This document shows, in pieces, positions 1 through 38,467 of a stretch of DNA of 38,467 bases. This stretch comes from Gammaproteobacteria bacterium (GTDB taxonomy: Bacteria > Pseudomonadota > Gammaproteobacteria > GCA-002705445 > GCA-002716945). The notes under the pieces were generated by a model. The model was not told the DNA's origin and ran no database searches. It worked only from the letters and a program-made list of their open reading frames with translations. The number at the start of each line of letters is the position of its first letter. The first letter of the stretch is position 1. The stretch spans positions 1-38,467 of the forward strand of contig NZZP01000003.1 in NCBI GenBank assembly GCA_002698665.1, read 5' to 3'. The position numbers and the translations under genes are program-made.

Positions 1-75
1 AACAAATGTTGGATACTCTGCTATAGCAAGTAATGATATTATTGGGAGCACTATGATGATATATAGCTTAAACAT
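1..75 (-). CDS. Possible 5' end of an exported or membrane protein running off the window edge (MFKLYIIIVLPIISLLAIAEYPTFV...)
   Basis: My translation: ATG at 75-73, 25 open codons to the edge; one Lys followed by a hydrophobic stretch, like a signal peptide. Not in the ORF track. Confidence 0.4.
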   Translation of the reverse strand, partial: MFKLYIIIVLPIISLLAIAEYPTFV

Positions 76-146
76 ATTTATAACCGATAAGTTGTTGACG
101 CAATACTGTCATGTTATTATCACTACTCATATAATAACATAAATTT

Positions 147-1304
147 ATGGCCGATATATTAATTCATAAATCTGCAAAATATATAGAAGAAGACTTAGAT
201 TATTACTGTTCTGATATCAGAGATAAACATAATATGATTAAGCCTAAGGATGGTATTATAAGTTTATCATGTGACTCAAACCTATATAAGGCCTCTCCTA
301 CTAATTCAGATATTTGTTCGCCGTACTATCCATTTGCTCATGGCAGTTTTGATAGAATTTATCTGGGTATTAGTTTCCCACTTTTTGCAAATAATTGGGG
401 TGCAGCATTTTTACGTCACTTAATGTATCTTGTAAATACCGATGGTGCGGTTATATTGCCCGTATATGCTGAAAGACAAGGAGTTGAAAAAAATTACTGG
501 TCACGAAGTTCGCTAGAAGTAATGTTTCAAAGCAGACAGAAATGGTGGGGCATGAGTAATATTTGGGCAGAAAATGATGGCGTGATGTCTATGAGAATAG
601 GTAAAAAAGAACCTCCAAAACAAAATAGTACATTTAATTATTTATTCGATAATGTAAGTTTTGATGGAACAAATAATTCGGATGAAACAATAGCTAGTGA
701 AATAAACAGACATCATTGCAACGGAACCATTAGCGCTATAGTGGAGCAAATTATAATAAACTTCTTCGGAAGAACTAGACCTGTAACATTTTGTGATATA
801 AAAGGGAGCGGGTTACTAACATCCGAAATTCTTATGAGTGATTATATTAATATCAAACATGCCACCCAACACATTGATGAGAATGGAGATGTCAATGATG
901 TTAAAAAATATATCTCGAATAATTTTGAAAAAAATTTTAGTGTTAACTCATATCCAAATTTTAGTTTAGATTTAGGTAAAAAATTCGATGTAATTACCAT
1001 TATTGATTCTCTCAATGATTGTGCTGATTTGGATAAGAGCAAATATTATAATGCAATGCTAAATAATCTTAACGATAAAGGTATATTGATTGTAAGGGAT
1101 AAAGTTTTTAATGATGATGTATTTATTGAAGATCTCATCAAAAATGTATCGTTTACTATAGAGCACAGTCAGTACTCATCCATTGTCGCCACAAAACATA
1201 ACAATAAAACTGATATCGCTCATTATTCAGACATTATTTTTAATGAATTACAAACAGAAAATAAAGAAAGAAATAATGTTTTTAATATATTATATAAAAA
1301 ATGA
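147..1304 (+). CDS. Hypothetical protein with two degenerate class I SAM-methyltransferase-like segments
   Basis: 385 aa. GSFDRIYLG...LRHLMYLVNTDGAVIL and KFDVITIIDSL...NNLNDKGILIVRD both resemble the xFDxI...LkpgGxli part of class I MTases; FCDIKGSGLL resembles a degenerate motif I. Confidence 0.5.
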   Translation: MADILIHKSAKYIEEDLDYYCSDIRDKHNMIKPKDGIISLSCDSNLYKASPTNSDICSPYYPFAHGSFDRIYLGISFPLFANNWGAAFLRHLMYLVNTDGAVILPVYAERQGVEKNYWSRSSLEVMFQSRQKWWGMSNIWAENDGVMSMRIGKKEPPKQNSTFNYLFDNVSFDGTNNSDETIASEINRHHCNGTISAIVEQIIINFFGRTRPVTFCDIKGSGLLTSEILMSDYINIKHATQHIDENGDVNDVKKYISNNFEKNFSVNSYPNFSLDLGKKFDVITIIDSLNDCADLDKSKYYNAMLNNLNDKGILIVRDKVFNDDVFIEDLIKNVSFTIEHSQYSSIVATKHNNKTDIAHYSDIIFNELQTENKERNNVFNILYKK

Positions 1305-2656
1305 ATATAGAAAATATACTTAATCAAATTAGTTCACATGTATGGGGGCCTATAACATTATCTCTTCTACTTGGTGTCGGTATATATTTAATGTTTTTAC
1401 TCAAAGGTTTCCCATTATTGAAGATTAACATAGGGCTCCAATCTCTATTTAAAAAATCAGATAACAAAAATGATGGTGATATATCACCATTTGAGTCTTT
1501 AATGACAGCTTTATCTGGAACTGTTGGAACAGGTAATATAGCTGGTGTTGCGACTGCAATATTTCTTGGTGGGCCTGGTGCAATCTTTTGGATGTGGGTT
1601 ACAGCATTATTCGGTATGGCAACAAAATATGGTGAAGCTTTCCTTGCTGTGCATTATAGAGAAAAAAATCCATCTGGTAATATTGTTGGGGGGCCGATGT
1701 ATTATATTAAGAATGGATTAGACAAGAAGTATCATTTTCTAGCTTATCTATTTGCATTTTTTGGCATGGTAGCTGCTTTTGGTATCGGTAATAGTGTTCA
1801 GTCTAATTCTGTTGCTCAAGTTTTAAAAATTGAGTTAGGACTTTCTACAATAATTTCTGGTCTGGTGTTGGCGTTGCTAGTAACACTAGTAATTATAGGT
1901 GGTATCAGCAGTATAGGAAAAGCTGCGTCTAAGTTAGTACCAACTATGTCTCTGTTGTATGTCTTTGGTGGTCTATATATAATTTTTGCAAATTTGGATG
2001 AAATACCTGAAATATTTAACATGATTATATCATCTGCTTTCTCACCAGTTGCTGCTTCGGGTGGATTTGCTGGTGCATCAATATGGATGGCTATTAGATT
2101 CGGTGTTTCAAGAGGTGTATTTTCAAATGAAGCCGGGCTTGGCAGTTCACCAATTGCTCATGCCGCATCAAAAACCAATAATCCTGTTATGCAGGGTACT
2201 ATATCAATGTTAGAACCATTAATAGATACATTACTAATATGTACAATTACTTCTTTTGTAATTTTAATTGGTGATAATTGGTTATCTGGTGTAAACGGCG
2301 CAGCTTTAACAAGTTTAGCATTCAACTCTGGTATGCCTATAGTCGGAAAATACATTGTGATTTTAGGTCTTGTCTTATTTGCTTTCAGCACAATTATCGG
2401 TTGGAGTTATTATGGTGAGAAATGTGCTGAGTTTTTATTTGGCAATAAAATAATTAAAACTTATAGATTATTATGGATCTTAATAATACCAATAGGTGCA
2501 ACAACTGATTTAAATTTAATTTGGCTTATAGCTGATATAATGAATGGCTTAATGGCGATACCAAACTTGATTGCTCTCTTACTACTGAGTCCTATCATAT
2601 ATAAAACGACAAATAGTTATTTAATTAAAAAAAATGATGCTCGACAATCAAGATAA
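1301..2656 (+). CDS. agcS: Alanine/glycine:cation (Na+) symporter, AGCS family
   Basis: Family motifs GTVGTGNIAGVATAI, GGPGAIFWMW, GGPMYYI, RGVFSNEAGLGS, FAFSTIIGWSYYGE; ATGA overlap with the upstream ORF. Confidence 0.93.
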   Translation: MNIENILNQISSHVWGPITLSLLLGVGIYLMFLLKGFPLLKINIGLQSLFKKSDNKNDGDISPFESLMTALSGTVGTGNIAGVATAIFLGGPGAIFWMWVTALFGMATKYGEAFLAVHYREKNPSGNIVGGPMYYIKNGLDKKYHFLAYLFAFFGMVAAFGIGNSVQSNSVAQVLKIELGLSTIISGLVLALLVTLVIIGGISSIGKAASKLVPTMSLLYVFGGLYIIFANLDEIPEIFNMIISSAFSPVAASGGFAGASIWMAIRFGVSRGVFSNEAGLGSSPIAHAASKTNNPVMQGTISMLEPLIDTLLICTITSFVILIGDNWLSGVNGAALTSLAFNSGMPIVGKYIVILGLVLFAFSTIIGWSYYGEKCAEFLFGNKIIKTYRLLWILIIPIGATTDLNLIWLIADIMNGLMAIPNLIALLLLSPIIYKTTNSYLIKKNDARQSR

Positions 2657-3464
2657 GATATTACTAACTAATCATGTCAAAAATGCATTAAAAGAAGATG
2701 CTATTGATAAAGATGTAACAACAAAATCTTTGTCTCTTAACAAAATAGTGACTGCTCAAATAATTTCAAAACAAACAGGTGTATTATGTGGGACTTACTG
2801 GGTCAATGAAGTATTCAGACAGATAGATAAAAGAGTAAAAATTAAATGGAATAAAAAAGATTCATCATTAATTCAAAATAATCAAACAATAGCATCTATA
2901 ACCGGAAACTCATCTTCTATTTTAACAGGTGAGAGAGTAGCTCTTAATTTTTTGCAAACACTATCTGGTATATCTAATAAAATATTAAAATATAAAAAAA
3001 AATTGAACACGAGAAAAGTCAAAATCTTACACACAAGAAAAACTTTACCTGGATGGAGATATGCAACAATCTATGCTGCTAAAATCATGGGATGTAATCC
3101 ACATCGAACAGATCTTTCTGAGTCAATTTTAATTAAAGAGAACCACCTATGTTTGAATAATAATCTAACAGCAATTGTTAGAAATGCGAAAAAAATGAAA
3201 AAATCTATTATAGTTGAGATAAAAAACATTGGTGAATTAAAAAAGATTAACGGGCTGGATATAGATAGAATTTTATTAGATAACTTTAAGCCATCAGATA
3301 TTAAAAAAATAGTTAAAAGAATAAATAATATACCGATAGAGGTATCTGGAAATATCAACATTAAAAATATTTATAAATATAATATTCCGGGAGTTTCGTT
3401 CATTTCTATAGGTGATCTAACTAAAAATATCACGGCCCATGATTTCTCTTTACTTATGTTGTGA
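2634..3464 (+). CDS. nadC: Quinolinate phosphoribosyltransferase (nicotinate-nucleotide diphosphorylase, carboxylating)
   Basis: ERVALNFLQTLSGI, TRKTLPG, PHR, LIKENH, ILLDNF, EVSGNI motifs. Confidence 0.95.
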   Translation: MMLDNQDKILLTNHVKNALKEDAIDKDVTTKSLSLNKIVTAQIISKQTGVLCGTYWVNEVFRQIDKRVKIKWNKKDSSLIQNNQTIASITGNSSSILTGERVALNFLQTLSGISNKILKYKKKLNTRKVKILHTRKTLPGWRYATIYAAKIMGCNPHRTDLSESILIKENHLCLNNNLTAIVRNAKKMKKSIIVEIKNIGELKKINGLDIDRILLDNFKPSDIKKIVKRINNIPIEVSGNINIKNIYKYNIPGVSFISIGDLTKNITAHDFSLLML

Positions 3465-3501
3465 GCATGGAGAAAGTGCATTATTCTATATATAATAGGA
3501 T

Positions 3502-4035
3502 ATGGACGACAAACTAAAGCGATATAATAAAAAGAACCATTTATTAAAAATATTTCTAGTTATTCTACTATTTTGGCTAATTCTCTCAGGTATTTTCAGC
3601 ATGCCACTGATCATCTTGGGTCTCGCCTCTACTGTATTCGTGCTATATATAGTCAATCGGATGGATTTAGTAGACCATGAAGTCAGTCTGCATAATTTCA
3701 ATGCGATTGCATTAATTTCATATTTTTTCTGGCTTATAAAAGAAATAATAATATCAAATTTAAAAGTATGCATATGCATACTAACGCCAGGCAATACAAC
3801 CAAGCCTGAGACTATGAGTATAAAATCTTCACAGAAGTCTGAGCTTGCTCATACCATCTATGCTAACTCAATTACGCTAACACCAGGTACTGTTACAATA
3901 GATATTAAGGATAATATACTTGTTGTTCATACGCTAGACAAAAAATTTAAAGATTCACTTGAATCAGGCGAGATGGATAAAAAACTTTATAAAACTGAAA
4001 TATTAATAGAAGACAAAGAGAATAAAATTGATTAA
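3502..4035 (+). CDS. mrpE: Mrp/Mnh cation:H+ antiporter subunit E
   Basis: ANSITLTPGTVTID signature; N-terminal FWLILSG helix. Confidence 0.92.
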   Translation: MDDKLKRYNKKNHLLKIFLVILLFWLILSGIFSMPLIILGLASTVFVLYIVNRMDLVDHEVSLHNFNAIALISYFFWLIKEIIISNLKVCICILTPGNTTKPETMSIKSSQKSELAHTIYANSITLTPGTVTIDIKDNILVVHTLDKKFKDSLESGEMDKKLYKTEILIEDKENKID

Positions 4036-4294
4036 TTTAATTACACTAATAATAGCCGTACTTTGCTTAGCAATATTTATCTCAATTATAAGATTTATTA
4101 CCGCCGATGATATTTATACCAAAATTTTAACCGTTAATCTAATAGGAACTAAAATTATCTTACTAGTATTGCTGTTTGGTGCCTTATCAGTGAAAAAAGA
4201 CTTTACTGATATTGCTATGATTTATGCTTTAATTAATTTCATATCGACAATAGTAATTCTAAAATATTATGAAGACAAAGAGGAGTATAAATGA
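4028..4294 (+). CDS. mrpF: Mrp antiporter subunit F
   Basis: Three hydrophobic helices, DIAMIYALINFI motif, TTG start, position between E and G. Confidence 0.88.
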   Translation: MINLITLIIAVLCLAIFISIIRFITADDIYTKILTVNLIGTKIILLVLLFGALSVKKDFTDIAMIYALINFISTIVILKYYEDKEEYK

Positions 4295-4581
4295 ATATAA
4301 TCTCATCAGTCTTACTAGTATTAGGTGCTTTGGTGCTATTAGTTGGTACTATAGGTACATTTAAATTTAAAGATTTTTTATCAAGAACACATGCAGTATC
4401 TGTAGTTGATACCTTTGCTACATTATTAATAATAATTGCATTAATGGTAAACTACGGTTTCACGCTATTTAGTTTAAAATTATTATTAATATTAATTTTT
4501 TTATACATAACTGGCAGCACTGCTATCCATGCATTAACACAAGCATATCTAAAGAGTAAATCCAAAGGAGAATTAAAATAG
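4291..4581 (+). CDS. mrpG: Mrp antiporter subunit G
   Basis: F.DFLSRTHA...DT and T..TAIHAL motifs; three TM helices. Confidence 0.88.
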   Translation: MNIISSVLLVLGALVLLVGTIGTFKFKDFLSRTHAVSVVDTFATLLIIIALMVNYGFTLFSLKLLLILIFLYITGSTAIHALTQAYLKSKSKGELK

Positions 4582-5108
4582 ATATATCAGTTCTATATTT
4601 CTTAATTACTATACTTTTAGTTATATCGTTTTATATAATGATTACTAGAAATCTATTTGCAGCAATCATGTCAACAACAATATTTAGTTTATTGTGTGCA
4701 TTAATATTTTTATTAATGGATGGTGTAGATGTCTCGTTAACTGAAGCGGCTGTGGGTGCTGGTATATCAACAATACTATACCTAAGCGCGCTAAAGCATA
4801 CGCATATAATAATTAAACCATCAAAACATGCAGCTGCTCCATTGGTCGTAATTTTCATTTTGATGTTAATACTTCTAGGGGCAATGACATATGATATACC
4901 AAATGTAGGCGAACCAAATAGTGCCTCTAATTCCAGAGTAACCCAACATTATATAGATAGGTCTAATAAAGAAATGGGGATACCAAATATGGTGACATCT
5001 ATTTTAGCCAGCTACAGGGGGTTTGATACTCTGGGCGAGGTAGTAGTTATATTTATTGCTGGAATATCCGTAATAGGAATACTTAGAAATAAAAAAGCAA
5101 AATCATGA
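4578..5108 (+). CDS. DUF4040 + MbhE-like Mrp subunit (equivalent to the split-off C-terminal part of MrpA); start moved upstream from ATG 4638 to ATA 4578
   Basis: DVSLTEAAVGAG and PNMVTSILASYRGFDTLGE motifs. The frame is open back to 4560 and encodes an extra TM helix; SD AAAGGAG at 4564-4570 lies 7 nt before ATA. Confidence 0.85.
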   Translation: MDISVLYFLITILLVISFYIMITRNLFAAIMSTTIFSLLCALIFLLMDGVDVSLTEAAVGAGISTILYLSALKHTHIIIKPSKHAAAPLVVIFILMLILLGAMTYDIPNVGEPNSASNSRVTQHYIDRSNKEMGIPNMVTSILASYRGFDTLGEVVVIFIAGISVIGILRNKKAKS

Positions 5109-5527
5109 AACAACATACCATACCAAGAATAATTACAAAGTTAATAGTACCATTTATATTATTATTTGGCTTATATGTTCAGTTTCATGGTGAAATTTCT
5201 GCTGGCGGTGGGTTTCAGGCTGGAGTGATCTTTGCGTCTGGATTTATTCTTTATAATGTTATATTTGGCATAAATGTTGGAGAGAAAATCTTGCCAATAG
5301 GATTAACAATAAGCATTATGGCTTTTGGAATATTTTTATACATTTTTGTCGGATTATTAGGAATTTTAATGGGGGGTAATTATCTAGATTACAACTTACT
5401 TGGGGAATCAAAAGTTCAAGGTCAGATAATTGGTATATTTCTTGTTGAATTGGGCGTCGGTATTACCGTTAGTAGTGTCATGATATTGATATACTATTCA
5501 TTTAATAAGTTCGAGGATAATAAATGA
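5105..5527 (+). CDS. mrpB: Mrp antiporter subunit B
   Basis: HGEISAGGGFQAGVI and ELGVGITV motifs. Confidence 0.9.
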   Translation: MKQHTIPRIITKLIVPFILLFGLYVQFHGEISAGGGFQAGVIFASGFILYNVIFGINVGEKILPIGLTISIMAFGIFLYIFVGLLGILMGGNYLDYNLLGESKVQGQIIGIFLVELGVGITVSSVMILIYYSFNKFEDNK

Positions 5528-5850
5528 CGATTTATTTATTAAACATGGCATTATTTTCATTAGGATTAATTATTATCATACGTGAATCTAATCTAATAAA
5601 GAAAATAATAGGGCTTAATATCTTTCAGTCATCTGTCTTTATTTTCTATTTGTTAATTAGTAAAGTTGAAAATGGATTACCGCCAGTTTTCATCGATGCT
5701 ACATCAGTGTACTCTAATCCATTGCCGCATGTCTTGATTCTAACTGCTATCGTCGTTAGTATCGCAACAACGAGCTTGGCCCTTGCACTTGTAATAAAAA
5801 TTAAAAATATCTATAAAACTATCGAAGAAGATGAATTAGATGAGACGTAA
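5524..5850 (+). CDS. mrpC: Mrp antiporter subunit C
   Basis: NLIKKIIGL and NPLPHVLILTAIVV motifs. Confidence 0.92.
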   Translation: MTIYLLNMALFSLGLIIIIRESNLIKKIIGLNIFQSSVFIFYLLISKVENGLPPVFIDATSVYSNPLPHVLILTAIVVSIATTSLALALVIKIKNIYKTIEEDELDET

Positions 5851-5853
5851 AAC

Positions 5854-7326
5854 ATGAGTCAAATTCCTATTCTAATAATTATTTTACCGCTCATTATAGT
5901 ACCAATAATTTTGTTACTTAGAAATAATTTATATTCATATATATTGAGTATTGCCGTGTCGCTAATTAATTTAGTACTTACAATATTATTATTACAATAT
6001 GTATTGAAATCCGGAAACTTATATTATGAGTTAGGGTCATGGAGTGCTCCTATTGGGATAAGGCTAAATGCAGATTTATTAGCCTGTTATTTTTTATTGT
6101 TAATTAATCTAATGAGTTTTATTTGTTTAGCGGCTGGTAAAAAAATTATAGATGATACAGTTCAAGAAAATAATATTTTTTTATTCTACATAGCTTGGCT
6201 ATTATGTAACATCGGGTTTTGTGGAATCATTCTAACAGATGATATATTTAACTTATTCGTCTTTTTAGAAATATCGTCCCTATCTAGCTATTTTTTAATT
6301 TCACAAGGTACACATAAAGCCTCTCCAATTGCTGCTATACAATATTTGTTTATAGGAAGTATAGGGGCAGTATTTATTTTGCTAGCTATAGGTATGTTAT
6401 ATGTAAACACTGGTACTTTAAATATGACTGATATATCACAATCTATTAGTATAGGTAATATATCTTTGCCTATTGTTTTATCAATAGGGCTATTCTTTGT
6501 AGGTATTGGCATTAAATCTGCATTATTTCCATTACATGGATGGCTTGTAAAAACTTACTCTTATGCCCCATCTATTGTAGTCACATATTTTTCAGGAACT
6601 TCTACAAAAGTAGGCATTTATATTCTATTAAGAGTTTTTCTGGATATATTCCATACCATAGAACCTCTTGAATACTATGATCTAGCAAGCTTTATCTTAT
6701 TCTTGTCATTATTAGGAGTATTCTTGTCAACATTCTTTGCTATCAGGCAAAATGAAGTAAACAAGATGTTGGCTTATTCCAGTATTGCTCAATTAAGTTA
6801 TATTCTTATAGCCATTATGTTAATGACACCGGAAGGTCTCTCGGCTGCACTGATACATATTTTTAATCATTCTATTATAAAGACAGGTCTATTTTTAACG
6901 ATTGCTGTTCTATTTGTAAATCAATCTAATATTACAATTAGTGATCTCTCAGGATATGGCAAAAATTTTCCAGTATTAATGTTATCTTTTTTGATTCTGA
7001 TATTAAGTTTAATTGGCTTGCCGTTAACTTCAGGGTTTATAAGTAAATGGTACTTAGTATCATCAATTTTAGATTCTAATGTTTGGTATATAAGTATTAT
7101 GGTATTAGTTACTTCTTTTATGACAGTATTTTATGCTTGGTTATTAATTGAGAAAATTTATTTTAGTGACCTAGTTGACTCAAAAAAATATTCACATTTT
7201 GAATTTAGATATTCCTTCGTAATATTATTAGCAATTGCAAGTATATTTTTAGGGATAGATACTACTTTAACAGTTGATTTATCTGAAGAGATATCAAATC
7301 AATTTTACATGGTTTTAGATAAATGA
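5854..7326 (+). CDS. mrpD: Mrp antiporter subunit D (NuoM/N-like)
   Basis: W.APIGI, DIFNLFVFLEI, IKSALFPLHGWL, MLAYSSIAQ, PLTSGFISKW. Confidence 0.9.
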   Translation: MSQIPILIIILPLIIVPIILLLRNNLYSYILSIAVSLINLVLTILLLQYVLKSGNLYYELGSWSAPIGIRLNADLLACYFLLLINLMSFICLAAGKKIIDDTVQENNIFLFYIAWLLCNIGFCGIILTDDIFNLFVFLEISSLSSYFLISQGTHKASPIAAIQYLFIGSIGAVFILLAIGMLYVNTGTLNMTDISQSISIGNISLPIVLSIGLFFVGIGIKSALFPLHGWLVKTYSYAPSIVVTYFSGTSTKVGIYILLRVFLDIFHTIEPLEYYDLASFILFLSLLGVFLSTFFAIRQNEVNKMLAYSSIAQLSYILIAIMLMTPEGLSAALIHIFNHSIIKTGLFLTIAVLFVNQSNITISDLSGYGKNFPVLMLSFLILILSLIGLPLTSGFISKWYLVSSILDSNVWYISIMVLVTSFMTVFYAWLLIEKIYFSDLVDSKKYSHFEFRYSFVILLAIASIFLGIDTTLTVDLSEEISNQFYMVLDK

Positions 7327-8759
7327 ATTTAATATTACTGCATTTAATTTTTTTATTAGTAGGTATGTTTGTTTTATATGCCTCTAGAAATAATAATCTT
7401 AATCAAGTTTTCTATATAATGATATGTTTTGTATCTCTAATTTTTGCTATATTAATATCTAATACCATAGATGTAGCAAAACCCAATTCCATTGATGTTT
7501 ACAATATTATTCAAGATATACCAATATCTTTTGGCTTAGACTTTTTAGGAATAATATTTTTATTTATTTCAAATTCATTATGGTTAATGGTTTCTCTATT
7601 TTCACTGAGTTACTTAAAGCTAAACTCTTATCAGGAAAAGTATAAATTTTACTTTTTCTTTACATTAGCAATGTTTTCAACAAATGCTATAATTTATTCA
7701 TCTAATATTCTAACAACATTTATTTTCTATGAAATTTTAACACTATCTACCTATCCGCTAGTTACATTTAAAAATAATGAAGAGTCTCTTAAGAAGGGAA
7801 AAATATATTTATATTATTTATTGGGTACATCAATTATATTTTTTCTACCCGCTATGATTATAACATATCTAATTTCAGGTACATTGGATTATACTAATGG
7901 AGGATTTTTACAAAACCAAGATCACAGCATCTTATTTTTATTATTTATTCTCTATTTGTTTGGAGTTGCAAAGTCTGCATTAATGCCTTTTCATAAATGG
8001 CTGCCTTCAGCTATGGTAGCGCCCACACCCGTCAGCGCATTGCTACATGCTGTTGCAGTTGTAAAATCAGGGGTATTTATATTGATGAAAATAATATTAT
8101 TAGTTTTTGGATCGACTACCCTGCTAAGTACAGGACTTGATACTGTTTTAATAACTCTAGCATCATTGACTATAATCATTTCTTCTATAATTGCAATCTA
8201 TCAAGACAACATTAAACTGCGTTTAGCTTATTCAACAATAGGACAACTATCATATATCTTGCTGGCAACTGCCATTATGTCCTCTTATTCTATTTTAGCC
8301 GCGGTTCTTCATCTAATATTTCATGCATTAGGGAAAGTAATGTTATTTCTTAGTGCTGGTATCATAACTACACAAACAGGAATAAAAAAAGTTAGTGAAA
8401 TGGATAATCTGTCAGCTAAGTTACCATATACATGTTTAGTAATATTAGTAGGTGCATTTATTATGATTGGCTTGCCACCTACTATAGGGTTCATTAGCAA
8501 ATGGTATCTTATAAGTGGCATTATAGATTCAGGAAAGATTAATATCTTAATTATTATTCTTGTCAGCACATTACTTAATGCTGGGTACTACTTTCCAATG
8601 ATTTATCGATCTTATTTTAAAACTGCCCCCATAAGCAATGTGTCATCTGTAGAGAATATTGGCCTTATTTTACCGGTTCTACTCATAGCTGTAGTATCAG
8701 TGCTATTATTTTTTAATGTAGATTTTATAATTAACTTTATTAATAGGTATATATTTTAA
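7323..8759 (+). CDS. Second large antiporter-like subunit; MrpA/NuoL-like core without the long C-terminal extension
   Basis: FIFYE, KSALMPFHKWLPSAMVAPTPVSALLHAVAVVKSG (MrpA/NuoL-type signature), LAYSTIGQ, GFISKW. Confidence 0.88.
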   Translation: MNLILLHLIFLLVGMFVLYASRNNNLNQVFYIMICFVSLIFAILISNTIDVAKPNSIDVYNIIQDIPISFGLDFLGIIFLFISNSLWLMVSLFSLSYLKLNSYQEKYKFYFFFTLAMFSTNAIIYSSNILTTFIFYEILTLSTYPLVTFKNNEESLKKGKIYLYYLLGTSIIFFLPAMIITYLISGTLDYTNGGFLQNQDHSILFLLFILYLFGVAKSALMPFHKWLPSAMVAPTPVSALLHAVAVVKSGVFILMKIILLVFGSTTLLSTGLDTVLITLASLTIIISSIIAIYQDNIKLRLAYSTIGQLSYILLATAIMSSYSILAAVLHLIFHALGKVMLFLSAGIITTQTGIKKVSEMDNLSAKLPYTCLVILVGAFIMIGLPPTIGFISKWYLISGIIDSGKINILIIILVSTLLNAGYYFPMIYRSYFKTAPISNVSSVENIGLILPVLLIAVVSVLLFFNVDFIINFINRYIF

Positions 8760-8760
8760 A

Positions 8761-8979
8761 ATGAATGATAGAAACAAAATATTTTATACTCTACTGTTGC
8801 TGATTAACTTAGCACCATACTTATATGGATTCTATGATTTTGATAAAGTTAATTTTGGTATAGATAATTTTATTGGTTTCTATGCGATTTTTGGATTTAT
8901 AGCATGCTTGGCATTAATTATATTAGCCAAATTACTAGCAATATTTTTAAAGAAAGGGGAGACATACTATGATGAATAG
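8761..8979 (+). CDS. Small two-TM membrane protein within the Mrp cluster
   Basis: 72 aa, two hydrophobic segments, GFYAIFGF and C-terminal YYDE; 1 nt after the upstream stop and overlapping the downstream gene. Confidence 0.75.
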   Translation: MNDRNKIFYTLLLLINLAPYLYGFYDFDKVNFGIDNFIGFYAIFGFIACLALIILAKLLAIFLKKGETYYDE

Positions 8980-10636
8980 TCTCTTGATGCATCCCGGAGT
9001 ACCTTTAATTATTGCATCGATATTAATATTAATTTTTAAAGGAAAAGCAAATATTCTGTCTCTAGGAGCAATATTGGTATCCTTTGTTTTACTAATATTA
9101 TTCTTACCTGCTAATAATCTCGAATTTATTTTTCTTGACTATAACTTTATCTTTTTTGATTACAGTAAACTTTCATTTCTGTTTTGTTTAGTATTTCTAC
9201 TGATAGCTTTACTTGGAAAGATATTTTCAATATATAGAGATTGTTATAAAGAAAAAGCATTAATTTTACTCTATATTGCATCTTCAATTACAGTCATATT
9301 TTCTGGTGATTTTATAACTCTTTATATCTTTTGGGAGATAATGGCTATTTCATCTTCAATGATAATATGGTCGTCAGGAACCAAACAAGCAAGTAAAGCA
9401 GGAATACGATATTTACAAGTACATTTGTTTGGCGGTGTTATTTTATTAATGGGCATAATTGGCTTATATATGGATACCGGCAACCTGCAAATAAGACATT
9501 TAGATTTATACTCTTGGTACAACTGGCTGATGCTGACCGGTTTTTTATTGAATGCAGGCGCACCTCCTTTCTCGCATTGGTTGCCAGATGCATATCCTGA
9601 AGGAAGTTATTCTTCAACAATATTCTTATCGGCATACACAACTAAAACATCAGTATTTATTTTAATAATGACTTTTGCTGGTGAAGAAATATTAATATAT
9701 TTTGGATTGTACATGATTATGTATGGAATTATCTATGCCCTTTTAGAAAATGATATTAGAAAAATTTTATCCTATAGCATTGTTAATCAAGTAGGTTTCA
9801 TGATCGTAGGAATTGGAATAGGGACAGAATTAGCTATTAATGGAGCTTCTGCACACGCATTTTCACATATAATCTACAAGGGGTTGTTATTAATGTCAGC
9901 CGGAAGTGTGATTTATATGATTAATAAACGAAAATGTACAGATGTAGGCGGTCTATATAAAACTATGCCAATTACAGCAACATGTGGAATTATTGGTGCT
10001 CTTGCAATCTCAGCGTTTCCTCTAACATCTGGATTTATTTCTAAGTCTATGATTTTGGATTCAAGTATTAATCAGAATCTGATATATGTCTGGGTGCTTT
10101 TACTCATAGGTTCTGCTGGAGTTTTTCTTCATGCAGGAATAAAGTTTCCTTGGTTTGTATTCTTTCATAGAGATAAAAATATAATTACAACCGATCCTCC
10201 AATGTATATGAAACTATCGATGATTACAGCATCCATAATATGTATTGGAATTGGAATATTCCCTGCTATATTGTATGACATTCTTCCTTATGCAACAAAC
10301 TATGTACCGTATACTGGCAATCATGTTATTAGTCAACTTCATCTGTTGATATTTTCTGGACTAGCATTTTTTATCTCTCTTAAATATTTAGAAAGGACGT
10401 TAACAATAACTCTAGACTTTGATTGGGTATATAGAGATAAAGGCAGGTACATTAATAAGCTTGTTGTTTTAATGCAAACTTTATTAAATAATTTAATGCT
10501 TAAAATGAGTTTAAAAAATATTAAAGGTAAATTTTTAGTATTTGAAAACTATGTCATGAGGCAGGCTACAGTTTCAGTCATGGTTACATTAGTATTAATT
10601 ACACTAACAGTATTCCTTTTACTTAATATTATTTAG
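8969..10636 (+). CDS. Third large antiporter-like subunit (MrpD/MrpA family) with C-terminal extension
   Basis: IFWEIMA, HWLPDAYPE, ILSYSIVNQVG, HIIYKGLL, GFISKS; polar stretch after DFDWVYR then a terminal TM helix. Confidence 0.88.
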   Translation: MMNSLLMHPGVPLIIASILILIFKGKANILSLGAILVSFVLLILFLPANNLEFIFLDYNFIFFDYSKLSFLFCLVFLLIALLGKIFSIYRDCYKEKALILLYIASSITVIFSGDFITLYIFWEIMAISSSMIIWSSGTKQASKAGIRYLQVHLFGGVILLMGIIGLYMDTGNLQIRHLDLYSWYNWLMLTGFLLNAGAPPFSHWLPDAYPEGSYSSTIFLSAYTTKTSVFILIMTFAGEEILIYFGLYMIMYGIIYALLENDIRKILSYSIVNQVGFMIVGIGIGTELAINGASAHAFSHIIYKGLLLMSAGSVIYMINKRKCTDVGGLYKTMPITATCGIIGALAISAFPLTSGFISKSMILDSSINQNLIYVWVLLLIGSAGVFLHAGIKFPWFVFFHRDKNIITTDPPMYMKLSMITASIICIGIGIFPAILYDILPYATNYVPYTGNHVISQLHLLIFSGLAFFISLKYLERTLTITLDFDWVYRDKGRYINKLVVLMQTLLNNLMLKMSLKNIKGKFLVFENYVMRQATVSVMVTLVLITLTVFLLLNII

Positions 10637-11957
10637 TACCCCCAATTGTGATATCCTTGATGAGTATTGAACCTGTTCGTATACGCCCTCTTATATCTAT
10701 GTCATCACCTAGTGCTACAATATTTTTAAACATTTTTAATAAATTTGATGCTACTGTGATTTCGGTTACAGGATGTTTTATTTCTCCATCCTTAATAAGA
10801 TACCCAAAGGCTCCACGCGAATAGTCGCCTGTTAATGTATTAGCTCCACTGCCCATCATATCAGTAATAAATATACCATCTTCCATTGTAGAAATTATAT
10901 TTTTTGTAAGTGATCTATCGGTATCTATTATAATATTAGTCAATGAACCATTTCCCGTACATTCCATTTTTAATTTTCTTGAAGAATAAGTATCCAACAA
11001 ATAGGTTTTCAATATACCTTTAGATATAATATCTTTTTTACATGTCAAGACCCCATCAATATCATAGGGTCTTGTTGCAGGCCCACCCTCAAGGAGAGGT
11101 TCTTCTCTTATGTTGAGAAAATTAGGGAATATTGTTTCTTCAAGTTTGTTTAAAAGAAAACTTGATTTTTTATAAATTGAAGAACCATCAATAGCTCCCA
11201 AAAAGTTTGATATAATAGACTGAGCCATTTCTGGTGAAAATAAAACCGGACACGCGCGCGTCTTAATTGTTTTGGCGCCCAGTCTAGAGACTGCTCTTCT
11301 AGCAGCTATTCTACCAATATCTTTAGCATTCTCTATGCTATCAAGGTCTCTTGTAGAAGAATACCAGTAGTCTCTTTCCATTAATTTATCCTGCTCTGCT
11401 AAAGCAATGCAGGATAGCGAATAATCAGTTGATTTATACGAGCCATAAGCCCCATTAGAATTCAAGATAATATTTTTTTGATTGGAATATGAAAATGTTG
11501 ATCCCTCAGAATTTGTTATTCTGTTATCAAAACTGAAAGCTTCACTTTCACATTCAATTGTTTTATCGATAATTTCATTAATATCTAGTTTCTCTGGGTA
11601 ATAAATCCCTAAGTCAGTCCAATCATTTTTTGTATAGTTGGACTCAGGCAAGCCCTGACATTCATCCTGTTGAGTGTTGGTAGAAATATACTCAGCTTTC
11701 TCTATTGTTTTTTGTATACTCTCTAAGGATAGATTATTGGTTGAAGCAGTCCCTTTTTTATAATTATTATATACAGCTACCGCCAACCCAGTGTCTTGAT
11801 GATGTTCAATACTTTCTACTGATTTCGATCTAGATGTTACCGTAAAACCATCAGATAATGATAAAGAAAATACATATTGATAATCTGTCTTTAATTTAGA
11901 AAGTAAGTTTTGTATCAGATTTTTATATTTGTCAGCATCCGGTGTATTTGATGTCAA
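10629..11957 (-). CDS. pmbA: TldE/PmbA metalloprotease subunit
   Basis: MERDYWYS, G.N.LTGDYSRGA.G, PV.EITVA; no HExxxH; TTG start overlapping the tldD stop. Confidence 0.93.
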   Translation of the reverse strand: MTSNTPDADKYKNLIQNLLSKLKTDYQYVFSLSLSDGFTVTSRSKSVESIEHHQDTGLAVAVYNNYKKGTASTNNLSLESIQKTIEKAEYISTNTQQDECQGLPESNYTKNDWTDLGIYYPEKLDINEIIDKTIECESEAFSFDNRITNSEGSTFSYSNQKNIILNSNGAYGSYKSTDYSLSCIALAEQDKLMERDYWYSSTRDLDSIENAKDIGRIAARRAVSRLGAKTIKTRACPVLFSPEMAQSIISNFLGAIDGSSIYKKSSFLLNKLEETIFPNFLNIREEPLLEGGPATRPYDIDGVLTCKKDIISKGILKTYLLDTYSSRKLKMECTGNGSLTNIIIDTDRSLTKNIISTMEDGIFITDMMGSGANTLTGDYSRGAFGYLIKDGEIKHPVTEITVASNLLKMFKNIVALGDDIDIRGRIRTGSILIKDITIGGTK

Positions 11958-13384
11958 ATTTTTGTTCCCCCAACTGTAATATCATCTATTTTTAGAGTGG
12001 GCTGACCTACGCCAACAGGTACACTTTGACCATCTTTTCCGCATGTGCCTACACCATCATCTAACTTAAGATCATTTCCGACCATAGAAACTTTTTTGAG
12101 CACTTCCGGTCCATTTCCAATTAATGTCATACCTTTTATCGCATGACTAATTTTACCATTAGCTATTTTATAAGCTTCCGAAGCCGTAAAAACAAACTGC
12201 CCATTCGTTATGTCAACCTGTCCACCGGAGAAATTTACAGCATAAATACCATTTTGAACTGATTCAATAATTTCACTAGGATTATATTTTCCAGGCCTCA
12301 TAAATGTATTTGTCATTCTTGGCATTGGCAAACATGAATAGTTTTCTCTTCTACCATTTCCAGTTGGTCCCGTCTTCATAAGTTTTGCATTTACTTTATC
12401 CTGCATATAACCTTTCAACACACCATTTTCTATAAGGGTATTGCATTGTGTCTCGCATCCTTCATCATCAAAAGACAGTGATCCTCGTCTTTTCGATATT
12501 GTTCCGTCATCAACAATAGTACATTGCGATGATGCGACTTTTTTTCCAATTAAGTTAGAAAATGCTGAAGTTTTTTTTCTATTAAAATCACCTTCTAATC
12601 CGTGTCCAATAGCCTCATGGAGAAGTACGCCAGGCCAACCTGGTCCAAGGACAACCGTCATGGCTCCAGCTTTTGCTTCTTGTGCAGACAAATTTACATC
12701 AGCTTGCCTGAGAGCCTCTTCTGCATATGTATATGCAATATCAGAATCAATTATATGGTCATATGAATATCTACCGCCTCCACCAGCTGATCCTCTCTCT
12801 CTTCTATCTCCTTTCTTTAGAATAACCATGACACTAAATCTTACTAGTGGTCTATCATCAAAAGCTTTAATTCCATCTGTGTTAGCAACAAATATTGAAT
12901 CGTAACTTCCTGCAAGACTAATAATCACTTGCTCGACCCTAGAATCTTTAGCTCTAATATGATTATCAATTTTTTTAAGAAACTTAACCTTTAAATCATC
13001 TTTTATACCGTCTATTGGTGATACTGGCTCATAAAGTTTTCTAATATTCTGTTCCTCACCTATTTTTATGAGTTTTTCTTTTCCAGATTTTGCTATACAT
13101 CTCGAGGTATTTGCTGCAGACATTAAATTATCGAACTCAAAATTATTGCTATATGCAAAACCAGACTTATCAGAGACAACCGATCTAATGCCGACTCCAC
13201 TATCTATACTAGAAGAACCATGTTTAACAATACCATCTTCTAGTTGCCAACTTTCGGATAATGTATGTTGAAAATATATATCAGCAAAATCTATATTTTT
13301 TGAACATGCAACTGATAATATCTTTGCTAATTTATCATCATTTAAATCATAATTATCAAGAATCAGGGTTTGTATAGTATTCAT
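11954..13384 (-). CDS. tldD: TldD metalloprotease
   Basis: GPGWPGVLLHEAIGHGLEGDFNRK, PMPRMTNT, CGKDGQSVPVGVGQPT. Confidence 0.97.
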   Translation of the reverse strand: MNTIQTLILDNYDLNDDKLAKILSVACSKNIDFADIYFQHTLSESWQLEDGIVKHGSSSIDSGVGIRSVVSDKSGFAYSNNFEFDNLMSAANTSRCIAKSGKEKLIKIGEEQNIRKLYEPVSPIDGIKDDLKVKFLKKIDNHIRAKDSRVEQVIISLAGSYDSIFVANTDGIKAFDDRPLVRFSVMVILKKGDRRERGSAGGGGRYSYDHIIDSDIAYTYAEEALRQADVNLSAQEAKAGAMTVVLGPGWPGVLLHEAIGHGLEGDFNRKKTSAFSNLIGKKVASSQCTIVDDGTISKRRGSLSFDDEGCETQCNTLIENGVLKGYMQDKVNAKLMKTGPTGNGRRENYSCLPMPRMTNTFMRPGKYNPSEIIESVQNGIYAVNFSGGQVDITNGQFVFTASEAYKIANGKISHAIKGMTLIGNGPEVLKKVSMVGNDLKLDDGVGTCGKDGQSVPVGVGQPTLKIDDITVGGTKI

Positions 13385-14199
13385 TTTTTACCTATTAAGT
13401 TTATATGTGATAGAACAGGAAATTTTTCTCTAATTGAGTGTAACTGTTTTAAATTAACATCCGCCTCAATAAAACCGCTACCAGAATCTATTCTTGATAG
13501 AACTTGTCCCCATGGGTTAACAATCATGCTATTTCCATAAGTTTGTCTACCACTTATATGATATCCTCCCTGACAAGCTGTGACAACATAACATAAATTT
13601 TCTATAGCTCTAGCTTTTACTAATGTTTCCCAGTGCACCTTTCCTGTTTGATGAGTAAAGGCTGCAGGCAAGACCATTATTTCTACCCCATGATCATGCT
13701 GTAATCTGTAAAGCTCAGGAAATCTCAAGTCATAGCAAATGGATAGCCCTATAATGCCTATGGGTGTCTGAATAACTTTAATTTCTTTCCCAGGTTTAAA
13801 GACCTTAGATTCAGCATATGACTCATTTGAATTAGGTAGTTGGACATCAAATAGGTGTATTTTATCATATCTACAGACAACATCGCCTGAATCATTATAT
13901 ACGAGTGTAGTCGAAGATACTTTACTGGATTGATTTGTCTTTAGAGGGATAGTGCCTGCTATAATCCATAATTTATATTTTTCTGAGCACTGAGAGAGAA
14001 AATCTTGTAATGGCCCACTTCCTTCAATTTCAGCATGCTCGATGAATTCCTGATCATTTTCAGGCATCAGAGCAAAATTCTCAGGTAGAACAACCATTTT
14101 TACATTTGTTTTTGATATATCTTTCAGATAACGTGAGACTTCAAGTAAGTTAGCTTGAATATTTGGCCCAGAAGTTAATTGAATAGATGCTATTGTCAT
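13381..14199 (-). CDS. Carbon-nitrogen hydrolase, Nit1/deaminated-glutathione amidase type
   Basis: Glu-Lys-Cys triad in LPEN, YDKIHLFDV, ICYDLRFPE; ARAIEN; usual position between yhdP and tldD. Confidence 0.9.
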   Translation of the reverse strand: MTIASIQLTSGPNIQANLLEVSRYLKDISKTNVKMVVLPENFALMPENDQEFIEHAEIEGSGPLQDFLSQCSEKYKLWIIAGTIPLKTNQSSKVSSTTLVYNDSGDVVCRYDKIHLFDVQLPNSNESYAESKVFKPGKEIKVIQTPIGIIGLSICYDLRFPELYRLQHDHGVEIMVLPAAFTHQTGKVHWETLVKARAIENLCYVVTACQGGYHISGRQTYGNSMIVNPWGQVLSRIDSGSGFIEADVNLKQLHSIREKFPVLSHINLIGKK

Positions 14200-14234
14200 T
14201 ATTTCTCTCCAATACTATGTGTTCTTAGAATATA

Positions 14235-17200
14235 TTAATTTTCGATTGGTTTAAACGATTCAATTACGTTTATCTCAGGATTGTCCCATGATCCTTTTAT
14301 GGAATATTCAACAGCTGCTAACTGATTTGTATTAATACCCATCTCTTTTAATACTTTATCATAAAAGATGGATGCTACAGCACCTATAGGGCCTCCTAAA
14401 AGAGTCCCTGAAATAAGACTCATAGAAGATAAATCAGGTATGTAAATTAGTTCTTGGTCATGTGTCCTTTTTTTCAGACTAGATGATCCATTAATTCTCA
14501 TTTCACCAAAAGTACCCTTCAATACTAAATTATTGACTTCGGCTGATGAATCTAAGAAAATAAATTCCCCATTCATTGTCTCAAAAGATAAACCACTTGA
14601 AAAAAAATCACTGAAATCTAAAGTTAACCTCTTCTGAAGAGACGAGATACTAAATAAGCCTAGTAGTTGACCGATTGCCTTGGTTTGTTTAGTAACTTGT
14701 AAGAATTCACCATCCTTTAAGTCTAATATAATTTTTCCATCGAAAGTATCCAATGAAAAAATATCAGGTGAGCCTCTCCATTGGCCTATCAACTGAGATT
14801 TTAACTTTCCTTTCTTTATAACATCAGAGTAACCTAAATTACCTAAAGAAGTCCCAAAATTACCACTGGAAAAACTTGCGTCAAAAAATGTTAGTTGTCC
14901 ATTAGAGGAATTAATCCACTTTCCTGTACCTAGCATAGAAAGATGATTATTGTCAAAGCTGAGTCTTTCTATTACCATACCATCTGAAGCAGGGGCAGTC
15001 CTAATGACGAAATTATTAAAATAATATTTATTAATTTTAGCCTGATATATCTCTAAATTTAAAAATGGATAAACCATAGGGTCAGCTACACCCTCAAATT
15101 TATTTAAATCAAAATAATCTAATTTAGCATTAATCCTGTTTTCAGTATCAATGCTATCCGGCAGAGATAAATTACCTTTAATTGAGGGTGAATTTATTGC
15201 TATTAATAATCCATTTGAATTTGGTAATATCTTTAGCTTATATTCCTCAAAAATAATATTTAATGGGTTCTCTTTGTTATTATTGAGTTTAAAAGATATG
15301 TCAATATTTTTTTTTGTTTGTGCGACTTTTTTAAAAGGACTAATCATGTTAAATGACATTCCTTGCATATCAGATTTTAATCTAATATTTATGTCATCAA
15401 TATTTCTATATGTAAGCATCATATGAGTCTTTGACTCACCAGTGAATGACTGGAATAAATTATAGTTAGATATATGCTTTATCAAATCTGCAGTAACAGT
15501 ACCTTTGCTTTTCATGGAATAGCTAACTTGATTTTTTCTAATTTTGGTATCAAGAGACAACTGAAATGGAAGATTATTGATATAATATTCTGCCTCATTT
15601 ATATAGATATATTTATCATAGAAACCAATTCTAAGATTATTAGAATTAAAAGATAGATCCGGATTTTTATTACCCAAAACTAATTTATTTAAATTCAGAA
15701 TACCATAAGAATTTCTTTTTTTCTTTGAGGATACACTAATATATTTTAGATCATATTGAGAGTTAACTGATAAGCCAGATTCTTTAATATATTCTTTATA
15801 ATGAGAAGGTAAGTTTTTAAATATTGTTTTAAAATCACCACGAATATTAAATTTATATTTTTTATTCTGTTTAGATATATTTCCATATACTTTAATCGCT
15901 TGATTTTGATTGAAATATATATCTTGTGAACTCAATATTAAATTGCCATCTTTACTCCTATAGTTAATATTTCCAATTAGCGAATCAATTTTAAAATTAT
16001 CTTCACTCAGAGACATATCAATATTTTTACTATCAATAAGTATCGTGCCAAAATAAGATTCGCCAATAATTCTACCAGTCAAGTTATTCAAAGAAAAATC
16101 ATTAGATTCTTGATAATTCAATGATTTAAAATTCACTTGGTATCGCCTTTTCCTATTATCATTAATATCTCTGATTACTAAATCAGATAAAACTCCACCT
16201 TGGAATGGCTTGATACTAGAAAATAGTAGTGTCTTAGAAAAGTTAGGGAAAATCCTAGTCAGGTAATTAATATCATCAAGATTTATCTCGTCAACTGCTA
16301 TATCTGCTAAGCTAGCATCTTTTATAGTCATTAATATATTATTACTATCATAATCATTGTTCTTAGTCTTAAAATTCAATTTTCCTAAATGAATTTTTTT
16401 TATATTATTTATATTTTGATAGTCTATTTCAGTACTTAATTTTTCTATGTGATATTTTTCTTTAGTGAGGAGATTTTCAAGTTTTCCACTATCAATATTC
16501 AATAATCCCTTAACATCAATAAATGCATTATCCTGAATTTTTGCCCATAATGAATAATCAATACTATCTAATGATGCCGTAAGTTTGCTAGGAAGAATTG
16601 ATAAATCAGATGTATTAACATTTATACCTCGACTAAATATTATGCCATCAAATTTATTAGAAGAATTTATTTTAAATACGGAGGCTAAATGAATGACCTC
16701 AGTTGTATCTTGATGATTAAATGTTGAAAATATTTTTATATTGTCCAGTTCATTAAACACTACCATATTGATATTAAGCAGCTTATGGGTTATTTCTTTA
16801 TCTAAATCGTTGATCTGTATATTTGAATCTGAAATACGAAACTTAGTTGTATCTAATATAGTTTCATTAGCATTATCACCAGGTCTATAAGTATCTAATA
16901 AATCATAATCCTTCATATAAAGTTTATCATTTATATAGTCAAGAGTAATATCAGAATTAACGAGGTTTATTTCATAAGGAATAAATCTTTGACTATACAA
17001 AAGACTCATTAAATTAAATTGTAAAAGGATTCTTTCACCTTCAATTAAAATATCACTTGAATCTTTTTTGTATAATGAAAAATCTTTGAGAGCAATATGT
17101 ACATTGAGTCCATGCCATCTAGTTTCTAAATTATTGATATTTAAGTTGAGTCCAGATTTTTTTTCTACGATTGAAATTAAAGGTTTCGTATATGTGTTAG

Positions 17201-17297
17201 AAATATAATTTGTATTTTCTGTTATAAATACAAGTAATGCAAGAGTAATAATAATAAACGAAATAAAGTATATTATTAATGATAATATTTTTTGCAT
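14235..17297 (-). CDS. yhdP: YhdP-like AsmA-family phospholipid transport protein, divergent and short
   Basis: N-terminal TM anchor, long beta-rich body, C-terminal LLGLFS.SSL.KRL.LDFSDFF..GLSF and Y.IKGSWDNP; synteny with nit-tldD. Confidence 0.85.
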   Translation of the reverse strand: MQKILSLIIYFISFIIITLALLVFITENTNYISNTYTKPLISIVEKKSGLNLNINNLETRWHGLNVHIALKDFSLYKKDSSDILIEGERILLQFNLMSLLYSQRFIPYEINLVNSDITLDYINDKLYMKDYDLLDTYRPGDNANETILDTTKFRISDSNIQINDLDKEITHKLLNINMVVFNELDNIKIFSTFNHQDTTEVIHLASVFKINSSNKFDGIIFSRGINVNTSDLSILPSKLTASLDSIDYSLWAKIQDNAFIDVKGLLNIDSGKLENLLTKEKYHIEKLSTEIDYQNINNIKKIHLGKLNFKTKNNDYDSNNILMTIKDASLADIAVDEINLDDINYLTRIFPNFSKTLLFSSIKPFQGGVLSDLVIRDINDNRKRRYQVNFKSLNYQESNDFSLNNLTGRIIGESYFGTILIDSKNIDMSLSEDNFKIDSLIGNINYRSKDGNLILSSQDIYFNQNQAIKVYGNISKQNKKYKFNIRGDFKTIFKNLPSHYKEYIKESGLSVNSQYDLKYISVSSKKKRNSYGILNLNKLVLGNKNPDLSFNSNNLRIGFYDKYIYINEAEYYINNLPFQLSLDTKIRKNQVSYSMKSKGTVTADLIKHISNYNLFQSFTGESKTHMMLTYRNIDDINIRLKSDMQGMSFNMISPFKKVAQTKKNIDISFKLNNNKENPLNIIFEEYKLKILPNSNGLLIAINSPSIKGNLSLPDSIDTENRINAKLDYFDLNKFEGVADPMVYPFLNLEIYQAKINKYYFNNFVIRTAPASDGMVIERLSFDNNHLSMLGTGKWINSSNGQLTFFDASFSSGNFGTSLGNLGYSDVIKKGKLKSQLIGQWRGSPDIFSLDTFDGKIILDLKDGEFLQVTKQTKAIGQLLGLFSISSLQKRLTLDFSDFFSSGLSFETMNGEFIFLDSSAEVNNLVLKGTFGEMRINGSSSLKKRTHDQELIYIPDLSSMSLISGTLLGGPIGAVASIFYDKVLKEMGINTNQLAAVEYSIKGSWDNPEINVIESFKPIEN

Positions 17298-17301
17298 AGG
17301 A

Positions 17302-17646
17302 CTATTTGTATGTAAAATTCTGAGTATCTATACTCTCATCCCATAATTTTTCTAATGAGTAGAATTCACGAGTTTCAGGATGCATTACATGAACTAATAA
17401 ATCACCATAATCTATTAATATCCACTCAGATCTATTGTATCCTTCAACACCAAGTGGTTTAATTTTATTTTTCTTAAGTTTTGTAACCAAGTTGTCTGCT
17501 ATTGCTTTGACATGTCGTGTCGATCTTCCAGATGCAATGAACATTAAATCCGTTACAGAAGACTTGTTTGTCACATCAACTAATGTAATATCCTGAGCTT
17601 TATTATCCTCTAAGACATTTAAGATATATTTTTTTATCTTTTCCAT
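17302..17646 (-). CDS. rsfS: Ribosome silencing factor
   Basis: D.KAQDI, IASGRSTRHV, WILIDYGD..VHVM...REFYSLEKLW. Confidence 0.96.
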   Translation of the reverse strand: MEKIKKYILNVLEDNKAQDITLVDVTNKSSVTDLMFIASGRSTRHVKAIADNLVTKLKKNKIKPLGVEGYNRSEWILIDYGDLLVHVMHPETREFYSLEKLWDESIDTQNFTYK

Positions 17647-17648
17647 TA

Positions 17649-18284
17649 CTAGTAAATCTTATTATCTAGCAACCATTTTGCAAGTTCTGGCTTAATATCA
17701 TTTGAAATATCTTGATCCTTTATTAATCTTTTTCTCACTTCAGATGATGAAATATCAATCAATGATGTTTCTTCTAAATATATTTTACCATATGAAGTAC
17801 TATGAAATATAGTTAGATCTTCACAAATAAACGACTTCAAGCTATGTTCTACTTTGCCAGGGTGATTATTTGATATACGTGCTGTGACAATGATGTTACA
17901 TATCTCTAAAATTTCAGTATATTTTTTCCATTGCGGAAATAACTCTAAGGTATCGCTGCCCATAATTAAATAAATATTATCACCAGGATATTCTTCTGAA
18001 ATTGATTTTATGGTATCTATCATAAAAGAGGTTCCGCCTCTAATTATTTCCCGATTATCAATAATGTAATTTGGGTTAGTAATACTCTTTTCAAGCATCT
18101 TTATTCTATCTGTTGTCGACGCTATTATTTGTTTTGATGAATTAGATTTACATGTTGGAATAAAATGTATTTTATCTAAATTATGTATTTTGTGAAGTTG
18201 ATTAATTGGCTTCAAGTGTCCATTATGAATTGGATCAAAAGCACCGCCATATACTCCTATTCTTCTTTTTGAATTATTATTAAT
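17649..18284 (-). CDS. nadD: Nicotinate-nucleotide adenylyltransferase; start extended from 18215 to ATT 18284 (211 aa)
   Basis: In-frame upstream of the track start lies RIGVYGGAFDPIHNGHL; IMGSD and DISSSEVR downstream; proA-nadD-rsfS synteny. Confidence 0.92.
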   Translation of the reverse strand: MNNNSKRRIGVYGGAFDPIHNGHLKPINQLHKIHNLDKIHFIPTCKSNSSKQIIASTTDRIKMLEKSITNPNYIIDNREIIRGGTSFMIDTIKSISEEYPGDNIYLIMGSDTLELFPQWKKYTEILEICNIIVTARISNNHPGKVEHSLKSFICEDLTIFHSTSYGKIYLEETSLIDISSSEVRKRLIKDQDISNDIKPELAKWLLDNKIY

Positions 18285-19536
18285 TTTTTATTTTCCCTGA
18301 ACTTTTAACAATATATTTCATATTTGTAAGACCATCTAATCCTACAGGTCCTCTGGCATGGAGCTTATCTGTGCTAATTCCAATTTCAGCACCTAAACCA
18401 TATTCGAAACCATCAGCAAATCTTGTAGATGTATTAACCATTACAGAACTAGAGTTAACAAACTTTAAAAATTTTTCGATTGAATTTTTATCAGATGAGA
18501 TTATTGCATCAGTATGCATAGAGCCGTATTTCTCAATATGGCTAATTGCTTCATCAATACTTTCTACAATTTTGACAGCAACTATAGGTGCTAGGAATTC
18601 TTGATACCAGTCTTCTTCTTTTGCTATCTTAATATTATTGTCATACATTCTTGAATTTTTACATCCTCTTATTTCAACACCAAGTGATACATATTTAGCT
18701 AATATTTTTTTTAGACATGACTTTGAAAAATTTTTGTGAACCAACAATGTCTCCATTGCATTACAAACTCCATAACGCTGTGTTTTAGAATTAATACTTA
18801 CATTATATGCATTAATTTTATCTGCAGACTTATCTATGTAAACATGGCAGTTGCCATCTAAATGTTTAATCATTGGAATAGTAGAACATGACATTACCTT
18901 TTCTATTAGACCTTTCCCTCCTCTGGGTATAATTACATCTATATATTCATTCATCTTTAATAATGAAGTTACTGCGGTCCGATCAGTAATACCAACAAGT
19001 TGAACAGCATGAGAATCGAAAGAACATAAGATGAGGGCATTCTTAATATATTTCATAAGGATTTTATTAGTGTTTATTGACTCAGATCCTCCTCTTAAAA
19101 TGACGCTATTACCAGATTTAATACATAATCCAGCAGCATCTATTGTTACGTTAGGTCTGGACTCATAAATCATACCTATAACGCCTAATGGCACTCTCAT
19201 TTTAGAAACAGTTATTCCTGTTTTTTGTTTTTTTCCATCAGAAATAGTAAATAACGTATCTTTTATTTTTATTATCTTAGATAATCCATCTACCATATTT
19301 TGAATCCTTCCTTTGTCTAATAAAAGCCTATCAATCATGCTATTTTGTATTTTATTTTTTTTTGCATTCCTTACGTCTATCAGATTGGCTTTTATAATTT
19401 CCTCTGAGTTTTCTAAAAGAGATTTTGAGAGGACACTCAATACTTTATTCTTAGATGCAGCTGAATAATTACCTGCCATCTTAGATGCTTTATAAGCTTG
19501 CTTACATAACTTCAAAATATATTTATTTGTATCCAT
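18280..19536 (-). CDS. proA: Gamma-glutamyl phosphate reductase
   Basis: PLGVIGMIYESRPNVT, DVIIPRGG, CNAMETLLVH, STRFADGFEYGLGAEIGIST.KLHARGPVG; likely start is the ATG of MDTNKY after AGGA. Confidence 0.97.
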   Translation of the reverse strand: MDTNKYILKLCKQAYKASKMAGNYSAASKNKVLSVLSKSLLENSEEIIKANLIDVRNAKKNKIQNSMIDRLLLDKGRIQNMVDGLSKIIKIKDTLFTISDGKKQKTGITVSKMRVPLGVIGMIYESRPNVTIDAAGLCIKSGNSVILRGGSESINTNKILMKYIKNALILCSFDSHAVQLVGITDRTAVTSLLKMNEYIDVIIPRGGKGLIEKVMSCSTIPMIKHLDGNCHVYIDKSADKINAYNVSINSKTQRYGVCNAMETLLVHKNFSKSCLKKILAKYVSLGVEIRGCKNSRMYDNNIKIAKEEDWYQEFLAPIVAVKIVESIDEAISHIEKYGSMHTDAIISSDKNSIEKFLKFVNSSSVMVNTSTRFADGFEYGLGAEIGISTDKLHARGPVGLDGLTNMKYIVKSSGKIKN

Positions 19537-20533
19537 TAATATTCCTATCATTTATGAATGAATATGGTGATTTATTAAGTATAAAAGAAGAGATTAACAA
19601 TTCAAGTTTATGCCAAACATCAGTATGTGAATAACTAGTTTTAATAGACAAATCTATTTCATGGCAGTACTCCATCAATCTCTTTAATAAAGGCTTATCC
19701 AAACTATCGTAAATCTGATAATAGAGATTTTTTCTGAAACTAGGTATATATGGCATAGGTGATACTTCATGATGCAGGCTATATATTTTTTTTAATTCTA
19801 AATTTATTAAGAACAAAATATATACCTCGGGTATTTTAATTGTATGAAGATATTTGAGTATCTTTATGGTTTTAGCAAGATTTTTCTCAAGTAAACAATT
19901 TACGAGATCATATTCATTATACTTATACTCTTTCTGAAGAAGATTAAAATAATCATCAAGATCTTGAACTTCTAGTAAAGACATCTTATATAGTTCTTGA
20001 GATATCGCAGATGTATTGCCTTCATTTTTTTCCATCAATTTTTGAAATTGATTTTCAGAAAAATTAATTTTATTTTTTTGAAATTTTGCCTTCACCCAGT
20101 TTTTTAAATCTAAGCCCTTAAGTTCTGTTACTTCAATAATGTGGCCCGTATTATCAATAATTTTAAACAGGTTAGTTTTCTTGAAAGCTGAAGTTTGTGG
20201 CCCAAGCTTCAAAATAATCTTCAAGTCATCAGGTAAAACAACTGTCTGCAAGAAATCTGTAAGACACTTAGGTATTGAATTAGAAACCACTGCTAATATT
20301 AGAATTTTTTTTTCATTAAATAAAGATAAACTATTAAAATCATCAGATATTATTGAAATATCAAAATCTGAATCTACCACAACTCGTTTAACGAGAGTTT
20401 CATCATGTCTTAACATTCTTTCTAATCTAGATTGAACCTCATTTAACAGATGATATGGATTCCCAAATACGAGATAAATGGGTGAAACCGGTATATTGTT
20501 GTTAACAATGAATTGTTTATAAGTTATTTTCAT
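19523..20533 (-). CDS. holA: DNA polymerase III delta subunit, divergent
   Basis: PIYLVFG.P..L, SLSLF.EKK, EGN..A..QEL.K; length and position upstream of proA-nadD. Confidence 0.85.
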   Translation of the reverse strand: MKITYKQFIVNNNIPVSPIYLVFGNPYHLLNEVQSRLERMLRHDETLVKRVVVDSDFDISIISDDFNSLSLFNEKKILILAVVSNSIPKCLTDFLQTVVLPDDLKIILKLGPQTSAFKKTNLFKIIDNTGHIIEVTELKGLDLKNWVKAKFQKNKINFSENQFQKLMEKNEGNTSAISQELYKMSLLEVQDLDDYFNLLQKEYKYNEYDLVNCLLEKNLAKTIKILKYLHTIKIPEVYILFLINLELKKIYSLHHEVSPMPYIPSFRKNLYYQIYDSLDKPLLKRLMEYCHEIDLSIKTSYSHTDVWHKLELLISSFILNKSPYSFINDRNINGYK

Positions 20534-20566
20534 ATGATAAATGTCTTAGATTCTATACAATATATC

Positions 20567-21457
20567 ATGGATATCAAAAAAGCTCATAAAGAAATTGGAT
20601 TTATCGGTCTTGGTATTATGGGAAAACCCATGGCTGATAATCTAGTAAAGGCTGGCTTTAATGTTAGTTTTTATGCAAGGCGTAAATTAATAATTGAAGA
20701 TATGATCGCAAAAGGAAGTAAATTTCTACCTAGCGTTTCTGATGTTTCTAAATCATGTAAAATAATTTTTTTAAATTTACCTGAAAGTAAAGATGTTAAG
20801 AATGTTGTGCTTGGAAGAAATGGTTTATATAAAGGGCTTCAGAAAAATACGATTATAATTGATATGAGCACAATATGTCCAAACGTAACTCAAGAGTTAT
20901 CTAATACCCTACTGAAAAAAAATTGTTACTTGATAGATGCACCAGTTTCAGGTGGTGAGATAGGTGCAATAAAAGGTACTTTGTCCATAATGGTAGGAGG
21001 TGACAGACAAAAGTTTCTAAAAATTAAAAGCTTACTAAATACTTTAGGAAAAGATATTACTTACATAGGTAAGTCAGGGTCTGGACAAATAGCTAAAGCA
21101 TGTAATCAAATTTTAGTTGCAGGGACCATGTCGGCTGTTAGTGAAATACTAATATTAGCTGACAAATTAAAATGTGATAAAACTCTTATTAAGAAGGCTT
21201 TAATGGGGGGTTTTGCTAAGAGTAAAATATTAGAAGTACATGGCGAAAGAATGATTAAAAATAATTACAAGCCAGGATTCACCTCTAAACTACACCTTAA
21301 AGATATGATTATAGCTCGTAATTTAGCTCGAAAAGTTGGATTAAAACTAATGGGTGCAAATAGATCGCTTCAGCTTTTAAAACAAGTTAAGAAATCAAAA
21401 CTATCAAATAAAGATTCTTCGATTATACATAAAATGATTATAAAGAAATCAAAATAA
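20567..21457 (+). CDS. NAD(P)-dependent beta-hydroxyacid dehydrogenase (2-hydroxy-3-oxopropionate reductase-like)
   Basis: IGFIGLGIMGKPMA, IDMST, DAPVSGG, KACNQ, PGF...LHLKD; start placed at ATG 20567 to avoid overlap with holA. Confidence 0.9.
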   Translation: MDIKKAHKEIGFIGLGIMGKPMADNLVKAGFNVSFYARRKLIIEDMIAKGSKFLPSVSDVSKSCKIIFLNLPESKDVKNVVLGRNGLYKGLQKNTIIIDMSTICPNVTQELSNTLLKKNCYLIDAPVSGGEIGAIKGTLSIMVGGDRQKFLKIKSLLNTLGKDITYIGKSGSGQIAKACNQILVAGTMSAVSEILILADKLKCDKTLIKKALMGGFAKSKILEVHGERMIKNNYKPGFTSKLHLKDMIIARNLARKVGLKLMGANRSLQLLKQVKKSKLSNKDSSIIHKMIIKKSK

Positions 21458-21496
21458 AGTATTTAAAATATAATCACTATTTTATATAATATCACT

Positions 21497-21898
21497 ATGT
21501 TAGGAAAAAATTTTGAAAATCTACTAAAAAGCAATGGTATCACGCCTACAAAGCAAAGGTTGGAAATAGCTGATTTAATATTTGTTAAGAATCAACATTT
21601 CAACGCAAGTGATTTGATAGATAAAGTCAAAAATGCTGGACTGCCAATATCACAAGCTACAATATACAATACCTTGTGTTTGTTTGAACAAAAAGGTTTG
21701 CTCAAAACTATTAATCTAAATAATGATCACAAATTTTTTGATACAAATTTAGAGCCACATCATCACATGTATAATACTAGCAACAACACACTTACTGATA
21801 TAAGTAATGAAAAAATAAGTTTTTCTAAACTACCTGATATTCCAAAGAACCTTTCAGTTGAACAAACTGAAGTATTAATCAAAGTCAAAAATAAGTAA
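21497..21898 (+). CDS. Fur-family regulator, Irr/PerR-like
   Basis: T.QR, QHF, S.ATIYNTL, FFDTN..PHHH, LTDI, LPDIP tail; no CxxC zinc motifs. Confidence 0.9.
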   Translation: MLGKNFENLLKSNGITPTKQRLEIADLIFVKNQHFNASDLIDKVKNAGLPISQATIYNTLCLFEQKGLLKTINLNNDHKFFDTNLEPHHHMYNTSNNTLTDISNEKISFSKLPDIPKNLSVEQTEVLIKVKNK

Positions 21899-21900
21899 TA

Positions 21901-22482
21901 TTAGCTGAAATCATCAGACAACGTCTCAATTACTTTTAGAGACAACTCAGTATGCTTATCATACTGACTATGATCAGTGCCTATTGAGACATTATTTGAA
22001 TCTTTGAATTTACTTACACTAATATCGTCAAGTTCAAATCGAAGAAAATGAACCGCAGAAGTTTTTTCGTCTCTGCTCCTTTCAAGATCCTCATCTGCTA
22101 TAGCAAATATCCGTTTACCATTGTCAATTGATAACCATATATTATTTTCTATATCATGTAGTTTGTTTAGCATAGTTTTACGCTCCGCTACATTTGGGTA
22201 CATAATAAGCATCGTAGCTTTTAAGTTACTGCCATCAGGAATTAATGCACTGTATGCTGATATTTCCTCATCTATTTCTTTGTCATTAAAAATCTTCTCT
22301 ATTCGCAACATTTCCTGAATTTGATACTTAATTGTCTTAAAATCTTCAAATAATAATAATATGTTTTCTCCTATTTTTACTGATCTATGTTCCTTGTGTT
22401 TAATAATTTGTAATTTAATATCATCTCTTTTTTTATCATATTCTTCTAGAGAGAGTAGTTCATCTTTTATTAACTTATTCAT
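21901..22482 (-). CDS. DUF3501 family protein
   Basis: LFE..TI.YQIQEMLRIEKIF, Y..LIPDG.NLKAT, EKTSAVHFLRFEL; third gene of the rubrerythrin cluster; SD GGAGG. Confidence 0.9.
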   Translation of the reverse strand: MNKLIKDELLSLEEYDKKRDDIKLQIIKHKEHRSVKIGENILLLFEDFKTIKYQIQEMLRIEKIFNDKEIDEEISAYSALIPDGSNLKATMLIMYPNVAERKTMLNKLHDIENNIWLSIDNGKRIFAIADEDLERSRDEKTSAVHFLRFELDDISVSKFKDSNNVSIGTDHSQYDKHTELSLKVIETLSDDFS

Positions 22483-22494
22483 ATATATACCTCC

Positions 22495-23796
22495 TTATAG
22501 CCCATATGCACGTTTAATAAGTGAAATTGGGTGAGTTGCGTTTATTTTTTTGCCAATTGCATTCACTACATGATGAGCCGCTAATGTGCAGTCACTTGTA
22601 ACAAAATCAGACTCTGTTTTCTCAAATTCTCGTACGATAGGCTTTGCAATTTTTATAGCTATCTCATGAGTTTCTTGCTTTACACCATATGTACCGTCAT
22701 GACCGGAGCATCGCTCAATAGAATTAATGGTAGTATTAGGTATCAGCTCAAGTATTTTCTTTGTCAGGGGCCCCATATTCTGGACTCTCTGATGGCATGC
22801 TACTTGGTAAAAAACACTCCCTAAATGATTTTTAAAATCAGTATCCAATAACCCTTTGTTGTGCAATAAAGCAAGATATTCAAATGGATCAAAAATAGAT
22901 TTAGAAATTAGAGATACATCTTTATTTTCTGGAAATAGTAGTGGCAATTCTTGTTTAAACATAAGTATACATGAGGGAACAGGTGCTATGATTTTGTACC
23001 CATCATTTACATATTTCTTAAATATATTGATATTAGACTGCATCATTTTTTCAACTTGAAGCAGATCCCCTAATTCTAATTTAGGCATGCCACAACAATT
23101 ATCTTCTTGTATGACTTTTACGTGAACCTGGTTATGTTCTAAAACAGAAACCAAATCATCTACAACATTTGGCTCATTGTAATTATGGTAACAAGTTGTA
23201 TAAATAGCTACTTTTTGATTAGTTTCAAATGTACTATTCATATTTAAATACTTTGATTTAGCTGTCACACTGGCAAATTTTGGCAATGAAGCATTTCGAT
23301 GGATATGAAGTACTTTCTCAAGAATTAATCTAAAAATCTTTGTATTATTAAAAAAGTTCACAATAGGTGCGATAATTTTCTTAGACGCAAATCTTCCTAA
23401 GTAATCTGTAGATGAAATGATTTTATTTCTAATTGATGCACCTTTTTTATGGTGATTGATAGCTTTAGCACGTAGCATTAAGTGTGGAAAATCTATTTCC
23501 CATTCATGTGGAGGAATGTATGGGCATTTGGTTAGGAAACATAAATCGCATAAGTAGCAATGATCCACTACATCTTGAAATTGCTCATACCGCACACCAT
23601 CAACTTCAAATGTATCTGATTCATCAATCAAATCAAACAGAGTTGGAAATGAGTTACACAAACTGACACATCTTCTACATCCATGGCAGGCGTCAGCAAC
23701 TCTTCTCAATTCTTTCTCAAAAAGCTCTTCGTTAAGATAATCTTTATTCTTCCAATCGACGGCATATCGCGTCGGAGCTTGAAGGCCACCTTCCAT
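22495..23796 (-). CDS. Rubrerythrin-associated Fe-S oxidoreductase (GlpC/HdrD-like)
   Basis: CHGCRRCVSLC and CYLCDLCFLTKCP ferredoxin-type motifs, CCGMP and CSGHDG CCG-type domains; SD GGAGA. Confidence 0.9.
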   Translation of the reverse strand: MEGGLQAPTRYAVDWKNKDYLNEELFEKELRRVADACHGCRRCVSLCNSFPTLFDLIDESDTFEVDGVRYEQFQDVVDHCYLCDLCFLTKCPYIPPHEWEIDFPHLMLRAKAINHHKKGASIRNKIISSTDYLGRFASKKIIAPIVNFFNNTKIFRLILEKVLHIHRNASLPKFASVTAKSKYLNMNSTFETNQKVAIYTTCYHNYNEPNVVDDLVSVLEHNQVHVKVIQEDNCCGMPKLELGDLLQVEKMMQSNINIFKKYVNDGYKIIAPVPSCILMFKQELPLLFPENKDVSLISKSIFDPFEYLALLHNKGLLDTDFKNHLGSVFYQVACHQRVQNMGPLTKKILELIPNTTINSIERCSGHDGTYGVKQETHEIAIKIAKPIVREFEKTESDFVTSDCTLAAHHVVNAIGKKINATHPISLIKRAYGL

Positions 23797-23810
23797 AATG
23801 TTTCTCCGGT

Positions 23811-23844
23811 TAAAAATAAACCTCTTATTTAGAAATAAGAGGTT
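23811..23844 (-). terminator. Intrinsic terminator-like hairpin between rubrerythrin and the Fe-S oxidoreductase
   Basis: Perfect inverted repeat aacctcttattt-ag-aaataagaggtt (23819-23844) followed on the minus strand by tattttta. Confidence 0.7.
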
Positions 23845-23855
23845 ATAATTTTAGA

Positions 23856-24275
23856 TTAGGAAATAGCTTCCAGTGCTTTTGTGAATCTATTTGCATGAGA
23901 CCTTTCTGCTTTGGCAAGTGTTTCAAACCAATCCGCAATCTCATCAAAACCTTCATCGCGAGCTGTTTTAGCCATGCCAGGATACATATCAGTGTATTCA
24001 TGGGTCTCACCAGCTATCGCAGCTTTAAGATTCATCTCGCTATTACCTATAGGTTCTCCAGTCGCAGGGTCACCGCATTCTTTTTCTAGGTATTCTAAGT
24101 GGCCATGGGCATGACCAGTTTCACCTTCAGCAGTTGATCTAAAAACAGTTGCAACATCGTTTTGTCCTTCAACATCTGCTTTAGCAGCAAAATATAGGTA
24201 TCTTCTGTTGGCTTGTGACTCTCCTGCAAAAGCATCTTTTAGATTTTTTTCAGTTTCTGAACCTTTTAAACTCAT
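23856..24275 (-). CDS. rbr: Short rubrerythrin (di-iron domain only, no rubredoxin domain)
   Basis: [37 protein letters not shown]; 139 aa, no CxxC; strong SD AAGGAG. Confidence 0.95.
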
Positions 24276-24331
24276 TTTCTTTCTCCTTATGTGTTCATAA
24301 ACAAATTATATAATCATTGAATGTATGACTA

Positions 24332-24348
24332 TTTAGAATCATTCTAAT
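24332..24348. promoter_or_regulatory. ICE/Per-box-like operator TTTAGAATCATTCTAAT
   Basis: Perfect 7-1-7 palindrome TTAGAAT-C-ATTCTAA; one mismatch from the Irr ICE consensus TTTAGAA-N3-TTCTAAA; overlaps the rbr -10 box. Confidence 0.78.
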
Positions 24349-24369
24349 TTCATATATAATGTTTGTCAA
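24341..24369 (-). promoter_or_regulatory. Sigma70 promoter for rbr
   Basis: Minus strand TTGACA (24369-24364), 17-nt spacer, TAGAAT (24346-24341). Confidence 0.8.
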
Positions 24370-24395
24370 TACTAATGTGTTAAACTTATAAATAT

Positions 24396-24414
24396 AACAA
24401 TGATTATCATTCTT
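24396..24414. promoter_or_regulatory. Fur box-like site
   Basis: aacAATGATTATCATTctt; 15/19 match to the reverse complement of GATAATGATAATCATTATC, central 13 nt exact. Confidence 0.6.
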
Positions 24415-24424
24415 AATAGCAGCT

Positions 24425-25453
24425 ATGAACTTATCTAAAAATGTATTTGAAATATACAAAAAGATAATATTTTTATTACCACCTGAAACAGCTCATGTAA
24501 TTAGCTTAAATTTAGCTGAAATAGTATTTAAACTATGGCGCAAAAATCAAAGAAAAGAAAATGAGGTCATGCGATCAAAAAAATTTATGGGTATTGAATT
24601 TCCAAATCAATTGGGTTTAGCAGCTGGGTTTGATAAAAACGGAGATTATATAAATTTCATCAGCAACATAGGTCTCGGTTTTATTGAAATAGGCACAGTG
24701 ACGCCTAAACCACAATATGGAAATCCTAAGCCTAGGATTTTTAGATTAATTCAAGATGAAGCAATAATAAATAGTTTAGGTTTTAATAATAAAGGGGTTA
24801 AATATCTTAAAAAAAAATTATCTAAAGTAGAACGAAATCAACCCATCGGTATTAATATAGGAAAAAATAGTACTACGCCTATAATTGATGCTCATAATGA
24901 CTATAAATATTGTATGGATGAAATTTATCATTTAGCTGATTACATCACACTAAATATATCATCACCTAACACTAAGGATCTAAGACAATTACAAGCTGAA
25001 TCATATTTTGATAATTTTTTATATAATATTAAAAACCATCATCAGAAACTCGTCAGTAAATTTAAAAAAAATATTCCATTAATTGTTAAAATATCTCCGG
25101 ATATAGAGGATAATGACTTACAATCTTTATGCAAATTATTGATACGATATGAAGTTGAAGGAATCATTGCAACAAACACGACAATTTCAAAACCTAAAAA
25201 TCTTATCAGCAAGGCTAAACTTCAAAGTGGAGGACTTAGCGGAAAACCCCTACTTGAAAAATCTAATAATCTCATTAAAAAAGTAAAAAATTTAGTTGAT
25301 GATAATATTACTATAATCGGAGCAGGTGGAGTTACCTCTTCAATATCAGCAAATACTAAATTAGAATCTGGCGCAGATTTACTCCAGTTGTATACCGGGT
25401 TAGTTTTTCATGGGACAGACTTAATAAAGGAAATAACTAGAAGTTTTAGATAA
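24425..25453 (+). CDS. pyrD: Quinone-dependent dihydroorotate dehydrogenase (class 2)
   Basis: GLAAGFDKN, GTVTPKPQYGNPKPR, NISSPNT, VKISPD, TNTT, GGLSGKPL, QLYTG. Confidence 0.97.
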   Translation: MNLSKNVFEIYKKIIFLLPPETAHVISLNLAEIVFKLWRKNQRKENEVMRSKKFMGIEFPNQLGLAAGFDKNGDYINFISNIGLGFIEIGTVTPKPQYGNPKPRIFRLIQDEAIINSLGFNNKGVKYLKKKLSKVERNQPIGINIGKNSTTPIIDAHNDYKYCMDEIYHLADYITLNISSPNTKDLRQLQAESYFDNFLYNIKNHHQKLVSKFKKNIPLIVKISPDIEDNDLQSLCKLLIRYEVEGIIATNTTISKPKNLISKAKLQSGGLSGKPLLEKSNNLIKKVKNLVDDNITIIGAGGVTSSISANTKLESGADLLQLYTGLVFHGTDLIKEITRSFR

Positions 25454-25744
25454 TTACTTTGGTTCCCATTTACCAAAAGCCTCTTGGCTTTCAGCCGTAT
25501 TCTTATTTGATGTATCGTTCACAGCTTTAGTTTGCTGATCATATACATATCTAATAAAGTCAATCAATTGATCAAGGATTTCTTTTTGTGCATCTTTAGG
25601 TATTCCAGAAGTAGCAACAATTGACCCTACCACGGCAGATAGATATTGAGCGGCTAATACCGGATCTTCATTAGCCTTATCATAATCTACAAGTACTTTT
25701 TGTAGGCCCTTTATTAATTCTGGTTTTAAAACAATTTCTGCCAT
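25454..25744 (-). CDS. Small helical hypothetical protein
   Basis: 96 aa ORF filling the gap exactly; protein-like composition; QYLSAVVG and EAFGKWEP motifs. Confidence 0.75.
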   Translation of the reverse strand: MAEIVLKPELIKGLQKVLVDYDKANEDPVLAAQYLSAVVGSIVATSGIPKDAQKEILDQLIDFIRYVYDQQTKAVNDTSNKNTAESQEAFGKWEPK

Positions 25745-25795
25745 AATGTATAATAATCTTAATTATTCGACTAAGTTATTATATAATTATCTATT

Positions 25796-26494
25796 ATGCA
25801 ACAAATAAAAGATACATATAAAATTAAATCTTTTGATGTAGGTCCTATGCAGAATCTTATCTATTTAATAATAGACACTGAAACAAAGTATTCTGCTATA
25901 GTCGATCCTGCCTGGAATCTGACAGAAGTAACAAAATATATTAATGAACATGGACTAATCCTGAAAAAGATTTTACTTACACATAGCCATAATGATCATG
26001 TAAATGCTATAGATGAAATTTTGAAAAGCATAGATGTCCAAATTCATATAAATCAGAAAGAATCACAATTTTGGGGGAAAAAATATGATGTATTCTCCTT
26101 AAATTATGGAGGTGATATTATTTCACTAGGTAATACAGAAATTAAATCTTTGCATACCCCTGGGCATACACCAGGGTCAACTTGTTACTATGTGGGCAAC
26201 AAACTCATAGCTGGGGACACTTTGTTTGTTTTCGGGTGTGGCAGATGTGATCTTCATGGTGGGAATCCTGAGGAAATGTATCATACTCTAAAAGATATTA
26301 AGAATAATCTCAATAACGATACTATAATACTTCCAGGACATGATTATTCAGTAAAAAAGACATGTACCATGCATGAGCAGATTACTGGCAATCCTTTTAT
26401 GCATTTTGAAAATAAAAAAGATTTTATAAATTATAGAATGGTTACACATGATAGAATTCGTCAATCACCCTATGATGCAATTATTAAACCTTAG
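25796..26494 (+). CDS. MBL-fold metallo-hydrolase (glyoxalase II-like)
   Basis: THSHNDH, HTPGHTPG, GDTLF..GCGRCD, PGHDY. Confidence 0.92.
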   Translation: MQQIKDTYKIKSFDVGPMQNLIYLIIDTETKYSAIVDPAWNLTEVTKYINEHGLILKKILLTHSHNDHVNAIDEILKSIDVQIHINQKESQFWGKKYDVFSLNYGGDIISLGNTEIKSLHTPGHTPGSTCYYVGNKLIAGDTLFVFGCGRCDLHGGNPEEMYHTLKDIKNNLNNDTIILPGHDYSVKKTCTMHEQITGNPFMHFENKKDFINYRMVTHDRIRQSPYDAIIKP

Positions 26495-26976
26495 TCACTC
26501 ATTCTACCAAACGCTTTTAATTTATTGAAAATCATAGATGCTGCAGCTGAGACCATTTCATTTTTGATTGAATCTTCTCGGTCTGAATTTCCCATGACAT
26601 TGTTCTCACTGAACGAATAATCCCTATATAAAGTAATGCGATCTGATGAAGATTTTTTGTTTGGAGGATTTAATTCATACCTTACATCATAAATTAATTC
26701 ATATTCATTAACCCTTCCGGTAGTGCTAATAGTAAGTTGCCTTCTGTTGAAAGATTCATTTAAAATAACGATTCTAAATAATGACATATCATTATTTTGG
26801 GTAATTTTAATATTTGAATTTTCTAAGCTACGACTGAGCGTATTAACAATATTACTATAATTATCCGAGACAATAGATACCTCTTTTATTGATGAGGGAA
26901 TATCTATAGTTCCTCTCATGGTATAGCCACATGAGGACAACAAAATTAATAATATTAAAAGTAAACTATTTTTCAT
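26491..26976 (-). CDS. lptE: LPS assembly lipoprotein LptE
   Basis: Lipobox LSSC-GY..RG, EYEL.Y, RDYSF; follows leuS; start at the ATG of MKNSLL. Confidence 0.9.
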   Translation of the reverse strand: MKNSLLLILLILLSSCGYTMRGTIDIPSSIKEVSIVSDNYSNIVNTLSRSLENSNIKITQNNDMSLFRIVILNESFNRRQLTISTTGRVNEYELIYDVRYELNPPNKKSSSDRITLYRDYSFSENNVMGNSDREDSIKNEMVSAAASMIFNKLKAFGRMSD

Positions 26977-29404
26977 TTTGTATAACATAATTTATCAAAC
27001 GATCTTTAACATAGATAACATTGATAATTTCACAGCCATCTATATATTTACGAATATTACTGTTAGATTCTACCATACTTTTTATTTCGTCTTCACTTTG
27101 ATTGCTTTCAATTGAAATTTTTCCACGTAATTTTCCATTAACTTGAACCACTATTTCTTTACGACTTTCATTAATTATCTCTTCGTCCACTTCAGGCCAA
27201 CTAACATCCATAAGATTTGTTTTAAATCCCAGTTGAAACCATAATTCTTGAGTAATGTGGGGCGTGATAGGAGACAGCATTTTGACAATAGTAGTAATCC
27301 CAGATAAAAGTAATTCTCTATTTATATTATTGCTTTGACTATATTTTGATAAATCATTAAAAAATTCCATTATTGACGCAATAGCAGTATTGAAATTATT
27401 TCTTTTAAAAATATCATTCGATACCTTTTTTATAGTCATATGGAGTTTAATATTAATGCTATTTGAATCAGAGCTATCGTTTGTTACAACTTCTTTCATA
27501 TTGATAATCTTATGGGTCAAAATCCATAATCTTTTCAGAAACTTATAGGATCCTTCAATTGCCTGATCTGACCATTCTAAATTTTGTTCAGGTGGCGCAG
27601 AAAACATTATAAATAATCTAATAGTATCCGCGCCATACTTTTTAACAATATCATCAGGGTCTATTGTATTACCCTTTGATTTAGACATTTTGTGTCCATC
27701 TTTTAATACCATTCCTTGAGATAAAAGAGATGAAAATGGCTCATCTGAATCTATAATACCTTCATCTCTAAATAATTTATGAAAAAAACGAGCATATAAT
27801 AAATGTAATATCGCATGTTCAATGCCACCTATGTACTGGTCAACGGGTAACCAATGATTTTTGTTATGATTGAATATTTCTTTTTTTGAATCTGATGATA
27901 AGAATCTTAGATAGTACCAAGAAGATTCAAAAAAAGTATCAAAGGTATCTGTTTCTCTAATGGCATCTTTTCCTGTATATGGACATTTTATATATTTCCA
28001 AGTCGGATGATTATCTAATGGGTTTCCATCTAGATTAAAATCTATATCTTCTGGTAGCTTGACAGGCAGATCTTCATCCGGAACTGGATATACAGACCCG
28101 TCATTATGATAAAAAACCGGTATCGGACACCCCCAATATCGCTGTCTGGATATACCCCAATCTCTCAATCTATAATTTATTTTTTGCATACCTAAATTTT
28201 GTTTTTTTAGACTTTCTAATATTGCATTTGTTGCAGTTGTATAATCCATGTTGTCATATTCACCAGAATTAATAAGAATACCTTTTTCAGTAAATGCATC
28301 ATCTGTATCAGATTTGATTACTTTTTTAGTTGGTAAATTATATTTTTTAGCAAATTCATTATCTCTTGTATCATGTGCTGGAACTGACATTACTGATCCA
28401 GTTCCATAATCTGATAGAACATAATTAGCTACCCAAACAGGAATTTCTTTTTTTGTAATTGGATTTATAACTCTAATGCCTGTATCAACTCCTTCTTTGG
28501 TAATTGTACTTAAAGTCTCCTCTGATATTTTCAATGAATTACATTTTTCTATAAATTTGACAACATTATCAGATAAATTGTTAGTATTTTTTACAATCTC
28601 ATGGCTAGGAGAGACTGCAAGAAAAGTCACACCACAAATTGTATCTAATCTAGTTGTATAAGTCTCTATGAAATATTTTGAATCTGAACTACTAGATATT
28701 GGAAATTTCACAAGAGCTCCTTGAGATTTCCCTATCCAATTCTTTTGCATCATTTTTACCGATGACGGCCAATCGCTAAGTTGATTAATATCATCTAGTA
28801 AACTTTCAGCATAATCTGTAATTTTTAGGAACCATTGAGCTATCTCTCTTCTCTCAATGTTTGCGCCAGAGCGCCAGCCCTTGCCATCTATAACTTGTTC
28901 ATTAGCCAAAACTGTTTTATCTACAGGATCCCAATTCACCTCAGATAACTTTTTATAGACAAGTTTCTTTTTAAGTAGTTTTAAAAAAAACCATTGTTCC
29001 CATTTATAATAGTCCGGATCTGAAGTTGATATTTCTTTACTCCAATCATAGGCATAGCCCAATCTCTTCAATTGAGACTTCATGTGAATGATGTTATTTC
29101 TGGTCCATTCTGATGGGTGTATATCATTAGCAATAGCAGCATTTTCTGCAGGTAGCCCAAAAGAGTCCCATCCCATTGGCTGGAAAACATTCTTCCCAAG
29201 CATACGGTTTGATCTTGCTATAACATCCCCAATCGTATAATTCCTGACATGCCCAATGTGTAATTTTCCACTTGGATAAGGAAACATTGACAAGCAATAA
29301 AATTTTTCTGAGGGATTATCTAGTTTACAGACAAACGAATTATTATCATCCCAATATTTTTGAATATTGGCCTCTATATTGTTTGGATTATATTCTTTAT
29401 CCAT
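26966..29404 (-). CDS. leuS: Leucine--tRNA ligase
   Basis: MFPYPSGKLHIGH, DWGISRQRYWG, GGIEHAILHLLYARF, KMSKS, VQVNGKLR. Confidence 0.98.
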   Translation of the reverse strand: MDKEYNPNNIEANIQKYWDDNNSFVCKLDNPSEKFYCLSMFPYPSGKLHIGHVRNYTIGDVIARSNRMLGKNVFQPMGWDSFGLPAENAAIANDIHPSEWTRNNIIHMKSQLKRLGYAYDWSKEISTSDPDYYKWEQWFFLKLLKKKLVYKKLSEVNWDPVDKTVLANEQVIDGKGWRSGANIERREIAQWFLKITDYAESLLDDINQLSDWPSSVKMMQKNWIGKSQGALVKFPISSSSDSKYFIETYTTRLDTICGVTFLAVSPSHEIVKNTNNLSDNVVKFIEKCNSLKISEETLSTITKEGVDTGIRVINPITKKEIPVWVANYVLSDYGTGSVMSVPAHDTRDNEFAKKYNLPTKKVIKSDTDDAFTEKGILINSGEYDNMDYTTATNAILESLKKQNLGMQKINYRLRDWGISRQRYWGCPIPVFYHNDGSVYPVPDEDLPVKLPEDIDFNLDGNPLDNHPTWKYIKCPYTGKDAIRETDTFDTFFESSWYYLRFLSSDSKKEIFNHNKNHWLPVDQYIGGIEHAILHLLYARFFHKLFRDEGIIDSDEPFSSLLSQGMVLKDGHKMSKSKGNTIDPDDIVKKYGADTIRLFIMFSAPPEQNLEWSDQAIEGSYKFLKRLWILTHKIINMKEVVTNDSSDSNSINIKLHMTIKKVSNDIFKRNNFNTAIASIMEFFNDLSKYSQSNNINRELLLSGITTIVKMLSPITPHITQELWFQLGFKTNLMDVSWPEVDEEIINESRKEIVVQVNGKLRGKISIESNQSEDEIKSMVESNSNIRKYIDGCEIINVIYVKDRLINYVIQNEK

Positions 29405-30872
29405 GTCTTCTTAAATAAAACGTATGTAACAGTATTAATGAGAATAGTAACATCAAAACTGGATAATCTCCAAAATACATATAAAATGTATTTCCCTTAA
29501 CAGGTTTTATTGATGTATGAATATATCCTTCAGTATTAAAAGCTAAGCTATCAATAATCTTCCCATTACTGTTAATAATAGCAGTAATACCTGTATTGGC
29601 TGACCTTATGATAGGATAACCAGTCTCTAAAGCCCTAGATTGAGCTATCTGTAAATGTTGGTAAGGTGCTAAGGAATCTCCAAACCATCCATCATTGCTT
29701 ACATTAACAATAAATCCATATTTATTATAATCAAGTTTAAGTAAATTTGGGTAAGCAGCTTCATAACATATAATAGGATAAATATTTATATCAAGTAATT
29801 TAATGTCACTCTGATTTGGACTGCCATGACTGAGATTGGACATCGGTATATTCAGAACATCAGAAATAGGCTTAAAAATGTTACTGAACGGGGTATATTC
29901 TCCAAATGGCACAAGCTGTCTTTTATCGTAGTATTGTTCAAAGTCATTTATTAAAACCATACTATTATAAATTTTTCCGTCTGAGTCTTGCCTGAAAATA
30001 CCTGATAGTATTTCAACATTATATTTACTAATAATTTTTCTATAAAAATCTTTATCATAATTATAAATAATGGGTATAGCAGTCTCAGGAAATATTATTA
30101 GTTCCTCATCGGTTTTATTAGATAATAATTGTCGATATTTTTGTTTTATTATATCTATTTTTTCATTGTCGTATTTTAGACTGATATCAATATTAGGCTG
30201 TATTACACCTATCCTGATTAATTTATTGGAAACAATCACATTATTTAAGTTCAGGAATAAAGAAAGAAATAAGAATAAACATATAAGCGAAACATGTATA
30301 TACAAATATCTAGGTCTTACAAAAAGAAATGAAAAAATAATGGAAATATAAATAATAATAAAGCTAACAAACTTTGTCCCATAAAGTGGATATAGGTAAT
30401 CAAAAAAGGTGTTGATTTGGCTTGTTCCAACCAAAAGCCAAGGAAAACCTCCAAAGATATTAGATCTTATAAATTCAAGAACTACCCATATGGTAGGCAA
30501 CATAATTGGGAAAAGAGGATAATTTATTTTAGAGTCCTTATTAAGGAAATAGCCAATTGGAATAAACAATAATGATATTAATAATACAAATAATATAGTT
30601 AAAGAAAATGATATTATAATGTCTTGTATCGCATAATTATAAATACTGTTATATATCCAAGACACTCCACTACCAAAGACCGATATACCAAAAATATAAG
30701 CCAACAATATATTATTTTTTCGGTGTCCTTTTAATAAAATTATATGGAATATAATTAATGATAAAAACATTCCAAATTTAAAGTCTATTGGAGAGAATGA
30801 GCTAGTGTAAAGTACTCCACAAGAAACTGTTAGAGCATATATAATAATTTTATTTGAGAATGATGAAAACAA
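29397..30872 (-). CDS. lnt: Apolipoprotein N-acyltransferase
   Basis: GGFPW, QPNI, FPETA, YDK.QLVPFGEY, ICYE, SNDGWFG, RSANTG. Confidence 0.95.
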   Translation of the reverse strand: MFSSFSNKIIIYALTVSCGVLYTSSFSPIDFKFGMFLSLIIFHIILLKGHRKNNILLAYIFGISVFGSGVSWIYNSIYNYAIQDIIISFSLTILFVLLISLLFIPIGYFLNKDSKINYPLFPIMLPTIWVVLEFIRSNIFGGFPWLLVGTSQINTFFDYLYPLYGTKFVSFIIIYISIIFSFLFVRPRYLYIHVSLICLFLFLSLFLNLNNVIVSNKLIRIGVIQPNIDISLKYDNEKIDIIKQKYRQLLSNKTDEELIIFPETAIPIIYNYDKDFYRKIISKYNVEILSGIFRQDSDGKIYNSMVLINDFEQYYDKRQLVPFGEYTPFSNIFKPISDVLNIPMSNLSHGSPNQSDIKLLDINIYPIICYEAAYPNLLKLDYNKYGFIVNVSNDGWFGDSLAPYQHLQIAQSRALETGYPIIRSANTGITAIINSNGKIIDSLAFNTEGYIHTSIKPVKGNTFYMYFGDYPVLMLLFSLILLHTFYLRRHG

Positions 30873-30877
30873 ATTTT

Positions 30878-31702
30878 TTATTGTAATTTTTTTATCAACT
30901 TGATTCTCTTAATAGTACGGGAATCTGCTGACAAAATTTTAAAAGATAATTTTTCAATAACTATAGTCTCGCCTTTTTTTGGAACTCTTTCAAATTTATT
31001 GACAAGATAACCTCCTATAGTTTCTATATCATCATCTAGAAAATTTGTTAAAAAATAAGAATTAAATTCTTCAATCTCAGTTAGTGCATCAACTATATAC
31101 TCTCTATCGCTCTGAGCTATTATGCGTGATTCCGTTTTTTTATCATGTTCATCATCTATTTCTCCAACAATTTCTTCTATTACATCTTCTATTGTTACTA
31201 AACCCGATACACCGCCATGTTCATCAATAACTATAGCAAGATGATTTTTACTTGATTTAAATTCATTAAGCAGAATATTAAGTCTTTTGCTTTCTGGGAT
31301 GAAGACCGCAGGACGTAGCAACTCATGAAGATCAACATCGTCATTTCCTTCCTCCATTAAATGTTTGAGTAAATCTTTTGCCATAAGCACACCTATGATC
31401 TCATCACGATTATCATCAATAACCGGAAATCGGGAATGTCCTGAATTGGTAACTTTCTTCGTAATATCCTCAATTTGATCAGATATATCTACAACAGTCA
31501 TATGGGGCCTAGGTATCATTATATCTCGTACCTGAACTTCAGATACTTTAAATACTCCTTGAATCATCCTTAATGATTCATTATCAAGAAGACCATCTAG
31601 TACTGCATTTTCCAAAATTTTAACTAAATCTGTTTTTGCTTTTGGTGAATCTTTAAGGATATCAAGTATCTTGTCTATCCATTTCTTTTTATTAGTTTGC
31701 AT
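30878..31702 (-). CDS. corC: CBS-domain Mg/Co homeostasis protein CorC (YbeX)
   Basis: VRDIMIPR, SGHSRFPV, DEHGG.SGLVTIED.IEEIVGEIDDEHD. Confidence 0.95.
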   Translation of the reverse strand: MQTNKKKWIDKILDILKDSPKAKTDLVKILENAVLDGLLDNESLRMIQGVFKVSEVQVRDIMIPRPHMTVVDISDQIEDITKKVTNSGHSRFPVIDDNRDEIIGVLMAKDLLKHLMEEGNDDVDLHELLRPAVFIPESKRLNILLNEFKSSKNHLAIVIDEHGGVSGLVTIEDVIEEIVGEIDDEHDKKTESRIIAQSDREYIVDALTEIEEFNSYFLTNFLDDDIETIGGYLVNKFERVPKKGETIVIEKLSFKILSADSRTIKRIKLIKKLQ

Positions 31703-32162
31703 AATATGGGTCTGAAAATCCTAAGGTATACATTAATTCTTTTTCTTTTTTTTCCATTATTATTTGTTTTTGTTTAGATTTATGAGTGAATCCTTGTAGA
31801 TGTAACATAGAATGTATAATCATATGAGCCCATCTATTTTTCTTCTTTAGACCATAGAATCTTGATTCTTCATCTACTATATCTGGACAAATAACAATAT
31901 CACCCAAGATAAATTCACCAGTAGATATATTTTCATTACAAGGAAAAGATAAAACATTACAACTCTTGTTTTTATTGAAATATTTTTTATTTAATAATCG
32001 AATCTCACTCTTACTTGCTAATTTTATTGTAACAAAACAATCTTTGCTATTATTCAAAGCTATAGATGCCCATTTGTTTATCAGATAATCTGTCGGGGTA
32101 TATACATCATAAACAGATTTAATAATCTTAATGGATAAATTGCTATTTTTCTCTTTTCTCAT
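31692..32162 (-). CDS. ybeY: rRNA maturation factor YbeY
   Basis: NVLSFP, LGDIVIC, HSMLHLQGFTH (H3XH5XH). Confidence 0.93.
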   Translation of the reverse strand: MRKEKNSNLSIKIIKSVYDVYTPTDYLINKWASIALNNSKDCFVTIKLASKSEIRLLNKKYFNKNKSCNVLSFPCNENISTGEFILGDIVICPDIVDEESRFYGLKKKNRWAHMIIHSMLHLQGFTHKSKQKQIIMEKKEKELMYTLGFSDPYYAN

Positions 32163-33117
32163 ACTCTTTAATTATGTCTTTGACTATCTTATGTCTCATA
32201 ACATCTCGAGAGCCAAATTTAGTAATATGCGTGCCATCAACTTTATCAATAAACTCAAGGCAATCTTTAAGGCCAGACTTAGCTTCTTTAGGTAAATCTA
32301 TCTGACTAGTATCACCAGTAACAACTGTCTTAGAACCAAAACCAACTCTAGTTAAAAACATCTTCATTTGAGCTATGGTAGTATTTTGTGCTTCATCAAG
32401 TATTATAAATGCATCGTTGAGTGTCCTACCCCTCATATACGCTAATGGGGCAATCTCAATAACTTTTTTTTCTATCATTTTTTCTACTCTATCGAAACCA
32501 ACCATTTCATATAACGCATCATATATTGGTTGTAAATATGGATTAACTTTTTCAGACAAATCACCAGGCAAGAAACCAAGTTTTTCACCCGCTTCAATAG
32601 CTGGTCTTGCTAGAAATATTTTTTTTACTATGTTATTTTCAAGGCAGTATACAGCAGCAGCAACAGCTAGATATGTTTTCCCAGTACCTGCGGATCCAAT
32701 ACCAAAAATTAAATCTTTTTCAAATATAGCCTTTATATATTCTTCTTGGGATTTCGACTTTGTTCTTATGCTAATCTTTTTACATTTAATTATGAAATCA
32801 TTTTCTGCGTTATATGGTGATTTTTTAATACCTTTGTTTAAATCATTTCTGGATGTATTCATATACATATGTACTTGTTTTGGAGTTAATAGCTCATCGG
32901 CAGAGATTGAATATAATTTCTCAATTAGAGCAGATGTCATTGGTACATTACTTTTACTGCCTTTGATTGTAAAAGCATTGCCTCTATTAGATATTTTGAC
33001 ATTCATATAAGATTCTATCTGTCTTATATTTTCATCAAGTAGACCGCATAAATTAGCAAGTCTCTTATTATCCTGTGGTTCCAGCAAAATGTTTTCTCTT
33101 GTTGTTTTATCTTCCAA
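32143..33117 (-). CDS. ybeZ: PhoH-like ATPase (YbeZ)
   Basis: GSAGTGKTYLA, RPAIEAGEKLGFLPGD, APLAYMRGRTL, ILDEAQN. Confidence 0.96.
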   Translation of the reverse strand: MEDKTTRENILLEPQDNKRLANLCGLLDENIRQIESYMNVKISNRGNAFTIKGSKSNVPMTSALIEKLYSISADELLTPKQVHMYMNTSRNDLNKGIKKSPYNAENDFIIKCKKISIRTKSKSQEEYIKAIFEKDLIFGIGSAGTGKTYLAVAAAVYCLENNIVKKIFLARPAIEAGEKLGFLPGDLSEKVNPYLQPIYDALYEMVGFDRVEKMIEKKVIEIAPLAYMRGRTLNDAFIILDEAQNTTIAQMKMFLTRVGFGSKTVVTGDTSQIDLPKEAKSGLKDCLEFIDKVDGTHITKFGSRDVMRHKIVKDIIKEYEKREK

Positions 33118-33135
33118 AATACCAAACTCTCATAA

Positions 33136-34482
33136 TTATTTACTTATCCCATCTCTTTCTAGATATGTTCCATGAAGTGTGTTTATCCTGAGCTCATCAA
33201 CCCTTACATTTACAAATTTACCAATTAAATTTCTATCACCTATAAAATTTATTATTTTATTGTTATCAGCTCTACCAAAAATTTCATTACTTCTTTTAAC
33301 TGATAGACCTTCGACTAAAACTTTTTGAATAGTTCCAATCATATTCTTTGAGAATCTTCTTGCTTGTAGCTTTATAAGATCCTGTAATTTTTTTAATCTA
33401 TCAATCTTTATATCCTGGCCTATATCATCATGTTCTATCGATGCAGGTGTTCCAGGTCTGGGGCTATAAATAAAACTGTATGCATCACTAAATTCTAAAT
33501 TTTTTACTAGATTCAGTGTATGATTAAAATCTTCATCAGATTCTCCTGGATAACCAACAATAAAGTCTGAAGAGACATTTATGTCTGGTCTAATTTCTCG
33601 GATTTTCTTTATTATATTTTTATACTCAAGCACTGTATGCTTCCTCTTCATTTTTGATAAAATAAAATCTGAGCCAGATTGAATGGGAAGATGAACATTA
33701 TTTGCAAGTATTGGATTATGATATTCTTCTATCAAATCATCTTGAAAGTCAATGGGATGAGATGTGGTATATCTAATTCTATCTATGCCTGGTATAAGCG
33801 ATATATATCTTATTAAATCAGAAAGTTTAACGTTTTCACCATTGAAATTTTTTGAACTATAAGAGTTTACATTCTGTCCCAGAAGAATAATTTCTTTAGT
33901 TCCATTCGTAGCAAGATTTTTAACTTCATACAGAATACTATCAAAACTTCTGCTAACTTCATCGCCTCTTGTATACGGGACAACACAAAATGTACAGTAT
34001 TTACTACAACCTTCCATAATCGATACATAAGCTGACGGTGATTGACTTTTTGATGATGGAAGATAATCAAATTTTTCAATAGCCGGGAAACTAATGTCAA
34101 CAGATGTCTTAGAATTACTATAAACATCTCTAATCATTTTAGGCAACCTATGTATAGTCTGTGGTCCAAAAATAATATCAACCTCAGGAGCTCTGGTACG
34201 GATATTTTTCCCCTCTTGTGATGCTACGCAGCCACCAACAGCAATCATTATTTCTGGACGTTTCTTTTTTAATTTTTTCCATCTACCTAACTGATGAAAT
34301 ACTTTCTCTTGTGCTTTTTCTCTAATAGAGCAAGTATTTAATAATAGAATATCAGCATCAGAAATTTTGGTTGTTTGCTTCATATTTAAATTGGATACAA
34401 GAACATCTGTCAGCTTATCAGAATCATATTCATTCATCTGACAGCCATGGGTTTTTATAAAGAATTTCTTATTGTCCAGCAT
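33136..34482 (-). CDS. miaB: tRNA-i6A37 methylthiotransferase
   Basis: GCQMNEYDS, NTCSIREKA, GCVA, CSKYCTFC radical-SAM motif, C-terminal TRAM; miaB-ybeZYX-lnt synteny. Confidence 0.97.
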   Translation of the reverse strand: MLDNKKFFIKTHGCQMNEYDSDKLTDVLVSNLNMKQTTKISDADILLLNTCSIREKAQEKVFHQLGRWKKLKKKRPEIMIAVGGCVASQEGKNIRTRAPEVDIIFGPQTIHRLPKMIRDVYSNSKTSVDISFPAIEKFDYLPSSKSQSPSAYVSIMEGCSKYCTFCVVPYTRGDEVSRSFDSILYEVKNLATNGTKEIILLGQNVNSYSSKNFNGENVKLSDLIRYISLIPGIDRIRYTTSHPIDFQDDLIEEYHNPILANNVHLPIQSGSDFILSKMKRKHTVLEYKNIIKKIREIRPDINVSSDFIVGYPGESDEDFNHTLNLVKNLEFSDAYSFIYSPRPGTPASIEHDDIGQDIKIDRLKKLQDLIKLQARRFSKNMIGTIQKVLVEGLSVKRSNEIFGRADNNKIINFIGDRNLIGKFVNVRVDELRINTLHGTYLERDGISK

Positions 34483-34487
34483 TTAGT

Positions 34488-34928
34488 CTAGAACGGTACG
34501 TCATCATTATCCTGAAAGAACTCATTGTCCTTGGATGAGTTGGCTGGATTGTTGTCAGAAGATTGATTAAAGTCATTGCTTTGTGAATTTGAAGTTTTGC
34601 CACCACCGACAAATCTAAAATTCTCGGCTATTATATCTGTTGAATATCTCTCTATTCCTTCTTTATCGGTGTACTTTTGTGTCTGTATTCTACCTTCAAC
34701 ATACAGCTCTTTACCTTTTTGAGTATATTGGGCTATTGTCTCAGCTGACTTGCCAAAAAATACGACTCTATGCCATTCAGTTTGATCTTCCCAGTCCCCT
34801 GATTCTTTATTTTTCTTTCGATGATTAGTCGCCATGCTCAACTGTACTAGCTGCATTCCGCTTGGCATAGTTCTAAGCTCAGGATCTTTGCCTACTCGAC
34901 CTAGTAATATAGCTTTATTTACCGACAT
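34488..34928 (-). CDS. ssb: Single-stranded DNA-binding protein
   Basis: VNKAILLGR.GKDPE, TEWHRVV, KG..LYVEG, acidic tail DDVPF. Confidence 0.97.
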   Translation of the reverse strand: MSVNKAILLGRVGKDPELRTMPSGMQLVQLSMATNHRKKNKESGDWEDQTEWHRVVFFGKSAETIAQYTQKGKELYVEGRIQTQKYTDKEGIERYSTDIIAENFRFVGGGKTSNSQSNDFNQSSDNNPANSSKDNEFFQDNDDVPF

Positions 34929-35060
34929 TTATACTCATATATAATTTAATTGTATGAGAATTAACTATAACTCAAATAATGTCCTACGGATAGTGATATT
35001 TAAAATAATGTTCAGATTTCATACAAATTTTTATTGGCCTAATGCTTGATCTTCATCATA

Positions 35061-35282
35061 CTAATTAAAGAATATAACAAGATAACCAACTACAAATAGG
35101 GGGATTTGTGGCGCAAAGTTTAACATCATAGACTTATCGTTTATTTGATAACTCAGAAATACCCATACTGCAGCACCAACAGACTGAAAATATATATTAA
35201 AGGGATATATATTTAAATTTGTACATAAAACCCCCGTCAATACACAAAAACTAGCGAAACCCTTAAGAAAAGTAATGTACAT
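35061..35282 (-). CDS. Small three-TM membrane protein, DUF6552-like
   Basis: 73 aa, SD GGGAG; T.LNIYP.N.Y...G...W......D.....N pattern recalled from DUF6552-type proteins. Confidence 0.65.
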   Translation of the reverse strand: MYITFLKGFASFCVLTGVLCTNLNIYPFNIYFQSVGAAVWVFLSYQINDKSMMLNFAPQIPLFVVGYLVIFFN

Positions 35283-35337
35283 AATTTCTCCCAGAAATGA
35301 TTTATTTGATAGTATTTGATGATATCATTTCTCTACC

Positions 35338-38178
35338 ATGAAAAAGAATATTTTTGTCAAAGGCGCAAGGACACATAATCTAAAAAATATAAATGTAGAA
35401 ATACCCCGGAATAAACTTGTAACAATTACAGGATTATCAGGATCTGGGAAATCATCTCTAGCTTTTGATACTATTTTTGCTGAAGGCCAAAGAAGGTACA
35501 TGGAGTCATTATCATCCTATGCCAGACAATTTCTTTCGATGATGGATAAACCTGATGTCGATGTAATAGAGGGTCTTTCACCAGCTATATCCATTGAACA
35601 AAAATCATCGTCACACAATCCTAGATCTACAGTAGGAACAGTTACAGAGATATATGACTATCTCAGATTATTGTATGCAAGAATTGGAATACCAAAGTGC
35701 CCAGAACATCAAATAGAACTTAAAGCAATGTCTGTGGATGATATGGCTAGAAGTATTTTTGAAAAATATAGTGATGCAAATATAATGATTCTAGCTCCTA
35801 TTGTGAAGAATCAAAAAGGTGAGCATATAAAACTACTAGAGAGCTTATCTCAACAAGGATATAGAAGGGTTAGAATAAATGATGAAATTATTGAAATTAT
35901 AGATATAACAAAAAACTTACTTAATCCGAAAGCAAAAAATAATATTGAACTTGTAATTGATAGATTGAAAGTATCAGAAGAGAATAAATTAAGAATAACA
36001 GAATCTATAGAAACAGCATCAAATGTCTCTAATGGGATAGTCTGTATTTATGATGCCAAGTCAAAAAAATTATCTGATACTTTTTCTACCAAACATTCTT
36101 GTCCAGTATGCGGTTTTTCAGTTTCAGAATTAGAGCCTAAACTTTTTTCATTCAATAGTCCGGCTGGAGCATGTGAAGCTTGTGATGGATTGGGTGTAAA
36201 AGAATATTTTGATCCTAATAAAATTATTGTTAATCAGGAATTAAGTCTATCAAAAGGAGCAATATATGGATGGGATGAGAAGAGCGCTTATTACAACCTG
36301 TTATTAAAAAGCTTATCTGAACATTATAAAGTTAATATAGACACTCCTTACCATAAATTATCTGAGAAATTTAAAAAAATATTATTTTTTGGTAGCGGCG
36401 ATGAAGTTATTAAGATGAAATATGTCAGAGGTTATAGAAAACGTGATCAAAGTGACTATGTGATTAAAGAGGAAATATGGGAAGGTGTCATAAAAAAATA
36501 TGAAAAACAATATGAGAATGGTTCTTACTCAACTAGGGATAGATTAGCTAAATACCTCAGTACAGATACATGTTCTGAGTGCTCCGGAACAAGATTAAAT
36601 GAAAAAAGCCGAAATGTAATAATATCTAATAAATCTATTAGTGACATCACATCACTAACTACAGAAGAGTGTTATGGATTTTTTAAAAACCTTAAATTAG
36701 AAGGGATGAAAAAAGAAATATCTAAAAAAATTATATTTGAGATTACAAGCAGACTGAGCTTTCTTGTAAATGTAGGATTGAATTATCTTACATTAGATAG
36801 AAGCGCTGAGACACTCTCTGGCGGAGAAGCTCAAAGAATAAGATTAGCAAGTCAAATAGGGTCTGGGTTGGTTGGTGTGATGTATATTCTAGATGAACCT
36901 TCAATTGGTCTTCATCAAAGGGATAATGATAAGTTGCTTCAAACTTTAGCTAATTTAAGGGAATTAGGTAATACAGTAATCGTTGTAGAGCATGATGAGG
37001 ACACAATACTTTCTTCAGACTATGTGGTTGATGTTGGACCAGGAGCGGGAAATCATGGAGGTCAAATTGTCTACTCTGGAATTCCTTCCAGTCTAACAAC
37101 AGCTAAAAATTCTCTAACTGGTGAGTATATTTCAGGTAAAAAATATATACCTGTACCGAAACATCGTACAAAGGCATCGAAGCAAAGAACATTGAAGATA
37201 TTTAATGCTACACATAACAATTTGAAAAATATTGATGTAGAGATTCCTATTGGTTTAATGACGTGTGTTACAGGTGTTTCTGGTTCAGGCAAATCAAGTT
37301 TGATAAATAATGTTTTATTTACATATATAGTTAATGATTTCCTTGGCAAAGATAATTCGCAATCTGGATGTAAACATATAACTGGTTTAGAGCATATAGA
37401 TAAAATCATTGAGATTGATCAAAGCCCAATAGGCAGGACTCCTCGATCAAATCCAGCAACATACACTGGAATTTTCTCACATATAAGAGATTTATTTACT
37501 CAGACACAAGAGGCAAGAGCGAGAGGATATAAAGCAGGAAGGTTCAGTTTTAATGTAAAGGGTGGTAGGTGTGATGCTTGTGATGGAGATGGTGTTATAA
37601 GAGTTGAAATGCATTTCTTATCCGATGTATATGTCAAATGCGATAAATGCGATGGAAAAAGATATAATGATCAAACACTGGAAATCCTTTTCAAAGGAAA
37701 AAATATAAATGATGTATTAAACTTTACTGTGAGTGAAGCATTAGAGTTCTTTGAAAATATTCCAATAATAAGTAAAAAACTTGAAATTTTAGATGAGGTT
37801 GGTCTGTCCTATATAAAATTAGGACAAAATGCTACAACATTATCCGGCGGGGAAGCCCAAAGAATAAAACTTGCCAAAGAACTCATAAAAAGAGATACCG
37901 GTAAAACGTTATATGTATTAGATGAACCTACAACCGGTTTGCACTTTCATGATGTATACAAATTACTTCAAGTACTAGATAAACTAAAAAGTAGAGGAAA
38001 TACATTAATTGTAATTGAACATAATTTGGAAGTAATAAAAACTGCAGACTGGATTATAGATTTAGGTCCTGAAGGTGGTATCAATGGGGGTGCTATAGTA
38101 ACTGAAGGCACACCAGAGTATATAGCACAACAAAAAAAATCACATACTGGTAGATTTTTAAAAACTAAACTAAAATAA
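35338..38178 (+). CDS. uvrA: Excinuclease ABC subunit A
   Basis: GARTHNLKN, two [10 protein letters not shown] P-loops, two LSGGEAQRI signatures, Cys zinc-finger motifs. Confidence 0.99.
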
Positions 38179-38183
38179 GGTTA

Positions 38184-38467
38184 TTATTTCTTGATTAATT
38201 CTACAAATGCTTGAGGTGAGGCATCACCTAAATTATATCCATATTTTAAAATCCTTAAATAACCACCCGGAGAATCTTTGAATCTTGGGCCTAGGTCCTC
38301 AAACAACTTTTTTACGAGCTTCTTATTTCTAATCTTAGAATATGCAAGTCTTCTTCTCATCAAGGAATCAGTTTTAGCTAATGTAATTAAAGGCTCCGCA
38401 TATCTTCTTAGTTCTTTAGCCTTTGGAAGAGAAGTCTTAATTTTTTCAAATTCTAGTAACGAGAGCG
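38184..38467 (-). CDS. rplQ: 50S ribosomal protein L17, 3' part (5' end outside window)
   Basis: My translation: ...[25 protein letters not shown]...LF..LGPRF...PGGYLRILK...[14 protein letters not shown]. Not in the ORF track. Confidence 0.96.

Follow-up and report, generated by a model that had tools for sequence, protein, structure and literature searches.

A predicted Irr-box operator over the -10 hexamer of a gammaproteobacterial rubrerythrin promoter, and the neighbouring Fur-family regulator

Introduction

The closest described relatives of the system analysed here are the Irr regulators, Fur-family proteins treated as mainly alphaproteobacterial in PMC8638967 and in PMC1698941. Irrs are without the CxxC motif (PMC8638967). 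According to PMC7762939, HXH is their conserved haem site and it is apo-Irr that binds the operator, the Irr-box or ICE. A Cys-Pro haem regulatory motif is not obligatory among them (PMC1698941), and the ICE consensus used below, TTTRGAAYNRTTCYAAA, is taken from the same paper. It also contains the prediction by Rodionov et al. (2006) of a minimal Irr-to-rubrerythrin regulon for Candidatus Pelagibacter ubique (SAR11). In Leptospira, the operator of PerRA resembles Irr boxes, and PerRA and PerRB may work as Irrs (PMC8638967). Rubrerythrin, RFO and a DUF3501 protein together constitute the "aerobic-type rubrerythrin" cluster (PMC5114695).

The literature that could be searched, to which subscription journals do not belong, yielded no description of a regulator-rubrerythrin circuit in gammaproteobacteria, nor of peroxide-defence regulation without OxyR in the lineage considered here. 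Marine gammaproteobacteria of this small-genome type are numerous in surface seawater, and hydrogen peroxide forms there every day. Here, we describe a rubrerythrin operon and the adjacent regulator gene in a stretch of 38,467 nucleotides (the window) from a gammaproteobacterial genome of 1,192,655 bases (1.19 Mb; G000).

Operon and promoter

The regulator gene and the operon occupy the following positions in the window:

21497..21898, plus strand: Irr/PerR-branch Fur-family regulator, 133 aa (PF01475, 71.5 bits)
21901..22482, minus strand: DUF3501 gene, last of the operon (PF12007, 220.7 bits; synteny conserved)
22495..23796, minus strand: RFO, CCG-domain Fe-S oxidoreductase (PF02754 CCG in two stretches; RFO name from PMC5114695)
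23819..23844, minus strand: terminator-like hairpin of 11 pairs between rbr and RFO, a probable partial terminator
23856..24275, minus strand: rubrerythrin (rbr), 139 aa, without rubredoxin domain (PF02915, 101.8 bits)

The operon has the composition of the aerobic-type system, with PF02915 alone in 139 residues, PF02754 twice and PF12007; on the GlpC models the RFO protein stays below the cut-offs. Rubrerythrin is 90–96% identical in 27/29 same-family loci with a full-length gene, and 86% identical over a fragment in genome G019; the genes neighbouring rbr share 49–77% identity in same-family loci. Contigs from the RNA libraries of two runs cross the hairpin between rbr and RFO (23724-24138 and 23714-24006). 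In all four runs the RNA data consist of contigs, which carry neither expression levels nor true transcript ends and whose uncovered stretches are uninformative; in two studies, contigs end at 24318 and 24319, which hints weakly at a 5' end close to the predicted start (about 24334).

Upstream of rbr lie three overlapping or closely spaced elements:

24333..24347, no strand assigned: operator, 7-1-7 palindrome TTAGAATCATTCTAA (TTAGAAT-C-ATTCTAA), Irr-box/ICE
24341..24346, minus strand: -10 hexamer TAGAAT of the rbr operon promoter, inside the operator
24364..24369, minus strand: -35 hexamer TTGACA, 17 nt from the -10, each base present in 96–100% of 26 distinct relatives

The near-consensus promoter TTGACA-17-TAGAAT (minus strand, 24369-24341) is present as the initial annotation had claimed, and its -10 is indeed one arm of the palindrome at 24333-24347, the right arm on the plus strand being the reverse complement of the rbr -10. 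The promoter has 11/12 consensus matches and ranks first of the 23 promoter-like matches in 21300-24600, a region not enriched in them overall (shuffle mean 18.3). The exact palindrome is found once in the window, in none of 100 shuffles, and once in the whole genome of 1,192,655 bases, at rbr. On the rbr strand (24331-24347) it fits 16 of the 17 positions of the ICE consensus, and most relatives fit all 17. Identification of the palindrome as a full Irr-box is supported at the sequence level.

Conservation extends to both halves of the site. All 29 related loci that hold the rbr start, from five genera, contain the exact palindrome and a TTGACA-like -35 at identical spacing. Each of the 14 specified bases is invariant in 26 distinct sequences (majority identity of the flanks is 0.60–0.71), and the arm other than the -10 is just as invariant as the -10 arm. 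The 37 same-family genomes together hold 61 exact operator copies, compared with 4 of the reversed control pattern.

A further element is located beyond the -35:

24396..24414, no strand assigned: second Fur-family-type 7-1-7 box, centred 36 bp upstream of the -35 (about -72)

This box is nearer to the Fur box than to the ICE. Scanning with a 19-bp Fur-box consensus, a Fur-type box with at most five mismatches is found in 25/29 rbr loci, in 22 of these 25 at exactly 36 bp from the -35. The box at about -72 probably feeds in iron status via the true Fur of the genome, encoded on contig C6.

Regulator

The claim of a Fur-family gene converging on the operon end, with HHH, no CxxC and an H/D/HxH/D ligand pattern, is borne out by the PF01475 match and by alignment. 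The gene is convergent with the DUF3501 gene (21901-22482, minus strand) and ends 2 bp from its stop. The protein has HHH at residues 88–90 and a single Cys in 133 residues, hence no CxxC; His34, Asp82, His88-His90 and Asp101, as well as Asn58, are invariant in a 12-sequence alignment. These residues fit the PerR criteria of PMC8638967, namely a penta-coordinate regulatory site (His, Asp, His, His, Asp) in which the discriminating ligand is Asp and not Glu, and an Asn in the helix that contacts DNA; this Asp and Asn are common to PerR and Irr. The H/D/HxH/D pattern and the Asn are equally kept in bona fide Irr and do not tell the two readings apart. The regulator sequence contains no Cys-Pro haem regulatory motif, and one is present in the true Irr of locus L212. 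A ferrochelatase is present in the genome.

Among the NCBIfam models, the Irr equivalogs (NF045677 / NF045678) match best, at 114.7 bits for IrrA (cut-off 150) and 114.3 for Irr (170), both below cut-off. Scores on the PerR models are 78.3 for PerRA (cut-off 200), 58.9 for PerRB (250), 49.6 for PerR (Clab) (180) and 32.4 for PerR (Therm) (200). The Fur model gives 31.1 bits (cut-off 146), and the regulator has no CxxC and an Asn where the true Fur on contig C6 has Arg in the DNA helix. Seven other gammaproteobacterial clade members that were scored all fall below the Irr cut-offs (97–130 bits), and three alphaproteobacterial regulators beside rbr or katG (L133, L124 and L116) pass both (175–192 bits). 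The nearest solved relative is Leptospira PerRA (5nl9, E 9.6e-14).

By its sequence, the regulator is a member of a gammaproteobacterial sister clade to alphaproteobacterial Irr, and lies outside the latter. The tree places it apart, in a clade of 83 rows that come without exception from gammaproteobacterial or unclassified metagenome-assembled genomes (MAGs), with an SH-aLRT of 100 and a branch length of 1.63. The tree has 118 rows, with one Fur outgroup, no PerR rows and no named Irr; true Irr rows were set by the NCBIfam cut-off. Rows were chosen by likeness to the query, a biased sample; locus L047, which holds X, was dropped, and long N-termini were cut to 150 aa. The NCBIfam ranking and this tree, which is without PerR rows, support the proposed Irr/PerR kinship of the protein. 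The view that Irr is mainly alphaproteobacterial agrees with the literature cited above; against it stand the 593 relatives found here, mostly from gammaproteobacterial MAGs.

An orthologue is encoded in 34/36 same-family genomes. In the other two, G008 and G026, both regulator and rbr are unseen; these assemblies are 84% and 90% complete, and absence is not implied. Recent transfer from an alphaproteobacterium finds no support, the nearest proteins outside the family coming from two genomes of the same class (43% and 35% identity). The remaining outside-family matches have 30–39% identity, in a sample of 400 genomes of the phylum that includes no recognisable SAR11 genome; no SAR11 sequence was identified among the loci compared.

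Gene and site also travel together beyond the family. The GC-rich gammaproteobacterial loci L097, L101 and L108 have the same convergent cassette with co-varying palindromes; a promoter was read in L101 and L108, not in L097, and in both of them the palindrome sits on the -10. In alphaproteobacterial loci, irr is followed by rbr or katG, and the ICE between the two genes lies a short way upstream of the -35. An ICE-like box immediately precedes the regulator gene in seven further gammaproteobacterial loci; in 61 of 76 gammaproteobacterial loci (L075-L150), no ICE-like box was found within 5 kb. The comparison supports co-occurrence of regulator gene and operator in several gamma- and alphaproteobacterial lineages.

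Other targets

The circuit, described in the initial annotation as self-contained, is not so: on contig C44 of the genome, the ftsH promoter has its -10 under the same operator, relatives have it on katG, peroxiredoxin and iscRU promoters, and the Fur-type box upstream of the -35 weakens the claim further. The ftsH operator has at most one mismatch in 27/30 loci, that of G000 included, and in genus g5 the palindrome is kept although the -35 and the spacer differ. In relatives, katG replaces rbr in the same slot with the operator retained, a Prx5-type peroxiredoxin gene carries the exact operator in 7/11 loci, and the iscRU promoters carry it in two genomes. Peroxide-detoxifying functions are thereby represented by rbr, katG and peroxiredoxin promoters; no haem-biosynthesis or iron-uptake genes were seen among the operator-bearing targets.

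In G000 itself, the site is on rbr and ftsH only, and the genome's own peroxiredoxin gene is without it. In a weight-matrix scan of the genome, just two sites exceed 14 bits, that of rbr at 27.0 bits and that of ftsH at 15.0 bits. Further sites are not in excess, with 29 matches at up to two mismatches compared with about 49 expected from window shuffles (1.58 per 38 kb). As a separate observation, a one-mismatch site abuts the uvrB start (C3:51692). No LysR-type helix-turn-helix protein (OxyR) was found in G000, and one was found in 1/37 same-family genomes; in a control, the search detected this type in 13/14 known genomes.

Discussion

We put the probability at about 55% that the regulator is a cysteine-less Irr/PerR-branch repressor of a small peroxide-defence regulon, with a PerR-like output. 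A dimer of the regulator would bind the 15-bp palindrome, which covers both the predicted start at about 24334 and the -10, so that RNA polymerase would be shut out. With the regulator off the DNA, the strong near-consensus promoter of rbr-RFO-DUF3501 would fire. Release may follow oxidation of a metal or haem centre (His34, Asp82, His88/His90 and Asp101), with loss of DNA binding freeing the scavenger genes. The regulon would serve peroxide removal and repair, because the operator is on rbr, ftsH, katG, peroxiredoxin and iscRU. Of the earlier proposal, that the protein represses rbr through this site and senses haem/iron or peroxide, the repression fits a site placed over the -10; for the signal we lean towards peroxide, given which genes the regulon comprises and that no OxyR-type regulator was found. 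A peroxiredoxin target, needing no iron, was counted for this reading. The regulator is most likely the cell's peroxide-defence switch in a lineage without OxyR.

The strongest competing explanation, possible though we would sooner bet against it, is a canonical Irr: at low iron or haem the apo-protein would bind the ICE and repress iron-costly proteins, and haem on the HHH would release or destroy the repressor. The iron-costly set would be the di-iron rubrerythrin and its Fe-S partner, haem-containing KatG and Fe-S assembly, with haem supplied via the ferrochelatase that the genome has. This explanation accommodates Irr and IrrA as the top family matches (114 bits, compared with at most 78 on PerR models, no curated cut-off being passed), an operator that is a full ICE, and the invariant HHH, given that HXH is the haem site and apo-Irr the ICE-binding form (PMC7762939). 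In alphaproteobacteria, Irr is predicted or shown to target rbr-like genes, katG and suf (PMC1698941, PMC3413700); the products of rbr, katG and isc each depend on iron or haem, and iron sparing explains most targets. That only rbr and ftsH bear the site in G000, the peroxiredoxin gene not, also speaks against the peroxide reading. What canonical Irr leaves unaccounted for is the operator on ftsH and on the gene of a metal-free peroxiredoxin, and iron could already act through the separate Fur-type box. The regulator, moreover, fails both Irr cut-offs, stands on a long branch apart from alphaproteobacterial Irr and has no Cys-Pro haem regulatory motif. In iron-limited P. ubique, rbr transcripts are up 1.57-fold (PMC2864753), the opposite of Irr-type iron sparing, albeit as a small change in another organism.

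It is improbable that the regulator is chiefly a partner or opponent of Fur at the two boxes, acting as co-activator or anti-repressor and not as a simple repressor. The two boxes, both of Fur-family kind, are in fixed phase (36 bp in 22/25), Irr is able to activate or anti-repress (PMC7762939 and the reference list of PMC8638967), and the ICE of alphaproteobacterial loci lies just upstream of the -35; here, however, the ICE spans the -10 and start point, the classic repressor position, and on reading (as opposed to scanning) the ICE-bearing ftsH and peroxiredoxin promoters, no upstream Fur-type box was noticed. Equally improbable is that the palindrome is simply part of the promoter's architecture, or is bound by a different factor, for instance the true Fur, with the neighbouring gene linked by chromosome history only: one arm would be kept for RNA polymerase anyway, and a second Fur-family protein (contig C6) and a Fur-type box are at hand, but the arm outside the -10 is no less invariant, the palindrome survives a changed -35 and spacer (ftsH, genus g5) and co-varies with the regulator in GC-rich lineages, its sequence fits the ICE and not the Fur consensus, and by the criteria of PMC8638967 the Fur of G000 has the Arg typical of Fur-box readers where the regulator has Asn.

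Extending the peroxide-defence reading, we tentatively propose, at somewhat less than even odds, that tiny-regulon, cysteine-less, ICE-binding Irr-like proteins of the gammaproteobacterial clade, and perhaps that of SAR11, are regulators of peroxide stress and not of iron, and the missing OxyR/PerR equivalent of streamlined ocean bacteria. If so, such proteins gate FtsH and Fe-S repair along with the lineage's own scavenger, be it rubrerythrin, KatG or peroxiredoxin, and "Irr", "PerR" and Leptospira PerRA would be one functional continuum on the same DNA box. The same ambiguity between haem/iron and peroxide has been raised for Leptospira PerRA and PerRB (PMC8638967). With one regulator, two promoters and a perfect operator, the circuit is an easy test system for distinguishing Irr-type haem/iron sensing from peroxide sensing, and the rbr, katG, peroxiredoxin and ftsH promoters could serve as markers of oxidative or iron stress in metatranscriptomes.

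Comparison with known systems

OxyR of E. coli, the peroxide-responsive regulator of katG, peroxiredoxin and Fe-S repair genes, is a functional analogue only, being an unrelated LysR-type activator. PerR shares with the regulator a peroxide-scavenger regulon, here a predicted one, but PerR models score the regulator at only 32–78 bits against cut-offs of 180–250, and the Per box of B. subtilis differs from the operator at positions 4 and 12 of the 7-1-7 site. Leptospira interrogans PerRA (5nl9) resembles the regulator in three respects: no structural CxxC, an Asp as the ligand of PerR/Irr type, and an Asn in the DNA helix.

The alphaproteobacterial Irr/ICE systems of Bradyrhizobium japonicum, Rhizobium leguminosarum and Rhodobacter sphaeroides are closer, also having a Cys-less Fur-family protein with HHH/HXH and an operator that fits TTTRGAAYNRTTCYAAA (PMC1698941, PMC3413700 and PMC7762939). 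According to these papers, the site overlaps the promoter of repressed genes (blr7895, bfr), an overlap also seen at rbr here, and peroxidase and catalase genes are among the targets, as is predicted here. The differences are that the regulator described here scores below cut-off, belongs to a separate clade in a gammaproteobacterial host and has no haem regulatory motif, and that its predicted targets extend to ftsH and, in relatives, to a metal-free peroxiredoxin. Most alike is Ca. Pelagibacter ubique, a streamlined marine bacterium with Fur and one Irr-like protein, of which the main predicted target is rubrerythrin behind an ICE (PMC1698941). It differs in bacterial class; further differences are, in the locus described here, an operator placed over the -10 and a regulator gene convergent with the operon's end. 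A prediction that Irr controls rubrerythrin already existed for SAR11 in 2006, and the locus described here would be the same kind of circuit in another bacterial class.

The rubrerythrin promoter and its operator

The regulator, a 133-aa Fur-family protein, is encoded beside the rubrerythrin (rbr) operon, between an mmsB-like gene and pyrD:

20513-21457, plus strand, MmsB-like dehydrogenase
21497-21898, plus strand, Fur-family regulator gene (HHH at residues 88-90, single cysteine)
21901-22482, minus strand, DUF3501 gene, in an operon with RFO and rbr
22495-23796, minus strand, CCG-domain Fe-S oxidoreductase (RFO)
23856-24275, minus strand, rubrerythrin of 139 aa without rubredoxin domain
24425-25453, plus strand, pyrD

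On the minus strand, the rbr promoter consists of TTGACA (24369-24364), a 17-nt spacer and TAGAAT (24346-24341), matching the consensus at 11 of 12 positions, the top match in the region. The -10 hexamer is included in the palindrome TTAGAATCATTCTAA (24333-24347), which occurs once in the window (no copy in any of 100 shuffles) and once in the genome. These results bear out the initial annotation, which had described a near-consensus promoter, a palindrome spanning its -10 and a Fur-family gene with an HHH motif. The palindrome is also found upstream of rbr orthologues: all 29 loci holding the rbr start have it in exact form, with a TTGACA-type -35 at a spacing of 22 nt (21 in one locus). The 26 distinct sequences agree at each of its 14 specified bases and have C or G in the centre; majority identity beside it falls to 0.71 for the spacer and to 0.60 for the stretch downstream. 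The exact 15-mer has 61 copies over the 37 family genomes, with one to three per genome in 36 of them; a reversed control pattern has four.

A second 7-1-7 box of Fur-family type, with one perfect Fur-type half-site, occupies 24396-24414, in the interval from the rbr -35 to the pyrD start. Of the 29 rbr loci, 25 have it, 22 of these at exactly 36 bp from the -35, while leader lengths range from 36 to 80 nt. Its position near -72 would suit an upstream activator or co-regulator. A related element occupies the same position in katG promoters. Between the operator and the second box there is a conserved plus-strand element, TGTTAAACT (24378-24386; TGnTAAACT in relatives), that resembles an extended -10 of the divergent pyrD.

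RNA-library contigs from four studies cover rbr. Those of two runs extend from rbr into RFO across a terminator-like hairpin of 11 pairs (23819-23844); the hairpin would therefore be a partial terminator at most, setting rbr above its partner genes. Contigs of two studies end at 24318 and 24319, which leaves 15-16 nt to the predicted start, but as contigs show neither levels nor true ends, this is a weak hint that the 5' end of rbr is near that start.

Gene order in the family

The window is contig C18 of a genome (1.19 Mb, 31% G+C, 47 contigs) with an estimated completeness of 92.7%, which looks like that of a SAR86-type bacterium. The closest protein relatives are recorded as 'MAG: Gammaproteobacteria bacterium', many of them from marine surveys. 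Throughout the family, mmsB, regulator, operon and pyrD follow one another in this order, and the three minus-strand genes are those that Cardenas et al. (2016, PMC5114695) describe as the 'aerobic-type rubrerythrin' cluster. Rubrerythrin identity is 90-96% in the 27 of 29 family loci that have a full-length gene, and that of flanking genes 49-77%; constraint on rubrerythrin is unusually strong. One genome, G019, has an rbr fragment (86% identity over 36 residues). In its locus (L063, G019:C16:40100-46049), rbr and DUF3501 are reduced to fragments and RFO is missing, with regulator, -35 and exact operator retained, which suggests recent deletion of the cargo genes. Frame breaks or TGA codons split regulator, RFO and mmsB in L064 (G036) and RFO in L060 (G033), more likely through assembly errors than decay. 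A 96-aa ORF without Pfam match adjoins pyrD (25454-25744), and similar ORFs occur at the same position in L049-L051, L168 and L250.

The operator as an Irr box

Rodionov et al. (2006, PMC1698941) give the iron control element (ICE, the Irr box) as TTTRGAAYNRTTCYAAA, predict for Pelagibacter ubique a minimal Irr regulon of one rubrerythrin gene, and state that they did not find Irr and ICE outside alphaproteobacteria. Read on the rbr strand, the window site matches TTTRGAAYNRTTCYAAA at 16 of its 17 positions; in most relatives all 17 match. The likeness to an Irr site noticed initially is confirmed, and the rbr operator is, to judge from its sequence, an Irr box.

Regulator gene and ICE site also travel together in other lineages. 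The convergent cassette recurs in three GC-rich gammaproteobacterial loci, where the palindromes co-vary: TTAGACTAATTCTAA (L101) and TTTAGAC-N3-GTCTAAA (L108), each over a TAGACT -10, and ATTAGAATGGGTCTAAA in L097, where no -35/-10 was read. The order is regulator, ICE, rbr operon in one Rhodobiaceae MAG, and regulator, ICE, katG in two alphaproteobacterial MAGs. Immediately before the regulator gene of seven more gammaproteobacterial MAG loci (L084, L085, L088, L107, L117, L125, L137) is an ICE-like palindrome, for example ATAGACTTTGTCTAA, within ~25 bases of the start, suggesting that these Irr-like genes may be autoregulated; the window's own regulator gene has no such site.

A predicted wider regulon

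The circuit had been called self-contained, which it is not: besides the second box, there are operators at ftsH, katG, peroxiredoxin and iscR-iscU promoters. In two genera of the family, katG replaces the rbr operon between regulator and pyrD, with the operator and a TTGACT-17-TAGAAT promoter retained. Of 30 loci with the ftsH promoter, downstream of rlmE, 27 have the palindrome over the -10, 16 of them exactly and 11 with a single mismatch, and three lack it; ATAGAATGATTCTAA at C44:14846 of the window's genome is among the 27. The exact site also stands before a Prx5-type peroxiredoxin gene (Redoxin, PF08534) in 7 of 11 loci, the copy in the window's genome not being one of the seven, and iscR-iscU has a site in two genomes. 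In the window's genome the exact palindrome is unique, and a weight matrix scan returns the rbr and ftsH sites only.

A thiol-peroxidase-like gene is divergent from rlmE-ftsH (C44:13645-14900), so another peroxide enzyme adjoins the second operator-bearing promoter. At C3:51692-51706, TTAGAATATTTCTAA, with one mismatch to the operator, ends 2 bases 5' of a UvrB-like start codon.

Family placement of the regulator

Orthologues of the regulator (55-77% identity) are present in 34 of the 36 other family genomes; the remaining two, 84% and 90% complete, yielded neither regulator nor rbr. NCBIfam scores favour IrrA (114.7 bits) and Irr (114.3) well over PerRA (78.3), PerRB (58.9) and Fur (31.1), all below cut-offs, and among solved structures its closest relative is Leptospira PerRA (5nl9). 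Proteins over the Irr cut-off occur in 50 of 301 genomes sampled from the phylum, none of the 50 in the window's class, and the regulator scores in an intermediate band. The three alphaproteobacterial regulators scored, from loci that include one of the two with katG (L133, L124 and a further ICE-adjacent one, L116), all pass both Irr cut-offs. None of seven further gammaproteobacterial clade members does so, and these outscore the alphaproteobacterial proteins on PerRA.

A species-genome scan gave 593 relatives, the best 80 being mainly from gammaproteobacterial MAGs (Woeseiaceae, Steroidobacteraceae, Chromatiales, Thiotrichales, Cycloclasticus). A tree of 118 rows selected by similarity to the query, which has one Fur sequence as outgroup and no PerR row, unites 83 rows of this set, all 11 of the window's family among them, in a single clade (SH-aLRT 100). 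A branch of length 1.63 divides that clade from the over-cut-off Irr rows as well as from four alphaproteobacterial MAG proteins. Another sample, of 400 genomes, places the nearest matches outside the family in two same-class genomes (43% and 35%) and gives no sign of recent import from an alphaproteobacterium.

Peroxide or haem and iron

The regulator holds the Asp ligand and the Asn of the DNA helix that discriminate PerR/Irr from Fur, residues common to Irr and PerR (PMC8638967). Weighing the points for an Irr model together with those against pure iron sparing, we favour a peroxide-responsive output, with a probability of about 55%. A canonical Irr haem/iron output, in which the apo form sits on DNA until haem displaces it (PMC7762939), is a serious though less probable competitor. 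Family assignment, HHH motif and ICE fit it, as do the presence of ferrochelatase and the need of Rbr, KatG and Isc for iron or haem. Four points speak against pure iron sparing. Two targets, peroxiredoxin and FtsH, do not use iron (FtsH uses zinc), and the rbr promoter has a separate Fur-type box. A search of the window's genome found no regulator of the LysR type, to which OxyR belongs; within the family one turned up in only one of 37 genomes (on a 1.2-kb contig), and a control search detected one in 13 of 14 known genomes. In the one experiment on a minimal Irr-rbr organism, iron-limited P. ubique, rbr transcripts rose 1.57-fold, with suf and a protease (PMC2864753), opposite to iron sparing. 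Other arrangements share the small remaining probability.

Comparison with known systems

The kind of circuit is known: experiments have established ICE-mediated repression by Irr in Bradyrhizobium, and a 2006 prediction placed a SAR11 rubrerythrin under Irr. Literature searches found no paper describing an Irr-rubrerythrin circuit in gammaproteobacteria. The predicted circuit is, on comparative grounds, real and well conserved. New for this lineage are a wider predicted regulon, which takes in ftsH, peroxiredoxin and iscRU and in which katG can stand in for rbr, the lack of OxyR-type regulators, the placement of the regulator in a gammaproteobacterial clade of its own and the second box in fixed phase with the rbr promoter. 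The reading as a peroxide switch is testable. The operator of Leptospira PerRA, like the window's site, resembles Irr boxes, and the mirror-image question of its signal has been raised for that protein (PMC8638967).
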